This document shows positions 1-64,000 of a stretch of 64,000 nt of DNA, piece after piece. This DNA is from Fervidobacterium sp. (lineage in GTDB: Bacteria > Thermotogota > Thermotogae > Thermotogales > Fervidobacteriaceae). Each line of letters begins with the position of its first letter. The stretch's first letter is position 1. The DNA is taken from assembly GCA_049970055.1 (NCBI GenBank), contig JBMFNR010000001.1, positions 160,001 through 224,000 on the forward strand. The letters run 5' to 3'. The notes under the pieces are model-generated. The model did not search any database and was not told where the DNA came from. It worked only from the letters and a program-made list of their open reading frames with translations. A program made the translations under genes and the position numbers.

Positions 1-822
1 AACTGCTACCGTATTGAGTGTTCCCTTGAGTTTGTTAAGCACTAATGTTGTGAGAACTTCACCTTCAACATCTTCTGCAATTATTACAAGTGGTCTTCCC
101 GTTTGCGCAACTTTTTCAAGGATTGGAATAAGGGGCTTAACATTTGATAATTTTCTGTCTGTGATGAGTATGAATGGCTCGTTGTATACAACTTCCATTT
201 TTTCTGGATCTGTTACAAAATATGGTGAAATATAACCTCTATCGAATTGCATACCTTCGGTGAATTCAACATATGTGTCAATAGTCTTGCTGTCTTCAAC
301 TGTTATAACACCATCTTCTCCAACTTTTTCCATAGCTTCTGCGATTAGTTTACCGATATCTTCGCTATTTGCACTGATGGACGCAACATGAGCAATATCA
401 TCCGTACTCGAAAGTTTTTTTGAGACTTTCCTTATCTCTTCTACTACTTTTGCTGTTGCCTTATCAATACCTTTTTTTATAAGTATTGGGTTTGCACCAG
501 CGGCAACCATTTTGAGTCCTTCTTTTATCATTGCTTGTGCAAGAACTGTAGCGGTTGTTGTACCATCACCTGCAACATCATTTGTCTTGCTCGCAACTTC
601 TTTGACAAGTTGGGCACCGAGGTTTGCAAATTTGTCCTCAAGTTCTATTTCTTTTGCGATCGAAACACCATCGTTTGTAATAGTTGGACTACCCCATGAT
701 TTTTCGATAACCACGTTCCTACCCTTTGGACCTAAAGTAATCTTTACTGCATTAGCAACCGCGTCAACACCAGCTTCCAATGATCTTCTTGCTTCTTCAC
801 TGTATCTCAGCAACTTTGCCAT
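1..822 (-). CDS. groEL: Chaperonin GroEL (5' part, truncated by window edge)
   Basis: Not in the ORF track. The minus strand from ATG 822 reads [38 protein letters not shown]...GDGTTTA...[19 protein letters not shown] upstream. Confidence 0.98.
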
Positions 823-848
823 ATCTCACACCTCCTGTATTTTTATTT

Positions 849-1118
849 TTACTCTTCGATTTTAGCAAGAATGTCGTTGACGTCGATTATGATGTAATCT
901 TCGTCATCGATCTTTATCTCTGTTCCAGAATATTTGTTATATATAACCTTGTCTCCAACTTTGAGTTGGCAATCTTCAGAAAGCTTTCCAACTTCAACGA
1001 TCTCTGCTTTCATGGGCTTTTCTTTTGCCGCATCTGGAAGAACAATACCACCTGCTGTTTTCTTTTCCTCAACAATGGGTTTTATCAATAGCCTTTCACC
1101 GAGTGGTTTTACTTTCAT
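849..1118 (-). CDS. groES: Co-chaperonin GroES
   Basis: [14 protein letters not shown]...TAGGIVLPD...[15 protein letters not shown]; start moved to ATG 1118, behind a GGAGGGGG RBS. Confidence 0.98.
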
Positions 1119-1155
1119 GCTCTTACCCCCTCCTGTCAGTTTTGTCGTTTTTTGA

Positions 1156-1182
1156 TTATCACTCATATATGCCGTGTGCTAA
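1156..1182 (-). promoter_or_regulatory. CIRCE element (HrcA operator)
   Basis: Minus strand TTAGCACAC-N9-GAGTGATAA versus consensus TTAGCACTC-N9-GAGTGCTAA, directly upstream of groES. Confidence 0.9.
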
Positions 1183-1186
1183 TTTT

Positions 1187-1214
1187 AGTATAACAAAAAA
1201 AATCAGAAAGTGAA
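1187..1214 (-). promoter_or_regulatory. Putative sigma-A promoter of groESL
   Basis: TTCACT-N16-TATACT on the minus strand, just upstream of the CIRCE. Confidence 0.55.
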
Positions 1215-1309
1215 CCCCAAAAAATATCAACCGAAAGTTTTTACACTTGTTTATTACAAAATATTTGTAATTTTCTTCATTTTACTCATTTTGTCACTAT
1301 TACAAGCAA

Positions 1310-2487
1310 TTTTTCATCTATAGTTACTGATCTGCAAAAGCCTTTTATATCTTCATATTTTCCATCCTTGTTTCGCCAATTATGATATGTTTCTGCTATC
1401 TTCTTATATCTTCATTTGCTAATTCCCTGGGTCTTCTATCTACAAGTTGTCATAGTTTCCTTGTATCTATGAATAAAAATTCATGTCTTCTGCTTCTGTA
1501 TTTTGGATTATTTGCTTTATTCCTATTTAATATCCAAAGGCATGCTGGAATTGCTGTTGTATAAAATAGTTTATCTGGAAGTGCTACTATACAATCAACA
1601 ACATCATCTTCTATTAAATCCCTTCTTATTTCTCGTTTGTTAGATGTATTTGAACTTAATGAACCATTACCGAGCACCACTCCTGCAACTTTATTTGGTG
1701 CTAAGTGAAATATTATATGTTGTAGCCATGCATAGTTTGCGTTTCCTGCTGAAGAAGTACCATACTTCCATCGTGCATCCTTTGTTAGTTTTTCCACGCC
1801 CCATTCACTAACATTAAAAGGAAGGTTTGCCAAAATTTAATCAGCCTTTAAATTTTTGTGCAAATCATTATGGAATGTATCGGCATTTCAGCTAATGTTT
1901 TAACTACAGATTTTGGAGTATAAAATTAGATTTTGGATATAAAATTCTCCTCCACCTTAACTTTCCTTTTCAGCAAATTTGTTTAAGAAATATTCATATA
2001 CTCTTCCTGAAAATATCCTTTTGTCCATCTTGATAAAGCTTAATATTTGGAATAAGATCTATTAATTCTCCAAACCTTCTTTTATCAAGCTCTGGTCTTG
2101 CATATCTTTTAACTAATATACTCTTTAAGTTTGGATTTTCCTTTTCTGTTAAAAGTATGACATCATCTATTATTTGTCCTATCTTTGGATCTTTAGCTGA
2201 TTTTTTTATACGCTCCCATCTTGCCTCTTTAGGAACCCGGAATATATTTTCTGCTTCATATTCATCTCTATCCTCTTCAAAACCTTCGCCATCTTCAACC
2301 AGTCGATTATACCTCTGTTCAAATCTATCATATATTATAAAAACAACAGTCCTATAATTTCATACTTATATTCTGCTGCATCCATAATACCTCTTAATAT
2401 ATCTGGCGCTTTCCAAAGTTGTTCTTCAAAACCTATATCTGCAAATTAATTCTTGCAATATCTTAATATTTCTTCATTTGTTGACAT
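1310..2487 (-). pseudogene. hsdM: Type I restriction-modification methyltransferase HsdM, multiply frameshifted and truncated
   Basis: Fragments in shifting frames: [23 protein letters not shown], an IFRVPKEARWE segment, [16 protein letters not shown] (degenerate NPPF), [48 protein letters not shown]. Many stops; very AT-rich. Left boundary approximate. Confidence 0.9.
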
Positions 2488-2626
2488 TTTCCTGTCTCCT
2501 TATAGTATAGTTTATAGTATAGGCATTCTAATCAAACACCTGCACCAATTATTTACATAGCTCCAAACAAAAAAAGCCCTGATTTCTCATGGCTTCTATT
2601 TATCGTATCAATGATATATTGTATTT

Positions 2627-2702
2627 TGGTGGAGCCGATGGGACTTGAACCCACGACCTCTACCGTGCCATGGTAGCGCTCTCCCACCTGAGCTACGGCC
2701 CC
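2627..2702 (-). tRNA. tRNA-Ala(GGC)
   Basis: GGGGCCGTAGCTCAGGTGGGAGAGCGCTACCAT-GGC-ACGGTAGAGGTCGTGGGTTCAAGTCCCATCGGCTCCACCA. Confidence 0.98.
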
Positions 2703-2888
2703 TCTTTATCGAATTTTTCATTTAAAGCCCATTGTTTATAACCATGGTTATTTTACCATAAAAGTATGAAAAATCAAGATAGCAATAGTAACAAAAATTT
2801 TTTAAGGATTTTGGAGTGTGTAAATAGTATAATTCATATGAATAGTTGAGCAATCGATTAATGACGCGTCGATTGGAGGTATCTCGCG

Positions 2889-4454
2889 ATGAAGATGTCA
2901 AGATACATTTATTTGACCGTGGTGGTTTTTATTTCATCTTTCATTTACACTTCCTGTATGTTTAATACACCGGATGCAACGGGAGGTCCAAAAATTTCAA
3001 TAGCACATCCTGAAAATGCCGTAATTGATTCTGCTGTAAATATTTCCATCCACACACTCGAACCGGGTATTAAAAATTTAAAATTGTCGGTTAATTCAAA
3101 AGATGATAGTAATGTATTTATTCTTAAAGAATATCCGTACGCAGTTTCTTGGAATCCAAAGCTTCCGGGAATTTACACGTTAAAAGCGGAAGGGTTTTCC
3201 ATAAACGACGGAAGATGGTATAGCGCAACCTCGACAATCACCGTTTACGATAAAGTTCCACCTTACATCGAGGAGATTAAACTCATTCCTGAAAAACCTT
3301 ACATTGGTGATCAGGTCTTATTACAAATAAAATTAGATGGGAGAAACCCTGTCGTTGGGGTAGAACTAGCTGGAAGATTTAGCCCTTCCAGCAATTGGGT
3401 ATACCAAACAGTGAAGACTTCAGATCAGTACGTGTACCTTATGCTACCACAACTAAACAATGTGGGAAAGGTAGAATTGTTTTTAAGATCCGTGGCTTAT
3501 CGCAATGAAGACGCCACCAAGGTTACTTTCGATGTGAAGGCAAGGGATTTAACCTCACCAAACATTAGTGTTTATGCGCAAACATTCTACCCTGAGAATT
3601 CCAATATTTCCGTTAGAGTGGAATTAAGTGACAACGTGGAATTGAAAAGGTATAAGATGACGTTTGATAACGAAGTTATCTTTGAGGAAGAGATCTCGGG
3701 GAAGAGTTTTACAAAAGAGGTTCTCATAGGTAAAAAAGATCTTGGTACGCACACGATCAATGTGGTTGCTTTTGACTCCGAAGGTAACATGAACACGTAC
3801 GCAAAAAAGATCTACGTAGGTGGAACTGCTTTGAGTTTCAACGCTCAAGTAAGTCCTTCCGAACCAACTGCGAACTCTACAGCGGTTATAGCTATGGTCC
3901 CCGACGAAAAAGATGTTATCTATACGAGAGTGGCCTTTTTCGTTGATGGGAACGCGATTGCAGATTACAGAAGCGATGGTGAAAATTCTGCTCAGAGTTT
4001 TGCACTCTGGGATGTTGAAGAAGGAAATCATGTCATAACAATTTATGCAGAATCAAAAGACAAAAGAGCAGGGATAGCCGAAACACTTGTAAACGTTAAA
4101 GATTATAATGGGCCAAGATTCATATCGCTGAAAGCCAACGGAGTAGAGCTCAAAAAAGGAGTTGATAATTACGTCTTTCCAGGTTTAGTAACATTTCAAG
4201 TCACTGTTTACGATCCCGGAGGAATAAATCTAACGGTATTACCAAGACTCTTGATTAAAGAAGATGAATTTACGACATTTTACAGAGACTTAGAGATGCA
4301 AATTGATGATGTTTCGCCAGATGGCAGGACAGTAACGTTTTCTGTAACGACAACGATGGTTTTAGGTTACTACTACGTGACTGTTATGAACGTTCAAGAT
4401 AAGAGTGGTAACGCGATGAAAGACGTGGGTAAATTCTTATTGTACGTTCAGTAA
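2889..4454 (+). CDS. Putative lipoprotein with tandem Ig-like domains
   Basis: Hydrophobic leader with YTSC lipobox-like motif; repeated D-x-x-x-P boundaries and GxHxIxVxAxD-x-x-GN Ig-like patterns. Confidence 0.65.
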   Translation: MKMSRYIYLTVVVFISSFIYTSCMFNTPDATGGPKISIAHPENAVIDSAVNISIHTLEPGIKNLKLSVNSKDDSNVFILKEYPYAVSWNPKLPGIYTLKAEGFSINDGRWYSATSTITVYDKVPPYIEEIKLIPEKPYIGDQVLLQIKLDGRNPVVGVELAGRFSPSSNWVYQTVKTSDQYVYLMLPQLNNVGKVELFLRSVAYRNEDATKVTFDVKARDLTSPNISVYAQTFYPENSNISVRVELSDNVELKRYKMTFDNEVIFEEEISGKSFTKEVLIGKKDLGTHTINVVAFDSEGNMNTYAKKIYVGGTALSFNAQVSPSEPTANSTAVIAMVPDEKDVIYTRVAFFVDGNAIADYRSDGENSAQSFALWDVEEGNHVITIYAESKDKRAGIAETLVNVKDYNGPRFISLKANGVELKKGVDNYVFPGLVTFQVTVYDPGGINLTVLPRLLIKEDEFTTFYRDLEMQIDDVSPDGRTVTFSVTTTMVLGYYYVTVMNVQDKSGNAMKDVGKFLLYVQ

Positions 4455-4522
4455 TTAAATTTTGCGTTTATTTTGACGATAATTAGATTGTTATATATTA
4501 ATTGCGAAAGGGAGGAGTTGTT

Positions 4523-7198
4523 ATGAGGAAAGTTACATTAATGATTATTTTTATACTTTTGTTACTATCAACTTTTGCTCACGCTGCTCTTAGTATCTCA
4601 GGCCTTTGGACACCGACAAAGTTCAGTTGGACACTTCCAGGAAAATATGGCCCTGGTGTGATTGTAAAAAATGGAGGTAATTTACTTGTTTTAGCAAAAG
4701 ACGGTTCTGTTTACGAACTTCAGATGTCTGGTACTTTGGTCCCGTTGGGGCAAGTTAGTGGTATCCAAAATGTCGTGACACCTCCAACGTACGTTGAAGT
4801 GAACAGCACTGCAAAGTATCTTATTTGGGTAACAGCGCAAAACACAGCAGCTAATACTGTGAATATTATAAATGTTGCGAATACGTCATCCACACCATTA
4901 CAGAAAAATATTAACGGTGCATCCTATGGCGTAGTAGCCTATAAAGGTGGAACAAAAATTTACATAATTACAGCAACTATGAATGGTGTTCTTTACAAGT
5001 TCGAGTATGACGGAGCCAATTGGACCGGAGAGGACTCAAATACTATTGCCGGACCTGTTAAAGTGCCACCTATCATCAGTCCATCGAAGGATACACTTTA
5101 CATTTTAACTCAAAACGGAAAATTTTATTCAGTTAATAACAGTGGTCCAACTTTGGGAAGTCCTACTTTGAAATTAACCCTTGGTGGTGAATTTACAACG
5201 CCGATGGCTATGGATGAAGGAGGATTCATTTACGCGTTGAGTTCTACTGGTGTTCTTTATAAAATTGATCCTTCAGGTAGTGAGCAACATGTTCAATTTT
5301 TGTCGTCATGCAATAGTTCAGGACCTCTTATAGATGGTGAGGGGATCATTTACATCTTTGGAAACAATGGAAAGATTGTTGCATTGACAAAAACACTTGT
5401 GAAGATAGGTGAATACACAATTGATCAGCAAATAACAACAACACCGGCAATAGTTAAGGGTAAAGATGGTCTAACCTACTTGATTGTTCCAAGTTCATCA
5501 ACTAACGGTACAGGAAAAATAACGATCCTAAGTTTCGTACCTGCAACTGGTACGTTTTCAAAAGTTTGGGAGTATACAACCACAAGCACGTTCCCCATCA
5601 GTGCGGCTGTTGGTGTAGCTCCTCTGGGAGCTTTGTACAACGACAATTATTACTTTGCAACGGCTACAAATGATGGAACGATTTACGCCTGGCAATTTGA
5701 TGCGAGGGGGCCGTATGGTGTCTGGGCAATGTATGGACAGAATATAAATCACACAGGTTTTGTTGATTCTTCCTCGATGGCTTTTCGAACAAGGATATTT
5801 ATAATTGCAAAAGAAGGATATTATGGTAAAGAACTTAGCAGTACATTGCTTAATTCAACAACAGCATACGGGTTACTTTACGATGCTAAAAAATATGATT
5901 CCACTAATCAAGTTGTTGGTCAGTATTCAAACTTGAGAACAAATGAAACAAATTTGGCTAATATCCCAGAAGGGATACCTGGGTCTGAGAAACTTGAGGT
6001 AAAATTTGCAACTTCAACGTCAAGTCTACTTTTATTTACGAATAACTTCCAAGTTCAAGGAGGCTCAAAGCCGACAGTCGACTCTACATTTACTTTCAGA
6101 TTTTGGAAAACTGGGCAAAGTGGATACGAAGGTTCTGAGGGAGATAACCCAGCAACACTTACTTATATGTTCAATGACAGATACCTTACGGTCTTTACAG
6201 ACGCAATATACATGTTCTATATTTATCATAAATATCCTCTGCAAAGCAACAGTGAATCCACTGAAACTACAGACGCAGTATTTGATTTTAACCAATACAG
6301 ATCTAATCCAAACACCGCGGTAAAAACTGTTAATTCAAAGACTAATTATCAAAGTCAAAAATGGTACGCGTATAAATGGAACGTTTACCAATGGAATCCA
6401 GATAATCCTCTTGGATACGATAAGACTACCTATTATCAGAAAGATAGTGTGTCTCTTCCAATAAAAGGCCCAGCGTACATAGAAATTTACTATGCTCAAC
6501 TTAGCGCAACTGTAACTTTACTTGTTCCTGAGTTTGCCCTAGGTAGGACACGAGCTTACTTGTTCTTAGATGCAGCAGCAAACTCTATAGCTTATAACAT
6601 CGATCTTAAAACGCTAAATGGTGTTACCATTGAAAGTATTCAATCGGAAGAATTTGCAAATAACGTTTCAAAAATTAATTCTCTATGTACCGTGAATGGT
6701 ACTCAATTGAAATATGTTTTGGACAGTATGCAAAATCCTTTATCAGCAGATACACGAGTTGCTACAATAATTCTTAACCTAAATTTCCCGCAGAAAGCAC
6801 AGTTTAGTGCTATAAATGATATGTACTTTACTCAATACTTTAATTTAACTGGATATGCACAGGTTCAAGGTCAACTAGTCGATCCAGCAAATCTCCAGGC
6901 AAAACGTGTCTTTAAGACAAATCGCTTCCTGTATGTTGTTGGTGATTTCAACGGTGATTTTGTTGTTGATATTAACGACTGGAACCTCTTTGTTAATGTT
7001 TTAGGAACTACGGTTTCTGGGCCGGCTGTCATTTACAACATAGGGCCAAGGGAAGATTTCAATCCTCCATACCCAAGCTATACGAATTACAAAGCAGGGT
7101 ACCTTACGGACGCAAGTAGTATCGTTAATGAAAATGATTTTTACTACTTTGCTACGATGTTTGGTTTTGCTGTTCCCGAAAGCGAAAGAGTTAAATAA
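4523..7198 (+). CDS. Secreted PQQ/BamB-like beta-propeller protein with C-terminal dockerin-like Ca-binding motifs
   Basis: Signal peptide ending AHA (ATG 4523 after GGAGG). Propeller blades (TPMAMDEGGFIY..GVLYKID; GPLIDGEGIIY), closing WAMYGQNINHTG motif, C-terminal GDFNGDFVVDINDWNLF. Confidence 0.65.
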   Translation: MRKVTLMIIFILLLLSTFAHAALSISGLWTPTKFSWTLPGKYGPGVIVKNGGNLLVLAKDGSVYELQMSGTLVPLGQVSGIQNVVTPPTYVEVNSTAKYLIWVTAQNTAANTVNIINVANTSSTPLQKNINGASYGVVAYKGGTKIYIITATMNGVLYKFEYDGANWTGEDSNTIAGPVKVPPIISPSKDTLYILTQNGKFYSVNNSGPTLGSPTLKLTLGGEFTTPMAMDEGGFIYALSSTGVLYKIDPSGSEQHVQFLSSCNSSGPLIDGEGIIYIFGNNGKIVALTKTLVKIGEYTIDQQITTTPAIVKGKDGLTYLIVPSSSTNGTGKITILSFVPATGTFSKVWEYTTTSTFPISAAVGVAPLGALYNDNYYFATATNDGTIYAWQFDARGPYGVWAMYGQNINHTGFVDSSSMAFRTRIFIIAKEGYYGKELSSTLLNSTTAYGLLYDAKKYDSTNQVVGQYSNLRTNETNLANIPEGIPGSEKLEVKFATSTSSLLLFTNNFQVQGGSKPTVDSTFTFRFWKTGQSGYEGSEGDNPATLTYMFNDRYLTVFTDAIYMFYIYHKYPLQSNSESTETTDAVFDFNQYRSNPNTAVKTVNSKTNYQSQKWYAYKWNVYQWNPDNPLGYDKTTYYQKDSVSLPIKGPAYIEIYYAQLSATVTLLVPEFALGRTRAYLFLDAAANSIAYNIDLKTLNGVTIESIQSEEFANNVSKINSLCTVNGTQLKYVLDSMQNPLSADTRVATIILNLNFPQKAQFSAINDMYFTQYFNLTGYAQVQGQLVDPANLQAKRVFKTNRFLYVVGDFNGDFVVDINDWNLFVNVLGTTVSGPAVIYNIGPREDFNPPYPSYTNYKAGYLTDASSIVNENDFYYFATMFGFAVPESERVK

Positions 7199-7216
7199 TA
7201 CAAAGAGGTGAGAAGT

Positions 7217-7822
7217 ATGAAAAAGCTTATGGTAACACTTTCAATGCTAATATTAACTTTAACTTTAACAAGTTGTGGACTTCTGGGAGCAAACAATGGT
7301 AGTGCAAAAATTAAAACTAATGTTAACATTATAGATCCTTATGGAAACAAGTTGTTTGTAGAGGGTACAATAAACGGATACAAAATCGAGGCTGATAAAG
7401 ATGGTGTGTATGTGGCTTCTAAGATCGAAAGTATTACAAGTTATAAGTTCAGTGAGGATTTAAAGTTGTTCACAGTTAAGAGTATTGATGTTAATCCCGG
7501 CAAAGAAGTTAACATAGTACTTGAGAGAAATGTACAAAATGGTGTTAAATTATTAAGAACCAGCGATGGTAAGCTTGTTTTCTATGCATTCGGTTTAAAG
7601 GATACACCTTACTTCCAAGTGTGGTTAAGAGATAAACTATCTACATTTGCAGTAATTGATTTAAATAAAGATCAGACACTTTTGGCAGGTAATTGGCTGA
7701 TTGGTGTTGGAAAAGGAAGGGGAAATGACGGGCCAGTGCAAGATCGTGATGAAATAGTGGTTAGATTAAATATTCCGGCAACAAAAGCTCCAGAGGTAGT
7801 GAAATTTGAAGAACTAAAGTAA
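7217..7822 (+). CDS. Hypothetical lipoprotein
   Basis: MKKL...LTLTSCG lipobox; GAGGTG RBS before ATG 7217. Confidence 0.75.
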   Translation: MKKLMVTLSMLILTLTLTSCGLLGANNGSAKIKTNVNIIDPYGNKLFVEGTINGYKIEADKDGVYVASKIESITSYKFSEDLKLFTVKSIDVNPGKEVNIVLERNVQNGVKLLRTSDGKLVFYAFGLKDTPYFQVWLRDKLSTFAVIDLNKDQTLLAGNWLIGVGKGRGNDGPVQDRDEIVVRLNIPATKAPEVVKFEELK

Positions 7823-7863
7823 AATAAAAAATGCCCTCGAGTAAGGAGGGCATTTTTTATTTT
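7821..7863. terminator. Bidirectional intrinsic terminator
   Basis: AAAATAAAAAATGCCCTC-gagtaag-GAGGGCATTTTTTATTTT between convergent genes. Confidence 0.9.
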
Positions 7864-8972
7864 ACTTTCTTGCCAACTGAAAACATTATGAATGTTAGTA
7901 AAACAGGTACCAACCAAGCAAAGATTAAATTTCTTTCAAGTGTTACACCCATTATCGTGCTGACAACATTACCACCAAGCGAAGTGAACGCATACGTTGA
8001 TCCGTTGAATATCGAAACGTACTTTTTATCAATTTTATCGATACCTTTACTTTGAGTAAATGGGAATATAGGTCCGAGAAAAAATCCAGATATTACAAAG
8101 ATTATGGGTTCTTTTGTTAAAGCAAAAGACAAAACGAGAATAATTAATGCTAGAGAATTTATTCTCACTATATTTTTTGTGATTTTCGAAATTATTCCGA
8201 GCATAAATCTGCTCAAAGTAAATAGTAACCAGAATAATGTGTATGCAGTAAAAGAGGAAAGAAAGCTTTGCTTCATAGTATTACCAGCCCAAGTTATCGT
8301 TCCTATTTCAACGGATGAATAGAGTATTAGCAAAATAAGAAATAGTGCAAAGTTTTTATCGCTAAATGCTACTTTTATCTCCTTTAGGTTTAAACTTTCT
8401 GTGCTAATTTTTGGCAATACTTGCTTAGAGATATAGATAAGAAACAACGCAAAAAGTATTGAATAGAAAAAATAAACGTTTTTAAAATTTCCTGTAAGTT
8501 TCTCTGCAAGGGTTATAACAAAAGGTGCGAGCATTCCGCCAAGTCCATAGGCCCCATGGAAAAATCCAAAACTTGCGTTGTTGCTCGTTGTTAAGAGCGT
8601 TGTTCCACCCGTGAATCCAAAACCTGTCGAAAATCCGAAAACAAAGATCCCAATGAGAGCTATCGTATAATTTTTTGCCAAGGCTACAGTCAAAGTCCCA
8701 GTTATAGTCAGGATACTTCCGATAAATAATGCTCGCTTTATACCCAGTTTATTAATATACACTCCAACGACGATATTTGACAGAACAGTTCCTGTGAGCA
8801 AGAAAAAGGGAAGTAAAGACGAAAGAGCTGTGGATATCTCGAACAATTCTCTAAAAGACCTAAGTAAAGGTGCCATTGAGTTTAAAACTAGTGAATAGGA
8901 AAAGATAATAAGCATTGGTAATAAATTTTCCAAAATCGTTAACCTCCCTGGCTCGTAATTTTTAATGTTCAT
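7857..8972 (-). CDS. MFS transporter (FucP/TsgA-like)
   Basis: About 12 hydrophobic segments; INKLGIKR loop motif; HGAYGLGGMLAP; YSSVEIG; GPIFP. Confidence 0.85.
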   Translation of the reverse strand: MNIKNYEPGRLTILENLLPMLIIFSYSLVLNSMAPLLRSFRELFEISTALSSLLPFFLLTGTVLSNIVVGVYINKLGIKRALFIGSILTITGTLTVALAKNYTIALIGIFVFGFSTGFGFTGGTTLLTTSNNASFGFFHGAYGLGGMLAPFVITLAEKLTGNFKNVYFFYSILFALFLIYISKQVLPKISTESLNLKEIKVAFSDKNFALFLILLILYSSVEIGTITWAGNTMKQSFLSSFTAYTLFWLLFTLSRFMLGIISKITKNIVRINSLALIILVLSFALTKEPIIFVISGFFLGPIFPFTQSKGIDKIDKKYVSIFNGSTYAFTSLGGNVVSTIMGVTLERNLIFAWLVPVLLTFIMFSVGKKVK

Positions 8973-10153
8973 TTTTTTGGAAGTTCTATTATCTTGTAAT
9001 CAGGCAATCCATTTTTGAAAGGTGGATAAAGTTCCCCCTCAATTAAAGGTAACGCGTATTCATAAAACTTTTCTGTTATCTTGAATTTGTCGTAAAATTC
9101 TTTTGGCAACATCTTGGTTTGGTCTGCTACTAGATTCAAAGGTACGGAACCGAAATCTATTTTATATGGATTGTTCGAAGTTCGCTCGATTGTTACCATT
9201 ACTCCGTAGTTATCTTCAAGCGCGTATCTTACTGCCATTCTCCCACACATTTCCGCTTCATCAAGGTCGGTTTTACTCGAAATGTGTCTGCCGCTTCTTT
9301 GAAGATAATCGGGGATTGCAACGTGAGTTTTAAGTCCCAGCTCAGCTCTAACCATACCAGCCATTGTAAATCCCACACCACCAAGTTGCCTATTTCCAAA
9401 ACTATCTGTAAATCCCATGTCTGATACAAAGAATCCGTCAGGATATTTCAACCCCTCTGCCACTGCAATTGAGCAATATCCTTTCGAAGATACTATTCGA
9501 TTAACTTCATCTAAGAATTCATCTTTGTTAAAAGGTTTCTCCGGTAAAAGTATGATATCCGCTCCTATACCGTTTACCCAACCAAGCCCGGCAGCTGCTG
9601 CCAACCAACCTGCATGTCTACCCATAATTTCCATTACAAAGACTTGTGTTGAGTCCACATACATACTCCTTAAATCGAGGGAAGCTTCCATCATTGCAAT
9701 GGCAATATACTTTGCAGCGGAACCATATCCTGGGCAGTGATCCGTGTGCGGTAAATCGTTATCTATCGTTTTTGGAATGCCAACAACTTTTAATTCGTAA
9801 CCTCTTTTCTGAGCTTCGATCTGAACCCTCCAAGCAGTATCCATCGAATCATTTCCACCGTTGTAGAAAAAATACCGAATATCATTTTTTCGGAATATCT
9901 CGAAAAGTTTTTCTATGTCCGATTCGTTCTTCATCTTTTTCCTACATGATCCAAATGCACCAGCAGGGACGTATTTGAGAAATTCGATATCCATGTCATT
10001 TGCCTGAAGGAAATTCTCTTTAAGTATTCCCGTTACCCCGTTGATTCCTACCAATATTTCTAAGCCGTTTTTTCTCGCTTCATCAATCACTCCGTAAGCA
10101 CTTGCGTTAATTACACTTGTTACTCCTCCAGACTGTGCGTACAGCGCTCGCAT
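8969..10153 (-). CDS. pfp: 6-phosphofructokinase, probably pyrophosphate-dependent
   Basis: AQSGGVTSVINAS, FFYNGGNDSMDT (Asp at the PPi-determining position), PKTIDNDL, EIMGRHAGW; start at ATG 10153 after a GAGGGGG RBS. Confidence 0.9.
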   Translation of the reverse strand: MRALYAQSGGVTSVINASAYGVIDEARKNGLEILVGINGVTGILKENFLQANDMDIEFLKYVPAGAFGSCRKKMKNESDIEKLFEIFRKNDIRYFFYNGGNDSMDTAWRVQIEAQKRGYELKVVGIPKTIDNDLPHTDHCPGYGSAAKYIAIAMMEASLDLRSMYVDSTQVFVMEIMGRHAGWLAAAAGLGWVNGIGADIILLPEKPFNKDEFLDEVNRIVSSKGYCSIAVAEGLKYPDGFFVSDMGFTDSFGNRQLGGVGFTMAGMVRAELGLKTHVAIPDYLQRSGRHISSKTDLDEAEMCGRMAVRYALEDNYGVMVTIERTSNNPYKIDFGSVPLNLVADQTKMLPKEFYDKFKITEKFYEYALPLIEGELYPPFKNGLPDYKIIELPKK

Positions 10154-10283
10154 TGTGAATCCCCCTCTTTTCAATTTCAAATTCCCTCGGCTTTCTCACT
10201 TTTTTACATTTTATAACTTTTTATCTATTCTACCACAAGTTTTGTGCTTATTAAAGTTCTCAGATGAAATTATAATTGAGTAC

Positions 10284-10312
10284 TTGAAATTCTAATGCCT
10301 ATATGATAAAAT
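10284..10312 (+). promoter_or_regulatory. Putative sigma-A promoter of tRNA-Leu
   Basis: TTGAAA-N17-TAAAAT with TG extension. Confidence 0.6.
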
Positions 10313-10348
10313 ACATAGCGCGTGGAATAACAAATTGTAACAATAAAT

Positions 10349-10436
10349 GCCGAGGTGGCGGAATTGGCAGACGCGGTTGACTCAAAATCAACAGGGGCTA
10401 GGCTCCGTGCGGGTTCAAGTCCCGCCCTCGGCACCA
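10349..10436 (+). tRNA. tRNA-Leu(CAA)
   Basis: GCCGAGGTGGCGGAATTGGCAGACGCGGTTGACT-CAA-AATCAAC, long variable arm, GGTTCAAGTCCC, ends ACCA. Confidence 0.98.
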
Positions 10437-10439
10437 AAA

Positions 10440-10490
10440 GAAAAACAAAAAACGCGGTGATGCAAAGATCACCGCGTTTTTTTGTTTTTC
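10440..10490. terminator. Bidirectional intrinsic terminator
   Basis: GAAAAACAAAAAACGCGGTGAT-gcaaag-ATCACCGCGTTTTTTTGTTTTTC between tRNA-Leu and the flagellin gene. Confidence 0.9.
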
Positions 10491-10500
10491 TCAACGTTGT

Positions 10501-11304
10501 TTACCCAAGAAGTCTCATAGTATTCATGTTACTAACATTTGCTTGTGCCAATACGCCAAGTGCAGCACGTGCTTGAAGTTGCGTTCTAACATATTCCATC
10601 ATACCACGTGCCATATCCGTATCAGTTAAAGCACTCACGGAGGAGGTGAGGTTTAGCATAGTATTACTTAGTTCCCGTGTGGCGTTTTCAAGTCTATTTG
10701 TTGTGCTTCCGATGTAGCTTCTCGTTCTCGATACGTTTTCTATAACTCGATCAATAGCTTTAAGCGCATTCTGAGCGTTTTCTGCATTATTAATACGTAC
10801 ATTTTCAAGACCTAACGATTTAATGTCCATGCTCGGGAGGGTAACTGTCATGCTTTGGCCCTCGTTCGGTCCTAGTTGTACCTGGATGTCTTTCACATCG
10901 CCACCGATAACTTTTTTACCGTTATAGGTTGTCTGTTCAACAACCTTGTTTATTCCCTGAGCAAGTTGTGAAAATTCTTGTTGTAAAGCGTTGCGGTCTG
11001 CTTCGGAAAGCGCACCATTTGATGCTTGAACAGCCAATTCACGCATTCGTTGTAGATTCTGCGTAACGCTTTGAATTCCACCTTCTGCTGTGTTCATAAT
11101 ACCTATGGCATTGTACGTGCTATACATCGCATTACGATAACCGTTTATTTGGGCGCGTATGCGCTCTGCAATTGCACCGGAGGATACATCTTGCCTGAAA
11201 GGTATAACAGCTTGTGATAAACTTTGTTGTTGCACACTTTGTTGACTTTGTAGATTTTGAAGGTACCTTATAGCCCACATTCCAATGCTGTTGTTAATAC
11301 GCAT
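10501..11304 (-). CDS. Short flagellin-family protein (D0/D1 only)
   Basis: MRINN start, TAEGG..LQRMRELAVQASNG, QTTYNG, RSYIGSTTNRLE, DTDMA, LAQAN; 267 aa. Confidence 0.92.
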   Translation of the reverse strand: MRINNSIGMWAIRYLQNLQSQQSVQQQSLSQAVIPFRQDVSSGAIAERIRAQINGYRNAMYSTYNAIGIMNTAEGGIQSVTQNLQRMRELAVQASNGALSEADRNALQQEFSQLAQGINKVVEQTTYNGKKVIGGDVKDIQVQLGPNEGQSMTVTLPSMDIKSLGLENVRINNAENAQNALKAIDRVIENVSRTRSYIGSTTNRLENATRELSNTMLNLTSSVSALTDTDMARGMMEYVRTQLQARAALGVLAQANVSNMNTMRLLG

Positions 11305-11433
11305 TAGTTACACCTCCCTGTGAGCATGGACTAAGCAAGAAGGAAAGAGGAATTATGGCATCGTCGATTCATTGATTTTCTTGCTCATATTATTAGACTC
11401 CTGCCCATCTGAGAACGTTCAAATGAATTTTTG

Positions 11434-11471
11434 AAACAAAAGGTGACCCTACGTCGGGTCACCTTTTGTTT
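11434..11471 (-). terminator. Intrinsic terminator after the FN3 protein gene
   Basis: AAACAAAAGGTGACCC-tacgtc-GGGTCACCTTTTGTTT. Confidence 0.88.
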
Positions 11472-11498
11472 ATTTACTAATTTATCACTTTATTTTAA

Positions 11499-14400
11499 TT
11501 ATTTGATCTTGAATATCCAGATATCACTACCTCCAATGTTTATACTTACATCTGCATTTTTCGAGAACGTTGTACCAACTATTACGATCGATTTGTCATT
11601 TTCCACATAAACATCGTATGAATAATCTGCCAATGTTCCGCCATAAGCTTTTCTCCATCTCAAGTTGCCGTCGTTGTCTATGTCAAGCACAACAATATCT
11701 ACTCCACCCTTGTAACCTTCTACTTTCGACAGTGTATGACCGACGACTACAAATCCACCATCTCGGAATTCTGCGGCACTGTAAGCGATATCTTCTTCGC
11801 TACCACCATAAGTTTTTTGCCAAATAATGTCTCCACTCATGTTTATTTTTACAACCCACATATCCCAATAGCCAGCGTTCTTTTGTACATCTCCATCAAC
11901 GGATGTTGTGTACCCAACAAGCAGTAAATTTCCATCTTGTGTTTTAATAATCCTTGCAACTTCGTCTTGGTCGCTTCCACCGTACGCTTTGTTGATAATT
12001 ATTGATCTTAGATCTTTTGATACTTTGAAAAGCCATATGTCTGAGCTACCATGGTTGTACGGAATATTACCCTCAAGCGAATACGTAACATTAGCAATAA
12101 TGTATCCATCGTTGCATTCTAAAATGTCAACAGCTTTATCTCTGTCAAGACCGCCAAATGTCTTACTTGCTAAAAGATTTCCATCTTTATCGAGTTTTAC
12201 AATCCAAGAATCCCAGGTACCTATGTTGCCACCTGTATCACCGTTCACTGAGTTTGTTGTACCAACGACTACAAAATTGCCTTCCGAGTCTTGTATAGCC
12301 TTGTAAGCGAGGTCGTTACCAGTTCCACCGTACAATTTTGTCCACACTATATTACCTTGTTTATCAAGTTTAGCGACAAGATAATCCCATCCACCTTTAT
12401 TTTGATTGTCACCAATTACAGCAGAAAGTGTATATCCAACTACCAAGTAACCATCGCTTGTTTCAATAATATCGGTTCCTTCGTCCCAACCATTTCCACC
12501 AATAATTTTGGTCCATTCGACATTCAATTCTTTGTCGAGCTTGGCTACTATTATATCAGATTCGCCCATAAAGCCTTTTACTTCTTGAGATTGAGTATTT
12601 CCAATAACGACGTATCCTCCATCTGAGACCTTTATAAGCTTCTTCCCTGTATCTGACCTTGTCCCACCAATGGATTGTTGTTTTTCAATTGTAGGAAGTT
12701 TTGTTCTGAAGCTGAACTGGTTCTCAACTTCTCCAAATCCGTTTCTTGCTACAACTTTCCAATTGTACTTTGTACCAAAGTGTAACTCTGGCAATACATA
12801 CTCAGTCGATGTTGATGTTCCGAGCGGTTCTAAAGTGATCGTACCGAAGAATAAATCGAATTCTTCAGCTTTCTCACTTGCCCACTTCAATGTCACGTCA
12901 ATTGGCACTTCTTCTTGGCCATCTTCTGGGTATATAGCTATTGGTTGCTCGGGTATCTGACCTGTTGTGAATTTCCATACTGGTCCTTCACTATTTCCGA
13001 ACCTGTTCTTTGCCACGACTTTCCAGTAGTAAGTCGTTCCAAATAACAAATCTTGCATTTGAACAGCGCTTTCTGTCAGGTCAGTTGCAGCAAGTTCAAG
13101 TTTATCTTCCGAAAATCCAAGGTAAAGATCATAGCTTTCAGCCTTAAAGCTCTCCCACCTGAGCACTAAGTTATTAAATTGGTTTGTAGCTCCATCAGAT
13201 GGTTCAGGATTAAATGGAACCCCGGGCACGTTTCCGATTGTGAATTTCCAAACAGGTCCTTCTGTTTCTCCAAACCTATTTTTCCCTACAACTTTCCAAT
13301 AATACGTTGTTCCTAATTCGAGCTCGGGAATTTCTAACGCATTCGTTGTAGCATTTTGAGCCACAATCTCTAACTCTTCGGGAGATTTTCCTAAGTAAAC
13401 ATCGTATGTATCAGCGCATTCAAACTGCCATTCAAGTGTTGGAGATTTCCACACATCTTCTTCACCATCTAACGGCCTGACGACTCCTAAAACAACTGGT
13501 GCTTTACCTGTTTGGAACATTTCCACATCACTAACATTTTCTCCAAAGTCGTTTTTGGCAGCAACTCTCCAGAAAAATGTTGTGTCCATTGGTAATTCGT
13601 AGGGTAAAGAAAATTCTAAATCCGTTGTTGATGCAACAAGTTGCAAATTGTCATAGTGGTCACCTAAGTAGATGTAGTACTCGTTAGCGTCCTGGCTTTC
13701 CCACTTGAATGTTGGTTGTATCCAAACTTTTTCACCCATGGGTTCTTTAAGTATGGGCTTGGTTGGAACGTCACCCGTAGTAAAAGACCATACTGGTCCT
13801 TCCACTTCACCGTAAGCATTCTTAGCAATGACCTTCCAATAATATGTTGTACCAAGCTCAAGTTTTGGCAGGTCGTATTCGTTGTCCGATACGCTTGCTA
13901 CAAGTTCGAGTTCTGTTGCACTCTTACCGATGTACACATCAAAACTCGTAGCTCTTTCAGAATACCACACAAGTCTAGGCTCTATCCATACCTTTTTTGC
14001 ACCATCGTATGGGACTGGGTTTTCTGGAATAGTTGGTGCATCGCCCGTTCTAAATGAAAAAACGGGGCTTTCAACTTCACCAAACGCGTTTCTTGCAATC
14101 ACTTTCCATTGGTAAGTTGTACTTGGCCTTAAGTTCTCTATGGTGTACTCTTTGTTGAAATAATTCTTTTCCTTTAGCTCAAGGTTTCCCTCTTCGCCAA
14201 AGTAAAGGTCGAATACTTTTGCCCTTAAGGACTCCCACTTAAGCGTTACAGTTGGCAAAACATTCTGTTCTCCGTCTGCGGGTTCAGTTGATCCGACATC
14301 GCCAGGAATGAATTCGGAATTCTGAAAATCGATTAACGCATTTACCAAAACAGTGCCGGTTCCTACGATGACGTTAAGTGGTATATTTGCAAGAGAAATT

Positions 14401-14897
14401 CTGTCCCTGACAACTTCGATTGCATCTTTGCGACCATAAGCTACTATCCTTTCGTCTTTGTCGTCGACTAAGCCGAATACTTTCACTATAACGTTGTACT
14501 TTCCAGATTTTAGTTTAGTTATAAGTCCGGTAGCTTGGCCAGTTTCCCTATCGTAGTTTAATTCAAATGGCCCCTCAACAACTTCTTGATTAAAGATTTC
14601 AACAGTTGCTCGTGTAATCCATATACCAAGGTCCTTCAAGCTCTTGTCTAACTCAGACATTCCAATAGAGTACTCTTCATATTCACCTGGAGGTAATATT
14701 GGTTCAACTATTGGTGCGTACTTTTGCAAGAGTTCACTTAATGCCTTTGATAGATCGATAGCCGGCTTTTCAAGGAGTGCCTTTAACTCGTAATATAACT
14801 TCGCTAAAGGTGTTATCTGTGCTTGCTGAGAAAATGTTAGAGTAGCAAAGCTCAGTAATAATAACCCCACTAAGAGTTTTAAAAAAACCTTTTTCAT
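11499..14897 (-). CDS. Secreted protein with six FN3-like repeats and a seven-blade beta-propeller
   Basis: Signal peptide; six ~90-aa repeats with YDxYxG...TTYYWKVxAKNxFGE; seven xGGxxxD blade motifs at the C-terminus. Confidence 0.85.
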   Translation of the reverse strand: MKKVFLKLLVGLLLLSFATLTFSQQAQITPLAKLYYELKALLEKPAIDLSKALSELLQKYAPIVEPILPPGEYEEYSIGMSELDKSLKDLGIWITRATVEIFNQEVVEGPFELNYDRETGQATGLITKLKSGKYNVIVKVFGLVDDKDERIVAYGRKDAIEVVRDRISLANIPLNVIVGTGTVLVNALIDFQNSEFIPGDVGSTEPADGEQNVLPTVTLKWESLRAKVFDLYFGEEGNLELKEKNYFNKEYTIENLRPSTTYQWKVIARNAFGEVESPVFSFRTGDAPTIPENPVPYDGAKKVWIEPRLVWYSERATSFDVYIGKSATELELVASVSDNEYDLPKLELGTTYYWKVIAKNAYGEVEGPVWSFTTGDVPTKPILKEPMGEKVWIQPTFKWESQDANEYYIYLGDHYDNLQLVASTTDLEFSLPYELPMDTTFFWRVAAKNDFGENVSDVEMFQTGKAPVVLGVVRPLDGEEDVWKSPTLEWQFECADTYDVYLGKSPEELEIVAQNATTNALEIPELELGTTYYWKVVGKNRFGETEGPVWKFTIGNVPGVPFNPEPSDGATNQFNNLVLRWESFKAESYDLYLGFSEDKLELAATDLTESAVQMQDLLFGTTYYWKVVAKNRFGNSEGPVWKFTTGQIPEQPIAIYPEDGQEEVPIDVTLKWASEKAEEFDLFFGTITLEPLGTSTSTEYVLPELHFGTKYNWKVVARNGFGEVENQFSFRTKLPTIEKQQSIGGTRSDTGKKLIKVSDGGYVVIGNTQSQEVKGFMGESDIIVAKLDKELNVEWTKIIGGNGWDEGTDIIETSDGYLVVGYTLSAVIGDNQNKGGWDYLVAKLDKQGNIVWTKLYGGTGNDLAYKAIQDSEGNFVVVGTTNSVNGDTGGNIGTWDSWIVKLDKDGNLLASKTFGGLDRDKAVDILECNDGYIIANVTYSLEGNIPYNHGSSDIWLFKVSKDLRSIIINKAYGGSDQDEVARIIKTQDGNLLLVGYTTSVDGDVQKNAGYWDMWVVKINMSGDIIWQKTYGGSEEDIAYSAAEFRDGGFVVVGHTLSKVEGYKGGVDIVVLDIDNDGNLRWRKAYGGTLADYSYDVYVENDKSIVIVGTTFSKNADVSINIGGSDIWIFKIK

Positions 14898-15112
14898 GAA
14901 TGTTTCCCCCCTTCTGAATAGATTTAGAATACACCATTACCTACTAAATTATAGCACACAATAAAAGAAAAGATGCAACATATTTTTAGGTTTTTTTATA
15001 ATTCAGAAAGTACAATATAATTTTTAATAATTTTTAAAATTTCATGAATTTTAACAGGTTACGATTTATTTTAAAAATCTCGGAAAAAATTTGAATATAA
15101 CAAACATATTTA

Positions 15113-15126
15113 TGTAAACATTTACA
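15113..15126 (+). promoter_or_regulatory. LacI-family (CelR-like) operator
   Basis: TGTAAA-CA-TTTACA inverted repeat just upstream of TATAAT boxes (15131-15141) of the sugar ABC operon, which encodes its own LacI. Confidence 0.75.
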
Positions 15127-15181
15127 CAAATATAATATAATAGCCCTTTGGGCAATTATCTTCTTAGAAGGAGGGGTCGTT

Positions 15182-16861
15182 ATGAAAAGAGTTTTCACGG
15201 TGGTTGTTTTGTTGACTATTTTTGCGTTAGTAGTCTTTGCGGATGTAGTGTACAAAAGAGATGAGACACTTTACGCTGGCGGTGGTATGTGGGCACCACC
15301 ATCGAACTGGAACCCGATAACTCCTTGGAATGCGGTGACTGGTACTGTTGGTTTGATCTATGAAACGCTCTATGCGTACGATCCTCTCAAAGATGAGCTT
15401 ATCCCATGGCTTGCTGAAAGTGGAAAGTGGACATCGAATAATACTTACGAAATCAAACTAAGAAAGGGAATCACATGGCACGATGGTACGCCATTTACAT
15501 CAAAAGATGTAAAGTTTACATTTGAACTTTCAAAGCAAATTCCAGAGATTTCTTACAGTCCAATTTGGACATGGCTTGCAAAAATAGAAGCACCAGATGA
15601 TTATACAATAATTTTCACGTTTTCGTCACCAAGATACCATGAATGGACATACCAACTTTATCAATTACCTATAATTCCTCAACATATTTGGTCAAAACGC
15701 TCAAAAGATGAGATATTGAATGGTGCAAATGAAAAAGCCATTGGGACTGGTCCATACATATTTGAAACATACAGCGATGACAGGATGGTCTATCTTAGAA
15801 ACGACAATTGGTGGGGGAATAAAGTCTTTGGTCAACCAAAACCTAAGAGAGTTATAATTCTCAGAGTGCTGAGTAACAACGTTGCACTCGGTATGGTGAT
15901 GAAGGGCGAACTTGATATTTCAAATTTCTTCTTGCCAGGCGTTCCAACTCTCAAGAAAACTTACAGTGATATACATACATGGTTTGATAAAGAACCATAC
16001 ATGCTATCCGATAATACGGCATATCTATTCTTGAACACGACCAAGAAACCTTTGAACGATCCAAATTTCAGAAGAGCTATAGCGTTTGCAATTGATCCGA
16101 TGGTAATTACTAAAACCGTTTTCGAAGGTCAAGTACTTGTGTCAAATCCAGTTGGTTTCCTACCGATTAAAGGTTGGATGAAATACTATCCAACAAACGC
16201 TGTTAAACAATACGGATTCAAGTACGACGTGAAAACAGCTAAAGATTTACTGGACAAGGCGGGTTACAAAGATGTTAACAAAGATGGGTACAGAGAACTA
16301 CCAGATGGAAGCAAGTTCAAACTTGAAATAATTGTTCCTTTTGGTTGGACCGACTGGATGGAATCGATCAAAATCATCGCCTCGCAACTTAGAATGGTTG
16401 GAATTAACGCGGAGGCAAAATTCCCAGATTTTGGCAAGTATTGGGAAGACTTGACAAGTGGAAAGTTCGATATGGCAATAAACAACTTTGGCAGCCAGAT
16501 GACTGTTTCTCCATGGACCATGTACAACTGGTTATTTAACTCAAACATTGATCAGTACATGTACAACGGGAATTTTGGAAGGTACCAGAATCAGAAAATC
16601 TTTGATTTAATTACTCAGCTCAATTCAACGCAAATGGACGATGTTGAAGCGAATAAAAAGGTAATTGAACAGATAGCAGAAATCTTCCTCAAAGAAATGC
16701 CAGCTATTCCACTGTGGTACAACGGTCTGTGGTTCCAAGCAAGTACACAAGTATGGAAAAACTGGCCAAGCGAAAAAGCTCCGTACGCATATCCTGTAAC
16801 ATGGGGTGGAAGATGGCAAACAGGCGGAGTAATGACACTGATAGGAATTACGAATAAATAA
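15182..16861 (+). CDS. Family-5 ABC substrate-binding protein, cellodextrin/beta-glycoside type
   Basis: Signal peptide; GLIYETL, WHDGTPFTSKDVKFTF, IIVPFGWTDW; in a GH1/GH5 locus. Confidence 0.88.
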   Translation: MKRVFTVVVLLTIFALVVFADVVYKRDETLYAGGGMWAPPSNWNPITPWNAVTGTVGLIYETLYAYDPLKDELIPWLAESGKWTSNNTYEIKLRKGITWHDGTPFTSKDVKFTFELSKQIPEISYSPIWTWLAKIEAPDDYTIIFTFSSPRYHEWTYQLYQLPIIPQHIWSKRSKDEILNGANEKAIGTGPYIFETYSDDRMVYLRNDNWWGNKVFGQPKPKRVIILRVLSNNVALGMVMKGELDISNFFLPGVPTLKKTYSDIHTWFDKEPYMLSDNTAYLFLNTTKKPLNDPNFRRAIAFAIDPMVITKTVFEGQVLVSNPVGFLPIKGWMKYYPTNAVKQYGFKYDVKTAKDLLDKAGYKDVNKDGYRELPDGSKFKLEIIVPFGWTDWMESIKIIASQLRMVGINAEAKFPDFGKYWEDLTSGKFDMAINNFGSQMTVSPWTMYNWLFNSNIDQYMYNGNFGRYQNQKIFDLITQLNSTQMDDVEANKKVIEQIAEIFLKEMPAIPLWYNGLWFQASTQVWKNWPSEKAPYAYPVTWGGRWQTGGVMTLIGITNK

Positions 16862-16888
16862 GACAAACAAAAAACAGAGGTGTAATGA

Positions 16889-17878
16889 ATGAAGAAATAT
16901 CTAAGAACAAAGTTAACAGTTTACATCCTTACATTTATATTTGCTGTTACAATCGATTGGTTGATTCCCAGGCTCATGCCTGGGAATCCTATCCTTGTTT
17001 TAGTTTCCAGATTTTCCGGATTGCCAGAGTCTGCAAGGGTCATGTATAGCTATCTTACAAAGGCGTTTGGACTAGATTTACCAATGTGGAAACAATATGT
17101 GAACTTTTGGATAGCTTTCTTCAAAGGAGACCTTGGCATCAGTATATACCTTTATCCGAAACCAGTTATAGAAGTACTAAGGGATGCTTTACCGTACTCC
17201 CTGGGGATACTAATTCCCTCGATTTTATTAAGCTGGATTGTAGGTAACAACCTAGGAGCAATCGCAGCACGAAGGAAAACGTTAGATTCCATAATGTTGC
17301 CAGCAATGTATTTCATAACAGGTGCACCGTACTTATGGTTAGGAATTTTATTAGCTTATTTTTTTGGCGTTGTCTTAAGATGGTTCCCAATAGCTGGGGC
17401 TTACAGTTATTCTTTAAGGCCACACCTGTCTTGGCTTTTTATTGGTGATTTTCTCAAACATTGGATTTTGCCATTTTTCTCGCTTTTTGTTGTTCAACTT
17501 GGTGGTTGGGCAATAGGAATGCGGAATATGGTTATCTATGAACTTGAAAATAATTATGTAAGATACCTTGAATCACTCGGAGTAAAAAGAAAACTTATTA
17601 GAAAATACGCATTCAGGAATGCTATTTTACCGCAAGTTACAGGACTAGCTTTACAATTGGGGACGGTTATCGCTGGGCAAGTTACGACGGAAGTTGTGTT
17701 TTCATATCCTGGTATTGGCTATATCCTCACGCAGGGAATTTTAAATCAAGATTATTTTCTTATTCAAGGATGTTTCTTATTTATAATCGTTGGTGTGCTA
17801 ATAGCGAACTTTACCGTTGACCTTGTTTATATGGTCCTTGATCCAAGGGTTAGATTTTCATACGGTGGTGAGATATAA
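16889..17878 (+). CDS. ABC transporter permease (OppB/DppB family)
   Basis: PRLMPGNP, GDLGIS, YAFRNAILP, TEVVFSYPGIG, LDPR. Confidence 0.92.
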   Translation: MKKYLRTKLTVYILTFIFAVTIDWLIPRLMPGNPILVLVSRFSGLPESARVMYSYLTKAFGLDLPMWKQYVNFWIAFFKGDLGISIYLYPKPVIEVLRDALPYSLGILIPSILLSWIVGNNLGAIAARRKTLDSIMLPAMYFITGAPYLWLGILLAYFFGVVLRWFPIAGAYSYSLRPHLSWLFIGDFLKHWILPFFSLFVVQLGGWAIGMRNMVIYELENNYVRYLESLGVKRKLIRKYAFRNAILPQVTGLALQLGTVIAGQVTTEVVFSYPGIGYILTQGILNQDYFLIQGCFLFIIVGVLIANFTVDLVYMVLDPRVRFSYGGEI

Positions 17879-18720
17879 TGAGCGAAATATTGTTTTTTGC
17901 ATTTAGAAATAAAAAACTAAGGGTAGGACTTTCCATTGTTTTGTTTTTCTTAATTTTAGGCATTTTTGGACCATATTTTTCCAAATACAAAGATCCGCTT
18001 GACTATGTCGGTCAAGGATATCACCCCCCCAGCAAAGAGTACTGGCTTGGCACAACGACATTTGGTCAAGATGTGTTTACACAACTTGTTTATGGTCTAA
18101 GGTCTTCATTTTTCGTGGGATTTGTAGGTGGTGGACTTGCTACGCTGATAGGACTTGCAATCGGCTTTATAGCAGGTTACGAGGGCGGACTCTTTGATGA
18201 AATTCTTATGATGATTACAAACATACTGCTTGTTGTACCCACATTAGCTTTATTAATAATTGTGGCTTCGTATCTGCCTTACAGAGGAATTTTTATTCAG
18301 AGTGTAATAATTGGCCTTACCGCATGGCCGTGGACGGCAAGAGCTGTTAGGGCGCAGACGTTATCTTTAAAATCACGAGAATTTGTTAACCTCGCAAGAA
18401 TAAGTGGAAGGTCTCACATGAAAATCATTTTCTACGAAATAATGCCAAATATGCTTTCTTATGTATTTATGGTGTTTATCTTGCAATTTGGAGGTGCCAT
18501 ACTTGCAGCTGTTGGGCTTGATTTCATAGGTTTGGGACCAACTCGTGGAATTTCTCTTGGACTGATGATGCAAAATGCTGTTTTATGGAACGCTATACAA
18601 CTCGGTATGTGGTGGTGGGCAATCCCCCCAGGACTTGTAATAACACTCATCGTTGGAGCTCTGTACTTTATGAATACAGGTCTTGACGAAGTTTTCAACC
18701 CGCGACTTAGAGAAATGTGA
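17878..18720 (+). CDS. ABC transporter permease (OppC/DppC family)
   Basis: WLGTTTFGQDV, ARAVRAQTLSLKSREFV, FNPRLR. Confidence 0.92.
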   Translation: MSEILFFAFRNKKLRVGLSIVLFFLILGIFGPYFSKYKDPLDYVGQGYHPPSKEYWLGTTTFGQDVFTQLVYGLRSSFFVGFVGGGLATLIGLAIGFIAGYEGGLFDEILMMITNILLVVPTLALLIIVASYLPYRGIFIQSVIIGLTAWPWTARAVRAQTLSLKSREFVNLARISGRSHMKIIFYEIMPNMLSYVFMVFILQFGGAILAAVGLDFIGLGPTRGISLGLMMQNAVLWNAIQLGMWWWAIPPGLVITLIVGALYFMNTGLDEVFNPRLREM

Positions 18721-19698
18721 ATGAAGGGGCTGATCAAAAAAATGCTTGAAGTGAGAGATTTAAAATTATATTATAAGACTTTAAGGGGTTACGTCAAAGC
18801 TGTTGATGGTGTTAGCTTTACAGTTAGAGATAATGAAATCTTAGGACTTGCCGGAGAATCAGGATGCGGTAAATCGACTCTTGTTAATGGTATGGTATTA
18901 CTCAAACCTCCTCTTAATTATTTAGGTGGGGAAGTTAAACTTGATGGTAAAACTTTGCCAATAAACGAATTTGAAGAAATGAACGCGTATAGATTTAAGA
19001 GAATATCCATAATACCACAGTACGCAATGGATGCACTTAATCCAACAAGGAAGATAGGTATGTATATTCGTGAGGTTCTTGAAAGCAAGGGAATAGACTA
19101 TAATGAGATAGAACAAAGGCTTTTTGAAAGGTTGAGGTACGTTAATTTAACTGAAAAGGTTCTCAAAATGTATCCAATCGAACTTTCTGGTGGAATGAAG
19201 CAAAGACTTGTTATGGTTATTAGTACGCTTCTTAATCCATCTTTACTCATTGCAGACGAGATTACGTCGGCACTCGATGTTTCGTCACAAAAATCAGTGT
19301 GCTTGATGATTAAGGGGTTTAAAGATCAAGGTGTTGTCAAATCACTGGTATTTGTAACCCATGACTTATCTGTGCTTTATCAAATAGCAGATAGAATAAT
19401 GATTATGTACGCTGGGAAAGTTGCAGAGATTGGAACTACTCAGCAACTTGTAGAGAATCCAGTTCACCCATATACTAAAATGCTTTTATCCTCTCTTCCA
19501 GAGGTTGGAATTAGATACACTGAAACGAAGCTATCAGGTATACCAGGTCAACCACCTCAGTTACTCACGCCTCCTCAAGGATGTAGGTTTAAAGATAGAT
19601 GCCCCTTACGATCAAAAGAGTGTGATGAAGAACCACCTATGGTGAATGTGGAAGAAGGTCATATAGCTTACTGTTGGAAGGTGAAATCCAATGCTTGA
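18721..19698 (+). CDS. ABC ATP-binding protein (OppD family)
   Basis: GESGCGKS, LSGGMKQR, IADE, C-terminal GCRFKDRC; real start may be ATG 18742. Confidence 0.93.
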   Translation: MKGLIKKMLEVRDLKLYYKTLRGYVKAVDGVSFTVRDNEILGLAGESGCGKSTLVNGMVLLKPPLNYLGGEVKLDGKTLPINEFEEMNAYRFKRISIIPQYAMDALNPTRKIGMYIREVLESKGIDYNEIEQRLFERLRYVNLTEKVLKMYPIELSGGMKQRLVMVISTLLNPSLLIADEITSALDVSSQKSVCLMIKGFKDQGVVKSLVFVTHDLSVLYQIADRIMIMYAGKVAEIGTTQQLVENPVHPYTKMLLSSLPEVGIRYTETKLSGIPGQPPQLLTPPQGCRFKDRCPLRSKECDEEPPMVNVEEGHIAYCWKVKSNA

Positions 19699-20611
19699 AG
19701 TTATCAATTTGACGAAGGCTTACAACCTAGGTGCATTTGGCAAGGAAAAGTTTTACGCAGTTGATAATGTCTCGTTTAAAATTGACGATAGTGAAATAGT
19801 TTCTTTGATTGGGGAGAGTGGTAGTGGAAAGACTACCATTGGAAAATTGATTTTACGCCTTGCTAAACCTACATCCGGTAAAATTATTTACAACGGCATC
19901 GATATATCTTCTTTTAAAAGTATAAAAGAATACTATAGATACATTCAAGGCGTTTTTCAAGATCCATTTAGCTCTTACAATCCGATATTTAAAATAGACA
20001 GAGTTTTTGATATGGTAAGGGAAGAGTTTTATCCAAATATAAAACGTAATGAATGGTTCGCAAGAGTTGAAGAAGTTATTAAAGATATAGGACTTAATCC
20101 AAAGGAAATCCTTGGTAAATTCCCTCACCAACTTAGTGGCGGACAATTACAAAGATTGCTTATAGCACGTGCGCTCCTTATGGAAACAAAATTCTTAGTG
20201 GCTGATGAGATCATAAGTATGCTTGATGCGTCCACAAGAATAGATATATTAAATATACTTATGGATCTGAAAAACAAAGGACTTTCAGTTCTGTTTATAA
20301 CTCATGATCTATCACTTGGGTATTACACAAGTGACAAGACGATAATCTTGTATCGTGGCACGATTATGGAGTATGGCGATACTGTGAAAGTATTTAATAA
20401 TCCACTTCATCCATATACGAAAATGCTTCTTGATTCTGTTCCCACGATGCGCAGAAAATGGACAAAAGAAGAACTTATAGCAGAATCAAAAAGGACTCCA
20501 CCAAGTTATTGTAAGTATTACGATAGATGTCCACTTGGTGATAGTGCTTGTAAAAATATTGAACTTAGAGAAATCGATGAAAACCATTTCGTTGCATGCA
20601 AGAAAGTTTAA
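19691..20611 (+). CDS. ABC ATP-binding protein (OppF family)
   Basis: GESGSGKT, LSGGQLQR, ADEIISMLDAS, HPYT. Confidence 0.93.
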   Translation: MLEVINLTKAYNLGAFGKEKFYAVDNVSFKIDDSEIVSLIGESGSGKTTIGKLILRLAKPTSGKIIYNGIDISSFKSIKEYYRYIQGVFQDPFSSYNPIFKIDRVFDMVREEFYPNIKRNEWFARVEEVIKDIGLNPKEILGKFPHQLSGGQLQRLLIARALLMETKFLVADEIISMLDASTRIDILNILMDLKNKGLSVLFITHDLSLGYYTSDKTIILYRGTIMEYGDTVKVFNNPLHPYTKMLLDSVPTMRRKWTKEELIAESKRTPPSYCKYYDRCPLGDSACKNIELREIDENHFVACKKV

Positions 20612-20671
20612 ATATGAGCTTAAAATTATGTACATTCATCCTAGTGTCATTCTACTGTGGAGGTGTGTGTT

Positions 20672-22072
20672 ATGTTTTCAAAAGATTTTATCTTCGGTGC
20701 TTCTATATCAGGTTTTCAATTTGAGATGGGGAATCCTAATGATAAAGAAGAAATTGATCCAAACACAGATTGGTTTGTATGGCTTCGTGATATAGGTAAT
20801 TTGGTAAACGGAACAGTTAGTGGTGATTTACCTGAGAATGGTTCTTGGTATTGGAAACAATATGAAAAAGTTCATCAACTAGCAGTAGATTTTGGATTAG
20901 AAGTTATGAGGATAGGTATTGAATGGTCGAGAATTTTTCCAACGAGTACAAAGGATGTTGAATACAACTCACCAAACATGCTCAATGAGCTTGATAGAAT
21001 TGCGAACCACCGAGCAGTCAAACATTATAGGGAAATCATTCTAGATATGAAACGCAAAGGATTAAGAGTTTTTGTCAATTTGTCTCACTTTACGCTACCA
21101 CTTTGGCTGCACGATCCTATAGCTGTTCATAGAGGAGAGCGTACACAAAGACTTGGTTGGGTTAGCGAAGATACACCCATCGAGTTTGCAAAATATGCCG
21201 AGTACATTGCGTGGAAATTTTCGGACAGCGTCGATATGTGGTCTTCAATGAACGAACCACATGTTGTGAGTCAACTTGGATATTTCCAAGTAAATGCAGG
21301 TTTTCCACCAAGTTATTTCAATCCCAGGTGGTACATAAAAAGTTTAGAGAATCAAGCCAAGGCACACAATTTTGCGTACGACGCAATTAAGAAGCATTCT
21401 AATAGTCCTGTTGGAATTATATATTCTTTTACCTGGTATGACACCGTTGATCCCAAGGACAAAGATATTTTTGAACACGCGATGGAGCTCACAAATTGGA
21501 GATTTATAGATTTGGTTAAAGATAAAATAGATTTTATAGGCCTTAATTACTACACAAGAGCTGTTATCGATAAACTACCTTTCAGTTTGAATTTTGACGA
21601 TTTCGAAATTGATTGGTACACTTTAAGTGGATACGGATATTCTTGTGAAGAGGGCGGATATTCTTTAGCTGGAAGACCTGCAAGTGAGTTTGGTTGGGAG
21701 ATATACCCCGAAGGTTTGTATTATCTAATTAAAGAAATCCATGCACGTTACAGTAAGTTGATTTACGTAACTGAGAATGGAATTGCAGATTCTAAAGACA
21801 AGTACAGAAGTTTTTTCATAATCTCTCATTTGTACGCTATTGAAAAGGCTATGAATGAGGGTATCCCTGTTAAGGGTTATTTACACTGGTCGATTATCGA
21901 TAACTTCGAATGGGCTAAGGGGTACAGAAAACGCTTTGGGCTTGCTTACACAGATTTTGAAAAGAAGATGTACGTGCCAAGACCATCTATGTACATATTT
22001 AAAGAAATAATCAAAGAAAGATCAATCGATAAATTCAAAGGATTTGATCCTTATGGACTCATGAAATTTTAA
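20672..22072 (+). CDS. Glycoside hydrolase family 1 (beta-glucosidase/beta-mannosidase, archaeal-like subgroup)
   Basis: GFQFEMG, VSGDLPENG, RIGIEWSRIFP, MNEP (acid/base), VTENG (nucleophile), DNFEWAKG; ATG 20672 after GGAGG. Confidence 0.95.
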   Translation: MFSKDFIFGASISGFQFEMGNPNDKEEIDPNTDWFVWLRDIGNLVNGTVSGDLPENGSWYWKQYEKVHQLAVDFGLEVMRIGIEWSRIFPTSTKDVEYNSPNMLNELDRIANHRAVKHYREIILDMKRKGLRVFVNLSHFTLPLWLHDPIAVHRGERTQRLGWVSEDTPIEFAKYAEYIAWKFSDSVDMWSSMNEPHVVSQLGYFQVNAGFPPSYFNPRWYIKSLENQAKAHNFAYDAIKKHSNSPVGIIYSFTWYDTVDPKDKDIFEHAMELTNWRFIDLVKDKIDFIGLNYYTRAVIDKLPFSLNFDDFEIDWYTLSGYGYSCEEGGYSLAGRPASEFGWEIYPEGLYYLIKEIHARYSKLIYVTENGIADSKDKYRSFFIISHLYAIEKAMNEGIPVKGYLHWSIIDNFEWAKGYRKRFGLAYTDFEKKMYVPRPSMYIFKEIIKERSIDKFKGFDPYGLMKF

Positions 22073-22116
22073 ATATTCTCTAAAATTTCCTGAAGGAGTG
22101 GTAAAGGAGTGATCAA

Positions 22117-23118
22117 GTGGTAACGATCAAAGATGTTGCTCGTGAAGCAGGTGTATCCATAGCTACAGTTTCGCGAGTTGTGAATGGATTTAGCAATGTA
22201 AGTGATAGTACACGGAAAAAAGTAATTCGTGCAATTAAAAATCTTGGCTACAAACCGATGCCTTCGTTAAGGAAAGCATCGGAATTGCTTTACAATATAG
22301 GTGTACTTCTACCTAATCTCGTTGGTGACCATTACAATGAAATATTAATGGCCATAGAGGATTACGCAAAAAAAAGTAATTTTGAAGTGATGGTCTCTGT
22401 TCCCAGTATGAAGCCGGAAATGGAAAAACATATTCTTGATCAGTATTTTAAAAGAAAAATTGATGGAATAATACTGTGCGAATTATACGGTGATGTTAAC
22501 TACCTAGATCCGTTTTTAAACAGCGGAATTCCAATTGTCGTACTTGATTTCTACATTGAAGAGGTGATTTGTGATTCAGTAAATATAGACAACGTAACTG
22601 GTGCGATTCAAGCGATGAAGTATCTCTACAAGATGGGTCACAGAAAAATACTTTATGTGAGAGGTCCTGAAAATTCACCTGCATCCAGGAACAGAGAAAA
22701 GGGAATCAAAAGGTTCGTTGATAGGCATAAAGATGTGGAAGTATTTTTTAGTGAACACGAAGGTTATAATCCAGAGGATGGTTATATTTCGGTAAAAAAG
22801 TTTTTGGAAAAATATGGGAAGACATTTACTGGAGTTTTTGCGGTAAATGACTGGTCAGCCATAGGTGCAATTAGGGCTTTAAGAGAACACGGGCTTTCAA
22901 TACCAGATGATGTATCCATAATAGGTTACGATGATGCACCTTACGCTGAGTATCTCTATCCACCTTTAACAACAATCCACCAACCTCGCTGGGAGATGGG
23001 ACAGATGGCGGCGCAACTGCTTATTGATAGAATTCTGGGTAAAGGTCCAAAAATTCCAAGAAATGTCATACTCCCAACGCAACTGATTGAAAGACACTCA
23101 GTAAAGAAAATAGAATGA
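22117..23118 (+). CDS. LacI-family transcriptional regulator (CelR-like)
   Basis: TIKDVAREAGVSIATVSRV HTH; IPDDVSIIGYDD, PPLTTIHQP. Confidence 0.93.
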   Translation: MVTIKDVAREAGVSIATVSRVVNGFSNVSDSTRKKVIRAIKNLGYKPMPSLRKASELLYNIGVLLPNLVGDHYNEILMAIEDYAKKSNFEVMVSVPSMKPEMEKHILDQYFKRKIDGIILCELYGDVNYLDPFLNSGIPIVVLDFYIEEVICDSVNIDNVTGAIQAMKYLYKMGHRKILYVRGPENSPASRNREKGIKRFVDRHKDVEVFFSEHEGYNPEDGYISVKKFLEKYGKTFTGVFAVNDWSAIGAIRALREHGLSIPDDVSIIGYDDAPYAEYLYPPLTTIHQPRWEMGQMAAQLLIDRILGKGPKIPRNVILPTQLIERHSVKKIE

Positions 23119-23125
23119 AGGTGCT

Positions 23126-24148
23126 ATGATGAGAAGCCTAAGGTACTTTTTGGTAATATTAGTGGTGATCTTTCTTATGAGTAATACGTGCGAGAAGAAC
23201 CAAGCAATTGAGAGAAAAAGCGCGTTTGAGTATAATCGAATGATAGGTCACGGTATAAACATGGGTAATGCACTGGAGGCTCCTTTTGAAGGCGCATGGG
23301 GAGTTTACATAGAAGATGAATACTTTAAGACTATAAAAGATCGAGGTTTTAACTCGGTAAGAATTCCAATCCGTTGGTCCGCTCATCTTTCCAATGAACA
23401 TCCTTACAAAATCGATGAAAAATTCTTAGCAAGGGTTAAGCATATCGTTGATGAAGCACTTAGAAATAATTTACTGGTAATAATCAATTGCCACCATTTT
23501 GAAGAACTTTACGAATCACCGGATGAGCACGGGAAGGTTTTAATTGAAATATGGCGGCAAATTTCGGAGTTCTTTAAAGATTATCCAGATACACTCTTTT
23601 TTGAGATACTCAACGAACCGGCACGCAATTTGACACCAGATAAGTGGAATGATTTATATCCAAATGTTTTAAATGTTATACGCAAGACAAATCCATTAAG
23701 ACTTATAATCATCGATGCGCCTAATTGGGCGTATTACAAATCTGTAAGCGAACTGAAATTAGTTAATGATCAGAACATCATAGTATCTTTTCATTACTAC
23801 GAACCATTTAATTTTACACATCAAGGCGCAGAGTGGGTAAACCCAACCCTACCGGTAGGTGTTCGCTGGGAAGGTAAAGATTGGGAAAAAGAGCAAGTAA
23901 TTACTCACTTTAAGTACGTAAATGATTGGGCAAAGAATAACAATGTCCCCGTATTTTTGGGAGAGTTTGGTGCGTATTCAAAAGCTGATATGGATTCAAG
24001 AGTAAAGTGGACAGACACAGTTAGGAAAATAGCGGAAGAATTTGGGTTTTCAATAGCTTACTGGGAATTCTGCGCAGGTTTTGGGTTATACGATAGGTGG
24101 TCAAAAAGTTGGATAGAACCTCTAACAACATCCGCGCTTGGAAAATAA
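23126..24148 (+). CDS. GH5 endoglucanase (Cel5A-type), secreted
   Basis: GINMGNALEAP, VRIPIRW, ILNEP, HYYEPFNFTHQGAEW, LGEFG; closely resembles Fervidobacterium/Thermotoga Cel5A. Confidence 0.95.
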   Translation: MMRSLRYFLVILVVIFLMSNTCEKNQAIERKSAFEYNRMIGHGINMGNALEAPFEGAWGVYIEDEYFKTIKDRGFNSVRIPIRWSAHLSNEHPYKIDEKFLARVKHIVDEALRNNLLVIINCHHFEELYESPDEHGKVLIEIWRQISEFFKDYPDTLFFEILNEPARNLTPDKWNDLYPNVLNVIRKTNPLRLIIIDAPNWAYYKSVSELKLVNDQNIIVSFHYYEPFNFTHQGAEWVNPTLPVGVRWEGKDWEKEQVITHFKYVNDWAKNNNVPVFLGEFGAYSKADMDSRVKWTDTVRKIAEEFGFSIAYWEFCAGFGLYDRWSKSWIEPLTTSALGK

Positions 24149-24171
24149 TTGGAAAGTAAGAGCAAAAATAT

Positions 24172-24202
24172 AAAAAGTGGCGGTTCATAACCGCCACTTT
24201 TT
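24172..24202. terminator. Bidirectional intrinsic terminator
   Basis: AAAAAGTGGCGGTT-cat-AACCGCCACTTTTT. Confidence 0.9.
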
Positions 24203-24249
24203 GTTACTTGATTTTGTTACTTAATATTTAAATCTATTCAATTAATCAA

Positions 24250-25962
24250 TTATCCTAATGCTCTTGGGTCAAATGCATCTCTTAATCCATCACCGACGAA
24301 GTTAAATGCCAGAACCACAACGAATATAAAGACACCTGGAATAAGGAGCCAAGGAGCTTTTTCAAGTATATAAACATCTTGCGCTGCTGTTAACATGTTA
24401 CCCCACGACGCAGATGGTTCTCTGATTCCAAGCCCAAGGTACGAAAGACCTGCTTCACCAAGTATATACCCTGGTATCGAAAGTGTTGAACTTACGATTA
24501 TATAAGTGGCCAAGTTAGGTATGATATGCCTCCACATGATCCTCATATCTGGGAAGCCAAGGGCTATAGCCGCTTCAACATATTCTCTTTGCCTTTCCGC
24601 TAATATCTGACCTCTGATTATTCTCGCTCTGCCTGGCCAACCTAGGAATGCAAGAATAAATATCAATAGCATATAAATTTGTGAGCTCGGAAGATCAACA
24701 GGTAAAAGTGCTCGTAGCATAAGTAACAAATAAAAACCCGGTATTGCCATAAGAATTTCACAAAATCGCATTATTAGCTCATCAACAAGCCCACCGTAAA
24801 ATCCCGCGATTGCACCGAAGAAAAGAGAAAGAACAAGAGTAACAAACAATCCGATGAAGCCTATGGTTAAAGAAACACGCGATGCAAAGATTATCCTACT
24901 CCACACATCTCTTCCGTACCTATCTGATCCAAATATGTTAAGTGACACGTACTCATTGTTATCGTAATTTTCAACGCCAAATAGATGATAATGTAAAGGA
25001 ATTATCCAAAACAAATAGCCAACCCTTTCAGGATCAGTACCAGTTGGTCCCCACGATTTTATGAAGAATTTTACAGGATAGAATTTGTAGTCGTAAGAGG
25101 TTACCTTTGCTTCATCTAGTGATATCACGTGCTCGTTAAAATCTTCGTCGTAATACTTTATTCCTACAAGCTCTTGCTCGATCCTTATGGCCGTAAGTCT
25201 TTTCATTACCTCCTGTTCATCTGATGTGTAAAAACCAATCTTCCAACCTTCGTTTTGCGCAACAAATGATCGTGCCGTTCTCGAGTCAGTTTCTCTAACG
25301 TTTTTGCCCTTTTCAATTAATAAGTTGTCGACCCCAAAAACAAGAGAATCTATATCACTTGTTTCATCGGAATATTGTTTAAATTCACCGTCTATTCTTG
25401 CGTACTTCACTGTGCGAACTACTAGCTTTATTTGTTCTGTAAGGACAAATTGTTTATCTAATTGCCTACCTTTTGGAAGGTATTTTGGTACAACTGTCCC
25501 ATCCTCTTTTACTTCAACTACGTGTTTATCAATCACAGTTAACTCCTTACCATCGTTGAATCTTACCTTAATTCTACTTGGGAAGAGCATCGATCTAAAA
25601 TTTTGGGTGAAATCAAGATTATCAATGTAACTGATTTCAGGAAGTACATAAGGCAACATTTTTGTTTTCAAATCAGCAACTTGGTAATTATAAAGCACGG
25701 TAGTCGGTTTCTTTAGCGAGTGATTTAGGTTTTGTTGGAAAGGATTGTACGGTGCTAAAAAGTCCGCAAAAATCATTGCGATGTACATTACAACAAGTAC
25801 CAACATACCAAACATTGCAAGTTTGTTCTTCTTAAAGGCACGCCACATCAACTGTCCTCGTGATAAATAGACATCTTCGAAATCTATAGATTCCTCTTGT
25901 TGGGGTATACCTTTATGATCGACATTTTGTTTTTTAAGTTTGTTTTTATCATTTTTGCTCAT
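24250..25962 (-). CDS. oppC: Oligopeptide ABC permease OppC with a large extracytoplasmic insertion
   Basis: MWRAFKKNKLA, FGSDRYGRDVWSR, RHIIPN, EAGLSYLGLG, DAFDPR; 570 aa. Confidence 0.9.
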   Translation of the reverse strand: MSKNDKNKLKKQNVDHKGIPQQEESIDFEDVYLSRGQLMWRAFKKNKLAMFGMLVLVVMYIAMIFADFLAPYNPFQQNLNHSLKKPTTVLYNYQVADLKTKMLPYVLPEISYIDNLDFTQNFRSMLFPSRIKVRFNDGKELTVIDKHVVEVKEDGTVVPKYLPKGRQLDKQFVLTEQIKLVVRTVKYARIDGEFKQYSDETSDIDSLVFGVDNLLIEKGKNVRETDSRTARSFVAQNEGWKIGFYTSDEQEVMKRLTAIRIEQELVGIKYYDEDFNEHVISLDEAKVTSYDYKFYPVKFFIKSWGPTGTDPERVGYLFWIIPLHYHLFGVENYDNNEYVSLNIFGSDRYGRDVWSRIIFASRVSLTIGFIGLFVTLVLSLFFGAIAGFYGGLVDELIMRFCEILMAIPGFYLLLMLRALLPVDLPSSQIYMLLIFILAFLGWPGRARIIRGQILAERQREYVEAAIALGFPDMRIMWRHIIPNLATYIIVSSTLSIPGYILGEAGLSYLGLGIREPSASWGNMLTAAQDVYILEKAPWLLIPGVFIFVVVLAFNFVGDGLRDAFDPRALG

Positions 25963-25977
25963 TTCATCAAGCCCTCC

Positions 25978-26943
25978 TTATTCGTATCTAATTCTCGGAT
26001 CTACTGCTGCAAGGAGAACATCTCCAACAAGGTTCCCAATGATAAGCAAAACAGTACTTATAACCGTGCTTGCCATAACAACGTAATAATCTTTTTGTAG
26101 AAGAGCTTGATATGTTAGTCTGCCAAGCCCAGGCCATGAGAATATCGTTTCAGTAATAACGGCTCCACTAAGTAAACCAGCTAAACTCCCACCAAACATA
26201 GTAACAAGTGGGTTTATAGCATTTCTTAATGCGTGCTTGTATATAACAACCCTTTCGGGCATTCCTTTCGCTCTTGCGAATTCTACATAATCTTCGCTGA
26301 GAACATCAAGAAGCGTACCTCTTTGATACCTCATTAATCCAGCAAAACTACCAAATGTTAAAGTAAGCGCTGGAAGTTGCAATCTCCAAAAGATGTCCTT
26401 AAATGCATTCCATACATCGAGTCGCACTGTCTCAGGACTATACATCCCACCTATTGGGAACCATCCGGTTCTTGCTGCCATGTACAAAAGTAGTAGTGCG
26501 AGGAAAAACCCAGGAAGCGCTAAACCACTAAATGCAACAACCGTCAATATCTTATCTGTGATTGTGTATTTTTTCAAAGCAGAAACAACACCAAGAAATA
26601 CTCCAATTATCCACGAGAGAACAAAAGAATACAGAGATAAAACAAACGTTCCAAGCAACCTTTCGGAAATAAGCGAAACTACAGGCCGTCTGTAGTAGAA
26701 AGAGAATCCGAAGTCAAGTTTTAAGAGTTTACCAAACCAGTAAAAATATTGAACAACGGCAGGTTTGTCAAGACCAAGCTCTTTTTCCATAGCTTGCAAA
26801 GTTTCTTTTGAGATAGATGGATCGAGTTTGTACTGATCTAGGAATGTACCTGGCGACAATTGCATGAGTGTGAAGACAATTACTGTTATTATCCATAGTT
26901 CGGGTATCAATATTATAAGCCTGCGTGCGATGTATTTAATCAA
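25978..26943 (-). CDS. oppB: Oligopeptide ABC permease OppB
   Basis: YIARRL, ARAKGMPE, HALRNA, TETIFSWPGLG, VDPRIR. Confidence 0.92.
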   Translation of the reverse strand: MIKYIARRLIILIPELWIITVIVFTLMQLSPGTFLDQYKLDPSISKETLQAMEKELGLDKPAVVQYFYWFGKLLKLDFGFSFYYRRPVVSLISERLLGTFVLSLYSFVLSWIIGVFLGVVSALKKYTITDKILTVVAFSGLALPGFFLALLLLYMAARTGWFPIGGMYSPETVRLDVWNAFKDIFWRLQLPALTLTFGSFAGLMRYQRGTLLDVLSEDYVEFARAKGMPERVVIYKHALRNAINPLVTMFGGSLAGLLSGAVITETIFSWPGLGRLTYQALLQKDYYVVMASTVISTVLLIIGNLVGDVLLAAVDPRIRYE

Positions 26944-26983
26944 GCTTATCCACCTCCAGAGAATGTTTGACAGCCAAAAATTT

Positions 26984-27013
26984 TAAAAGCGGGGCGGGGA
27001 AAACCGCCCCGCT
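26984..27013 (-). terminator. Intra-operon hairpin after oppA (partial terminator or mRNA stabiliser)
   Basis: Minus strand AGCGGGGCGG-ttttcc-CCGCCCCGCT followed by TTT. Confidence 0.75.
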
Positions 27014-27028
27014 ATAAGAAAGAAATCA

Positions 27029-28759
27029 TTATTCTTTGTACAACCAGTCAAGGTTCCAAGTTGTTCCACCAAGTAGTGTTATCTTAATGTTCTTTACAGT
27101 ATTTCTCCATGCAAAGAGTCTCAAACTGTTGACTGTGTAAATAAGTGGTATATTTTCCGAAGCAAGTTTCTGGAATTTCGCCCAGTAGTCCTTAACGACA
27201 TTATCATCGAGGATTCTAACATTTTCTCTGAATATCTTATCGATTTCTTTTTCAAAGTCTGGTACTGAATAGGCTTTTGCATCTACCCAGTCAGCAACTT
27301 CTGGAGAGAGGTTCCAGAAGTGTAATGAACCATCTATGGCCCATACATTTCTTCCACCTTGTGGCTCATCTGAACCTGTTAAACCTATAATGATTGCGTC
27401 CCAGTCACCGACGTTAAGCATTCTGTTGACAAGCGTGTTGAAGTCACCTGGTGCAAATGTTACATCCATACCAAGCTGTTTGAGTGCTGCCGTGATAATG
27501 TTGCCCATACCTTCACGTACTGTATTACCAGCATTTGTTTCAACCGTGAACTTGACAGGTCTTCCTTTGCTGTCGATGAGTTTTCCATTCTTATCCCATC
27601 CAAATCCACCAAGTTTTAGTTCCGCTCTTGCCTTGTTAAGATCAAACGGATATTTAACCGTAACTTTATCATTGTAGTATGGTGATGCCATGGAAACTGG
27701 TGACCATTGTTCAACTGCAAGACCGTTGAAGAGCGTGTCAATCATCTTTTTCTTATCCATTGCGTAGGCAACAGCTTTTCTGAAATGTACATTTCTGAAC
27801 CATTCTCTCTTTGCCTCATCTTTGTTGTTCCAATTGAACGTAATGAATTGTGTACCGTACGCTGGACCGTATGCAAGAACTGTAATGTTGAATTTCTTTT
27901 CGTTTTCCTTAAAGTAGTTAAATTCGGTACCTCTTGGTGAGTAAATGTCGACTTCACCTTTTTCAAATGCTAGTTTTTGTGCATCTTGTGAGGAAATTAT
28001 CTTGTAAACGACTTCATTCAAATATGGTAATTGTGTACCGTTTTTATCTTTCTTCCAGTAGTATGGGTTTGCTGTGAATCTTACAAATTGGTCTGGTACA
28101 TATTCGACGGGAATGAATGGCCCTAAACCAACGATTTCCTTTTTGTTGATTGAATCTACTGTCCAGAATTCTGCAAACTTTTTATTCTTTACCCAGCTTT
28201 CTGCTTTGTATTTTGGGAATATGTACATTCCACCAAGATACCTGAATGCAAGCCTGAACGGTTCTGGATAATACATTCTGACTGTGTAGTCGTTTATCTT
28301 CGTTGCTTTTGGTAAGTATCCATTTGTGCTTTTAATAACATCTTTGAACGAACTTGCGATGTCTGGGTTTGTGTAAATTTCATTGAGTGTGAATACAACA
28401 TCGTCAGCCGTGAATGGTGTGCCGTCGCTCCATTTTACACCTTTTCTAAGGTACCATATAATTTCCATACCACCATCTTTTGTTAGACGTGGACCATCCC
28501 ATTTCTCAGCAAGTGCAGGATAGAAATTCCCATCTCTTGCATCTCTTTCAATAAGTGTTCCACCCCAACTCATGAACATGGAGATAACGTCCGATGAGCT
28601 TGTTTCCTTTGAGACAGTGTCGTTAACTGTTCTTGGACCACTAAGTGTTGGAAGTACAAGCGTACCACCTTTCTTACCGGTAGCATCTTCACCAATGTAA
28701 CCAGCAAAAGCAAAGAAAACAAAAAGCGACACTAAAAGTGTTACGAGAACCTTTCTCAT
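27029..28759 (-). CDS. oppA: Oligopeptide ABC substrate-binding protein OppA
   Basis: Signal peptide; LRKGVKWSDGTPFTADDVVFT; NPYYWKKDKNGTQLPYL. Confidence 0.9.
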   Translation of the reverse strand: MRKVLVTLLVSLFVFFAFAGYIGEDATGKKGGTLVLPTLSGPRTVNDTVSKETSSSDVISMFMSWGGTLIERDARDGNFYPALAEKWDGPRLTKDGGMEIIWYLRKGVKWSDGTPFTADDVVFTLNEIYTNPDIASSFKDVIKSTNGYLPKATKINDYTVRMYYPEPFRLAFRYLGGMYIFPKYKAESWVKNKKFAEFWTVDSINKKEIVGLGPFIPVEYVPDQFVRFTANPYYWKKDKNGTQLPYLNEVVYKIISSQDAQKLAFEKGEVDIYSPRGTEFNYFKENEKKFNITVLAYGPAYGTQFITFNWNNKDEAKREWFRNVHFRKAVAYAMDKKKMIDTLFNGLAVEQWSPVSMASPYYNDKVTVKYPFDLNKARAELKLGGFGWDKNGKLIDSKGRPVKFTVETNAGNTVREGMGNIITAALKQLGMDVTFAPGDFNTLVNRMLNVGDWDAIIIGLTGSDEPQGGRNVWAIDGSLHFWNLSPEVADWVDAKAYSVPDFEKEIDKIFRENVRILDDNVVKDYWAKFQKLASENIPLIYTVNSLRLFAWRNTVKNIKITLLGGTTWNLDWLYKE

Positions 28760-28761
28760 AC

Positions 28762-29775
28762 CTACACCTCCCTTTTATCTACCAGGTGGCATGCAACCTG
28801 GTGATTTGAAGAAATTGATTTCATCTGAGGATATTCCTTTTCACATATATCCATTTTAAATGGACATCTTGGATGGAAGAAACATCCATTTGGTCTTGCT
28901 ATAGGGCTTGGAACGTTACCTGTGAGAATTATCCTTTTTCTTTTCTTTTCTATCGCAGGGTCAGGTATTGGTGATGCCGAGAGCAAAGCCTTTGTATACG
29001 GATGAACTGGATTATCAAATACTTCGTTCACGTTCCCCATTTCGACAATCTTTCCAAGATACATAACGGCAACATCATTACTTATGAACCTAACCAATGA
29101 AAGGTTATGTGATATAAAAACATAAGTTAAACCAAGTTCTTCTTGGAATTTCAAGAGTAAATTGACTATCTGTGCCTGAACAGAGACATCGAGAGCAGAT
29201 GTTGGTTCATCAAGATAAATTATCTCAGGATCGACGCTAAGAGCACGTGCTATAGCTATCCTTTGCTTTTGCCCACCACTAAATTGGTGTGGGTATCTGT
29301 CCATATGGAATGGTTTTAAACCAACCATTTTGAGAAGTTCAACAGCTTTTTCATTGGCTTCTTGCTGGTTTTGAACTATTTTATGAAAGAGCATTGGTTC
29401 TGTCAATATCTGGCCAACTGTCATTCTTGGGTTCAACGAACCTATTGGATTTTGGAAAACTATCTGCATCTTTCTTCTAAATGGTAATAACTCTTCTCTG
29501 GAAAACTTAGATATATCTGTACCAAAAATCTCGATCTTACCATCTGTTGGATCTATTAACCTTAACATTACTCTTGCTGTCGTTGTCTTTCCGCAACCGG
29601 ACTCACCAACGAGCGCAAAAGTTTCACCACGTTTCACTTGAAATGAGACATCATCAACAGCTTTGACATCAGCTACGTGCTTTTTAATGAGAAAACCCTT
29701 GTATATAGGGAAAAATTTCTTTAAGTTTTCTACCCTGATTATTACCTCGTTTTTTGCCGTATCAGGCATATACAT
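28762..29775 (-). CDS. oppF: Oligopeptide ABC ATP-binding protein OppF
   Basis: GESGCGKT, FSGGQKQR, DEPTSALDVSVQAQ. Confidence 0.93.
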   Translation of the reverse strand: MYMPDTAKNEVIIRVENLKKFFPIYKGFLIKKHVADVKAVDDVSFQVKRGETFALVGESGCGKTTTARVMLRLIDPTDGKIEIFGTDISKFSREELLPFRRKMQIVFQNPIGSLNPRMTVGQILTEPMLFHKIVQNQQEANEKAVELLKMVGLKPFHMDRYPHQFSGGQKQRIAIARALSVDPEIIYLDEPTSALDVSVQAQIVNLLLKFQEELGLTYVFISHNLSLVRFISNDVAVMYLGKIVEMGNVNEVFDNPVHPYTKALLSASPIPDPAIEKKRKRIILTGNVPSPIARPNGCFFHPRCPFKMDICEKEYPQMKSISSNHQVACHLVDKREV

Positions 29776-30769
29776 CCCCTCCAGCTTCTACTGGGTTAAA
29801 GCACCTAACGAAATGGTTTGGCTCGAGCTCTTCGAATTTCGGTAACTCTTTTGTACATTTGTCTAACCTTCTCGGGCACCTTGGCGCGAATGGGCAAACA
29901 TCTGGAACATCAATCATCCTTGGCGGTTGACCGGGGATAGCTTCTAACTTATCCTGTTTTATGTCAACCCTTGGTATTGATTTTAATAACATATTCGTGT
30001 ATGGATGCATTGGTTTATGGAAGATATCTTCAGCAGCACCAAGTTCCATCTGTCGTCCACCGTACATTACCATAACTCTATCAGCCATAGCGGATATAAC
30101 GCCGAGATCGTGTGTAATAAACAACGTCCCCGTTCTTAATTCTTTTTGTAATTCTTTCATGAGTTCAAGAACTTGTGCTTGTATAGTAACATCTAAAGCT
30201 GTCGTTGGCTCATCGGCTATGAGTATTTTCGGATTACAAGAAAGAGCGATCGCTATAACTACACGTTGCTTCATTCCACCACTGAACTCAAAAGGGTATG
30301 AATTCATTCTTTTTTCCGGTTCAGGAATTTGAACTTTTCTAAGCATTTCAACAGCGAGATTCCAAGCAGTTGACCTATCGACATCTTGGTGTTGCATAAT
30401 GGTTTCAATGAGTTGATCGCCAATTGTGTACAATGGATTAAGAGATGTGAGTGGATCTTGGAAGATCATCGATATTTCTTTACCTCTTATTTGGGTTAGC
30501 TCATCTTCATCCATTTTTACAATATCTTCTTCTTTTCCACGACCCCTGTAAATTATCTGCCCACTAACTATTTTCCCAGGATGATGAATTAGTCTCATGA
30601 TACTCCTAACGGTTATACTTTTACCAGAACCAGTTTCTCCAACAATTCCGAGAACTTCATTCTCGGAAAGTTCAAAAGAAACATTGTTTACAGCCTTTAA
30701 GACTCCCTCTTCCAAGTAAAACCAGGTACTTAGGTTTCTAACGCTGAGTATGGATTCCAAAACTACCAA
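29762..30769 (-). CDS. oppD: Oligopeptide ABC ATP-binding protein OppD
   Basis: GETGSGKS, FQDPLTSLNP, FSGGMKQR, DEPTTALDVTIQAQ. Confidence 0.93.
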   Translation of the reverse strand: MVVLESILSVRNLSTWFYLEEGVLKAVNNVSFELSENEVLGIVGETGSGKSITVRSIMRLIHHPGKIVSGQIIYRGRGKEEDIVKMDEDELTQIRGKEISMIFQDPLTSLNPLYTIGDQLIETIMQHQDVDRSTAWNLAVEMLRKVQIPEPEKRMNSYPFEFSGGMKQRVVIAIALSCNPKILIADEPTTALDVTIQAQVLELMKELQKELRTGTLFITHDLGVISAMADRVMVMYGGRQMELGAAEDIFHKPMHPYTNMLLKSIPRVDIKQDKLEAIPGQPPRMIDVPDVCPFAPRCPRRLDKCTKELPKFEELEPNHFVRCFNPVEAGGDVYA

Positions 30770-30873
30770 GCCTCCTTTTAAGCTTGAAGAATCTGTGATT
30801 AAGAAATTTATCTATTCATATTTTAAGGGTGAAGATTAATGATATCTTCAGGAGTCTTAGCTAAACTATTTCT

Positions 30874-30903
30874 ATTATACCATATAAAAACACGCACAGA
30901 CAA
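30874..30903 (-). promoter_or_regulatory. Putative promoter of the opp operon
   Basis: TTGTCT-N18-TATAAT with TGn extension. Confidence 0.55.
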
Positions 30904-31025
30904 CGGTTTATATTTTCAAAATTACATTGAATTTTAACAAATATTTATGGAAAATTACTCTTTTACACTAGTATTCGCAAAAGGTTTTCTGGAAGTTTTG
31001 GTATGCTTTTTTCGAACACTTTTTG

Positions 31026-31754
31026 TTAATTCCTGTTAAGTACACTGATAACCATTGAGACCTTTTGAATAAATTCGTTTCTTAGTGGTTTTACATTTCC
31101 AAAGGAAGAGAGCAATTCCTCTTCGAACAATGGAATTTTTGTTATTCCAGCGTTAGTGTTGATTTCAATAAATTCAACCGTTGCACCAACATTTTCACCC
31201 AGGCTTGAAGAGAACATAATTCTATCTTGTGATAAGTTAGTTGATATTAGATCGGTAGTAGCGTATGTATAGTATCCCGTTATTTGGAATTCTTTATTCA
31301 TAACATCCACTTTAGCCTCAGTTATGTATAACTTGTTATCTTTTAAAGCAAATGCCACAAGATAAAGGGGTATAAATATGCTTGGTACGCTTCTTACAGA
31401 TTTTACATAAAATTCCTCAGCCATCCACGGTCTAAACGAAACAAAGTCCGCGATCAGTGTTTTTTCATTTTTTGTAATATATGCTATAAAATCCTTCCTG
31501 ACTTCTTCCAAATTAGATAGAAACGTTTTTGTACTTGTGCGTTTCACAAAATACATTATTATAATGACGAACGAGTATATTATTAATAATGCTGCGATAG
31601 TATTTTTAACAAATATTATTAAGAGATAGAAATCCCTAACATATTTGATCTGAGCTAGAAAGTCGAAGTTAATGATCAAAAGTATTATCCCAAAAATTAA
31701 CAGTACCAAATCCTTAGCAGGAAATTTTTTAAAAAAATCTCTATCCGATTTCAT
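31026..31754 (-). CDS. Hypothetical membrane protein
   Basis: 242-aa ORF with two N-terminal TM segments and a GGGGGG RBS; co-directional with xseAB. Confidence 0.7.
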   Translation of the reverse strand: MKSDRDFFKKFPAKDLVLLIFGIILLIINFDFLAQIKYVRDFYLLIIFVKNTIAALLIIYSFVIIIMYFVKRTSTKTFLSNLEEVRKDFIAYITKNEKTLIADFVSFRPWMAEEFYVKSVRSVPSIFIPLYLVAFALKDNKLYITEAKVDVMNKEFQITGYYTYATTDLISTNLSQDRIMFSSSLGENVGATVEFIEINTNAGITKIPLFEEELLSSFGNVKPLRNEFIQKVSMVISVLNRN

Positions 31755-31772
31755 GGAATCCCCCCACTAATA

Positions 31773-32042
31773 TCATAACTCTTCCAACTTACTTATAAAT
31801 TCTTCGTATTTCTTATCTATCTCTTCTTTTTGTTTTTTTATTATCGTCACCTTTTCTCTTGCTTTCATCAAAATCGTTATAGCTTTTGAGTAAAGTTCTA
31901 TTTGCCTTTCTATTTCCAATTCAGATGATAAAAACTTTGACTTTACAAATTCAACTACTTCCATAAGTTCCTTAAATGTTAATTTTTCTATATCACCATC
32001 ACTTAGTTTAAGTACGTCATCGATGCTTTTTATCTCCATCAA
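31773..32042 (-). CDS. xseB: Exodeoxyribonuclease VII small subunit
   Basis: LTFKELM...ELEIERQIELYSKA pattern; overlaps the xseA stop. Confidence 0.8.
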   Translation of the reverse strand: MMEIKSIDDVLKLSDGDIEKLTFKELMEVVEFVKSKFLSSELEIERQIELYSKAITILMKAREKVTIIKKQKEEIDKKYEEFISKLEEL

Positions 32043-33553
32043 AATACCTCCAATCTTCCTTCCTTTTCTTCAATCAATGCTTGAGCTTTTCCGTCTGTAA
32101 AATTAACTGTTATTTTATCTCCTAATGTGATGTCTTTAACGCTATTGATTAAGGTTCCATCTTTTGTAATCACTGCACCTCCAAAAGATAGTGCTGAGAG
32201 TGGGCCACCGATTTTTACAAACTCCCCGTGTTTATCGTCAATGGTGCTTAGTGATTTTGAAATTTCCCTATCGAAAAGTTCTGAAACCTTGTTGTATTTA
32301 TCCAACCGTTGATTCAACGTTGTGAGTTCCAATTTTAATCTGTCATTAATTATTCTATAGTTTTCAAGTGTTACTCTCGAAGATTCAAAGAAAGATTTTT
32401 CAATAATTTCTGATATCCCTTTAATAAAATCTGTGGATAAAACCTTTTCATAGCTTTTCAAAGACGAGAACCTGTACAAAATGTTTGCACTATCGACGAG
32501 TACATCGTAAAGAATTTTCACTTTTCCTTTCAAAAGCTGGCTTAACGTTTTGTGCGTATTCTCACCAAGTTTAGTATCAATTATATCTATGCACTTGTTC
32601 ATATACTGCGAAAAATCTACAACAATTCGCTCCACTTTTTCTAAATAAGTTTTCAATTGGTTTGCTATCTCTTTTGCTACAGCTGTCGGGGTTGGAAATC
32701 TTTTCCATGCAACGTAATCCGGTATAGTTTCGTCCTTTTCATGTCCAATTCCTGTGACAACGGGGATGAATTTATTCATCTTAGCTATTCTTAAAGCCAG
32801 ATTGTAGTCATCGAAGTACATCAAATCACTTGGCCCACCACCGCCGCGTATAATAACCACTAGGTCATATTTTATCATATACTCTTTACAAAATAACTCT
32901 ATTTTATCTAACGCATTTATGACCTCTTCCGCCGTTGCAGCTCCTTGCATTGACGATTCATATAAGTGTACAGTAGGTCTCATATTATCGGGAACAAGTA
33001 GGTTTGACAAAAAGTCGAAATATCCTTGAGCTGTTTTTGATGTTATTACTGCAATATACTTTATGGGGTCGAGCTCTTCCAAACTGTGAGTAACCTCTGT
33101 CAGTAGTCCTTCCTCTTTTAACCTCTCTTTTATCAGTTGTCTTCGTTGAAGAATATCAGATTCTCCTTGGGGAACTATCGAATCGGCCCAAAAGCTGAAT
33201 TGTGCCCTATCAATGTAAAAAGATAACTTACCTTGAAATTCCCACTTTTTGTGTTCTAAATCATACTCCGAATGCAAGTTAAGAGTTCTTAAAATCTTAT
33301 TGGTTAAATCTTTTCGTATTATAACGGTCAGTTCGCTTTTTTTGCCATCGGGTGTTTCTTGCGAAACAGTTATATACAACGAACCATTGTAAGGTTTTAC
33401 CTTAACAACGTCTGCTACAAACTTATAACGTCTTTCCAAAAGTTCCGTTTTATCTTTTATTTCCTTATTTATATGGTCTAGGAATAATCGTAACGATTCA
33501 AACCTTGGAGAATATTCTTCATATTGGTATTGCGTATTCTCCATCATTACCAA
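32039..33553 (-). CDS. xseA: Exodeoxyribonuclease VII large subunit
   Basis: IAVITS, MQG, IIRGGGG, VVTGIGHEKDETIPDYVA, PTPTAVA, C-terminal FTDG. Confidence 0.92.
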   Translation of the reverse strand: MVMMENTQYQYEEYSPRFESLRLFLDHINKEIKDKTELLERRYKFVADVVKVKPYNGSLYITVSQETPDGKKSELTVIIRKDLTNKILRTLNLHSEYDLEHKKWEFQGKLSFYIDRAQFSFWADSIVPQGESDILQRRQLIKERLKEEGLLTEVTHSLEELDPIKYIAVITSKTAQGYFDFLSNLLVPDNMRPTVHLYESSMQGAATAEEVINALDKIELFCKEYMIKYDLVVIIRGGGGPSDLMYFDDYNLALRIAKMNKFIPVVTGIGHEKDETIPDYVAWKRFPTPTAVAKEIANQLKTYLEKVERIVVDFSQYMNKCIDIIDTKLGENTHKTLSQLLKGKVKILYDVLVDSANILYRFSSLKSYEKVLSTDFIKGISEIIEKSFFESSRVTLENYRIINDRLKLELTTLNQRLDKYNKVSELFDREISKSLSTIDDKHGEFVKIGGPLSALSFGGAVITKDGTLINSVKDITLGDKITVNFTDGKAQALIEEKEGRLEVF

Positions 33554-35663
33554 CCTCTACCTCTAATTTCTTTCTACTCCCATCGGTGTATACCATTTCA
33601 AATACCCACAGCCTTTTTCTAACATCGTAGTTACTATTTTCCGTTGTTATCGTTATTTTATCTTTTTCGATCGTAACTTTTTTCAAATTGAATTTTATCT
33701 TTTTATATTCTAAGCTTACACCATCGTCTTCGTAGAGGTAAGAGATGATCTTGGATTTGCAGTCACTAAAGACAGTCCAGGTGATTTTATCAACCTTTTC
33801 CATATTCACGTACTCTATTGGATCCATCATCGGAATGGCAGTATTTACTAACTGAAATACTGGTATGTAATCGATCGGTGTATCAACTATTCTCCAACCT
33901 TTCTTGTAAATCTTTCCCTCAAAAATATTAATTGCAGTTTTTGGTAGCCATACGATCCTTTTTTTCACATTTGGCCTATCTACTGGTGCTATCATAAGCG
34001 AGTTTCCAAACATAAATTGGTCTTCTATACTGAGTGATTCTGGTTTGTGGAAATCATAAAAAACTGGTCTTGTCAAAGGTGTATCATTGAGAACTCCGAG
34101 CATATACTGTGTGTATGTGTATGGAAGTAGCTTGTATCTGAGATTTATGGTTTCTCTCAATATTGCTTCGACGCTTTCGCCAAATTGCCAAGGTTCTTGC
34201 CTTCTTGTGCCTATTGCCGAATGGTTTCTATACATTGGAGAAAATACACCAAGCTGCATAAATCTTATCAAAAGTTCAGCGTTTACATCTCCTCCAAATC
34301 CTCCGACGTCAAAACCAGAATAGAAAACCCCAACGATACTCAGCGAATTTATACGCACAATCTCTTGCCTTATGTGCTCCCACCAGCTGTGATTGTCACC
34401 CGTCCATACCCCTCCATAGCGTTGGATACCACAGTAAGCTGACCGCGTAATAAGAAAAGGTCGTTTTTTGAAATCATTTTGTATCATTTCGCTTGTCGAC
34501 CTTGTCATATTCAATCCGTAGGTATTTTTTACCTTCCAATAGGGTGTGCCATCAATATGGATTATATCATCACCGTGTCCTCTTTTACCTATTTCGCCTA
34601 TACTTCCAAGCTTTCCAGCAAGGTTTATTCCATCTTCGAGTTTGGCGTCCATCAGAATCTCTTTTGCCTCTCTTAAGTCTTTTTCCGTTGCAAATATAGC
34701 TATTTCGTTCATATCGTTCCAAAATCCATCTATTCCATCATCAAGATATTTTTTTGCAAATTTGGCCCACCATTTACGTACTTTTGCATTTCTGAAATCG
34801 GGGAATCTAACTCTTCCAGGCCAGACTGCGCCTTCAAAATCACTGCCATTTGGCGTTTTCAGGAAATATTTATCCTTACCTTCCTCGTACACTTCGTAAG
34901 ATTTCTCAACCTTTACACCAGGGTCGAGTATCGATATAACTTTGAATCCCATATTGTGTAATTTTGAAAGCATCTTTTTATATGTTGGGAAGTTTTTCTT
35001 ACTCCACGTAAAAACTTTATAATCATCCATATAGTCTATATCGAGGTATATAACATCGCAAGGTATATGGCGGTTTCTGAAATTATTTGCTATATCCATG
35101 ACTTCTTCTTGGTTAAAATAACTCCATCTAGATTGCTGATAACCGAACGCCCAGATAGGGAACGCTATGTTCTTTCCTGTTAACTTTATGTATTGTTTCA
35201 CTATATCCTTTACGCTCTTACCTGTTATTATATATTGATCGAAACCACTTCCACGAATTTTAAAGGAAATAGTTCTGTCGTTATTAGAATCAATGTCAAT
35301 TTCCATCCAACCCGGGAAATCAGTGAAGCAGCCGTATAATGTTCTCAGATCATCTGAAACAAATATAAAGAATGGGAAACTCTTGTAAAGTGGATCGGAA
35401 GACGGATGGTGTGTAAAGTTATCGGTATTCCAAAAGGTGTATTTTCTACCTTTTCGGTCAAGTGGACCTACTTTATCGCCGAAACCAAAAAAGTGTCCAT
35501 CATTGAAATACTCTCTTTTTATCGTTATGTACTCACCATCTACTTTAAAATCTATATCTTTAAAAAGGTGAGAAAAATCATCATGTTTTGCGTTTTTAAA
35601 ACGAAAATTTACAACAGATTCGCTCTCCACATCGGGCTGTCCGTACGTTAAGCGATATACCAT
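33519..35663 (-). CDS. Glycoside hydrolase family 31 alpha-glucosidase
   Basis: LYKSFPF, GYQQSRWSY, LDIDYMD, GFWNDMNE, WTGDN, DVGGF. Confidence 0.93.
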   Translation of the reverse strand: MVYRLTYGQPDVESESVVNFRFKNAKHDDFSHLFKDIDFKVDGEYITIKREYFNDGHFFGFGDKVGPLDRKGRKYTFWNTDNFTHHPSSDPLYKSFPFFIFVSDDLRTLYGCFTDFPGWMEIDIDSNNDRTISFKIRGSGFDQYIITGKSVKDIVKQYIKLTGKNIAFPIWAFGYQQSRWSYFNQEEVMDIANNFRNRHIPCDVIYLDIDYMDDYKVFTWSKKNFPTYKKMLSKLHNMGFKVISILDPGVKVEKSYEVYEEGKDKYFLKTPNGSDFEGAVWPGRVRFPDFRNAKVRKWWAKFAKKYLDDGIDGFWNDMNEIAIFATEKDLREAKEILMDAKLEDGINLAGKLGSIGEIGKRGHGDDIIHIDGTPYWKVKNTYGLNMTRSTSEMIQNDFKKRPFLITRSAYCGIQRYGGVWTGDNHSWWEHIRQEIVRINSLSIVGVFYSGFDVGGFGGDVNAELLIRFMQLGVFSPMYRNHSAIGTRRQEPWQFGESVEAILRETINLRYKLLPYTYTQYMLGVLNDTPLTRPVFYDFHKPESLSIEDQFMFGNSLMIAPVDRPNVKKRIVWLPKTAINIFEGKIYKKGWRIVDTPIDYIPVFQLVNTAIPMMDPIEYVNMEKVDKITWTVFSDCKSKIISYLYEDDGVSLEYKKIKFNLKKVTIEKDKITITTENSNYDVRKRLWVFEMVYTDGSRKKLEVEVGNDGEYAIPI

Positions 35664-35689
35664 AGTGCACCTCCAAATTTATCCCAAAA

Positions 35690-36526
35690 TCATAAAATCA
35701 TATTATCTATAAGCCTTGCTTTCCCTACAAAAACAGCGAGAGCTATTATAACTCTTCTATCTATCTTTTCTAAAGGCAATAATGTTTCTTCGTCGACTAT
35801 CTCCACGTAATCGATCTTTAACAATGGATGGTTTAGCACATGGAGCATTTCTTCCTTTATCGTTTTAACATCCATTTCACCATGATCAATTAATTCCTTT
35901 GCCCTTAGAAGAGATTTATACAGCCTTGTGGCTTCCTTTCTTTCTTCCTCACTTAAATACACATTCCTTGAAGACATTGCAAGTCCATCGCTTTCTCGAA
36001 CGATCGGCATTTCAATCATTTCTACATCTAGATTCAAATTTTCTACCATTCTTCGAAGTATTCTAAATTGTTGGGCATCTTTTTGTCCAAAGTATGCTCT
36101 TGTTGGTTTCACTATATTAAATAGTTTTGTAACAACTGTGCAGACGCCTCTGAAATGTCCAGGCCTTTTTGCACCGCAAAGGTATTTTGAGAGTTCAACC
36201 TCGTCGACATAAACGGAGTAATTTTTGGGATACATCTCTTCGGTACTTGGATGGAAAACGTAATCAACCCCAATAGGTTCAAGGAGTCTTAAATCTCTTT
36301 CTAAGTCTCTTGGATATCTATTGAAATCTTCGTTTGGGCCAAATTGGGTTGGATTCACAAATATACTAACGACGACTATTTCGTTCTCTTCACGGGCTTT
36401 CCTAACAAGGCTCAAGTGTCCTTCGTGCAAGTAACCCATAGTCGGTACAAAACCGATTGTCTTACCTTTTTCCAAAGCCTCTTTTGATAACTTTTTCATT
36501 TCATTAATCGATTGGACAAGACGCAT
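35690..36526 (-). CDS. panC: Pantoate--beta-alanine ligase
   Basis: [44 protein letters not shown]. Confidence 0.98.
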
Positions 36527-36560
36527 AAAGTTCCTCCTTTCTTTTCAGCCAAATTGTCAG

Positions 36561-37577
36561 TTAAATAGATCTCATGTACGTACCATCTTCTAATCTGTAA
36601 ACAAGTCCTTTGATCTCTAGTACTGTTAACATCATCAAAACTTCCGGAATAGTTTTGGAAATCCTCTGAGCTAATTCATCCACAGTTAGGTTTTGTGTAA
36701 GTGATTCAATTAGTATTTTCTCATTTTCGTTTAATTCTATCAATCTTTTGTGCTCTTTAAATCCATAATACTCTAATATTTCAGATGGATCAGTTACTAA
36801 AAACGCTCCGTTACGAATTAAGTAATTCGTGCCGGCACTTGTTGGTTTGAATATGTCACCTGGAATGGAGAATATATCTTTTCCTTGATCAATTCCAAAC
36901 TTTGCAGTTATCAATGCGCCACTATCAAGTCCCGCCTCAGTCACTAAAATACCTTTGGAAATTCCAGAAATTATCCTATTTCTTGCAACAAATGTATATT
37001 TTTGCGGTTTTTCCCAAGGTAAATATTCACTTATTACGCATCCTCTTTTTATTATCTCACTGTAAAGATTTTCATTTTGCTTTGGGTAGATAATATCCAC
37101 ACCACAACCAAGTACAGCTATTGTAGGTCGCGAGCTCTTCAAACAATTAGCATGTGCAATACTATCGACACCGTATGCCATTCCACTCACTATAACAAAA
37201 TGCTTGGATAGTTCTTGTGTAAACAATTCTGTGACGAGCTTACCATAATTGGTCATTTTTCGTGTACCAACTATGGCAAACAAATCGTACGATAAAAATT
37301 CTGAATTGCCCTTGACAAATATAAAAACCGGAGGAGCAGGAATGTTTCTAAGCGCCTCCGGGTATTCTTCATCCCAGTATGTATACAGGTTCAGATCACC
37401 TTTAGAAATCCGTACCTCGATCCTGCGTACCAATTCACCAAACGCTGGATCATTGCTATAGAAATCTAAATAATCATCGGAACCGTATGAAACGATCTCA
37501 TCTATTTCATCAAACTTTTTTTTGAAAAGATTTGATAACGCAACAACCTCAGAACGTCTGATCAACGTAACCACCAA
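36561..37577 (-). CDS. dprA: DNA-processing protein DprA
   Basis: AIVGTR, IVSGMAYGVD, RNRIISG, SGALITA, C-terminal winged helix LEIKG. Confidence 0.95.
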   Translation of the reverse strand: MVVTLIRRSEVVALSNLFKKKFDEIDEIVSYGSDDYLDFYSNDPAFGELVRRIEVRISKGDLNLYTYWDEEYPEALRNIPAPPVFIFVKGNSEFLSYDLFAIVGTRKMTNYGKLVTELFTQELSKHFVIVSGMAYGVDSIAHANCLKSSRPTIAVLGCGVDIIYPKQNENLYSEIIKRGCVISEYLPWEKPQKYTFVARNRIISGISKGILVTEAGLDSGALITAKFGIDQGKDIFSIPGDIFKPTSAGTNYLIRNGAFLVTDPSEILEYYGFKEHKRLIELNENEKILIESLTQNLTVDELAQRISKTIPEVLMMLTVLEIKGLVYRLEDGTYMRSI

Positions 37578-37591
37578 TAACTTTTGTAAAT

Positions 37592-37870
37592 TTATTTCTT
37601 ATTTGCAAGAATCTCTTTAATTTTCTCTTCAACACCTGATTTTTTACCGGGTAAGCACTTATCTGGTTTATCGCCTTTGACTATTGCCTTTGCGTATCCT
37701 TCACATCCTGGATAACCGCATGCGCCACAATTTATACCTGGAAGAGCTTCGAGAATAAGTTTAACTGTCGTGTCCTCTTCAACTTTAAACTTTTCACTTG
37801 TATAAGAAAGAAAAAGCCCAAAAGCAAAACCAATACTCCCAAGAAGTATCGCAGAATAAACGACCACCAC
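37592..37870 (-). CDS. rnfB: Short RnfB-like membrane Fe-S protein
   Basis: One TM helix, then KFKVEED..LPGINCGACGYPGCEGYA..KCLPG; likely GTG start at 37870 after GGAGGTG. Confidence 0.85.
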   Translation of the reverse strand: MVVVYSAILLGSIGFAFGLFLSYTSEKFKVEEDTTVKLILEALPGINCGACGYPGCEGYAKAIVKGDKPDKCLPGKKSGVEEKIKEILANKK

Positions 37871-37945
37871 ACCGGTCACCTCCGAAAGTAGTAAAATCAT
37901 AAATTCGCATTTTGTGTTGAAAATACTAATAGTAACGCTATGGAT

Positions 37946-37974
37946 ATTATATATCAATTTGAAAATAAATGCAA
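37946..37974 (-). promoter_or_regulatory. Putative sigma-A promoter of the rnfB-dprA-panC operon
   Basis: TTGCAT-N17-TATAAT on the minus strand. Confidence 0.65.
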
Positions 37975-38093
37975 ATACAAACTTTGGCTTATCTAAAAAA
38001 GCGCATCTTGGAAATATTAATTTAAGTTTATTCGTTTCAAATGTTTAACATTCAAAGGCTTGAAAATTTACAGATTGCATAGTACAAATGTAG

Positions 38094-38180
38094 TGCAGCG
38101 ACCCCCCTATCCCCCCTTGGAAGAGTTGAAAAAACTTTTTCAAGTTACCCCCGGGTGTAAACCGGGGGATTTTTGTTTTT
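38094..38180 (+). ncRNA. Candidate C-rich small RNA or leader RNA
   Basis: Two C6 tracts, an 11-bp hairpin with G-U pairs (38117-38143) and a GC-rich terminator with U tail, set in AT-rich intergenic DNA. 5' end estimated. Confidence 0.5.
38148..38180 (+). terminator. Intrinsic terminator upstream of pelG
   Basis: CCCCCGG-gtgtaaa-CCGGGGG-ATTTTTGTTTTT, with no protein gene ending in front of it. Confidence 0.8.
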
Positions 38181-38220
38181 ATGAGATTGTGTGATATAAT
38201 TTCTAATATCAGTAAATACT

Positions 38221-38258
38221 TTAATGAACACTTTAATTATTAATGAACACTTTAATTA
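38221..38258 (+). repeat. Perfect 2 x 19-bp tandem repeat in the pelG 5' region
   Basis: TTAATGAACACTTTAATTA at 38221-38239 and 38240-38258. Confidence 0.9.
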
Positions 38259-38282
38259 TTTTAAGAAGGCGTGGGAGTATCC

Positions 38283-39719
38283 ATGGCTGGTATTGGGTTT
38301 GAATTAAATAAATTGCTTAAGCGAAACTCATTTTTCTCAGAAGCGTTTGCATTTTTCTACTCAGCTAACATATCCGCAGGACCGTGGATAGTCTCTTCCA
38401 CCATAATGTTTCTAATTCAAACATACATACCTCAAAAACACATACCTTTTTTGATTTCCGGTATTATTTACACATTCATATTTTCGACAATCTTATTTGG
38501 AAGTGTTTCAACATCGGTTACACGTTATCTTTCGGACCTTATATACAAAAAGCAATTTGCAGAAATATATAATTTGTACACTTCTTCGGCGGGATATGCC
38601 TTTACCTCATCAGGTATATTTTTGATATTCTTTTTTATTGTAAATAAAATAACTGAATGGCAAAAGATAATACTCTTTTCCTATTCATTAACTGCACTTT
38701 CCGTAATATGGGTACAAGTTATATTTGTCTCTGCGATAAGAAGATTCATGCCTGTGATCCTAAGTTTTTTGACAGGAGGGAGTTTAAGCTTATTTTTGAC
38801 ATTGCATCTCTATCGTACAAAAAACGAATATTACGCTTACGCTGGATACAATGTAGGGTTAATGTTTATTATGGTAATCTTACAACTTTTCATCAGAAGA
38901 TTTTTGTACACAGGAGAATTTGATGATACTGGTAAAATTAAAGACGAAAAACCATATAGCGGAAATCAAAAAAAAATTCCTCTTTTCATTACATCAGTTA
39001 AAAAGTACAAAAAGCAAGCAATATCAGGTACTTTTACATACATGGCAGCTTGGATTGACGATTTCATTGCATGGGTTTATTTTCGTTACAGTATATCAAA
39101 AGGATTTATATTTGCACCACAGTATGATATACCGATGTTCATATCTTATCTTTTCATAATCCCGACGTTATCATTGTTTGTACTCAACTTAGAAACTGAG
39201 TTTTACACCTACTACAGGATATTTTACAAATCTATAGAAGAAAATAGAACGTTACGTTTTATTGAGTTGAGTAAACAAAACCTCGATGAAAGTCTTAAAT
39301 CTTCAACGAAATTAATCGTCGCGGTTCAATTTGCATTTATGCTTGCGGGATTGATACTTTCCAAGAGTTTGGCCGAGTTACTGAGATTCAACAATTACGG
39401 ACTTATGGCTTTGAGGGTTGGAATTATAGGGGCCGCAGCCAATGGTGTTTACCTTTATATTTCCTTGATAGCACACTATTTTGATCTTCCAGATATTCCG
39501 TTAAAATCTTCTATTTTAGCATTTTCAGTAAATCTTATTATATCATCATTAACTATTCCAAAGATACCCGGTGTAGGTTTTCTCGCTGGTTTCATTATCG
39601 CAGATATTTATTCTTTTATCTCATTTAGTAAAATTTACTCTTCATTGCTTCTGTTTGAGTTCTCAAGAAATAGATTATCAATGCCGAAGAGAGAGGTAAT
39701 CGTCCATGAGAATAAGTAG
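38283..39719 (+). CDS. pelG: Pel exopolysaccharide transporter PelG
   Basis: Diagnostic N-terminus MAGIGFELNKLL, SAGPW, VTRYLSDLIY, WIDDFIAW, YDIPMFISYL, LETEFY; polytopic. Confidence 0.92.
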   Translation: MAGIGFELNKLLKRNSFFSEAFAFFYSANISAGPWIVSSTIMFLIQTYIPQKHIPFLISGIIYTFIFSTILFGSVSTSVTRYLSDLIYKKQFAEIYNLYTSSAGYAFTSSGIFLIFFFIVNKITEWQKIILFSYSLTALSVIWVQVIFVSAIRRFMPVILSFLTGGSLSLFLTLHLYRTKNEYYAYAGYNVGLMFIMVILQLFIRRFLYTGEFDDTGKIKDEKPYSGNQKKIPLFITSVKKYKKQAISGTFTYMAAWIDDFIAWVYFRYSISKGFIFAPQYDIPMFISYLFIIPTLSLFVLNLETEFYTYYRIFYKSIEENRTLRFIELSKQNLDESLKSSTKLIVAVQFAFMLAGLILSKSLAELLRFNNYGLMALRVGIIGAAANGVYLYISLIAHYFDLPDIPLKSSILAFSVNLIISSLTIPKIPGVGFLAGFIIADIYSFISFSKIYSSLLLFEFSRNRLSMPKREVIVHENK

Positions 39720-40947
39720 GTGGAAGAACTCTATTAAGGAATTTTTTGAATTCTTTATAACAGCCGTATCCAGTGCTCCTAAGTCAACTATTACTTGGTT
39801 GATTGAATACATCCTCGTCGTATCAATTGTATATCTCATGTTTCAATTCTCATTTATTAGACTTGACATAACTATCATTCTGTTGCTAGGTACGGTGTTT
39901 ATTTGGTCTTCACGATATGGGTTGTTCGCTTTTATTGTGACAATTTCTATCTTCGAATTGATCTTTTCTTATATTTGCAAGTCAAATTCTATTTCGTTTT
40001 CAAAGAGTCTAACAATAATATTCTCTATCGGATTTGGACTTGTAACAGGGGTTATAGGTGAGATATTAAATAAGAAAATTAGAACGACGGAAAATGAAAA
40101 CACAAAGTGCAGGATGGAAAATGTAGAACTGCGTGGTCAAATAGATAAATTGAAAACTATTATTGACCAATTAGAACTAAGAGTATATTTTGAAGGACAA
40201 GGCATGATAAACTTACTAGAAAAGTTACAAGAATTGGAGATATTAGACCTTGATGAGATGCTTACCCGATCCGTGGAGATAATTGCCGATTTCTTTGGAC
40301 TTAAAAATTTGCACCTATATAAAAATGACAATTACTTTCTTAGATACGTTGCTGGTGTTGGTCAGAAGCGACTGCCAAATTCGTTTGAGCCAAAGATTTC
40401 AAAGGTAATATCAGGCGCTATTGAAAACGGTTATGCTTCTTTGCCAGGTGTCATTCTTGAAGATAATTTGGAACAATTCGAGCCTTGGTTTGCTGTTAGT
40501 GTTGGAAAAGGTGAAAACACATTTGGAGTATTAATAGTGGACGATATTGAACCTGAAAAATTTTCTCAAACTTTGATTTTATATATGCACGCCATAGCAT
40601 CCTGGCTTGGCGCGAATATTAAGATTATTACTGAGCAGAGCCAACTTCTAGAACAAAAGTACAAAAATCCTGATGGAACGTGGAAAGAGGAGTATTACTT
40701 ACAAAAAAAGAAAGTTTTACAAAAGAGACAGGAGAGGTTTGGTACACCGTATCAAGAACTATGTATCATATATCCAAAGCATCTACACCTTTCTATCATT
40801 AAAGAGTTTAGAAATTCTGATATTTTTATGGCCAATCAGGTCAATGATCAATTTAGGTTGAATGTATTATTAGCTGTTTGTGATGAGATTGGCAAGAAAA
40901 AAATATTGGAGAGGTTGATAAGAAAATATGAAATTGAGGTATGCTGA
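39706..40947 (+). CDS. pelD: PelD-like membrane protein (TM, coiled coil, GAF-like, degenerate GGDEF with RxxD)
   Basis: About four TMs including SRYGL; coiled coil LRGQIDKLK..LELRV; GAF-like region; EFRNSD I-site; overlaps pelG. Confidence 0.7.
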   Translation: MRISRWKNSIKEFFEFFITAVSSAPKSTITWLIEYILVVSIVYLMFQFSFIRLDITIILLLGTVFIWSSRYGLFAFIVTISIFELIFSYICKSNSISFSKSLTIIFSIGFGLVTGVIGEILNKKIRTTENENTKCRMENVELRGQIDKLKTIIDQLELRVYFEGQGMINLLEKLQELEILDLDEMLTRSVEIIADFFGLKNLHLYKNDNYFLRYVAGVGQKRLPNSFEPKISKVISGAIENGYASLPGVILEDNLEQFEPWFAVSVGKGENTFGVLIVDDIEPEKFSQTLILYMHAIASWLGANIKIITEQSQLLEQKYKNPDGTWKEEYYLQKKKVLQKRQERFGTPYQELCIIYPKHLHLSIIKEFRNSDIFMANQVNDQFRLNVLLAVCDEIGKKKILERLIRKYEIEVC

Positions 40948-41848
40948 AAAGTATGTTAGAGCGAAGAGTTACCACATTCTAGTTAGTGCAACAATCGCTT
41001 TTTTAGTTGTCGTAAATGTTATTTGTGTAGTAGTTTATGGCTTAAGATTTCAAAATTTTATAGTTTTCGCAGTTTCTGTGATTTTGTACTATCTTGAAAG
41101 GCGAAATATTCCGGATACGTTGGTCTTCGTAATGTCTTATCCACTTTCTTGGGTTTATTTACTCCCGATAAAAAACGAAGAAATAGAGGATTTTTTCAAC
41201 ATCCCCATACCACCTGAGATCAACGTGAAAATTGACGAAAATGCGATAAATGTATTACCAATCAAAACCGTATTGGCAACTGGGAGTGTTCAAGAAAAAA
41301 AACTGATCACGAAAGATATATTTGCGCAAGTTACAAAGGGAATTAACATAGAACAAAACATGAAGTATCTTCGCCAGCTAATCCGTGACCCGCACATGGA
41401 TGTTCAGCTTTACGCTGAACAAACGCTGGAAGATATTGAAAGTTATTTTGAAAACCTAATAACTAAAATAAAAAATGAAAATACCATTTATTCATGCGTT
41501 GTTATTTATAATTACCTCCGAACTGACATTCCTCGTGGAATTGTAAAGAGTGACTTTGCTAATCTATTGCGAGAAAAAATAAAAAGGGTAAGTTCTCGAG
41601 TGCCTGCTTATTTCGAGATTATGTATTACTTGACAGGCGATATAAACTATCTTTTGGAAAGTTTCAAGAAAACAGGGAACATACAACATCTCAGATTGTA
41701 CGTATTTGAAAAGCTAAAACTCAGAGATTACAACGAAGTAAAAATACTCATTCAAACTTATTCTAAATCTCTTTTATGCAACGATACAACTTTGGAAGAT
41801 TTGGCAGTGCAAAAAGTAAATGGGAGGCACGAGCCAAATGTTAAATAA
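40928..41848 (+). CDS. pelE: PelE-like protein (TM segments plus HEAT/TPR-like helices)
   Basis: N-terminal TMs; LPIKTVL..GSVQEKK..YLRQLIRDPHMDVQLYAEQTLEDIE resembles the PelE core; overlaps pelD. Confidence 0.62.
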   Translation: MKLRYAEKYVRAKSYHILVSATIAFLVVVNVICVVVYGLRFQNFIVFAVSVILYYLERRNIPDTLVFVMSYPLSWVYLLPIKNEEIEDFFNIPIPPEINVKIDENAINVLPIKTVLATGSVQEKKLITKDIFAQVTKGINIEQNMKYLRQLIRDPHMDVQLYAEQTLEDIESYFENLITKIKNENTIYSCVVIYNYLRTDIPRGIVKSDFANLLREKIKRVSSRVPAYFEIMYYLTGDINYLLESFKKTGNIQHLRLYVFEKLKLRDYNEVKILIQTYSKSLLCNDTTLEDLAVQKVNGRHEPNVK

Positions 41849-42689
41849 AAAATTCATCCTTGAAACCTTACCGCCAAGAGGTACTGTTGCTAATAAGTAT
41901 ATTCAATTTTGTGTCGAATCAACAATCGTAGGCGCTGAAGTTATAGCGGTAACAGACCTTCCTATGGGGAGCTCGCGTGTTTCACCGATAGCACCTGCAC
42001 ACATGTTGGTTGAGAAAGGTGTTGAGGTGTTAATGCACTTTTCACGCACGACGAGGAATGCCATCAGAATAGAAGGTGATTTATTAGCAACTCATATGCT
42101 TGGAATAAAAAACGTGCTCATACTTTCAGGTGACGATCCACGTGTTGGTACGTATCCGTTCTCTTCAAGTGTAGAAGATTTCAGTATCTACGACGTTTTT
42201 AGGTTGGTTAAACTCCTAAATGAAAGAAATGAAAATCTCGCTGGCTTGAAAATATACGGTACATTCTCATTCAACCCGGGCGGAGTTTTCAGTCCTTTTG
42301 AAAAAGATTATATGCAAACCATCGAAAGAATGAACAAGAAAGTAGAAAACGGCTGCAAATTTTTTGTTTCTCAACCAGTATTCAGTGAATCAACTATTCT
42401 AAATTTCCTTGAAAAAGCGGAAGGCAACTTGAAGACAAACAAAATATATGTTGCCCTAATGGTCTTTGAAAGCTTAAGTCAATTAGAGTACTTTTCAAAA
42501 GTACCTGGTGTATTCATACCAAAAGAGTATTTTCATCAAAAGGATGAAACAATAAAGTCGTATTCTTTAAAAAGAGCTATGAATGTAGTAGAAAAGCTTT
42601 CTTCATACGTCGAAGGTTTTTATCTAACCTCTACCACAAAAGATCTGGAGGTTATCAAGAATATATCCGAAGTTATTTTTAATAGTTAG
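41838..42689 (+). CDS. metF: Methylenetetrahydrofolate reductase family protein
   Basis: ETLPPRG, VTDLP, MHFSRTTRN, GIKNVLILSGDDP, KKVENGCKFFVSQPVF; ATG 41838 after GGAGG. Confidence 0.85.
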   Translation: MLNKKFILETLPPRGTVANKYIQFCVESTIVGAEVIAVTDLPMGSSRVSPIAPAHMLVEKGVEVLMHFSRTTRNAIRIEGDLLATHMLGIKNVLILSGDDPRVGTYPFSSSVEDFSIYDVFRLVKLLNERNENLAGLKIYGTFSFNPGGVFSPFEKDYMQTIERMNKKVENGCKFFVSQPVFSESTILNFLEKAEGNLKTNKIYVALMVFESLSQLEYFSKVPGVFIPKEYFHQKDETIKSYSLKRAMNVVEKLSSYVEGFYLTSTTKDLEVIKNISEVIFNS

Positions 42690-42717
42690 GGTGCTAATTT
42701 AAAAGCGAGGGAAAACA

Positions 42718-45009
42718 ATGATTTACGCAGTTGCTTTATCCAAATCCAACATTGTAAAACCTATTTTGTGTGAATACACCGGAGAAATAAACTTAGGTGA
42801 GAGAGTACTTGTAAGCTACAAGGGAAAGAAAAATATTGGGTATGTTGTGGAAAAAATAGAGGTATCAAGTTCAAAATCAATTGTATCGAGTATTATAGAA
42901 CGTCTTGATTACACATCATTTTTCGACAATCAAAGGATAATAGCATTGCGTAATCTAGCTGAATTTTATGGCTCGGGTGTCGGAAAATACTTTGATATAT
43001 CTTTTCCTCCGGATTTTGATGATTATTTTTCGTTATTTGTCGAAAGCACAAGCCCATTTCTGAATATAGAGCGTCAACCTTATGAAGAGTTCAAAAAAAT
43101 GAAAAATTACCAAGAATACATTTCAAACGGGTTGGTAAGAATATATAGAGATTTTGAAACAAGTAAACCGAGGCCAAGAAAGAAAAATCAATACGTTTAT
43201 CTTAAATCATCTCCTCAAGAACTTTTAACATACAAGCTGACGGCAAATCAGACGATTGTTGTGAATTATCTTTTGATGAAAGAATCGGCAGAAATCGAAG
43301 AAATAGTTAATGACCTAAACATCGAAAAGGATGTAATAATACAACTCAAAAACAAAGGTATTGTAGACGTTGTTGAACATTACATATCAAACCGCAGTCT
43401 GCGGAAAGTTAAACTTACCAAAGAGCAAGAAGAAGTTGTGAGGAATATACTTTCGTATAATTTACACGATCCAAAGAAACATCTTCTATTTGGACCAACT
43501 GGTAGTGGGAAGACAGAAGTATATTTGGAAGTTATTGAAAAGTACATTCCCTTCGGTAATGTGCTCTATCTTGTTCCAGAAATATCTTTGACGGAACAGA
43601 CCATAGCACGTTTGAAGAGCAGATTCCCAGATGTGACAATTGCACTTTATCACAGTTATCTAACACACTCAAAGCGTGTCGAAATTTGGGCAAAGGCGAT
43701 CAAAGGCGAGATAAATATATTAGTAGGCCCAAGAAGTGCTGCATTTGTGCCTATTAAGAATTTAAAACTTGCAATTGTTGATGAAGAACACGACGAAGGC
43801 TATTATAACGATACTGAACCGTTTTACGACGTACATACCTTTTTAGATTTACTACCAATCACAGTTGTGTACGGCTCAGCTACCCCATCTTTAGTTAGCT
43901 ATTATAAAGCTTTAAATGGTGAATACGCGTTTCATAAAATTACACAAAGGTTTGAAGTTGATCTTCCGAATGTTGAAATTGTTGATATGAGATCAGAAAA
44001 GAAATTAACATCTTCAATATCTGAAACTTTATACAAAGCTACACTAGATACCTTTGAATCTGGAAAGTCCGCGATTATTTATACAAGGAGGAAAGGGTTT
44101 TCGCGTGTACAGTGCAGTATCTGCGGGTATATCGTAAAGTGTGATCACTGCGATGTGGGTATGACATACCATCTTGATATCAACAAATTGAGATGTCACA
44201 TCTGTGGAAGTGAAAAGAACTTAGATATGCGATGCCCTAATTGCGGTTCAAATATGTTCATTGATAAAGGAACAGGCACAGAAAAAGTTGAAAAAGAATT
44301 ATTTCAGCTTTTTCCAGGAAGAAACATTGGAAGGATAGACGCAGAGGTAGCCGACTCTCCCGACAAGCTAAAGAAAATGTTGGAACACCTAAGGGAGGGG
44401 AAAATCGACATGGTTGTCGGGACCAAAATGATAACAAAAGGCCTTGATATATACAGAATAGGTCTTGTAGGGATTGTTGATATAGATGCGTTGATATCAT
44501 ACCCCGATCTTAACGCCCCACTTAGAACTTTCCAAACCTTGGTACAAGTAATAGGGAGGTCGGGAAGAACAGAAAAGGGTAAAGCCATTATTCAAACATA
44601 CAACCCGCTACATCCTGTAATTACATTTGCGAGTAACCAAGATGTTGAAGGCTACTACAAAAGAGAAATTGAACTGAGAAGAGAACTTAACTATCCGCCT
44701 TTTGCAAGTGTTGTTGCTGTTACCTATTCAAATGCTGATGTGAATATAGCACGTGAAACAGTTGAAATTTTTGCAGACGAGATTGAGAAGATAAATATCG
44801 AATACAGAAAAACTCATGGTGAAGAACTCTACTTGGAGATCCTTGGACCATCAGAACATCCGATTTTCAAATCGAAGAATAAATATCGCTATCAACTATT
44901 CCTAAAAATAGAGAACAATAAAGTGAGCGATTTACTAATTGTAATAAAAGACTTAACCGCACAGTACACAGGTGACTGGACAATTAAAGTCAATCCACCT
45001 GAGATTTAG
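42718..45009 (+). CDS. priA: Primosomal protein N' (replication restart helicase)
   Basis: GPTGSGKTEVY, VPEISLT, VDEEHD, four CxxC pairs, QVIGRSGR, YPPF. Confidence 0.96.
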   Translation: MIYAVALSKSNIVKPILCEYTGEINLGERVLVSYKGKKNIGYVVEKIEVSSSKSIVSSIIERLDYTSFFDNQRIIALRNLAEFYGSGVGKYFDISFPPDFDDYFSLFVESTSPFLNIERQPYEEFKKMKNYQEYISNGLVRIYRDFETSKPRPRKKNQYVYLKSSPQELLTYKLTANQTIVVNYLLMKESAEIEEIVNDLNIEKDVIIQLKNKGIVDVVEHYISNRSLRKVKLTKEQEEVVRNILSYNLHDPKKHLLFGPTGSGKTEVYLEVIEKYIPFGNVLYLVPEISLTEQTIARLKSRFPDVTIALYHSYLTHSKRVEIWAKAIKGEINILVGPRSAAFVPIKNLKLAIVDEEHDEGYYNDTEPFYDVHTFLDLLPITVVYGSATPSLVSYYKALNGEYAFHKITQRFEVDLPNVEIVDMRSEKKLTSSISETLYKATLDTFESGKSAIIYTRRKGFSRVQCSICGYIVKCDHCDVGMTYHLDINKLRCHICGSEKNLDMRCPNCGSNMFIDKGTGTEKVEKELFQLFPGRNIGRIDAEVADSPDKLKKMLEHLREGKIDMVVGTKMITKGLDIYRIGLVGIVDIDALISYPDLNAPLRTFQTLVQVIGRSGRTEKGKAIIQTYNPLHPVITFASNQDVEGYYKREIELRRELNYPPFASVVAVTYSNADVNIARETVEIFADEIEKINIEYRKTHGEELYLEILGPSEHPIFKSKNKYRYQLFLKIENNKVSDLLIVIKDLTAQYTGDWTIKVNPPEI

Positions 45010-45014
45010 AGATT

Positions 45015-45048
45015 AAAAAAGGGTAGATGGTGTCATCTACCCTTTTTT
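45015..45048. terminator. Bidirectional intrinsic terminator
   Basis: AAAAAAGGGTAGATG-gtgt-CATCTACCCTTTTTT. Confidence 0.9.
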
Positions 45049-45061
45049 ATTCATTCCCCTT

Positions 45062-45163
45062 TCACTTTTTTGAATTCTTAATGATTGTTCCAACCGAAGT
45101 CAAAGTTAATACAAGTATTATTCCCCAACTTCCAATCATAAAAGCTAAAGCTGTCACTGACAT
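45062..45163 (-). CDS. 33-aa single-TM protein, putative NSS transporter small subunit (MetS-like)
   Basis: Not in the ORF track. MSVTALAFMIGSWGIILVLTLTSVGTIIKNSKK; AGGAG RBS overlaps the NSS stop codon. Confidence 0.75.
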   Translation of the reverse strand: MSVTALAFMIGSWGIILVLTLTSVGTIIKNSKK

Positions 45164-45175
45164 TTTACCACGCTC

Positions 45176-46750
45176 CTACTTTGAATTATCAACATTATCA
45201 ATATTATCTAGCTTTTGACCTAAATTTTTATAAGTTAAGATGAAGCTAGAGATAAAGACGATTATTAGAACAATTCTTGCAGCTATTACCCAGGGAATAA
45301 GTACGGGGTTGTTTTTAACAAAGTCTGGTATCAATTTAAAGTAACCATGTTTCGCATAATCGATTGTTGAGAAAACAAGTAAAAGGATGATAAACACAGG
45401 AGTTAAGAATCCCATGACTGTTCTGTAAAACCACTTTGGTATTTTCCAATAGCTTCCTTTGTTGATTTCCTCCAACCCTTTTGACTTAAAAAGCCATACT
45501 GCTGCAATTACCTCTATTAAACCCAGTAAAACCAAAAAGTATGTACCAACCCAATTGTCGAGCTCAGTTAAGTACATAAGGTCTGCTGTTTTCGTAAGAA
45601 TAGGCTCAAGAGCTACAGGAAGACCTCCAATGATGTACATTACAAAAACAAATGTTGAACCCTTTTTCCTTTCTATACCAAACTCATCTTCTAAAAATGC
45701 TGTCATATAGTTAAACATTGCAATTGAACTTGTTATACCAGCAAAGAACAAAAGTAAAAACCAAAGCATACCGAATATTCTTCCACCGGCCATTTCTCTA
45801 AAAACATTTGGAAGGGCAATAAAAGACAATCCTACACCGCTTTTTAAACCTTCAGTACCAAGGAACGTAAACGCTATCGGTATAACTATAGTTCCCGCGA
45901 GTATAACCTCGGCAAATTCGTTAAGGGATGCGGTTGCAACCGCTGATGTTACAATATCGTCTTCATCTCTCAAATACGATGCGTAATTTTGGATAATTCC
46001 CATGCCAAGAGAAAGTGTGAAGAATATTTGTCCTGCAGCGGCAAGCGTTGCGGACCAATTTAGTTCATTCCAACGGGGCGACCAAAGAAAATTAAGTCCT
46101 TTAATTGGATTCCAGTCTGGGTTAACGGGGGAGCCAAGTGTCAAAGTTCTGATTAGTAGAACAAGTGAAAATATATAGATTGCTGGCATTGCAACTTTCG
46201 CCAGAGTTTCCAATCCTTTGTTTATTCCTCTTCTTGTTATAACCCAAAGAATTGAAAGTGTAATAATCCAGAATAACAAAACTCTATATGGGCTTTGGAT
46301 ATAACCAGCAAAATACTGAACAGTGTCTACAGATTTGTCCATGTATTTTCCGATAGCGGTTTCAAAAGAATAACCAAGTGTCCAGCCAATGACATGGTTG
46401 TAGTATGAGTTTAAGAGCATAACCACTGACAGAGCAATAGCACCGGCAAAAGCACCGAAAATCTTTGCGCCTTTGTACCCCATGGTTTCTTTCGCTTGCA
46501 GATAAACCATTGGACCAATCGTACCGTGGCCGTACCTTCCTCCATATCTTCCTTGTGCCCATTCAATTATTAGCAGAGGAATACCCATAAATATAAAAGC
46601 TACAAAATATGGTATCATGAAAGCTCCTCCGCCGTTTTTTGCAGCTTGGTAAGGGAAGCGCCAAAAATTACCAAGACCTATGGCGTTCCCTGCCATGGCT
46701 AAAATAAGTCCGAGTGTACTACCCCAGTGTTCTCTTGCCTTTTTTGCCAC
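45176..46750 (-). CDS. Sodium-dependent amino-acid transporter, NSS (LeuT-like) family
   Basis: REHW, MAGNAIGLGNFWRFPY, NGGGAFMIPY, AAAGQIFFTLSLG, FFAGITSSIA; likely GTG start at 46750. Confidence 0.95.
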   Translation of the reverse strand: MAKKAREHWGSTLGLILAMAGNAIGLGNFWRFPYQAAKNGGGAFMIPYFVAFIFMGIPLLIIEWAQGRYGGRYGHGTIGPMVYLQAKETMGYKGAKIFGAFAGAIALSVVMLLNSYYNHVIGWTLGYSFETAIGKYMDKSVDTVQYFAGYIQSPYRVLLFWIITLSILWVITRRGINKGLETLAKVAMPAIYIFSLVLLIRTLTLGSPVNPDWNPIKGLNFLWSPRWNELNWSATLAAAGQIFFTLSLGMGIIQNYASYLRDEDDIVTSAVATASLNEFAEVILAGTIVIPIAFTFLGTEGLKSGVGLSFIALPNVFREMAGGRIFGMLWFLLLFFAGITSSIAMFNYMTAFLEDEFGIERKKGSTFVFVMYIIGGLPVALEPILTKTADLMYLTELDNWVGTYFLVLLGLIEVIAAVWLFKSKGLEEINKGSYWKIPKWFYRTVMGFLTPVFIILLLVFSTIDYAKHGYFKLIPDFVKNNPVLIPWVIAARIVLIIVFISSFILTYKNLGQKLDNIDNVDNSK

Positions 46751-46834
46751 AACAAGCACCTCCCAAAAAGCCGGATATACGGAAAATCGATAACAAAAAT
46801 AAAAAAAGCGTGTTTTTACCTAAAGCACGCTTTA

Positions 46835-46863
46835 ATTCTACATATTGACTATATTTTAGTCAA
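46835..46863 (-). promoter_or_regulatory. Promoter of the NSS gene with an overlapping palindromic operator
   Basis: TTGACT-N17-TAGAAT on the minus strand; TTGACTA-N5-TAGTCAA inverted repeat at 46845-46863. Confidence 0.7.
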
Positions 46864-46981
46864 AGCTAATTTTTCAGAAGAAAACAACAGAAATTTCCAA
46901 TTTTCACTTATGTAACATCAAGAATATTTGTGAAACAAGTAGCAAAGAATAATTATTACCAAAGTTGTTGTATAACAATTT

Positions 46982-48640
46982 TCATTTTTCTTGAACGTTC
47001 TCTGTATTTTTACCAAACTTTGTTATAAAGTCTTTGAACATACTAACTATTAAATCCCTTCTATACTGTGCAAAGCACCTAAGCCATTCGCTCTCATTCT
47101 TCCAAGTTTCCAATTCTGGTTTGCCCCACCTTGCAGAATGGCGTACGATTTCATCTTTTAAATCCTCGATTCTTCTTTCAACTATTTTTTCAAACCTTTC
47201 TTCTGTAAATATGTTATTTAGTATGTAGTAGAAGCGGTTTATGAACTTTACCTTAAATTCGGTGTTTTCAAGTAATTTGCGTAAAAGCAATGTTGCTTCA
47301 TCGACTGTTGTCCAAGGGATCTCGGGATCACCATACACTGCAATCCGTATTGTATTGTGCTCAGGGACCCATAACGCAAGGTCCATATCGTACATCATCC
47401 AGCGCCATTTGCCATCTCCATATTTGTTTTCTTCGGGTTTTAGCACTCTCCACATGCGTTCATTATTACCAGGCCAATCTCTATTGGCAGTTAAGATTTC
47501 CGCTATCTTAAAGTCTATAAAACTGTCTATATCTATAACCTGGCACACCTTTTGATAATTAGCCTTGATCGATAAATCACTATTTTTCACAAAATTTATC
47601 AGATCAACAAAACTTTGTTGATCGCCTTCTTTTCCATCTTGAATCGACATATCATAGTTTATTATAACAGTATTTTTTTCATTTACACCGTATTTAATTT
47701 GTAAGTATCTTTGATCATAGTACTCCATTAAATAAGAAATTCCCCAGTATTCTCCATTTATGTAATGAACAAGAGGATAGTTATCTTGTGTATCAAAATT
47801 AAGTTCTTTAAAAACTTCCTGTGCAATCGAATCACGCATGTACGTTCCTTCCCAATCGTTGCCGGCATTTCTCAATAAAAGCTTCTTGTAACCTACTCTA
47901 CCAAAAAACGGATACGCAAATTGCTTTTCGGAATTCCTCGCGTAAAGTCTTATAGATTTTATAGGCAAACTACGTGTAAATTCTCCGTGTATGCGGATTC
48001 CTATTTGTGTTCTGTATTTCAACTTACCATCTTCAAAATACTCCATTATTGCAGGTCTTTCAGATGCATCGCCTCGTTGTTGATAATTCCCAGTCCAATA
48101 AGGATTTGATGGATCAAACGTCTTTCCGGGTACGTAGATACCTTTTTCATCGTCAAATAAATTCTCCGGGTCAGTAATTATTGAGAGAACCGGCAATTTG
48201 TGAGTAATTCCTATAAAATAACTCCTAACAGCTGAATCGATGATTTTTCCATCTTTAAGTTCGATAATTCTTAAAATGGTCGCTTTGTCAAAAGTTCCAG
48301 TTGGTGCCCTCCACAATGGTGACGTTGGAATATACATATACGTGTTGTCATACTTCTTTGAAATAACCAACGGTGAGGAATATTTGTACGTGTTTTTACT
48401 GTCGATACGTGGTGTGGTGCCATCAAGTGTGTAATACACTTCCCCATTAACTGACGAAGTTATTATAACTACTATAGATGAATCATAAAAACCTGACTCG
48501 TGAGATATGATCAGTTGTGGAAAGGTTGTTGGCATGATTAAAAACGTGAAAAACAAAGTCATGATTCGAATTTTCAATTTAGTTTCCCCCAGTTTTATCA
48601 CTGCAAACTTATTATTTGTACGCTTTAATCCAAAAAACAT
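46982..48640 (-). CDS. CotH kinase-family protein with N-terminal chitobiase-C/FN3-associated domain
   Basis: SGFY..YYTLDGTTP, GIRIHG..KSIRLY, LRNAGND, YINGEYWG, NRDWPGNN, WRWMMYDMD; start uncertain. Confidence 0.88.
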   Translation of the reverse strand: MFFGLKRTNNKFAVIKLGETKLKIRIMTLFFTFLIMPTTFPQLIISHESGFYDSSIVVIITSSVNGEVYYTLDGTTPRIDSKNTYKYSSPLVISKKYDNTYMYIPTSPLWRAPTGTFDKATILRIIELKDGKIIDSAVRSYFIGITHKLPVLSIITDPENLFDDEKGIYVPGKTFDPSNPYWTGNYQQRGDASERPAIMEYFEDGKLKYRTQIGIRIHGEFTRSLPIKSIRLYARNSEKQFAYPFFGRVGYKKLLLRNAGNDWEGTYMRDSIAQEVFKELNFDTQDNYPLVHYINGEYWGISYLMEYYDQRYLQIKYGVNEKNTVIINYDMSIQDGKEGDQQSFVDLINFVKNSDLSIKANYQKVCQVIDIDSFIDFKIAEILTANRDWPGNNERMWRVLKPEENKYGDGKWRWMMYDMDLALWVPEHNTIRIAVYGDPEIPWTTVDEATLLLRKLLENTEFKVKFINRFYYILNNIFTEERFEKIVERRIEDLKDEIVRHSARWGKPELETWKNESEWLRCFAQYRRDLIVSMFKDFITKFGKNTENVQEK

Positions 48641-49241
48641 ATTCTACACTACCTGCTTCTAAACGCATGTTCCTCTTCTTGAGGAGTTTTTCTTTGTCCA
48701 ATGTGTTGATCTCAAATTTAGGTCTTATGATTATATCGTATCCATCGTTCGATGCTTGGAAAGAAACACTGTAGCGACTGTAGAGTTGTTCGCTTAAATA
48801 GTCTTTTTGATACATATTTTCTTCATTTAACGTCGAAATTCTATACCCGGCACTTATATACCTCCTTGCTGCTCTTTCAACATATTGCATTTCGTTGTAT
48901 ATAGAATCGTATGTATTTACCGAAATGGTTTCTTGTTCAGTATGAAAAAGTGTTACGACTGTTGTCGTGGTTTCTTCTGTTGTGGCTGACTGAGTGGGTG
49001 TTTCAACATTGCTTAAATTTATTGGAGTATCTTGGGTAACTTCAAATGAATAACTATGAGGTTCCATGTTTGTAACTGTCGCAGGTATATCTGTTTTTGC
49101 CGGTAATGAAGCTGTTTCATTAAGTGCATCGGTGTTTTCAAGAGTGTAGTCAAATGTTACACTTCTTTTGGAAAATGTGGAAATCAAAAGTATAGTCAAA
49201 ACAAGTAAGAAAATAACCGTAATCTTTGAAAGCAGGCTCAC
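48612..49241 (-). CDS. Hypothetical membrane-anchored protein with Thr-rich linker
   Basis: N-terminal TM, ETPTQSATTEETTTTVVT linker, small C-terminal domain; GGAGGTG RBS. Confidence 0.7.
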   Translation of the reverse strand: MSLLSKITVIFLLVLTILLISTFSKRSVTFDYTLENTDALNETASLPAKTDIPATVTNMEPHSYSFEVTQDTPINLSNVETPTQSATTEETTTTVVTLFHTEQETISVNTYDSIYNEMQYVERAARRYISAGYRISTLNEENMYQKDYLSEQLYSRYSVSFQASNDGYDIIIRPKFEINTLDKEKLLKKRNMRLEAGSVEYVFWIKAYK

Positions 49242-49308
49242 GGTTAAACTTCACCTCCATGTTCCAAAATTTTTCGATCGGTATTAATCTAGTATTAATT
49301 GATTACTA

Positions 49309-50463
49309 TTAACTGACACTATCATCTTTAAGTATCTTATCAGGTGAAAATACGAATTTCATTCTTAACCATGTGAAGAAAATTAACCCGATAGACGCAA
49401 CAACAGAAAAAGCTACGAAGAAAAACTCTCGAACGAGAATACCTTTTGAACTTTCTAAAAACTGTACACTCCTGATTATATACGTGCTTTTAAAGAGTAT
49501 CGAAGATGTAACTAACTCTTTAAGTAGATTAGGTAGTTGTGAAACCTGAGTAAATATACCACTTGAAAGCAAGAAAAGTATTGCAAATGCAGCTCCTACA
49601 ATGTTGGCGGATGAGGAATTTAGAAAAAGTGAAGATAAAAGCAGTGCAAATGAAGAGTAAAACAACGCATTAAAGACTATAAGCAAAACAATCAGAGCAG
49701 GATCTACGTTAAAATGTGTGAAAGCAAAAAATAAATACGAAATCAATCCTGAAAGAGCACTTAGGGAGAATACTACTATCAATTTTGTCAATACGTACTT
49801 TAACATACTTTGTTTCGAAAGTGCAAATTGTTTCAGTAGGCCTATTTCCCTATCTCGTGTGATAATTCCGGTCCCTACGATAATCCCCAAAAACATTGTC
49901 ACAACGAATATCATATTTGGCGCGAATGCTTGGGAAAAATCTAATGATTTTTCAGTGACAAGCTCTGGTGCGGGTACATTTGCTGCCGTGTACATTTCGT
50001 GTAGAACTTTTGGGTTAAAGAAAGGGCCTCCACTTAGATCTTCGAACATTTTTTTGAAAACCAAAAAAGCTGCCGCCGAAATTTCAGTGTTTACCGGGCT
50101 TGGGACATATGTTATCTTCGTTTTCTTTCCAGAAAAAAGCGAAGAAGTAAAATCCTCAGGTATAACGACTACGGCGTTCAAGTTTCCATTTTTTAGTTCC
50201 TCTTCATAGTTTTCATCAACGTAGCCTATAGTTCCTCCTTTAAAGAGCGAAAGGACAACACCAACCGTAAATCTAGAAAGTGGTGATTTGTCTTTACTAT
50301 AAACACCTATCTTTAGTTCGGACTCACTAACAGATTTGAAAAACAAAATCCCAAATAAAACAAAAATCAAAGGAATTGCGATGAGTGTCATGTAAGTTAA
50401 TGGTCTTGAAAAAATCCTCTTGAATTCGAATTTTATTAAGTTCAATCTTTTCACCCCGTACAT
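49309..50463 (-). CDS. ABC-2 type exporter permease
   Basis: FEFKRIF, VVVIPEDF, ITRDREIGLL; one plus five TM topology. Start may be TTG ~50445. Confidence 0.85.
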   Translation of the reverse strand: MYGVKRLNLIKFEFKRIFSRPLTYMTLIAIPLIFVLFGILFFKSVSESELKIGVYSKDKSPLSRFTVGVVLSLFKGGTIGYVDENYEEELKNGNLNAVVVIPEDFTSSLFSGKKTKITYVPSPVNTEISAAAFLVFKKMFEDLSGGPFFNPKVLHEMYTAANVPAPELVTEKSLDFSQAFAPNMIFVVTMFLGIIVGTGIITRDREIGLLKQFALSKQSMLKYVLTKLIVVFSLSALSGLISYLFFAFTHFNVDPALIVLLIVFNALFYSSFALLLSSLFLNSSSANIVGAAFAILFLLSSGIFTQVSQLPNLLKELVTSSILFKSTYIIRSVQFLESSKGILVREFFFVAFSVVASIGLIFFTWLRMKFVFSPDKILKDDSVS

Positions 50464-50467
50464 TGCA

Positions 50468-51154
50468 TTAGAATTTTACTTTCAGTAAAAAACTATGGTT
50501 AAAAGTGTTAAATACCTTGCTTTGACTAACGGGTACAGTAGTAAAATCGGGCAAGAAAGGTCCATACAAAGTTATCCCTACCCCATAGGTTAATACATAC
50601 ATGATAGACGGAAAGTTTGTAGAACCTGAAGGAATCTCAACATATGCGCCTATATTTCCGAGAAGATTGAAGTTTGATAATGTGTTGTAATGCTTAAAAT
50701 CTACCTTGTTAAAATCATCGTAATCTGTTGAAGCCCCAACTAACAAGCTAACACTTTCCAAATTAAAGCCAACACAACCTGCGAAACCGAGGATCAACTC
50801 GGAATGTGAATTACCAAAGTGAATTCCCATGAGTTTTGCTGAGAGATTGTAATTAATTCCAGAAGAATTGTATTTAAACTGTGTTGGAAACATATCAAAG
50901 AACGTTCTGTAGATTGAAAACCCAGCTGTTAGCACGGAAGAGTATCTTGGATTAGCGTTCATCTCAAAAGTATACATTAGTGATATTTGCTTCAAAAGAT
51001 CAATGTTATTTCCCGTTCTTGCAGAAATGTCAATAGCTATTGCCGATGGTGTTAAAACATGAAATCCATACATATCCGCATACGAATTCGTATAACTGAA
51101 TGCATAAACGAACATACAGCTTAAGAGTAGTGTAATGTAAAATTTAAGCCTCAT
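50468..51154 (-). CDS. Hypothetical secreted protein, possible outer-membrane beta-barrel
   Basis: Signal peptide, aromatic/Gly-rich amphipathic strands, C-terminal FLLKVKF. Confidence 0.55.
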   Translation of the reverse strand: MRLKFYITLLLSCMFVYAFSYTNSYADMYGFHVLTPSAIAIDISARTGNNIDLLKQISLMYTFEMNANPRYSSVLTAGFSIYRTFFDMFPTQFKYNSSGINYNLSAKLMGIHFGNSHSELILGFAGCVGFNLESVSLLVGASTDYDDFNKVDFKHYNTLSNFNLLGNIGAYVEIPSGSTNFPSIMYVLTYGVGITLYGPFLPDFTTVPVSQSKVFNTFNHSFLLKVKF

Positions 51155-51273
51155 TTAAACATTCCTCCTTTCTTACACGATTTGTGTTAATGCACTGAGG
51201 TATTGATTATAAATTATTTCTACACACTTCTTGATTATATCATAGATTTTCCTATACAAGTATACTTGCCTAC

Positions 51274-51301
51274 TTGAAATTTTTGGAGTATATGGTACAA
51301 T
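51274..51301 (+). promoter_or_regulatory. Putative promoter of the tRNA-Ser/Arg pair
   Basis: TTGAAA-N16-TACAAT with TGn extension. Confidence 0.6.
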
Positions 51302-51340
51302 CATTAATCGGAGCATCCGGAATAACCAGATCCTGCTAAC

Positions 51341-51430
51341 GGAGAGATGGCCGAGTGGTCGAAGGCGCTTGCCTGCTAAGCAAGTGTGGAGGTTTCTCCA
51401 CCGAGGGTTCGAATCCCTCTCTCTCCGCCA
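51341..51430 (+). tRNA. tRNA-Ser(GCT)
   Basis: GGAGAGATGGCCGAGTGG...CTTGCCT-GCT-AAGCAAG, long variable arm, GGTTCGAATCCC, ends GCCA. Confidence 0.98.
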
Positions 51431-51559
51431 AAAATTTAGGTAGTAGTTTGGGTGGTAGATGGTAGTATTGCAATCGTGTTTAGCCATCTACCATTTATTA
51501 TTAAAAAGTTAAACTGAAAAGTCAAATTAAATGTGCAATTAAATGTAATAACTACGCAC

Positions 51560-51636
51560 GTGCCCGTAGCTCAACTGGATAGAGCGTCAGACTGCGGATC
51601 TGGAGGTTGTGGGTTCAAGTCCCGCCGGGCACGCCA
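51560..51636 (+). tRNA. tRNA-Arg(GCG)
   Basis: GTGCCCGTAGCTCAACTGGATAGAGCGTCAGACT-GCG-GATCTGG...GGTTCAAGTCCCGCCGGGCACGCCA. Confidence 0.97.
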
Positions 51637-51668
51637 AGATTTTTCAGAGAGCTGGTATTTTTCTCATG

Positions 51669-51702
51669 AAGCTACACAAAAAATTGTGTAGCTTTTGTTT
51701 TT
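51669..51702 (+). terminator. Intrinsic terminator after tRNA-Arg
   Basis: AAGCTACACAA-aaaa-TTGTGTAGCTT followed by TTGTTTTT. Confidence 0.85.
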
Positions 51703-51778
51703 CTTTGTGGTATAATTTTAATGACTCCAATTCTTTACTTCGCGTTTTTCTTCGATAACTCCTTGGGAGGTCTACCTT

Positions 51779-53005
51779 GTGAAAAAAGCGATTATACTTG
51801 CTATAGGCAACGAATTAGTTGAAGGAATAATTGTCGATACGAATTCAAAATACTTAAGTCAGAAGCTGAAAAACATAGGTTATTATGTTATCAGAACAGA
51901 AACGGTTCCTGATGACTTTAATTTAGTTGTTCAGCGGGTCTCAATTGCTCTTACAGATGCTGATCTGGTTATTACAAGTGGCGGACTTGGACCTACTGAA
52001 GATGATTTAACAAGAGAAGCTGTTGCTTCTGCCTTTGGTAGAAAGCTTGTAAAAGACGATATGTTAGCACAAAAACTTGTTCAAAGGGCTTTAAATTACT
52101 ACAAAAAGGCCCCAGAGAGTGTTACGAAGCAAGCGATGGTTATAGAAGGCGCCGAGATTATCGATAATCCAGTTGGAACAGCACCAGGTCAAATTGTTAT
52201 TTACAATAACAAATACTTAATACTCCTGCCTGGTCCCCCTGCCGAATTAATTCCAACTTTTGAAAACGTTTTAAATAAAATAAAAACAGATGATGCGCTC
52301 TATACAAGAAGAGTAAAAACGATAGGTATTCCCGAAGCTGTATTAATGGATGAGAATAAGAACATCATATATTCAAACCCCAATATTAATGTTGCAACGA
52401 TGGCTTCGTATGAAAGGGGCGTTGAAGTACGTTTTACTGGTGCGTTGACTTTGAAAGAAGAAATAGACAAGATTGTTGATAATCTTCTAAAAAAACTTGG
52501 CGAGAACGTTTATGCTTTGGATGACGAAGAAATGAGCGATGTTGTTTACAAACTACTTTTAAATAATAAGTTAACCGCCTCGTTTGCAGAATCTTGTACA
52601 GGAGGTATGTTATCTTCAGCGCTTGTGGATATCCCGGGTGTTTCTACTGTCTTCAAAGGAAGTGTGGTGGCGTATTCAAATGAATCAAAGATAAACATTC
52701 TTGGAGTAAAACGTGAAACTTTGGAGCGTTTTGGGGCTGTGAGTGAAGAGTGCGTGATAGAGATGGCTCAAAATGCTAAAAGAATCTTTAACTCAGACTT
52801 TTCTGTTGCAGTTTCAGGGATTGCAGGTCCTTCTGGTGGAAGTAAAGAAAAGCCCATAGGAACAGTTTGTGTCGCTATCTGTGGCCCAAAAGGTACTTCT
52901 GCCTATACACATTACCTAAGAGGCGATAGGTATATTATTAGAAGAAGGTCAACCTTACTTGCTCTCGATTTGCTAAGGAGAGGGATCATTGAATGCCAAG
53001 GTTAA
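51779..53005 (+). CDS. cinA: CinA-family protein (MoCF-like domain plus NMN deamidase PncC domain)
   Basis: IGNELVEG..DTN, SGGLGPTEDDLT, LPGPP, AESCTGG, GAVSEE, SGIAGPSGG. Confidence 0.95.
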   Translation: MKKAIILAIGNELVEGIIVDTNSKYLSQKLKNIGYYVIRTETVPDDFNLVVQRVSIALTDADLVITSGGLGPTEDDLTREAVASAFGRKLVKDDMLAQKLVQRALNYYKKAPESVTKQAMVIEGAEIIDNPVGTAPGQIVIYNNKYLILLPGPPAELIPTFENVLNKIKTDDALYTRRVKTIGIPEAVLMDENKNIIYSNPNINVATMASYERGVEVRFTGALTLKEEIDKIVDNLLKKLGENVYALDDEEMSDVVYKLLLNNKLTASFAESCTGGMLSSALVDIPGVSTVFKGSVVAYSNESKINILGVKRETLERFGAVSEECVIEMAQNAKRIFNSDFSVAVSGIAGPSGGSKEKPIGTVCVAICGPKGTSAYTHYLRGDRYIIRRRSTLLALDLLRRGIIECQG

Positions 53006-53994
53006 AACACAAGTCTATGAGAGTAACGATAAAAGACGTAGCAGAGCTAGCTGGAGTAGGCGTAGGAACCGTATCAAGAGTTTTGAATAACAGTCCGCAT
53101 GTTGACACGTTGACGCGTCAAAAGGTTATAGAAGCTATAAAAGCACTGGGTTACGTGCCAAATCCACATGCACGGCGGTTATCAACTGGCGAGAGTAACC
53201 TTGTTACTGTGATAACACCTGAGATGAAAGGCGATTTTTATCAGATTCTGATTTCAGCCATCGACGAAGTACTTATAAAGTATGATTATTCCTCTTTACT
53301 TTACCCACTATATAATGAGAAAAAGTACGAAACCCTTAGAAGATCTTCCGACATATTACTTTCAACGGATGGGATTATAGTTGACGGTGTGAGTGTAGAT
53401 AAGATACTTAAAACGATAATTAATCCACAAACACCTATTGTCTGTATAGAGCAAGATTCAGAGGAGTACGATTCCGTTGTTGTTGACAATTACTACGGAG
53501 GCATATTAGCTGGAGATTACTTTTCGGACCTTGATATGGAGATTTTTGTTGTTACGCATAGAAAATCACATGAACTTGAAAGCACTGTCTTTGACGAAAG
53601 ACTGGAAGGATTTCAAGAATCACTTGAGAGAAAAGGTAGAAGTATAGATAAAATATACTATGTATCACTTGACTGGGAAAGTACATTTGAAGTTGCAAGA
53701 AGGATATTTTCAAGATACAAAAGGTGTGCAATATTTACAACCACAGATTACTTAGCAGTTCCAATTATAGAAGTTGCAAGAACTATGGAATTGAAAGTTG
53801 GACAAGATATCAAAGTTTGTGGTTTTGACGATTTACCAATTGCTCAGGTTTTGGAAATAACAACGATAAAACAACCAATATTCGAAATGGGTAAACTTGC
53901 GGCGGAATTACTTGTGAAGAGAATGAAGGGTAAGCTCAAAGATAAAGTAAAAAAGTATATACTAAAGCCAGAGCTTATTGTTAGGTCAACGTAA
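52993..53994 (+). CDS. LacI-family transcriptional regulator
   Basis: VTIKDVAELAGVGVGTVSRVLN; GFDD; TTIKQP. Confidence 0.92.
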   Translation: MPRLKHKSMRVTIKDVAELAGVGVGTVSRVLNNSPHVDTLTRQKVIEAIKALGYVPNPHARRLSTGESNLVTVITPEMKGDFYQILISAIDEVLIKYDYSSLLYPLYNEKKYETLRRSSDILLSTDGIIVDGVSVDKILKTIINPQTPIVCIEQDSEEYDSVVVDNYYGGILAGDYFSDLDMEIFVVTHRKSHELESTVFDERLEGFQESLERKGRSIDKIYYVSLDWESTFEVARRIFSRYKRCAIFTTTDYLAVPIIEVARTMELKVGQDIKVCGFDDLPIAQVLEITTIKQPIFEMGKLAAELLVKRMKGKLKDKVKKYILKPELIVRST

Positions 53995-54060
53995 GACCAA
54001 AAGAAAGGCGTTATAAAATCAAAACTAATTCAATACAAGTTATCAACAGGGGGAAAAGCA

Positions 54061-55023
54061 ATGTACATTGCAGTATTACTTGGTGGAATTTCAAAAGAGA
54101 GAGCAATATCGCTTAGGAGTGGAAAAAGAATAGCACAAGCGCTTAGAATTAAGGGCCACGTAGTAGATGAAATCGATGTGGGTCACGATTTTTTGCACCG
54201 TATTAATGAGATGAAGAAATACGATGCAATATTCAACATACTTCATGGTACGTTTGGAGAGGATGGTAGGATCCAATCACTCTTGGATTTTATAGGTGTA
54301 CCCTACACCGGAGCCGGTGTTGAAGCGAGTGTAATTGCCTTCGATAAGTACTTGTGTAACCTTTTTGTGGAGAACATAACCATTAAACAGTATGCTGATC
54401 AGGAAATCAAGAATATACTCAAGGTTCCTGAGTACATACTAATTAAAAAAGAAACTTACGATGTATCTACGCTAATTAATATACGTGAAGATATAGGGTT
54501 ACCGTGTGTTGTAAAACCGCGTAAGGAAGGCTCAAGTATCGGTACACATATTTGCTTTACCGAGGATGAACTTATAGCAGCGTTAAGTACGGAGTTAAAT
54601 AACTATGGTGAGGTTATTGTGCAAAAATATATCAAAGGTAGAGAGATCACCGTTTCAATAATAGATATAGATGGTCTTCCCACGGTACTTCCAATTTTAG
54701 AATTGAGACCCAAAAAGCTTTTTTACGATTACGAAGCAAAGTACACAGATGGAATGACTGAATTTATAATACCCGCTGAAATAGATAGGCAATTGACTGA
54801 GAAAATTGAGAAAGCTTCACTTGCGATTTATAAGTCACTTGGTTGCAGGCATTTTTCAAGAGTGGATGGAATCGCTAAGGATAACACTTTTTACTTTTTG
54901 GAAGTCAACACTCTACCTGGTATGACGGAATTAAGCGATTTGCCTATGTCGGCGAAAGCTTATGGAATATCTTTTGAAGACTTAGTTGATTTAATAATAA
55001 AATCCGCTGTGCTAAATAAATGA
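54061..55023 (+). CDS. ddl: D-alanine--D-alanine ligase
   Basis: GGISKERAISLRSG, LHGTFGEDG, KPRKEGSSIG, FYDYEAKY, LEVNTLPGMT. Confidence 0.96.
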   Translation: MYIAVLLGGISKERAISLRSGKRIAQALRIKGHVVDEIDVGHDFLHRINEMKKYDAIFNILHGTFGEDGRIQSLLDFIGVPYTGAGVEASVIAFDKYLCNLFVENITIKQYADQEIKNILKVPEYILIKKETYDVSTLINIREDIGLPCVVKPRKEGSSIGTHICFTEDELIAALSTELNNYGEVIVQKYIKGREITVSIIDIDGLPTVLPILELRPKKLFYDYEAKYTDGMTEFIIPAEIDRQLTEKIEKASLAIYKSLGCRHFSRVDGIAKDNTFYFLEVNTLPGMTELSDLPMSAKAYGISFEDLVDLIIKSAVLNK

Positions 55024-55026
55024 GGT

Positions 55027-55956
55027 GTGGTTATGATTCATATCGATGATAAAGAGCTTCAAGTAAGACAAAAAACAAACAGAATATCGATGTATATTTT
55101 AATTTCAATATTCATTGTTTTTTCGGTTCTTCTGGGAGTCATACTTGATTTGGTTATTGGAACGAAAGTTTTATTTACGATACTTTTTTCACTTTTTTCT
55201 CTTACACAGTTATTATTTGGGCTTTCTATAACAGGTAGTTTCATAGTAAGGATAATCGATGCAAAAAAATTGGATGATGATCACCTAAACCGTATACTTG
55301 AAGAGATTAAAGAGGAAACACAATATAGAAGTGATATAGCTTTGTTTGCCATAAAATCTCCGTCGATTAACGCTCTTACATTTGGAAGGTCGGAACATGG
55401 TCATAAACTCTGTATAACCACGGGTGCCATTGAGAAACTTCAATACGATGAACTAAAGGCAATATTGGCTCACGAAGTCTTTCATATAATTTCAAAGGAT
55501 ACTGACTATCTAACTACTGTCAGTGGCACATTTGGAAGTCCAATGCTTCTTTTTAAATTGTCAACAGCAGCTATAGAAAAAGTTGTAGAAAATAAAGGGA
55601 AAATTTCTCCAAGGGAATTCTACAAAGAACTTGGCTTATTTTCTTCCATTGCGATTGCCACAATCTTTCTTCTACCAATTTCAATTTTAACCAACGTATT
55701 TGTGAGCGTTAGAAAAGAATTTGATGCGGATGTTTTTGCGGCCGTCAAGACATCCAACGAGAGTGTTGTAAAGTTACTCCTTAAGACGAGAGAAAATTGC
55801 AAAAGCCTTGGCACAAACTATTTTTTCATGAGACACCTTTTCTTTGCAGATCCCAGTTGTAAAGATACGTTTAGAAAGATGAACAAAATCTTCGATGCTT
55901 ATCCAACTATAGAAGAACGAATCTCATTCATTGAAGGTATTAATTCTAAAAAATAG
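55027..55956 (+). CDS. M48 (HtpX-like) membrane zinc metallopeptidase
   Basis: INALTFG, ELKAILAHEVFH (HExxH), RKEFDAD, YPTIEERI. Confidence 0.85.
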   Translation: MVMIHIDDKELQVRQKTNRISMYILISIFIVFSVLLGVILDLVIGTKVLFTILFSLFSLTQLLFGLSITGSFIVRIIDAKKLDDDHLNRILEEIKEETQYRSDIALFAIKSPSINALTFGRSEHGHKLCITTGAIEKLQYDELKAILAHEVFHIISKDTDYLTTVSGTFGSPMLLFKLSTAAIEKVVENKGKISPREFYKELGLFSSIAIATIFLLPISILTNVFVSVRKEFDADVFAAVKTSNESVVKLLLKTRENCKSLGTNYFFMRHLFFADPSCKDTFRKMNKIFDAYPTIEERISFIEGINSKK

Positions 55957-55968
55957 GGGTGTTTTGAG

Positions 55969-56526
55969 TTGCCAAATTTGGTATTTCATCTAAGGTTTGG
56001 AATGATTTCATATCCGTTCTATTTAGCAATTTATTCTTTTTTATCAAAGTTGCTCAACAAGACATTTTCACCATCGATCCTTGATGTTGCTATAAGTTAT
56101 CTACTCTACATCGTTGGAAGTGATTTACCAGACTTTGATAGTAATAACGCACCATTACGGAGTTTTACAAAAGCACTATCCCTTGGATTTTCCATATACA
56201 TATTTACTAATTTTTTAAGCGAAAAGCTTACCTCTTTACCGCAAATAAGCATACCTGAAGTACTGTTATTGCCGTTTTCAGTTTCAATATCTATGCTAAT
56301 TGGTGCAGGATTAATAAACCTTTTTTTATCTATGCCGATATTTTCGCACAGAGGTTTTGCACACTCAATAACCTTTGCTTCCATTTATGGGCTTTTGGTT
56401 TATCTGTTTTCAACAAGTAAAAGCAAAAATGCGTTATTTTTAGGAATAAGCGCTTTTGCTGGTGTCATGAGTCACATGATAGCTGATTACAAAGACAAGC
56501 CGAGTAAGATTTTCAAGTTATGGTAG
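55969..56526 (+). CDS. Membrane metal-dependent hydrolase (YdjM family)
   Basis: MPN..FH, GSDLPDFD, HRGFAHS, SHMIAD. Confidence 0.88.
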   Translation: MPNLVFHLRFGMISYPFYLAIYSFLSKLLNKTFSPSILDVAISYLLYIVGSDLPDFDSNNAPLRSFTKALSLGFSIYIFTNFLSEKLTSLPQISIPEVLLLPFSVSISMLIGAGLINLFLSMPIFSHRGFAHSITFASIYGLLVYLFSTSKSKNALFLGISAFAGVMSHMIADYKDKPSKIFKLW

Positions 56527-56562
56527 TCTGAAGAAATTTTGAAAACTTGAGGAGGGATTTAT

Positions 56563-57072
56563 GTGAAGTTTCTTGATGGTGTAAATGTTACATATATTAG
56601 AAAAAGCGAAAAATCGAATTATTCAAAAATATTGAAAGAAATATCAAAAATGACAACAAACCTTGATTTTGAAGCTGTTAATGGTAAACATTTTGGGCGT
56701 TATAGGATAGAATTTTACGAACCAACGGACAAAATTCCAACGATGAAAGTTATAGGTTTCATCACACATGAAAATCCATTGGATTGGTTAATGGAGCAAG
56801 ACAATCAGTCAGAAATAAAATTTGATGAATCTATCCATGTTGTAGATACGGAGGTTCTTGAAGTATCAAAAGATGATGTTATTACAACAGTTATAGTTGA
56901 GCAATTTAAAGTTTACTCCATAGTTAATAAAGAAAAATCCAAAGACCTTACAATAAATGAGCTTGTTAAAATTACGTTGAAAAAAGTTTTTGAGGTGTAC
57001 TTTGATATGGAGTTCAACGAAGGGGAATATGAGATAGAAATACAGCCAGAACTGACGGACTATTTTATGTAA
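56563..57072 (+). CDS. Hypothetical cytoplasmic protein
   Basis: 169-aa ORF with GGAGG RBS and a downstream terminator. Confidence 0.7.
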   Translation: MKFLDGVNVTYIRKSEKSNYSKILKEISKMTTNLDFEAVNGKHFGRYRIEFYEPTDKIPTMKVIGFITHENPLDWLMEQDNQSEIKFDESIHVVDTEVLEVSKDDVITTVIVEQFKVYSIVNKEKSKDLTINELVKITLKKVFEVYFDMEFNEGEYEIEIQPELTDYFM

Positions 57073-57083
57073 GGAAAAAATAA

Positions 57084-57118
57084 TTCCCACGTATGTACAT
57101 GCGTGGGAACTATTTTTT
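57084..57118. terminator. Bidirectional intrinsic terminator
   Basis: TTCCCACGTATG-ta-CATGCGTGGGAA flanked by A and T tracts between convergent genes. Confidence 0.8.
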
Positions 57119-57126
57119 AACTTCGA

Positions 57127-58194
57127 TTAATCGGGAATTATCTTTGCTACTTCGGGTATTATCTCTACGCTAACTTGTTTACCCTCAAATAATCCTCTGT
57201 CAAACGGTGGTAACATTTTTACCATGATTTCACCGTACTCTGTATCTAAGTAGTATTCAGTGTAATTACCAAGATACACGATAGTTTTTATGGTTCCAAC
57301 AATGGGTCCGTCTGTAGATATCTTCAACCCTTCTGGTCTACAACCAAGTATATATTTATTTGCAATAGAAGTTGGCACGGATGGAATTTTGTATACTTTC
57401 TCCCTAAGCTTAATCACTGTTTGATCAGATCTAGTTTCTACGATATCTATTGGGAAGAAATTTATTTTTCCCATAAACTCTGCGGTAAATTTACTAACGG
57501 GTTTTTCATATATTTCTTCAGGGGTCCCAATTTGTTCTATCTTCCCTTTATTCATTAAAACGATTCTATCTGAAAGTGTTAGTGCTTCTGTTCGATCATG
57601 GGTAACGTATATTGCGGTGATACCAACTTCTTTTTGTATTCTTTTTATCTCAACTCTCATTTGTTCCCTCAAAAGCACATCAAGGTTAGACAACGGTTCA
57701 TCAAATAAAAGTACCGAAGGTTCAACGACGAGAGCTCTTGCCAAAGCTACTCTTTGTTGTTGACCACCAGACAAACTTGATGGTGATCTTTCTCCGTAAC
57801 CTTCCAAACCCACAGTTTTTAGTATTCTTTCGACCTTTCTCTCGATTTCTTCTTTTGGTACTTTTCTCATCTTCAAACCATATGCAATGTTTTCTTTAAC
57901 ATTCATATGTGGAAAGAGACCATAACTTTGAAATACCATCGCCGTGTCTCTTTTCCATGGTGGTATTTCAACAACGTTTACATCATTTATCAATATGTGT
58001 CCGTAAGTAGGTTTCTCGAAACCTGCTATCATTCTCAAAGTGGTTGTTTTTCCACACCCTGAAGGTCCGAGCAAAGTAACAAACTCCCCGGGCTTTACAT
58101 CAAAAGTCACGTTGTCAACAGCTCTTATTTCTCTTCCCTTGTGATCTTTAAATGTTTTAGATACGTGCTCAAACTTCAAGGAAACTTGCTTCAC
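57127..58194 (-). CDS. ABC ATP-binding protein (FbpC/AfuC/PotA family)
   Basis: GPSGCGKTT, LSGGQQQR, DEPLSNLD, YVTHD, TOBE tail. Confidence 0.93.
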   Translation of the reverse strand: MKQVSLKFEHVSKTFKDHKGREIRAVDNVTFDVKPGEFVTLLGPSGCGKTTTLRMIAGFEKPTYGHILINDVNVVEIPPWKRDTAMVFQSYGLFPHMNVKENIAYGLKMRKVPKEEIERKVERILKTVGLEGYGERSPSSLSGGQQQRVALARALVVEPSVLLFDEPLSNLDVLLREQMRVEIKRIQKEVGITAIYVTHDRTEALTLSDRIVLMNKGKIEQIGTPEEIYEKPVSKFTAEFMGKINFFPIDIVETRSDQTVIKLREKVYKIPSVPTSIANKYILGCRPEGLKISTDGPIVGTIKTIVYLGNYTEYYLDTEYGEIMVKMLPPFDRGLFEGKQVSVEIIPEVAKIIPD

Positions 58195-58211
58195 TTACGA
58201 ATCACCTCAAC

Positions 58212-60353
58212 TTATTGAACAATTGTTTTTTCTAAATATTCGCTCTTTTTCACAAGTAATCTGAGTAATCCAAATATCGTAAGTATTATTATTATCAACG
58301 TTGATGAGAGAACACTTGCTAGTCCAAATCTTAAATTTTCTGAAAAATTATAAATTAGCATTGTTATGTGATACCATTTTGCAGATATGAGAAATACAAC
58401 AGCACTAACAGCAGTCATTGATCTTACGAACGTATACGAAAGGCTCGAAATGAATGCTGGTCTTATGAGTGGTAAGATTATTGTAGAGAACACAGTTTGT
58501 GGATTTGCGCCAAGGTTTTGTGCTGCCTCCTCAATTGATGCATCTATCTGCTTTAGCGTTGCGACACCCCCCTCGACCCCCACGGGTAATTCCCTTATAA
58601 CATAGTTGATAACGATAATAGCAGCCGTTCCAACTAAGATAATAGGAGGCTTGTTAAAAGCAATTACATAGCTAATTCCTATCAATGTGCCAGGTATGGA
58701 GAATGGTAGTAGCACGAGTCCTTGAAGAAGTTTTTTCCCGGGAAATTTTTTTCTGACAATCAAAAATGCAACTACCATAGAAAAGACTCCGGCTATTGGC
58801 ATAGCTACAATTGCAAGTAATGTTGTATCCATAAGTGCATCTTTTCCACGTTGCAATGCTTCCTTTATATTTGCGGTAGTAAAGGTGTAGTCAATTCCCC
58901 AGTTTTTGACGAAGCATCCCATAAATATCGTTGAGTAAAGTCCTAATAAGAATATCGATATCAAATACACTAATACGGTAAGGATAGCCCTTGTTTTAGG
59001 ACTAACTATTTCAACTATTCTACCGCTTGGTTTACCCGTTACGGTTACATAAGATTTTTTGTTGACTACATACCTTTGTAAATAGAAAGCAGTCAGTGTG
59101 GGAAGCAACAAAAGAAGTGACAGAGCAGCTCCTCTGTCCAATCTATTCATACCGGTGACTTCTAGGTAAGACGTGACAGAAAGCACGTTGAACTTCCCGC
59201 CAAGCATTAACGGGTTTGCGAAGTCTGCTATAGAATTTGTAAAAACTAAAAGCCAAGAGCTAAGTAATCCAGGTATAGAAAGTGGTAAAGTAACAGTAGA
59301 AAAGACTTTCAATCTGCTTGCACCAAGGTTCATGGAAGCTTCTTCCAAAGTGCTATCTATTGATTCCAGCACACCAACCATAGTTAGGTATGCTATTGGA
59401 AACATTCCCATTGTTTGAGCTATGACAAGCCCATCAAGGCCGTAAATGTCCCAGTTGATTTTTAGAAGTTGCTTTGTAATCAAACCATTTGATCCAAAAA
59501 GAAGAATCAAAGATAGGGTTAACGAGAATGGTGGTGATATGACAGGTAATGTAGCCAAAGTTGAAATGAACCGTTTGCCTTTGATACTTGTCCTGGTTAC
59601 AATAAAAGCGAACAAAAACCCAATTATTGTTGAGATTGTAGCTGTTAAAGTACCAAGTAGAATGCTGTTCAAAAATGCCGTTATATAACTTTTTTCGATT
59701 AAAATTGATTTCCAAACATCGAGTGTAAATCTACCTTCCTTTATTAATGTCAACCGTGCGGCTTCGTACAAAGGATAGGCAACAAATACAAGAACTACGA
59801 CAAACGTTACGATTATAGCATAAGTGGTTACTGAATCAACCGAAAATGTTGCTATTGAAAACCCAGTTATAAGTAATAGAAAAATTAAGACAAACATTAT
59901 GTCTATTGTTTGTGCTAGCTTTATTATGTCTGAAGCATCGTGAAGTTGAACCATCACGGCTTTAACTTCGTAATCTTTGACAATAGGTGTGAAGATAGCA
60001 AAATATTTTTTACCATTAATAGTTAACATTTTTGATGATGTATATATTTCCTCATAAATTGCATGCTCTTCTCCGTAAGAAAAGTCTGGCAATTGCCTTA
60101 CAAGTTTTCCGATACCATTAGCGCTTTCTTTTTGGTTTCCTTCAAAATCGTAAATATAATATTCCATATCAGGATAAGTTTTTTCAGGAACTTGGAGACC
60201 CATACTGGCTATTGAATTTGCAAGCTTAGTCAAATTCTCCCGCGTAATGCGGGAGAATTCGTTTTTTATAGTTGTTCTAACCCAAAAGAGAATTACAAAG
60301 AGTATTAGTCCAATCGCCATGAGCTTAACTATTTTCCAATTTCTTTGTTCCAT
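58212..60353 (-). CDS. FbpB/AfuB-type ABC permease with an extra N-terminal TM-Cache-like-TM module
   Basis: Two EAA loops (LEEASMNLGAS; IEEAAQNLGAN) and YVTVTGK; 713 aa with about 170 extra N-terminal residues. Confidence 0.88.
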   Translation of the reverse strand: MEQRNWKIVKLMAIGLILFVILFWVRTTIKNEFSRITRENLTKLANSIASMGLQVPEKTYPDMEYYIYDFEGNQKESANGIGKLVRQLPDFSYGEEHAIYEEIYTSSKMLTINGKKYFAIFTPIVKDYEVKAVMVQLHDASDIIKLAQTIDIMFVLIFLLLITGFSIATFSVDSVTTYAIIVTFVVVLVFVAYPLYEAARLTLIKEGRFTLDVWKSILIEKSYITAFLNSILLGTLTATISTIIGFLFAFIVTRTSIKGKRFISTLATLPVISPPFSLTLSLILLFGSNGLITKQLLKINWDIYGLDGLVIAQTMGMFPIAYLTMVGVLESIDSTLEEASMNLGASRLKVFSTVTLPLSIPGLLSSWLLVFTNSIADFANPLMLGGKFNVLSVTSYLEVTGMNRLDRGAALSLLLLLPTLTAFYLQRYVVNKKSYVTVTGKPSGRIVEIVSPKTRAILTVLVYLISIFLLGLYSTIFMGCFVKNWGIDYTFTTANIKEALQRGKDALMDTTLLAIVAMPIAGVFSMVVAFLIVRKKFPGKKLLQGLVLLPFSIPGTLIGISYVIAFNKPPIILVGTAAIIVINYVIRELPVGVEGGVATLKQIDASIEEAAQNLGANPQTVFSTIILPLIRPAFISSLSYTFVRSMTAVSAVVFLISAKWYHITMLIYNFSENLRFGLASVLSSTLIIIILTIFGLLRLLVKKSEYLEKTIVQ

Positions 60354-61315
60354 CTTTCAACTAACCTCTCTCTATTTTGAGCTTCCCAAAGTAAATCTTG
60401 TTGTATCAGGTTTATATCTTCTATTTTGTACACAAGCTTATTCTTGGGAGCTTTTGGTGAAAGTGGTATAACATACCAACTTGCAATTATTGCCTGTGCT
60501 TTATCACTGAGTATCCAATTGTAAAGTTTTTTTGCTTCAAGAGGTTCTTTACCTCCTTTTATAAGAGACATAGCAGCAATTTCATATCCGGTCCCCTCTT
60601 TTGGAAGAGTAATGACTATTGGAGCCCCTTCTTTCTGGAGTTTTATTAAATCATGAAGGTATCCAATAGCTATTGCTGTTTCGCCGATAGCACAATCTTT
60701 GCCTGGTGCTGAACCAGACTTAGTGTACATATTAACGTTTGCATCAAGTCTTTTTAGATAATCAAAGACTCTGTCTTCATCTTTTTTGTAAATGTTAACA
60801 AGTGTTGTAATAACATTGTAAGCTGTTCCAGACGTATTTGGATTTGCCATTCTTATCAAGCCTTTATATTCTGGTTTAAGTAGATCGGCCCAACTTGTTG
60901 GTGGATTGATGCCAAGTTCTTTAGCTTTGTTTTTGTTTGTCGCAAATGCAAGAGGTCCAACGTACAGTCCAATCCAGTAGCCATCAGGATCTTTGAATTT
61001 TGGATCGATAAACTGGCTATAGGGAGCTTTGTATGGAGTTGTTAAACCTTTCAACTTGGCTTCAACATGGAAAACTCCTACGCCACCAACCCATATAGAT
61101 GCTTGAGGATTGTTCTTTTCTGCCTCTAGTCTTGCTATTACTTCACCGGTGGATAACCTAACCCAATTAACTTTGATACCTGTTTCCTTTTCAAATTCCG
61201 CAAATAAGACTTTTGCCAAAGGTTCTTCAAGTGTTGTGTATGCGTTTACGTAATTGGCCGCAAAGACGACCAATGCTGAGAGAAATAATACTGCTAAAAT
61301 CACATATTTTCTCAT
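60329..61315 (-). CDS. ABC substrate-binding protein (AfuA/FbpA family)
   Basis: FEKETGIKVNWVRLSTGE..RLEAEKNNPQASIWVGG, PTSWADLL, NPNTSGTAY; ATG 61315. Confidence 0.9.
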   Translation of the reverse strand: MRKYVILAVLFLSALVVFAANYVNAYTTLEEPLAKVLFAEFEKETGIKVNWVRLSTGEVIARLEAEKNNPQASIWVGGVGVFHVEAKLKGLTTPYKAPYSQFIDPKFKDPDGYWIGLYVGPLAFATNKNKAKELGINPPTSWADLLKPEYKGLIRMANPNTSGTAYNVITTLVNIYKKDEDRVFDYLKRLDANVNMYTKSGSAPGKDCAIGETAIAIGYLHDLIKLQKEGAPIVITLPKEGTGYEIAAMSLIKGGKEPLEAKKLYNWILSDKAQAIIASWYVIPLSPKAPKNKLVYKIEDINLIQQDLLWEAQNRERLVERWNKEIGK

Positions 61316-61357
61316 ACCCCACACCTCCTACTCGTAGGATTATAGGTTTAGTAAAAT

Positions 61358-62386
61358 CTAAACACTGTAAAAAGGTACATCAACTTTATACTTTCCTCTG
61401 AATGTTTCTTCCTTTAGCATCAGAGGGCTGTCAAGATCATGGAAATCGAAAGCACCTGTTCCAAGCGCAAAGTGTACGCTCTGATTCACTCCTAAACTTG
61501 ATTCAGCCATACAACCCAGCATTAGTCTAAGATTTGCAGCTTTAACTATTTCAACAATTGCAAGTGCATCACTTATACCTGATTTCATAAGCTTTATATT
61601 GATGTAATCTACCGCCTCTTCTTTTATCAATCTTAGAACATCGTACTTAGTTTTTGCACTTTCATCGGCGGCAACGGGGAATGGTGAGTTCCACCTGATG
61701 TACTTCAGACCTTCAATATCGGTCATTGCAACAGGTTGCTCAAAAACAGCTATGTCTATGCCTGCTTTATAAATTTCTGTGACGAATTGAACGGCTTGTT
61801 TAGGTGTGTACCCAGTGTTTGCATCAATTATGTACTTACATCCTTTGCTTACCTCATAAATTGCAATTAGTGCTTCGATATCTTCCTTGAGGTTCTCCCC
61901 CACTTTTATCTTTATTATTCTGTGTCCTCTTGCGACAATTTCTTTTGCATCATTTACCCTTTCCTCGATCGATCCGATACTTATCGTATAATCCGTTTCC
62001 AACTGCTTTTTTGCACCACCAAATATCTGATAGACCGGCACACCAATTTCCTCACTGAAAGCATCCAGCACAGCGTATTGAACGGCTGCTTTTATACTTG
62101 TGGCTGACTTTAATGAGTCAGTAACGTCGAAAATTTTCCTATACTCTTTAACATCCATTCCGACTACCATGTCATTTACAGCATTTTCAAGTCCCAACAA
62201 AGCATCTACTTTTTCGCCGTTAACTCTAAATGATGGAGAGGCTTCACCGTGACCAATCACACCATTTTCTAGTTCTAAAATAACCTCAATATTTTGAGCA
62301 CTATAAGAAATGTTGTTGGTTATGTGGAAAGGTTTTACGTACTCAAAAGTGTTTAATTTGAACTTTACTGATTTAATTTTAGCCAT
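61358..62386 (-). CDS. Dipeptide (L-Ala-D/L-Glu-type) epimerase, enolase superfamily
   Basis: GHGEA, KIKVG, DANTGY, FEQP, AADES, NIKLMKSG, GCMAES, DLD. Confidence 0.93.
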   Translation of the reverse strand: MAKIKSVKFKLNTFEYVKPFHITNNISYSAQNIEVILELENGVIGHGEASPSFRVNGEKVDALLGLENAVNDMVVGMDVKEYRKIFDVTDSLKSATSIKAAVQYAVLDAFSEEIGVPVYQIFGGAKKQLETDYTISIGSIEERVNDAKEIVARGHRIIKIKVGENLKEDIEALIAIYEVSKGCKYIIDANTGYTPKQAVQFVTEIYKAGIDIAVFEQPVAMTDIEGLKYIRWNSPFPVAADESAKTKYDVLRLIKEEAVDYINIKLMKSGISDALAIVEIVKAANLRLMLGCMAESSLGVNQSVHFALGTGAFDFHDLDSPLMLKEETFRGKYKVDVPFYSV

Positions 62387-62403
62387 ACCAATGCCTCCCG
62401 TTT

Positions 62404-63783
62404 TTAGCTTTTTACTTTTTTAAACTCGATAACTTCAATTTTACTCTCAAGGTCAATAACATAGCCATCTTCTTCTTTTGTGATGACTTCCATTTCACCG
62501 GATTGATTATCGTAAGGATCCAAACGCCATGATAATTTGTTTGGAACAAAATCACTTTGGAATTCAGTATTAGCAATCATTCTGAAACCATCAAGGTTCG
62601 TGAAGTAAAACAACCTTAGGCCTTCGTTTTCTCTTCTACCACCACCAAAGGATAAATCAACAGGTACCCAACCGTATTTTTCAAGGTATATAATTGCCCA
62701 ATCGTGCGGCGAGGCAATAAGAGGTGTTATGCTCCAACCAGATTGCCATCTTGCAGGTACTCCAACCATTCTGCACAGTGTGATAAACAAAAGCGCTTGA
62801 AACCCACAGTCACCTTTGAATACCGTGGCAACGTATTCTGGAATGTTATCATACAGCGCATATGGGAGAACATATGAATAATTTACATTAAGTGTTATAA
62901 AATCGTATATCCGCCTCGCTTTTGTTATATCGTCTATATTTTTTAGATCTTCACCGTGAAATATCAAGTCGATGAGGTTCCAAAGGTAAGGAGTGAATCT
63001 GATGTGTGGTAATTTTTCGGATAAATCCTCCTTGGTAGGATTATCTCTGTACAGTCCTTCAAAACCGATCCAGTCTTGAATTTTGTAAACGAATTCAACG
63101 TAAAAATTTTCTGAATCAAAACCTTCCATATAGACGGTCCTTTGACCTACGTTATTTGGAGCAATTTCAACATCGTGGCTTGATAATATTAACTCAACAT
63201 CCGATTGTTGATATGCTTCTTTCGGAAATGGGAGCCAAACTCTAACCTTTGATTGTGTAGGATTTTCTCGCTTTAAAGTTATTTTCGCCCTTATTTGAAA
63301 CTTTGTTGGCTTTCCGCCATCTATCAATTTTGTGATAGATTTATTTATAATAGCTCTTCTTTTGTTTGCTAATCTGAAATCGTAATCCATCTTCTGTCTA
63401 TCTTTGAACTTCGGATGATTGAAAAACAAATTACTATCAAATCGGTTCTCAAAGTACGGCACATCATCTATGTACATCCACTCTAAGACATTTTCAGACA
63501 TCATCATCTCAAACTCGCTCTTTTTCAAATTTCTAAGTCTTTTCTTGAGTATTTGAAATGCTCTCTCTTTTGTGATGCTGTAAGTCTTTCTTAATAGTAA
63601 TATTCTGTACAATTCAAAGTGTAGCTTTTTATTCAGACCGTGCGGGATTTTATGCTCTAATCGCTCTTTTATCTTCATTTTTGCTCTTTTCAGTTTTCCA
63701 CTAAGTATGTCTCTTTTTATATCTTCCGGTGTTGGAAACACAAGAAAATCCAAGCTCATCCCTCCAATCTTGAAATCTTTCAT
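62404..63783 (-). CDS. Transglutaminase-like cysteine hydrolase
   Basis: Cys-His-Asp triad: GDCGFQA, PHDWA, GWVPVD; start uncertain (63783 or 63759). Confidence 0.85.
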   Translation of the reverse strand: MKDFKIGGMSLDFLVFPTPEDIKRDILSGKLKRAKMKIKERLEHKIPHGLNKKLHFELYRILLLRKTYSITKERAFQILKKRLRNLKKSEFEMMMSENVLEWMYIDDVPYFENRFDSNLFFNHPKFKDRQKMDYDFRLANKRRAIINKSITKLIDGGKPTKFQIRAKITLKRENPTQSKVRVWLPFPKEAYQQSDVELILSSHDVEIAPNNVGQRTVYMEGFDSENFYVEFVYKIQDWIGFEGLYRDNPTKEDLSEKLPHIRFTPYLWNLIDLIFHGEDLKNIDDITKARRIYDFITLNVNYSYVLPYALYDNIPEYVATVFKGDCGFQALLFITLCRMVGVPARWQSGWSITPLIASPHDWAIIYLEKYGWVPVDLSFGGGRRENEGLRLFYFTNLDGFRMIANTEFQSDFVPNKLSWRLDPYDNQSGEMEVITKEEDGYVIDLESKIEVIEFKKVKS

Positions 63784-63852
63784 CTTTACAAATATATTTT
63801 ACATGTTTTTAATTAAATTAACAAGCAGGATTTTTAAGAAAAGTTTTTGAGA

Positions 63853-63881
63853 TTGACTTTAATGGAAAAATAATGTATACT
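63853..63881 (+). promoter_or_regulatory. Putative sigma-A promoter
   Basis: TTGACT-N17-TATACT. Confidence 0.7.
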
Positions 63882-63908
63882 TTATGTAAAAATCAAGGAG
63901 GTGATTTT

Positions 63909-64000
63909 ATGGTCTTCCAAGGACAATGCGGTGAAATTGAAGTGTCTGAAAAGGCGATGAAAAAGATGGTGCTTCTTTCCATAGGAGAGCTTAGTGAAAT
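63909..64000 (+). CDS. Partial CDS, possibly Asp23/Gls24 family (truncated by window edge)
   Basis: AGGAGGTG RBS; MVFQGQCGEIEVSEKAMKKMV resembles the GxIxIS start of Asp23/Gls24 proteins. Confidence 0.5.
   Translation, partial: MVFQGQCGEIEVSEKAMKKMVLLSIGELSE

Follow-up and report, generated by a model that had tools for sequence, protein, structure and literature searches.

The window analysed here is a 64,000-nt stretch of Fervidobacterium sp. DNA, in which a spacer of about 400 nt separates a leftward operon from a rightward pelG-like gene. The leftward operon begins with a short rnfB-type gene, followed by dprA, panC and a GH31 glycosidase gene (Pfam, NCBIfam). Its promoter has both hexamer regions invariant in an alignment of five species. 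The pelG cluster (38283-41848) starts with pelG and also contains genes for a GAF-domain protein and for a 306-aa protein without assignment; no glycosyltransferase adjoining pelG is found in this interval with Pfam/NCBIfam. Between the two units lies a C-rich element (38094-38180, plus strand) in which a twin C6 tract and a 12-bp hairpin precede a terminator with a 7-bp stem of GC pairs only and a U tract. The features of the region are as follows.

37592 to 37873, minus strand: short rnfB-type Fe-S protein gene (Pfam FeS PF04060; NCBIfam TIGR01944 rnfB, 83.4 bits)
37975 to 37946, minus strand: promoter of the rnfB-type/dprA/panC operon, TTTGCA-18-TATAAT (promoter scan, 10/12 matches)
38032 to 38050, plus strand: conserved motif TCGTTTCA-N4-TTTAACA, upstream of the -35 box (five-species alignment)
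38059 to 38088, plus strand: predicted promoter of the element, with -35 TTGAAA at 38060-38065, a 17-nt spacer and -10 TACAAA at 38083-38088
38095 to 38116, plus strand: predicted 5′ single-stranded seed region, consisting of GCAGCGA, C tract 1 (38102-38107), UAU and C tract 2 (38111-38116)
38116 to 38127 paired with 38133 to 38144, plus strand: hairpin 1 (RNAfold), 12 bp with two G-U pairs and the loop GAAAA
38148 to 38180, plus strand: intrinsic terminator, CCCCCGG (38148-38154) pairing with CCGGGGG (38162-38168), U tract 38169-38180
38192 to 38200, plus strand: predicted extended -10 promoter of pelG, TGaTATAAT
38283 to 39719, plus strand: pelG-like exopolysaccharide exporter gene (Pfam PelG PF16933, E = 5.7e-102), the downstream neighbour of the element

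The twin C tract, the most conspicuous of the conserved features, is read as ACCCCCCTATCCCCCC at 38101-38116. It belongs to a 5′ region that is invariant in 5/5 sequences and stays unpaired in the minimum free energy fold from 37 to 80 C, with a mean probability of being unpaired of 0.93 for tract 1 and 0.76 for tract 2 at 37 C, and of 0.79 and 0.72 at 70 C. The plus strand folds with -29.2 kcal/mol and z = -2.88, and 3/200 shuffled sequences fold equally well (RNAfold); the minus strand gives z = -1.17, with 25/200 shuffles equally good. The minimum fold is the same at every temperature from 37 to 80 C. A sequence-only reading of this DNA had placed all features of the element at coordinates that direct inspection confirms. 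It described an 11-bp hairpin with three G-U pairs, where RNAfold gives 12 bp and two such pairs, G38120-U38140 and G38123-U38137. It was right that these pairs work on the plus strand only: on the minus strand they turn into C-A mismatches and the stem drops to 7 bp.

The terminator, whose 5′ arm forms a third C tract, is called by a terminator scan with 7 pairs, 7 of them GC, and a 7-nt loop, then ATTTTTGTTTTT / ATTTTTGTTT. A GC stem-loop directly 5′ of a U tract on the transcribed strand is the arrangement by which intrinsic terminators are recognised, and it is retained in 5/5 sequences. That this terminator has no gene before it, as had been noticed, is borne out by the upstream plus-strand ORFs, which are only 44-aa frames lacking protein-level conservation. 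Only the plus strand suits the G-U pairs, the U tract and the promoter.

Related loci were fetched with PelG as the query, which yielded seven loci (L001-L007). Four are from Fervidobacterium (F. islandicum and three Fervidobacterium MAGs), with PelG proteins 65-70% identical to that of the window, and three (L005-L007) are from more distant Thermotogota MAGs, with PelG 37-51% identical. The element occurs at the same place upstream of pelG in 4/4 of the other Fervidobacterium loci. Across the five sequences 50/51 positions of 38094-38144 are identical, the sole difference being an extra A in the hairpin loop of the window (GAAAA, against GAAA in the four relatives). Over the roughly 4.4 kb aligned for the five species, no invariant stretch is longer than the two in the element, of 35 and 15 nt, which are separated only by this 1-nt indel. 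The next one measures 10 nt and lies where the rnfB-type gene starts, and the coding DNA of pelG, dprA and panC has none longer than 8 nt; the spacer around the element is hardly alignable among the five species. All 12 pairs of hairpin 1 are identical in 5/5 sequences, and so are the letters of the terminator stem, while the terminator loop is different in every lineage. A covariation analysis, proposed with the original reading, found that 0/17 predicted pairs vary (five sequences from one genus), so that the structure is argued from thermodynamics and conservation. It is the conservation, not the fold or the matches to ribosome-binding sites (RBSs), that puts the element beyond chance, and the locus very probably holds a functional plus-strand RNA element of some kind.

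Differences in the flanks follow species groups, with L001 and L002 in one group and L003, L004 and the window in the other, which on reading of the alignment favours vertical descent over recent transfer. Upstream of pelG in the three distant Thermotogota loci the element is missing (3/3); there pelG follows a same-strand gene, in an operon. A covariance model built from the five sequences and run over the window and L001-L007 (105,956 nt) finds only the five syntenic copies, at 104-111 bits. No further copy appears in this DNA, distant loci included, the next best hit having 11.3 bits and E = 0.48. The plasmid and phage collections contain no match to 38060-38205 (blastn, distant mode). The element had been read as an undescribed Thermotogae sRNA of about 90 nt. 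Its C tracts and hairpins are conserved in 4/4 Fervidobacterium relatives, and promoter, body and terminator are present in 5/5 sequences and match no Rfam family; the attribution to Thermotogae, however, is too wide as far as tested, because the element is found in Fervidobacterium only and is absent at pelG in 3/3 distant loci.

Transcription of the element would start from a sigma-70-type promoter. The -35 box TTGAAA lies within CTTGAAAnTTTAC, which is invariant in the five species, and the -10 box sits at the same columns in all of them, reading TACAAA, CAAAAT, GATAAT, TATAAA and TATAAA. The imperfect promoter TTGAAA-N17-TACAAA first noticed at 38060-38088 is thus upheld, with the -35 and the position of the -10 retained in 4/4 relatives. 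A consensus promoter scan does not call TTGAAA-N17-TACAAA because it demands a T at the end of the -10, which TACAAA does not have. Promoters of T. maritima are described as having sigma-70-type -35 and -10 boxes, a 17-bp spacer and a transcription start site 7 bp past the -10, with extended -10 promoters as the rule (PMC3636130). The 7-bp rule would place the start of the element at about G38095, one base past the onset of invariance at 38094. Farther upstream, the motif TCGTTTCA-N4-TTTAACA has columns 38032, 38034-35, 38037-39 and 38045-50 invariant inside an otherwise unalignable spacer. The window contains no second copy of it, allowing up to two mismatches. It may be a regulator (transcription-factor) site or an UP-like element for the sRNA promoter.

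On the other side of the terminator, TG.TATAAT is invariant in 5/5 sequences amid diverged surroundings. The distance from the terminator stem to TGnTATAAT is 26-28 nt in all five species, and the terminator U tract occupies the place of the -35 of the pelG promoter; the start site of pelG would lie at about 38207. With this invariant motif between the terminator and the gene, pelG would not need the upstream promoter. The conserved upstream promoter and the pelG promoter past the terminator together make the element read as a transcription unit of its own, of about 81-86 nt. In the predicted 5′ UTR of pelG in the window (38221-38260) there is also a perfect tandem repeat, 2.1 copies of the 19-nt unit TTAATGAACACTTTAATTA, which sits between the pelG promoter and the pelG RBS. 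The repeat is missing from the four Fervidobacterium relatives, whose pelG UTRs are shorter, and could reflect a recent duplication or form paired operator sites.

The element has no Rfam family. The Rfam/Infernal scan that had been suggested as a check returned only four tRNAs at gathering thresholds over the whole window, and an E-value scan of 37850-38320 gave eight weak matches, none near its gathering score and none to a riboswitch or leader family. The only notable score in this 471-nt scan belongs to anti-hemB (Burkholderia RNA 7, RF02837), with 24.6 bits and E = 0.0012 at 38101-38176 on the plus strand. The two share their layout, with a 5′ part rich in C and U, then a hairpin, then a GC-rich terminator, but 24.6 bits is far below the gathering score of 49.5 and the element does not form the model's first hairpin. 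This match is a resemblance of layout and composition, not membership.

Two groups of sRNAs offer closer parallels in how such an RNA could work. In RsaE, unpaired C-rich motifs bind Shine-Dalgarno sequences and block the initiation complex, and binding of such sequences extends to kindred sRNAs of staphylococci (PMC2790875). Like RsaE/RoxS, the element would be a short RNA with its own (here predicted) promoter, a stable intrinsic terminator and high conservation across species, and it carries several unpaired C-rich motifs in its most conserved part, as described for RsaE (PMC2790875), with probabilities of being unpaired of 0.72-0.93. It differs in having C6 runs in a 5′ single strand, where RsaE has UCCC in loops and linkers. 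In contrast to the RsaE layout described in the same study (PMC2790875), it has no 5′ hairpin, its first 21-22 nt being single-stranded and its hairpin central. RsaE/RoxS are found in Bacillales and the element in another phylum, and the 471-nt scan gives no RsaE match even at E values up to 10. The earlier comparison with an RsaE/RoxS-type C-rich anti-Shine-Dalgarno seed thus stands in the sense of "works like", given the unpaired conserved C tracts, but not in the sense of membership.

The 6C sRNA of Actinobacteria recognises G-rich RBSs, among them AGGGGGG of panD, by forming multiple G-C pairs, and does so without a chaperone (PMC6486639). Both RNAs have two runs of about six cytosines as their working part (predicted for the element), and the window holds G-rich RBSs of the kind targeted by 6C, such as AAGGGGGGA before the FN3 gene. 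The C runs of 6C lie in hairpin loops, whereas those of the element lie in an unpaired 5′ tail and its hairpin 1 has a GAAA(A) loop; neither the gathering nor the E-value scan matches the element to 6C. Moreover, 6C belongs to high-GC hosts, and the element is set in intergenic DNA that is A+T-rich on reading.

Candidate partners of the C tracts are found among the RBSs of the window. G runs of five or more occur in the RBSs of six genes: groES, a pfk-like gene, the FN3 gene, the gene at 31026-31754, CotH and ddl. They contrast with the GGAGG type of RBS seen, for example, before the rnfB-type gene, and are located as follows.

1126-1130, 10161-10165, 14906-14911, 31760-31765, 48586-48590 and 54049-54053: G runs of 5-6 in RBSs

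The C tracts find their longest complements upstream of the FN3 gene (9 nt, 14905-14913) and upstream of the gene at 31026-31754 (8 nt, 31758-31765). Both had been pointed out in the first reading and both are real, but matches of this kind are no commoner than expected by chance: the window contains 7 complementary 8-mers, whereas 100 first-order Markov simulations gave 12.6 on average and 91 of them reached the observed count.

A search of the window for the strongest partner predicted at 70 C leads elsewhere, to -18.6 kcal/mol at 58567-58581 on the minus strand. This site lies deep inside a two-domain ABC permease gene (ORF 58212-60353), where GGGGG-TCGA-GGGGGG mirrors the twin C tracts. 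It is rejected as evidence and is likely a coincidence: glycine codons explain the double G tract, the pattern at up to three mismatches is expected 0.22 times per window, and 105/210 permutations of the 5′ 7 nt matched the apparent 4-bp extension. The rnfB-type gene is a weak candidate, with background fractions of 0.02-0.09. For the 5′ region of pelG the duplexes rank among the best 1-6% of background in 4/5 species and at 36% in L004. In L003, positions 1912-1926 cover pelG codons 2-6, and GGGATAGGG at codons 3-5 (Gly-Ile-Gly) is a perfect 9-nt complement of the centre of the twin C tract. The same site in the other four species has 7/9 matches, because wobble letters differ. Read across the species, the wobble letters required for pairing are present at 7/15 positions; they are not maintained, and pelG is discounted as a cis target.

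Taken together, the conserved unpaired C6 tracts, the precedent of RsaE and 6C, the G-run RBSs and the 9- and 8-nt matches make a trans-acting, RBS-occluding sRNA the best explanation of the element, a prediction to which we give a probability of about 0.5. The element would be a separate small-RNA gene running from 38095 to about 38176-38180 on the plus strand, conserved in the genus Fervidobacterium and transcribed from its own promoter TTGAAA-N17-TACAAA. Its strong intrinsic terminator would stop the RNA just before the extended -10 promoter of pelG. The predicted product has three parts, an unpaired 5′ region with two C6 tracts and UAU between them, the 12-bp hairpin and the terminator hairpin. 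The C tracts would pair in trans with G-rich stretches of mRNAs, forming duplexes of G-C pairs only that could stay stable at 65-80 C. RBSs of the GGGGG type are the best candidate targets, and pairing there would block translation initiation, as in RsaE/RoxS and 6C.

The element could instead act in cis, as a leader or attenuator of pelG, with transcripts from upstream being either terminated or extended into the gene. A factor would release the GGGGG arm, which could then join C tract 2 and so extend hairpin 1 into an antiterminator; alternatively, transcription that crosses the element and ends within the pelG promoter would modulate that promoter by occlusion. The element adjoins pelG in 5/5 Fervidobacterium sequences at the near-constant distance given above, and a GAF-domain protein is among the downstream genes. 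ATCCCCC (38109-38115) is, as first noticed and now confirmed by reading, the exact reverse complement of GGGGGAT (38164-38170) in the terminator 3′ arm. When the terminator 5′ arm is blocked, the best fold has a C tract paired with GGGGG; stacking of this helix on hairpin 1 is seen for L003 and L004 at either temperature, and for the window at 70 C. An invariant terminator stem with a varying loop is also what would be expected if the arms had a second partner. Terminator/antiterminator leaders likewise have a terminator 3′ arm that can pair with an upstream tract beside a hairpin, but here a conserved promoter intervenes between terminator and gene, no aptamer is recognisable, and the alternative helix is weak and not maintained. 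The alternative folds that had been suggested thus exist, but only with the terminator 5′ arm forbidden, and they are weaker by 5-6 kcal/mol at 37 C and by about 4-5.5 kcal/mol at 70 C. Their A-U extension is gone in L001 and L002 (GGGGGTA) with no compensating change (2/5 sequences). An attenuator also leaves the invariant 22-nt 5′ tail preceding C tract 2 without a role, the two Rfam scans match no riboswitch or leader family, and in 3/3 distant loci pelG lies inside an operon without the element. The weak, unmaintained alternative fold and the invariant predicted promoter TGnTATAAT (5/5 sequences) make a switch gating Pel expression, the other possibility raised from the sequence, unlikely and less likely than an sRNA.

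An RNA read by a protein, as a sponge or as the subunit of a ribonucleoprotein in which C tracts and hairpin are recognised by the protein and not by mRNAs, is somewhat less probable still. Invariance extends to all 50 shared positions, loop and both arms of hairpin 1 included, which goes beyond what seed pairing requires, and no compensatory change is seen although the neighbouring proteins have diverged by 30-35%. Against this, no candidate protein is identified, and the element has one copy of each motif pair whereas known sponge RNAs carry many motif copies.

It is quite improbable that the element works as DNA, as an operator array or as a C-rich/G-rich non-B structure controlling two diverging promoters. 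Its place in a divergent promoter region would suit such a function, as would the C6/G6 tracts, which on reading are unusual in a spacer otherwise poor in G and C; only eight CCCCCC runs occur in the 64 kb, all on the plus strand. However, the invariant block begins at the expected transcription start and ends at the terminator on one strand, the G-U pairs assign the hairpin a strand, the rnfB-type promoter lies about 120 nt away and is conserved separately, and we know of no precedent for an invariant operator of 50 nt. A small protein gene can be dismissed: one plus-strand frame (40-46 aa, containing QRPPYPPLEELK) is open across the element in 5/5 sequences, but the 1-nt loop indel shifts the frame of the window relative to the four relatives, the C-terminal halves are unrelated and differ among the relatives too, the shared codons show no synonymous change while the flanking genes are saturated, the sole start, the TTG within the -35 box, has no conserved Shine-Dalgarno sequence, the stop lies past the terminator in four sequences (the L003 frame has not closed where the stretch read ends), no protein with three shared 5-residue words is found among 5.8 billion clusters (only 24-77 aa searched), and there is no Pfam match.

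The trans-acting sRNA itself has to account for hairpin 1 and the terminator stem, every letter of which is invariant, more than seed pairing requires. This suggests a further partner or an alternative fold, and the constant distance to the pelG promoter is a hint of coupling in cis. A fuller reading, which we offer tentatively and regard as rather unlikely as a whole, would make the element the first regulatory sRNA of Thermotogota that acts by base pairing, with a twin C6, G-C-only seed adapted to 65-80 C, a regulon of mRNAs with GGGGG-type RBSs, coupling to pelG and a hairpin with a second partner. If it were true, the candidates for the regulon in the window would be groES, the phosphofructokinase-like gene, the large FN3 surface protein and ddl. 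The terminator built into the pelG promoter would couple synthesis of the RNA to that of the Pel-type exporter, and the invariance of the hairpin would mean a second partner, protein or ligand.

The element would be a new RNA family of a known kind and not a new kind. Since C-rich seed sRNAs are familiar from Firmicutes and Actinobacteria, where they are well known, the finding is unsurprising in this respect. To our knowledge, regulatory sRNAs are almost unknown in deep-branching thermophiles. Table 1 of a 2022 review gives one annotated sRNA for the whole phylum Thermotogae (PMC9029176), and the annotation reported in a T. maritima transcriptome study comprises only Rfam-type RNAs (PMC3636130). 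No description of the element was found in a limited selection of the literature on small and regulatory RNAs of Fervidobacterium, Thermotoga and Thermotogae. The element is a defined and very conserved candidate for testing. If expressed, it would offer a handle on RNA-RNA regulation at 65-80 C, where short G-C-only seeds and G-rich RBSs are the features to be expected, and it would carry C-rich seed sRNAs into a distant phylum. Lying against a Pel-type exporter promoter, it also makes a link to the control of biofilm formation testable.

Follow-up and report, generated by a model that had tools for sequence, protein, structure and literature searches.

The closest counterpart of the locus described here is pelDEA_DAFG of Bacillus cereus ATCC 10987 (Whitfield et al. 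2020, PMC7112168; structure 9ZAU, PMC13254593), an operon that, as those accounts present it, encodes the same five core proteins. Our locus comes from a hot-spring Fervidobacterium and occupies positions 38283-41848 of the window, by which we mean the whole 64,000-nucleotide stretch of DNA that was analysed. It carries pelG, a gene for a PelD-type receptor and a gene for a PelE-type protein. An earlier note had set these genes beside the Pel systems of both B. cereus and Pseudomonas aeruginosa. The Pel assignments hold, but the reference that fits is the Gram-positive pelDEA_DAFG type, and what the genome contains is a rearranged member of that known system, divided over three loci. Very probably pelGDE is the membrane core of the synthase, with pelF-pelA_DA and a GH191-type hydrolase at the two further loci.

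The likeness to B. cereus runs through the parts list. PelD is about 400 residues long, with transmembrane and GAF regions, a putative degenerate GGDEF region and an RxxD-plus-arginine site; PelE has about 300 residues; PelA_DA is a separate membrane-anchored deacetylase (it matches 9ZAU, the B. cereus PelA_DA, at E 3.9e-32); the hydrolase is a separate accessory gene; and no genes for PelB or PelC adjoin. The differences begin with the layout. Where B. cereus has one operon, Fervidobacterium has three loci (pelG-D-E, pelF-A_DA and the hydrolase), its five core genes spread over contigs C1 and C4, and pelGDE is embedded upstream of metF-priA. The hydrolase is of the TM1410/GH191 type, whereas that of B. 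cereus is the GH166 PelA_H, and B. cereus is a monoderm, whereas Fervidobacterium has an outer toga.

With pelABCDEFG of P. aeruginosa the system shares the predicted fold of the PelD cytoplasmic region, the I-site residue pattern, the PelF and PelG families and, we infer, the logic of a PelDEFG inner-membrane complex. It differs in having no bifunctional PelA, no PelB or PelC encoded beside pelGDE or pelF-pelA_DA, no Pfam PelD_GGDEF match in PelD and an unlike gene order. That pelB and pelC are missing there is to be expected for a system of the Gram-positive type.

The pel cluster of Streptococcus intermedius (PMC12345266; our locus L094) has a D-E-A_DA-F-G core, and one profile family takes in both its PelE-position protein and ours, but its PelD is without the c-di-GMP-binding domain and the cluster carries CotH-VTC-DUF4956 accessory genes; Fervidobacterium has only a solitary CotH gene, 5 kb away. 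From the same phylum come the pelF and pelG genes of Thermotoga, Thermosipho and Marinitoga reported in the supplementary tables of Bundalovic-Torma et al. 2020 (PMC7112194), whose PelF and PelG families Fervidobacterium has too. The Thermotogae rows examined in those tables hold PelF and PelG only, plus one PelA. Fervidobacterium itself is named only in file 7, which lists the genomes surveyed; the operon tables, files 1 and 2, have 0 occurrences of it. The genus probably escaped them through having pelF and pelG unlinked.

Genes for the membrane core

The three membrane genes overlap on one strand, as the earlier note had described, by 14 nt (pelG/pelD) and 20 nt (pelD/pelE). Their products have 478 residues (482 from the GTG at 38271, an alternative start), 413 and 306.

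Table 1. Features of the pelGDE locus and its surroundings, in positions of the window
Feature	Position	Strand	Basis
Extended -10 promoter-like site, TGTGATATAAT	38189..38199	+	Read directly from sequence
pelG	38283..39719	+	Pfam PF16933 PelG
pelD	39706..40947	+	AF2 model, Foldseek, VIA, A1 profile
RxxD I-site motif codons, R369-N-S-D372 (RNSD)	40810..40821	+	Alignments
R403 codon, distal arginine	40912..40914	+	Alignments
pelE	40928..41848	+	AF2 model, hhalign, A2 profile, gene position
metF-like MTHFR gene	41820..42689	+	Pfam MTHFR, E 9.1e-23
priA	42718..45009	+	NCBIfam TIGR00595 priA, 446.7 bits (cut-off 230)

PelG matches Pfam PF16933 at full length (E 5.7e-102; 342.4 bits against a gathering cut-off of 29; profile positions 1-448 of 452). 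The match begins at residue 5 of the longer reading frame, which is the ATG at 38283 with which the earlier reader had begun the locus. In the Pel synthase this protein, of the MOP/PST type and with 12 TM helices, is the exporter subunit; it has orthologues above cut-off in 18 of the 24 family genomes and 47 of the 151 genomes of the phylum.

The support for PelE is weaker than for PelG or PelD. Hydrophobic helices at the N terminus (~15-80; residues 4-78 in the AF2 model) are followed by a helical-repeat domain (~112-297), all-helical in the AF2 model (pLDDT 70.3), for which the fold search gave no significant match (best E 0.1, TPR/14-3-3). Identification as PelE, a putative scaffold of a PelDEFG complex, comes from profile comparison and gene position. 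Aligned by hhalign with 74 PelE-position proteins from outside the Thermotogota, our profile of PelE-type proteins (A2) gave a probability of 96.1% (E 3.4e-9, 119 columns). In other Thermotogota the same profile picks out the gene that separates pelD from pelF (E 3.4e-18, 4.1e-13 and 3.1e-7), and it does so too in a locus from Acidaminobacter (3.7e-5). A PelE-type gene holds that syntenic place in L018, L019, L047, L059 and G018, and L047 and L019 also serve as intermediates in transitive HMM matches. With a profile built from the non-Thermotogota proteins alone, the window PelE scores E 0.021, and the iterated profile also took in one generic 747-aa TPR protein (L095). The gene adjoins pelD, and the two are likewise neighbours in 27 loci of D-E-A-F-G order and in loci ordered otherwise. 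Taken with the synteny in other Thermotogota, the hhalign result bears out the PelE label that the reader had given.

PelF, the deacetylase and the polymer

Neither pelF nor pelA lies in the window, as had been noted; both are encoded elsewhere in the genome. For the earlier note a genome with no PelF anywhere meant a relic. PelF is there, on another contig (G000:C4:73088-74449), with DUF3492 and GT1 domains and 311.6 bits against the cut-off of 100 for the equivalog NF038011. After it on C4 comes pelA_DA, and with pelGDE on C1 the split locus that had been proposed is real. The PelA_DA-type deacetylase matches DUF2194 (E 7e-172), has a homologue in Bacillota loci that sits with pelE on one side and pelF on the other, and has an N-terminal hydrophobic anchor visible in its translation. 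The hydrolase, of the TM1410/GH191 type, is 27 kb away from pelF and matches the TM_1410 structures at E 1.7e-36. Genes of the separate loci occur together. Five families were compared across the 24 genomes of the family (PelG, PelD, PelF, DUF2194 and GH114/191, with PelE left out). All five pass their cut-offs in one and the same set of 18 and are jointly missing from the other 6, 5 of which are 96-99% complete.

What chain this machine makes is a separate matter. It might be active and yet build a polymer chemically unlike GalNAc/GalN Pel, the likeness being one of architecture only. The donor sugar of PelF is not readable from its sequence, PelD here is without the fused epimerase domain of many Bacillota PelDs, and the account of Whitfield et al. 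(PMC7112168) warns that divergent loci may make a different polymer. The GH191 family is cited on both sides: TmGH191 is reported to have no activity on GAG oligomers, but one member of the family, to which the linked hydrolase belongs, is reported to cleave Pel (both PMC12054363). Against a different polymer stand a PelF three-fold above its equivalog cut-off, a deacetylase in the CE26 PelA_DA family, shown to be active on alpha-1,4-GalNAc oligomers, and, as a weak argument, 11 SDR/epimerase-family matches in the genome that could provide UDP-GalNAc. We regard a chemically distinct product as unlikely, though it keeps some weight, and favour a GalNAc-type chain.

PelD and c-di-GMP

ORF2, the second of the three genes, is likely of the PelD type, a putative c-di-GMP receptor as judged from its sequence and predicted structure. 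PelD of P. aeruginosa has four transmembrane helices. ORF2 has four as well, then a coiled coil (~100-179), a GAF domain (~181-305) and what is probably a short degenerate GGDEF-like domain (~320-413). In the AF2 model (pLDDT 82.7) the N-terminal multi-TM region and juxtamembrane coiled coil appear as helices 26-47, 53-71, 73-93 and 100-179, the last of them one long continuous helix. Searched with Foldseek, this model returned P. aeruginosa PelD chains (4ETZ, 4EU0, 4DN0 and 4DMZ) in 8 of the best 10 rows, at E 3.2e-7 to 1e-5 and over 257-274 columns that span both cytoplasmic domains. VIA aligned model residues 164-413 with PelD chain residues 157-425 (Z 15.0, 211 residues), a score that GAF-only chains nearly equal (Z 14.9). 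The GAF domain is present, GAF chains matching model residues 153-317 at Z 13-15 and an rmsd of about 3 A; the two-domain PelD alignments extend to residue 413 at an rmsd of 13-14 A, the C-terminal domain being compared within the whole model.

Sequence methods see less. The earlier note had found no GGDEF domain in ORF2, which stands for the sequence, where Pfam gives no match to GGDEF or PelD_GGDEF (PF16963), but not for the AF2 model, where residues 320-413 form a small alpha/beta domain. GAF_3 falls below threshold (24.4 bits against 27), phmmer and profile searches found no PDB match, and no sequence method ties ORF2 directly to P. aeruginosa PelD. The same is true of 8 of 8 PelD-position proteins from other phyla, and because none of the 8 matches PF16963, that model does not define Gram-positive-type PelD. 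The tie that does exist is to those proteins. Of 2907 ORFs compared with a Fervidobacterium-only profile (A1), 46 matched at E<=1e-3, 37 of them in non-Thermotogota pel loci (best E 1.1e-17) and nearly all of these immediately upstream of pelE. The RxxD codons lie exactly where the reader had placed them, and none of R369, S371, D372 and R403 varies among the 19 family members, even at identities down to 42%. Wider alignment finds R-x-x-D and the distal arginine in 20 of 21 PelD rows (Thermotogota, Bacillota and a Rokubacteria MAG), the S. intermedius row alone being without R-x-x-D. Fold, PelD-position matches and conserved I-site residues together uphold the PelD assignment.

Could ORF2 be a PelD homologue that does not sense c-di-GMP, with regulation at transcription or through another GAF ligand? 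Its C-terminal domain, of ~95 aa, is short and is matched by no GGDEF model, streptococcal PelD is described as functioning without that domain, and pelGDE apparently sits under a housekeeping-operon promoter. B. cereus PelD, however, is equally short at 403 aa, yet its KD for c-di-GMP is 103 nM, and in the same report binding is lost when R363/D366/R395 there or R367/D370/R402 in the P. aeruginosa protein are mutated (PMC7112168). That site is intact here, R403 corresponding by alignment pattern to R395 and R402, and the Bacillales forms of 411-416 aa are among the 20 aligned PelDs that have it. The genome also has 16 GGDEF-domain matches, all above cut-off, as a supply of c-di-GMP. Loss of sensing is distinctly unlikely on this evidence, and we continue with PelD as a probable c-di-GMP receptor.

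If P. aeruginosa and B. cereus are a guide, the GGDEF enzymes of the genome would supply c-di-GMP, which would bind the I-site (R369, D372 and R403) of the degenerate GGDEF-like domain, and a membrane complex of PelD, PelE and PelG would recruit or activate cytoplasmic PelF. PelF, a GT4 polymerase, would polymerise a GalNAc-type chain, which PelG would move through the membrane. Outside, PelA_DA, a membrane-anchored CE26-type de-N-acetylase, may partly deacetylate the chain and the GH191 enzyme may trim it.

The locus in its genome and family

As the earlier note had seen, the pel genes run on into metF and priA: the 5' end of metF overlaps the pelE stop, and priA is next. We found no convincing terminator on the + strand between 38401 and 45400, and the pelE-metF-priA order recurs in G004. 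Neither gene is a Pel component; metF is probably co-transcribed with pelE, and the predicted transcription unit ends with priA. The site upstream of pelG is the probable promoter of pelG-pelD-pelE-metF-priA. When the upstream regions of 12 Fervidobacterium genomes are aligned, all 12 have a TGn-TATAAT-like site at the same position. A generic promoter scan counted 33 sites against 31.5 in shuffles, no excess. One of the 12, G006, has no pel genes, and there the site lies directly 5' of metF. Because this congener has metF-priA directly after the same promoter-like site, pelGDE is an insertion in a housekeeping operon.

Where did the insertion come from? In a sister genus (G014) FKBP-pelF-pelA_DA-pelG-pelD-pelE-5'-nucleotidase is contiguous, between the flanks that pelF-pelA_DA has here. 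We envisage that pelGDE was cut from an ancestral pelF-pelA_DA-pelG-pelD-pelE operon and came to lie between the conserved promoter-like site and metF-priA; from that position transcription would probably be housekeeping-like and control mainly post-translational. In complete congeneric genomes 0.85-1.0 Mb separates pelGDE from pelF-pelA_DA. The module had been called reordered, with pelG first. The order is as described, but it is not peculiar to this genome, G-D-E being found also in G014, G138 and L051. G018, G022 and L019 have an uninterrupted cluster, pelD-E-F-G-A_DA(-GH191), and in G018 and G022 the GH191 gene adjoins pelA_DA.

A relic, decaying or silent, whose genes have outlasted the break-up of the operon and whose polymer is no longer made, is a very unlikely account of the module: the operon is divided into three, relatives have an IS110 transposase in pelD (G002), an in-frame TGA in pelD (G004) or pelG in two pieces (G013), 6 of 24 family genomes have lost every pel gene, and one report has F. 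islandicum forming biofilm without detectable EPS, but none of the six ORFs here is truncated relative to its profile (PelG 1-448/452, PelD 1-409/409, PelE 16-300/302, PelF 2-489/489), G004 keeps the split and its flanks identical, the functional PelD residues are invariant, and all-or-none co-occurrence of unlinked loci is what selection on joint function predicts.

Several things follow from these assignments. Public records carry two of the Fervidobacterium genes as 'hypothetical' or 'GAF domain-containing'; these now have the names PelD and PelE. The genus has a complete gene set with pelF and pelG unlinked, and a survey that finds operons by proximity would be likely to overlook it. The TM1410/GH191 family, structurally solved, gains a genetic tie to Pel through the adjacency to pelA_DA and the co-occurrence across the family. 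Thermostable PelD, PelE, PelG and PelF could serve structural work on the PelDEFG complex. And there is the toga. How does a Gram-positive-type exopolysaccharide machine deliver its polymer in a cell that has one? An improbable reading is that a monoderm-type Pel machine (anchored PelA_DA, GH191, no PelB/PelC pair nearby) operates in a toga-bearing cell, and that in Fervidobacterium capture of its membrane core by the metF-priA operon has left c-di-GMP binding to PelD as its sole specific switch. If true, a cationic polymer would be released under the toga as the matrix of a periplasm-like space or, alternatively, would cross the toga by a route unrelated to the known synthase-dependent exporters.

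Identity of the three membrane genes

Our reading of this locus begins with ORF1, which matches the Pfam family PelG end to end (PF16933, E 5.7e-102, profile positions 1-448 of 452). The match begins at residue 5, which is the very ATG, at 38283, that the earlier note had taken as the start of pelG. No relative of PelG in the PDB was found by phmmer; across the phylum the family occurs in 47 of 151 genomes and 18 of 48 genera.

ORF2 had been named PelD, without a GGDEF domain, and Pfam indeed yields GAF_3 alone, below threshold (24.4 bits; cut-off 27). NCBIfam has no match for ORF2, for ORF3 or for the PelA_DA protein (a DUF2194 deacetylase) to which we come below, and neither phmmer of ORF2 nor an HMM of 19 relatives (profile A1) found PelD or anything meaningful in the PDB. 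Pfam PelD_GGDEF matched nothing across the genome, but its control too was silent in all 14 genomes searched, so that this negative carries no information. The AF2 model of ORF2 (pLDDT 82.7) predicts four helices at the N-terminus, then a long helix running to near residue 179, a GAF domain and, at the C-terminus, a small alpha/beta domain. In a Foldseek search of the PDB with this model, cytoplasmic fragments of Pseudomonas aeruginosa PelD filled eight of the top ten rows (E 3.2e-7 to 1.1e-5, 257-274 columns), the remaining two being a GAF-GGDEF cyclase. VIA-align placed model residues 164-413 on 157-425 of chain 4dmz_B (Z 15.0, 211 residues), but GAF-only chains tie with it (Z 14.9) at a much smaller rmsd, and the C-terminal domain is therefore not established independently.

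Profile A1 was built solely from the Fervidobacterium/Pseudothermotoga family and run on 2907 ORFs called from the whole set of loci, which includes 80 pel loci around PelF relatives. Of these ORFs 46 scored E<=1e-3, and 37 of the 46 belong to pel loci outside the Thermotogota (best E 1.1e-17), nearly all directly upstream of pelE. We then have the residues themselves. R-x-x-D and a distal Arg align in 20 of 21 PelD rows: the window protein, two other Thermotogota, five Fervidobacterium relatives, one Rokubacteria MAG, six Bacillota proteins 406-421 aa long and, by their C-terminal parts, six long epimerase-fused proteins in the PelD position (605-743 aa), including that of Streptococcus intermedius. 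The single exception is S. intermedius, whose PelD is described by Whitfield 2020 (PMC7112168) as being without the c-di-GMP domain. The same account gives the c-di-GMP-binding residues as R367/D370/R402 in P. aeruginosa PelD and R363/D366/R395 in Bacillus cereus PelD (403 aa); their counterparts in the window protein, R369, D372 and R403, are invariant in 19 of 19 relatives. The RNSD motif lies exactly where the earlier note had put it (40810-40821), and the Foldseek rows, the A1 matches beyond the phylum and the aligned R-x-x-D support the naming of ORF2 as PelD.

ORF3 has no Pfam match, and phmmer against the PDB gave nothing meaningful. Its model (pLDDT 70.3) consists of helices throughout, hydrophobic at the N-terminus and forming a repeat domain at 112-297. 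Foldseek returned nothing for this model at E<=0.001, the weak best being TPR and 14-3-3 at E of about 0.1. The nearest ESM Atlas clusters (0.90-0.94) hold unnamed proteins of about 300-340 aa from Fusobacteriota and Bacillota, along with HEAT/TPR proteins of Pseudomonadota, and we take them as leads only. A profile of 11 Fervidobacterium sequences, A2, matches the gene that separates pelD from pelF in three further Thermotogota loci (L047, 3.4e-18; L018, 4.1e-13; L019, 3.1e-7) and the equivalent position in an Acidaminobacter locus (3.7e-5). Iteration converged at 80 matches, 74 of them non-Thermotogota proteins of 280-370 aa, with a profile that included the window's own family and also pulled in one 747-aa generic TPR protein. 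The earlier name for ORF3, PelE, is upheld by gene position and by hhalign of A2 against the alignment of those 74 (96.1%, E 3.4e-9, 119 columns); an HMM of the 74 alone scored the window protein weakly (E 0.021), although it gave 1.5e-18 for L047 and 1.1e-11 for L019. By A2, PelE occurs in 13 genomes of two genera, and the ORF at the PelE position of the family genome G018 was detected by the wider profiles only.

A split pel locus

The earlier note had inferred a split locus, with PelF and PelA to be sought genome-wide, and pelF was found on contig C4 together with a gene for a PelA-type deacetylase. The PelF protein, with DUF3492 and GT1 domains, scores 311.6 bits on the NCBIfam PelF equivalog (cut-off 100); four other GT4 genes of the genome score below the cut-off. 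The earlier note's refuting case, a genome with no PelF homologue, does not hold. The next gene, overlapping pelF by 4 nt, encodes PelA_DA (746 aa, DUF2194 E 7e-172), with a hydrophobic N-terminal anchor. It matches PDB 9ZAU (E 3.9e-32), reported as the B. cereus PelA_DA deacetylase and founder of CE26 (PMC13254593), and is homologous to the gene that in Bacillota loci separates pelE from pelF. The same contig encodes a 300-aa hydrolase (Pfam GH114, 98.7 bits; TM_1410 structures, E 1.7e-36). TM1410 has been assigned to a new family, GH191, and the source describes an environmental member that cleaves Pel and a Thermotoga enzyme inactive on GAG oligomers (PMC12054363).

PelG, PelD (by A1), PelF, DUF2194 and GH114/191 are each above cut-off in the same 18 of 24 genomes of the taxonomic family (G000-G005, G008-G018 and G022, G000 being the window's own) and absent from the same six (G006, G007, G019, G020, G021 and G023), five of which are 96-99% complete. 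Related genomes are not independent, so we read this as a pattern and not as a statistic. In a sister genus (G014) the genes are contiguous, as FKBP-pelF-pelA_DA-pelG-pelD-pelE-5'-nucleotidase. Fervidobacterium (G000, G004) has them at two sites: one reads MFS-FKBP-pelF-pelA_DA-DUF155-5'-nucleotidase, the other dprA-rnfB-like / pelG-pelD-pelE-metF-priA, and in four complete genomes 0.85-1.0 Mb separates the two. In pel-less G006, dprA-rnfB-like, the conserved upstream element and the promoter-like site are followed directly by metF-priA. Set against G000, this order shows pelG-pelD-pelE inserted where a housekeeping operon would otherwise follow its promoter, G006 being either the state before insertion or that after clean loss.

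The order is D-E-F-G-A_DA-GH191 in G018 and G022 and D-E-F-G-A_DA in Marinitoga (L019), G-D recurs in a further genome, G138, and in locus L051, and the commonest orders in the 80 fetched loci are D-E-A-F-G (27) and E-A-F-G (28, in which A1 detected no D). Two further genera of the family carry the GH191-type gene immediately beside pelA_DA, where an unbroken pelD-E-F-G-A_DA cluster ends. G018 also has a 128-aa ORF between pelE and pelF, without a Pfam match, and we noticed no counterpart in the window's genome.

Features of the pel loci (feature, position, strand, remark); positions are those of the window unless a genome, contig or locus is named
Candidate small RNA, about 80 nt	38035-38180	+	between rnfB-like gene and pelG
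35-nt core of candidate small RNA	38095-38129		
Terminator-like hairpin	38148-38168	+	upstream of pelG
Extended -10-like site TGTGATATAAT	38189-38199	+	position kept in 12/12 aligned Fervidobacterium upstream regions
19-nt unit TTAATGAACACTTTAATTA, twice	38221-38258	+	perfect tandem duplication, pelG leader
ORF1, pelG	38271/38283-39719	+	ORF call
ORF2, pelD	39706-40947	+	ORF call
ORF3, pelE	40928-41848	+	ORF call
MTHFR/metF-like gene	41820-42689	+	overlaps ORF3
priA	42718-45009	+	after metF
CotH kinase-family protein	46982-48640	-	PF08757 E 5.6e-62
pelF	G000:C4:73088-74449		
GH114/GH191-type hydrolase	C4:46063-46728		
GH191-type gene, G018	L099 1371-2231	-	adjoins pelA_DA
GH191-type gene, G022	G022:C36:3808-4455		adjoins pelA_DA
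128-aa ORF of G018	L099 7296-7682	-	between pelE and pelF
Transposase gene in pelD, G002	L114 1950-3197 (G002:C1:1872500-1878000)	-	IS110 family
pelD, G004	C1:1717867-1719075		one in-frame TGA
pelG, G013	C45:15039-16360		match in two adjacent pieces

Transcription and surroundings

Neighbouring pel genes overlap by 14 nt (ORF1/ORF2) and 20 nt (ORF2/ORF3), and no convincing + strand terminator-like hairpin was seen from pelG through priA, the only strong one being upstream of pelG. We infer a transcription unit from pelG to priA, predicted from sequence. An RnfB-like Fe-S gene and dprA stand upstream on the opposite strand. A generic promoter scan did no better on the sequence than on shuffles (33 sites versus 31.5), so it is conservation that argues for the promoter-like site. 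Between this site and the ribosome-binding site lies the TTAATGAACACTTTAATTA duplication, a feature of the window's genome that the other 11 aligned Fervidobacterium leaders do not share. Among sequencing runs, none of RNA is listed as containing the window stretch; the sole DNA run that does is a hot-spring metagenome, which may be the sample of origin.

Further upstream is a candidate small RNA with its own promoter-like site, a C-rich single-stranded stretch in its 5' part (ACCCCCCUAUCCCCCC) and a core of 35 nt; a stem-loop of 12 bp and the terminator complete it, and the RNA folds at -29.2 kcal/mol. The core is single-copy in 12 of 13 Fervidobacterium genomes searched, identical in 11 of those 12 and absent from 11 genomes of other genera; Rfam gave no family at gathering score on 37800-38400. 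The idea of a c-di-GMP riboswitch upstream of pelG was considered but dropped: a terminator closes the conserved element, a separate promoter-like site follows, and the element persists in pel-less G006, for which reason we also regard the candidate small RNA as independent of pel.

Streptococcal and clostridial pel clusters have CotH genes as companions. A CotH gene, with Fn3_assoc and CHB_HEX_C_1 domains, lies 5 kb downstream of pelE. A CotH-VTC-DUF4956 accessory module was rejected, as CotH alone is present, its neighbouring ORFs of 209 and 228 aa having no Pfam match.

A possible pathway and what is added

Homology to the systems of P. aeruginosa and B. cereus, together with a review's account of the PelDEFG complex, suggests the following pathway: c-di-GMP would bind the I-site of PelD; PelD, PelE and PelG would form a membrane complex recruiting PelF; a GalNAc polymer would be exported by PelG, partly deacetylated by PelA_DA anchored beside it, and trimmed by GH191. 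As for c-di-GMP supply, 16 GGDEF matches occur in the genome, every one above cut-off. Two things count against this pathway. An F. islandicum preprint describes biofilm without detectable EPS in the conditions used, and pel genes are decaying in some relatives (G002, G004 and G013). In G002, a complete congeneric genome, a transposase gene (PF01548 E 7e-35, PF02371 E 7e-29) splits pelD into halves 1.4 kb apart. The called pelD of G004 has 378 aa versus about 410, and it and the interrupted pelG of G013 are possibly pseudogenes, possibly sequencing errors.

Something of this was known. In NCBI records, proteins of Fervidobacterium and other Thermotogota already carry the name PelF, and Pel operons are recorded in Thermotogae by Bundalovic-Torma et al. 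2020 (PMC7112194), whose supplementary tables give pelF and pelG for Thermotoga, Thermosipho and Marinitoga; among those files, Fervidobacterium appears in the surveyed-genome list only (no occurrences in files 1 and 2, two in file 7). The string 'Thermotog' does not occur in the main text of Whitfield 2020. To this we add the assignments of PelD, PelE and PelA_DA in Thermotogota, the three-way split of pel in one genus, and the linking of GH191 to pel. The adjacency of GH191 and pelA_DA provides a genetic link to Pel for a functionally unassigned Thermotoga enzyme family.

Follow-up and report, generated by a model that had tools for sequence, protein, structure and literature searches.

AfuABC is an ABC importer of sugar phosphates, with glucose-6-P, fructose-6-P, and sedoheptulose-7-P as substrates, in Actinobacillus pleuropneumoniae and Citrobacter rodentium (Sit et al. 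2015, PMC4546632). Its operon encodes a binding protein, a fused two-domain permease, and an ATPase, and this plan is shared by the system described here. The membrane subunit MalF of another type I importer carries an additional periplasmic domain, P2, near the place where the binding protein docks. According to PMC6906923, P2 has an Ig-like fold, is inserted between transmembrane helices 3 and 4, and binds MalE with a Kd of 7-22 µM, with N-lobe contact through the transport cycle. The regulatory add-ons of type I importers that we met in this work are MalF P2, as a periplasmic docking loop, and cytoplasmic TOBE-type domains of the ATPases. In the single PDC/Cache (PAS-like) sensors of histidine kinases and chemoreceptors, such as WalK, CitA, DcuS, PhoQ, CusS, and the sCache families, the extracytoplasmic domain is placed between two transmembrane helices. 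The domain of the single PDC/Cache sensors runs from a long helix through two strands, short helices, and three strands to a helix that continues into the second transmembrane segment, which leads to a kinase, HAMP, MCP, or cyclase output. Signalling by Cache/PDC sensors usually involves dimers. DvhD (PMC13090378) is a c-di-GMP receptor that contains PAS and HD-GYP domains, and its periplasmic domain is a double Cache; its Cache nature is not visible in its sequence, and the Cache-fold domains of DvhD and LapD act on a periplasmic protein.

We analysed a stretch of 64,000 nucleotides from Fervidobacterium sp., referred to below as the window, in which an operon with the AfuABC plan is located on the minus strand. 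The features of the locus, in the order of transcription, are:

62404-63783, minus strand: transglutaminase-core protein, upstream and co-directional (Pfam, NCBIfam)
61358-62386, minus strand: L-Ala-D/L-Glu epimerase, upstream and co-directional (Pfam, NCBIfam)
60329-61324, minus strand: AfuA-like substrate-binding protein, SBP_bac_6/8, 331 aa (Pfam, NCBIfam, closest structures AfuA)
58212-60353, minus strand: permease, 713 aa, subdivided in the next five lines
60276-60353, minus strand: residues 1-26, first transmembrane helix, TM1, preceded by a short cytoplasmic N-terminus with the basic residues R4, K7, and K10 (sequence, model helix 2-49)
59904-60275, minus strand: residues 27-150, predicted periplasmic PDC/Cache/PAS-like domain (AlphaFold2 model, fold searches)
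59985-60068, minus strand: residues 96-123, conserved cluster E96, Y100, E102, Y104, F121, and P123, a putative binding site (alignments)
59826-59903, minus strand: residues 151-176, second transmembrane helix, TM2, and short cytoplasmic turn into the core (model helix 141-170, alignments)
58212-59825, minus strand: residues 177-713, fused permease core of AfuB/FbpB type, comprising two BPD_transp_1 domains and a pair of EAA loops (Pfam, NCBIfam, homologue comparison)
57127-58194, minus strand: ABC ATPase with a C-terminal TOBE_2 domain (ABC_tran and TOBE_2), 355 aa (Pfam, NCBIfam)

The product of the central gene is the two-domain, AfuB-type permease of an ABC importer that depends on a binding protein. 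BPD_transp_1 (PF00528) is the only Pfam family found in the protein (two stretches, the best at residues 243-432; E 2.9e-23, 83 bits, cut-off 26.4), and EAA-type loops are readable in both halves of the core (LEEASMNLGAS... and IEEAAQNLGAN...). Together with the binding protein and the ATPase of the operon, these are the features of a type I ABC importer permease. Both halves are aligned by the NCBIfam PhnU2, ThiP, and CysT/ModB profiles. The alignment to the PhnU2 profile, which has 546 positions, covers residues 177-697 and starts at profile position 4, so about 176 N-terminal residues are left without a family. As a PhnU2 2-aminoethylphosphonate permease (TIGR03262 equivalog), the protein scores 291.1 bits, below the curated cut-off of 593.25, and the binding protein likewise falls short of PhnS2 (244.8 bits, cut-off 392.75). 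The original prediction, which covered positions 59850-60353 or permease residues 1-168, proposed that a transmembrane helix, a long helix, a beta-core, and a second transmembrane helix stand in frame ahead of a permease with two EAA loops. The open reading frame, the Pfam domains, and the AlphaFold2 model bear this out: residues 1-176, made of TM1, a 124-residue periplasmic domain, and TM2, precede the complete two-domain core in the same frame. The strings RENLTKLANSIA at residues 38-49, YYIYDFEGN at 65-73, and GKKYFAIFTPIVKDYEVKAVMV at 114-135 are present in the translation.

The 3' end of the binding-protein gene overlaps the start of the permease gene by 25 nucleotides. The gene order of binding protein, permease, and ATPase is kept in all eight loci for which the context was compared, and the binding-protein gene is immediately upstream of the permease in 36 of 36 further loci with a full-length match. 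The epimerase and transglutaminase genes, for whose region (61358-63783) the NF041118 score of 589 bits against a cut-off of 500 is cited, are separated on the epimerase side from the binding-protein gene by a gap of 33 nucleotides. Among the eight loci, this upstream pair occurs in the same genus only.

The N-terminal extension is a part of the permease that is conserved well above what chance would produce. It is matched at 49-63% identity by 34 proteins, which are 711-726 residues long except for two shorter partial ones, and the N-terminal domain alone was matched in 49 of the 151 genomes of the phylum. A search of the phylum with the core gave 114 rows, comprising 56 near-full-length orthologues (66-100% core identity), 50 paralogues, and eight fragments. 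The orthologues lie in open frames of 690-790 residues in 52 of the 56 rows, and the four exceptions are a pseudogene, a frameshift, and two contig ends. All 50 paralogue rows (44-48% identity) lie in frames of 555-603 residues, and the annotated plasmid-borne relatives (about 44% identity) measure 572 and 560 residues and are devoid of the module, as the original prediction had expected of ordinary relatives. The module marks one orthologous group of permeases in the phylum, and a paralogous group in the same genomes is without it. Shorter database entries of 539-591 residues might at first sight suggest an artefact in which an unrelated reading frame was joined to the permease by a wrongly called start, a frameshift, or a misassembly. 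The three short entries that we read (556, 539, and 551 residues) start inside TM2 and are therefore truncated or mis-started. The frame is open and conserved from M1 onward, both in 34 proteins of nearly full length and over four families of the phylum, the ATG is preceded by an AGAGG-like ribosome site, and the AlphaFold2 model is confident. The artefact explanation is refuted, and with it the sequencing error that the prediction had named as its own undoing. A selfish or mobile origin of the module was also considered and set aside, with nothing pointing that way. A tblastn search of 72,556 plasmids with the N-terminal domain gave no match.

The binding protein points to the class of substrate. 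Its closest solved structures are those of AfuA (4r72-4r75, E 1.7e-56), in which S37, T150, H205, D206, and E229 are ligand residues (PMC4546632). They align to T59, T167, H224, D225, and E248 of the window's binding protein; among 27 orthologues, the last four are invariant and T59 is nearly so, and the binding protein of the domain-free paralogue is without the H-D pair. Because the five AfuA ligand residues are retained in the partner binding protein, the substrate is probably a sugar phosphate and not iron. Judged by its binding protein, the system would import sugar phosphates in the manner of AfuABC, and the likely substrate is thereby corrected from iron to sugar phosphate. The proteins with the module carry no annotation beyond "iron ABC transporter permease". 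The genes around the operon vary: a Kosmotoga-type locus has NagZ, MurQ, GntR, and a kinase as neighbours, and another locus has alkaline phosphatase, Pit, and a PhoU-like gene. Since these clues to the substrate are inconsistent, the class was not based on them.

The periplasmic domain is flanked by hydrophobic helices formed by residues 11-25 and 151-170. The N-terminus of the core of type I importer transmembrane domains is cytoplasmic, so residues 27-150 should lie outside the cytoplasm, between the two transmembrane helices. In the secondary structure assigned by DSSP to the AlphaFold2 models, the domain consists of helix alpha1, strands beta1 and beta2, two short helices, strands beta3, beta4, and beta5, and a C-terminal helix. 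The predicted models thus contain the long N-terminal helix, the antiparallel sheet of five strands, with helices inserted between the second and the third, and the C-terminal helix running into a transmembrane segment that define the Cache/PDC fold. The models are confident, with pLDDT values of 87.8 and, for the domain alone, 91.4 (pTM 0.85). In the first fold search, performed with a model including both transmembrane helices, helical hairpins scored level with sensor domains, and the search was therefore repeated with the domain alone. In VIA-align, 12 of 48,161 chains then reached a Z of at least 8 (10.2-8.0), values that are middling on the program's own scale, and all 50 matches listed are PAS/Cache/PDC domains. 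The best 33 of these 50 are extracytoplasmic domains of kinases, chemoreceptors, and related receptors, including one of unknown function. WalK (4ywz) is the best match among those listed (Z 10.2, 117 residues, 3.1 Å), followed by the dCache domain of DvhD (9rc2; Z 9.5, 120 residues, 2.8 Å), and lower values were obtained for CusS (8.1), CitA (7.8), DcuS (6.9), and PhoQ (6.2). Foldseek matched Tlp3, WalK, CHASE4, CusS, and KinD with a probability of 1.0, and the ESM Atlas gave a match to sCache_3 clusters at 0.93. Residues 27-150 are thus predicted to have a single PDC/Cache/PAS-like extracytoplasmic fold.

The resemblance is confined to structure. The original prediction of a single Cache sensor is upheld by the fold comparisons, including on the point that residues 25-150 might fail to adopt such a fold, and fails at the level of sequence families. 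None of the models in Pfam and NCBIfam covers the extension. When the Pfam Cache profiles were run against 28 members at E<=10, dCache_1 was found in two (best E 0.017) and sCache_3_3 in one (E 0.13), none near the gathering scores, and a sequence-profile search of the PDB with the extension had no match below E 0.2. When 1.84 billion representatives were searched with a profile, 56 matches were obtained, none of them a kinase or chemoreceptor relative. Among the 19 longer ones that were scanned, two have BPD_transp_1, 15 have no family, one has a weak CusS match below the cut-off, and one is a DUF5312 protein that matches the transmembrane region only. A Cache fold that escapes detection by sequence is shared with DvhD (PMC13090378), in which the domain is double and belongs to a receptor, whereas that of the window is single and belongs to a transporter. 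At the level of search results, we found no description in the literature of a Cache/PAS-like domain in the permease of an ABC importer. The module represents a domain family that current libraries miss.

The sensor-like fold is the one feature that would favour the transceptor of the original prediction, a protein in which sensing of a periplasmic ligand leads to a cytoplasmic signal that does not depend on transport. TM2 leads directly into the transporter, in contrast to the kinase, MCP, or cyclase outputs of Cache sensors; only BPD_transp_1 follows, Pfam detects no cytoplasmic output domain in the permease, and the C-terminus is about 15 residues beyond the last transmembrane helix. PF00528 is also the sole precomputed Pfam domain in each of the best 120 homologues of the core. 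Furthermore, no kinase or regulator is conserved beside the operon in the eight contexts, and a two-component pair is found near the Marinitoga locus only. Since the protein is without a cytoplasmic output domain, a transceptor in the usual sense is very improbable.

The periplasmic part evolves faster than the core, with identities between families of 27-35% and 69-73%, respectively, and the Fervidobacterium domain is a shorter version, with two deletions (10 and 8 columns) in a 28-sequence alignment. Within this alignment, E96, Y100, E102, Y104, F121, and P123 are invariant or nearly so. Their weighted frequencies in 91 non-identical N-termini are 0.96, 1.00, 1.00, 0.87, 0.90, and 1.00, compared with 0.82 for K7 and 0.96 for W24. 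The first four residues belong to helix 4 and the start of beta3, and F121 and P123 to beta4. The i/i+2 spacing of residues 100, 102, and 104 and of residues 121 and 123, together with hairpin pairing in the DSSP strings of both AlphaFold2 models, would place the cluster on one face of neighbouring strands. There, between the sheet and the beta2-beta3 helices, the ligand pocket of a PDC/Cache domain is expected, and the cluster is a putative site. The fast evolution, the deletions, and the lack of sequence relatives among signalling proteins would suit a passive structural module. Such a module would aid insertion into the membrane, stability (at high temperature, for example), or positioning in the unusual envelope of this phylum, or would bind another envelope protein; it would have neither a ligand nor a direct part in the transport cycle. 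Folding alone does not readily account for polar residues (E96, Y100, and E102) that stay invariant while the rest of the domain evolves fast, and the module is retained in 52 of 52 intact orthologue frames, which makes this explanation unlikely.

The best reading, to which we assign a probability of roughly 0.4, is a cis-acting periplasmic domain for ligand binding or regulation. The domain would adjoin the face of the permease where the binding protein docks, and the site formed by E96, Y100, E102, Y104, F121, and P123, joined in most relatives by G132, would bind a small periplasmic molecule, either the transport substrate itself or a sugar, cation, or amine related to it. TM2 and the turn F170-x-x-D173-P174, which is very short and whose named residues are 97-98% conserved, would relay the occupancy of the site directly to the first helix of the core. 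The signal would tune how the permease opens or how it responds to the loaded binding protein, and the domain would act as a built-in periplasmic regulatory or ligand-gating unit and not as a signalling transceptor. The persistence of the cluster in a domain that is otherwise so divergent between families speaks for a ligand gate. Several observations speak against it. The domain is probably present in one copy per transporter complex, whereas Cache/PDC sensors are usually dimeric. WalK, the best structural match, was without a ligand in the comparisons made, and the dCache domain of DvhD, according to PMC13090378, controls a protein and senses no small ligand. The middling Z values of 8-10, the insignificant Pfam Cache matches, and the missing kinase or chemoreceptor relatives weigh in the same direction. 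In addition, the window's own protein has S174, where 98% of relatives have proline, and A132, where most keep glycine. It is less likely than not that the system is a full ligand-gated ABC importer, in which a Cache/PDC domain, wired in cis through TM2 and a rigid conserved turn to the first helix of the permease, enables a periplasmic small molecule to switch or tune sugar-phosphate uptake without a kinase or transcription. If true, the Cache superfamily would gain a new output class, and ABC importers would gain a new mode of control.

An equally conceivable role of the invariant Glu/Tyr patch is to form salt bridges at an interface with the binding protein. In this main rival explanation, a less probable but serious candidate, the domain is a dock or cap that holds or orients the AfuA-like protein as MalF P2 does MalE, and the PDC fold is a scaffold with E96, Y100, and E102 as the interface. 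MalF P2 provides the precedent for binding (PMC6906923), and the Cache-fold domains of DvhD and LapD provide that for action on proteins (PMC13090378). The constant position of the binding-protein gene directly upstream of the permease is consistent with docking. The binding protein itself is conserved (56-69% identity between families) with many invariant basic residues, which could explain invariant acidic partners, and a single copy in each transporter is easier to reconcile with docking than with signalling by dimers. Against docking, the domain differs from the Ig-like P2 in both fold and position, because it is PDC-like and belongs to an added N-terminal transmembrane hairpin rather than to the loop between helices 3 and 4 (PMC6906923). 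Paralogous permeases and plasmid-borne relatives dispense with the domain, and the characterised AfuABC transports sugar phosphates (PMC4546632). Furthermore, the close structural matches among those listed by VIA-align are all ligand sensors.

Cis-acting ligand binding or regulation and docking give the domain different meanings: a conserved sensor-fold domain inside a permease may be a new means by which the cell exterior controls uptake, or it may be a second way, unrelated to MalF P2, of docking a binding protein. The predicted fold adds a transporter to the outputs of Cache/PDC domains. The question is directly testable, since the system is small, non-pathogenic, and thermostable and a complementation assay for AfuABC exists, which uses E. 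coli delta-uhpT on glucose-6-P (PMC4546632). According to the source names of the matching proteins, the group of permeases with the module includes those of Fervidobacterium, Kosmotoga, Marinitoga, Oceanotoga, and Defluviitoga. The module is also present in two metagenome bins labelled Rectinema and Propionivibrio.

The permease is the product of a single minus-strand open reading frame, whose ATG is preceded by an AGAGG-like site and overlaps the end of the binding-protein gene, including its stop codon, by 25 nt. The surrounding genes are as follows:

62404-63783, minus strand: transglutaminase-core protein, 459 aa, part of the co-directional block
61358-62386, minus strand: L-Ala-D/L-Glu epimerase, Thermotoga type (NF041118, 589 bits, cut-off 500)
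60329-61324, minus strand: binding protein, part of the co-directional block
58212-60353, minus strand: permease with N-terminal module, 713 residues (BPD_transp_1)
57127-58194, minus strand: ATPase with a TOBE_2 domain, part of the co-directional block
56563-57072, plus strand: 169-aa open reading frame with no Pfam match, downstream of the operon and opposite to it in strand
55969-56526: YdjM-family membrane protein, adjoining the 169-aa frame

The epimerase and transglutaminase-core genes (61358-63783, minus strand) share the orientation of the transporter genes and precede them with a gap of 33 nt, and this pairing occurs next to the transporter at only two of the eight context loci compared, both from the same genus (L034 and L038).

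The original prediction described an in-frame fusion of a sensor-like extension to a two-domain permease, and the 713-residue frame bears this out: all of the strings it quoted are present in the translation, its coordinates 59850-60353 correspond to residues 1-168, and two stretches of BPD_transp_1, the sole Pfam family in the protein, follow the extension. The NCBIfam PhnU2 profile (546 positions) aligns with residues 177-697, starting at profile position 4, with a score of 291 bits (cut-off 593). Because these matches cover only the core, approximately 176 N-terminal residues belong to no library family.

The fusion of the N-terminal module to the permease is real. Of the 35 proteins that a word-indexed search matched to residues 1-180, 34 align over the whole extension with 49-100% identity (32 of 711-726 aa and two partial; mostly named Fervidobacterium, one Defluviitoga), while the 35th covers just 26% of it. 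In a six-frame search, the N-terminal domain alone was matched in 49 of the 151 genomes of the phylum, in four families. The core alone (residues 178-713) gave 114 rows in these genomes: 56 near-full-length rows with 66-100% identity, 50 rows with 44-48% identity, and eight fragments. In the first group, 52 of 56 rows are open frames of 690-790 aa; of the other four, G112 is a pseudogene, G075 carries a single frameshift inside TM2, and G089 and G090 run into contig ends. All 50 rows of the second group are in frames of 555-603 aa. Therefore, the module is always present in one orthologous group and never in the paralogous one, which often shares a genome with it. As had been proposed, ordinary relatives lack the domain: plasmid-borne relatives with about 44% identity, annotated as 572 aa (Haliovirga) and 560 aa (Shinella), align solely from permease residue 170-194 onwards, and tblastn against all plasmids found no N-terminal domain. 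The three database entries of 539-556 aa that were examined start inside TM2 and are therefore truncated or mis-started. A fusion created by sequencing error is excluded by the in-frame recurrence of the module across four families.

At the same-genus locus L002 (G112:C1:1781333-1784851), the orthologous operon looks pseudogenised, with the binding-protein frame interrupted by a stop codon at the invariant W54 and the permease frame broken after about 280 residues (frames of 287 and 459 aa). At L026 (G075:C7:42400-45624), the TM2 frameshift separates a 192-aa module frame from a 511-aa core frame, which is annotated alone in databases (539 or 551 aa); the split may be real, or it may stem from a sequencing error or mark a pseudogene. 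Two full-length domain-bearing permeases with 69% core identity, P0138 and P0176 (720 and 734 aa), belong to metagenome bins whose labels, Propionivibrio and Rectinema, lie by name outside this phylum, and could reflect mis-binning or lateral transfer.

Twenty-eight N-terminal modules from genome loci were aligned and residues 1-180 were modelled. The model has a mean pLDDT of 87.8 and contains a helix at 2-49, two strands (63-69, 74-76), two helices (81-86, 91-99), three strands (104-112, 115-126, 129-139), and a last helix at 141-170. Its VIA-align matches, obtained with the transmembrane hairpin in place, intermix sensor domains and helical hairpins, and residues 27-150 were therefore modelled alone (pLDDT 91.4, pTM 0.85). 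Among 48,161 representative chains, 12 matched this model at Z of at least 8; the matches include:

WalK extracellular domain: Z 10.2, 117 of 124 residues, rmsd 3.1 Å
DvhD dCache: Z 9.5, 120 residues, 2.8 Å
Chemoreceptor 6d8v: Z 9.3, 120 residues, 3.5 Å
CHASE4: Z 9.0, 121 residues, 3.1 Å
Mlp24: Z 9.0, 116 residues, 3.3 Å
CusS: Z 8.1, 110 residues, 3.3 Å
CitA (below Z 8, as are the next two): Z 7.8, 108 residues, 3.5 Å
DcuS: Z 6.9, 109 residues, 3.4 Å
PhoQ: Z 6.2, 106 residues, 3.8 Å

Since Z-scores of 7-8 are frequent even for unmatched models, the assignment is based on the near-complete coverage and the uniformity of the best 50 rows, all of which are PAS, Cache, or PDC domains, and not just on Z. 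Foldseek agrees (probability 1.0, E ~1e-3 to Tlp3, WalK, CHASE4, CusS, and KinD), and a language-model look-up pointed, as a lead only, to sCache_3 clusters at 0.93. The predicted structure is thus concordant with the Cache/PAS-like fold originally suggested. Sequence searches did not place the 28 members in a Pfam Cache family (dCache_1 in two, best E 0.017; sCache_3_3 in one), and searching 1.84 billion representatives with a profile gave 56 matches, none of them a kinase or chemoreceptor. No account of an ABC importer permease with a Cache/PAS-like domain turned up in a literature search, and libraries annotate the domain-bearing proteins just as 'iron ABC transporter permease'. The transporter family and the fold are known; their clade-wide combination is undescribed.

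In type I importers, the core of the membrane domains begins in the cytoplasm, and the profile match starts at residue 177, six residues past TM2; TM2 is therefore predicted to run from outside to inside. This would place residues 27-150 in the periplasm and the basic N-terminus (R4, K7, K10) probably in the cytoplasm. The periplasmic part is 27-35% identical between families, against 69-73% for the core; the binding protein is 56-69% identical. This fast evolution matches a passive structural role of the module, which is nevertheless unlikely, being at odds with the invariant polar residues. Weighted frequencies from 91 non-identical N-termini are 0.96 for E96, 1.00 for Y100, 1.00 for E102, 0.87 for Y104, 0.90 for F121, 1.00 for P123, and 0.88 for G132, and, at the membrane, 0.96 for W24, 0.97 for F170, 0.97 for D173, and 0.98 for P174. 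In the model, the i/i+2 spacing of these residues and the register of the hairpins formed by strands 3-5 suggest that Y100, E102, Y104, F121, P123, and G132 share one face of adjacent strands beneath helix 91-99, which carries E96. PDC/Cache sensors hold their ligands at the corresponding place. The protein of this genome has serine at position 174 (59832-59834, minus strand; proline in 98% of relatives) and alanine at position 132 (59958-59960, minus strand; glycine in 88%).

The AfuB-type permease combines, in cis, a conserved periplasmic PDC-fold domain, a single strictly conserved acidic-aromatic cluster, and a very short, conserved turn from TM2 to the core. The best reading, to which we assign a probability of roughly 0.4, is that the cluster binds a small periplasmic molecule and that its occupancy, relayed via TM2 to the first core helix, tunes gating or the response of the permease to the loaded binding protein. 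It is also quite possible, if below even odds, that the domain docks the binding protein, by analogy with the docking of MalE by MalF P2 (PMC6906923), and that the Glu/Tyr patch is the interface. A single copy per transporter suits docking more than dimeric signalling, and DvhD is described as a Cache fold acting on a protein (PMC13090378). The permease has no cytoplasmic output domain, which makes the transceptor initially envisaged very improbable.

Among solved structures, those closest to the binding protein are AfuA (4r72-4r75, E 1.7e-56) and P5PA, which binds pyridoxal-5-phosphate. AfuA is reported to bind glucose-6-phosphate at 24 nM, and the AfuABC cargo to be hexose and heptose phosphates, not iron (PMC4546632). 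The reported AfuA ligand residues S37, T150, H205, D206, and E229 align with T59, T167, H224, D225, and E248, the last four of which are invariant, and T59 nearly so, in 27 orthologues. This conservation indicates that a sugar phosphate is the most likely substrate class. In the domain-free paralogue, by contrast, the binding protein retains the phosphate-side residues of AfuA but carries T-P instead of the H-D pair.

Genes beside the operon vary among lineages and do not settle the substrate. In a Kosmotoga-type genome (L031:11503-15553, G048), the orthologous binding-protein gene is immediately preceded by genes for a NagZ-like beta-N-acetylhexosaminidase, the MurNAc-6-phosphate etherase MurQ, a GntR regulator, and a kinase (weak NagK match); this neighbourhood of cell-wall amino-sugar recycling might point to substrates resembling MurNAc-6-P or GlcNAc-6-P. 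In Marinitoga-type genomes (L033:3902-7730, L037:4358-8057), a domain-free paralogous transporter, composed of a binding protein without the AfuA H-D sugar-binding pair, a 563-aa permease, and an ATPase, forms a tandem with the domain-bearing one and immediately precedes it, with a PhoB-like regulator and a histidine kinase farther upstream.
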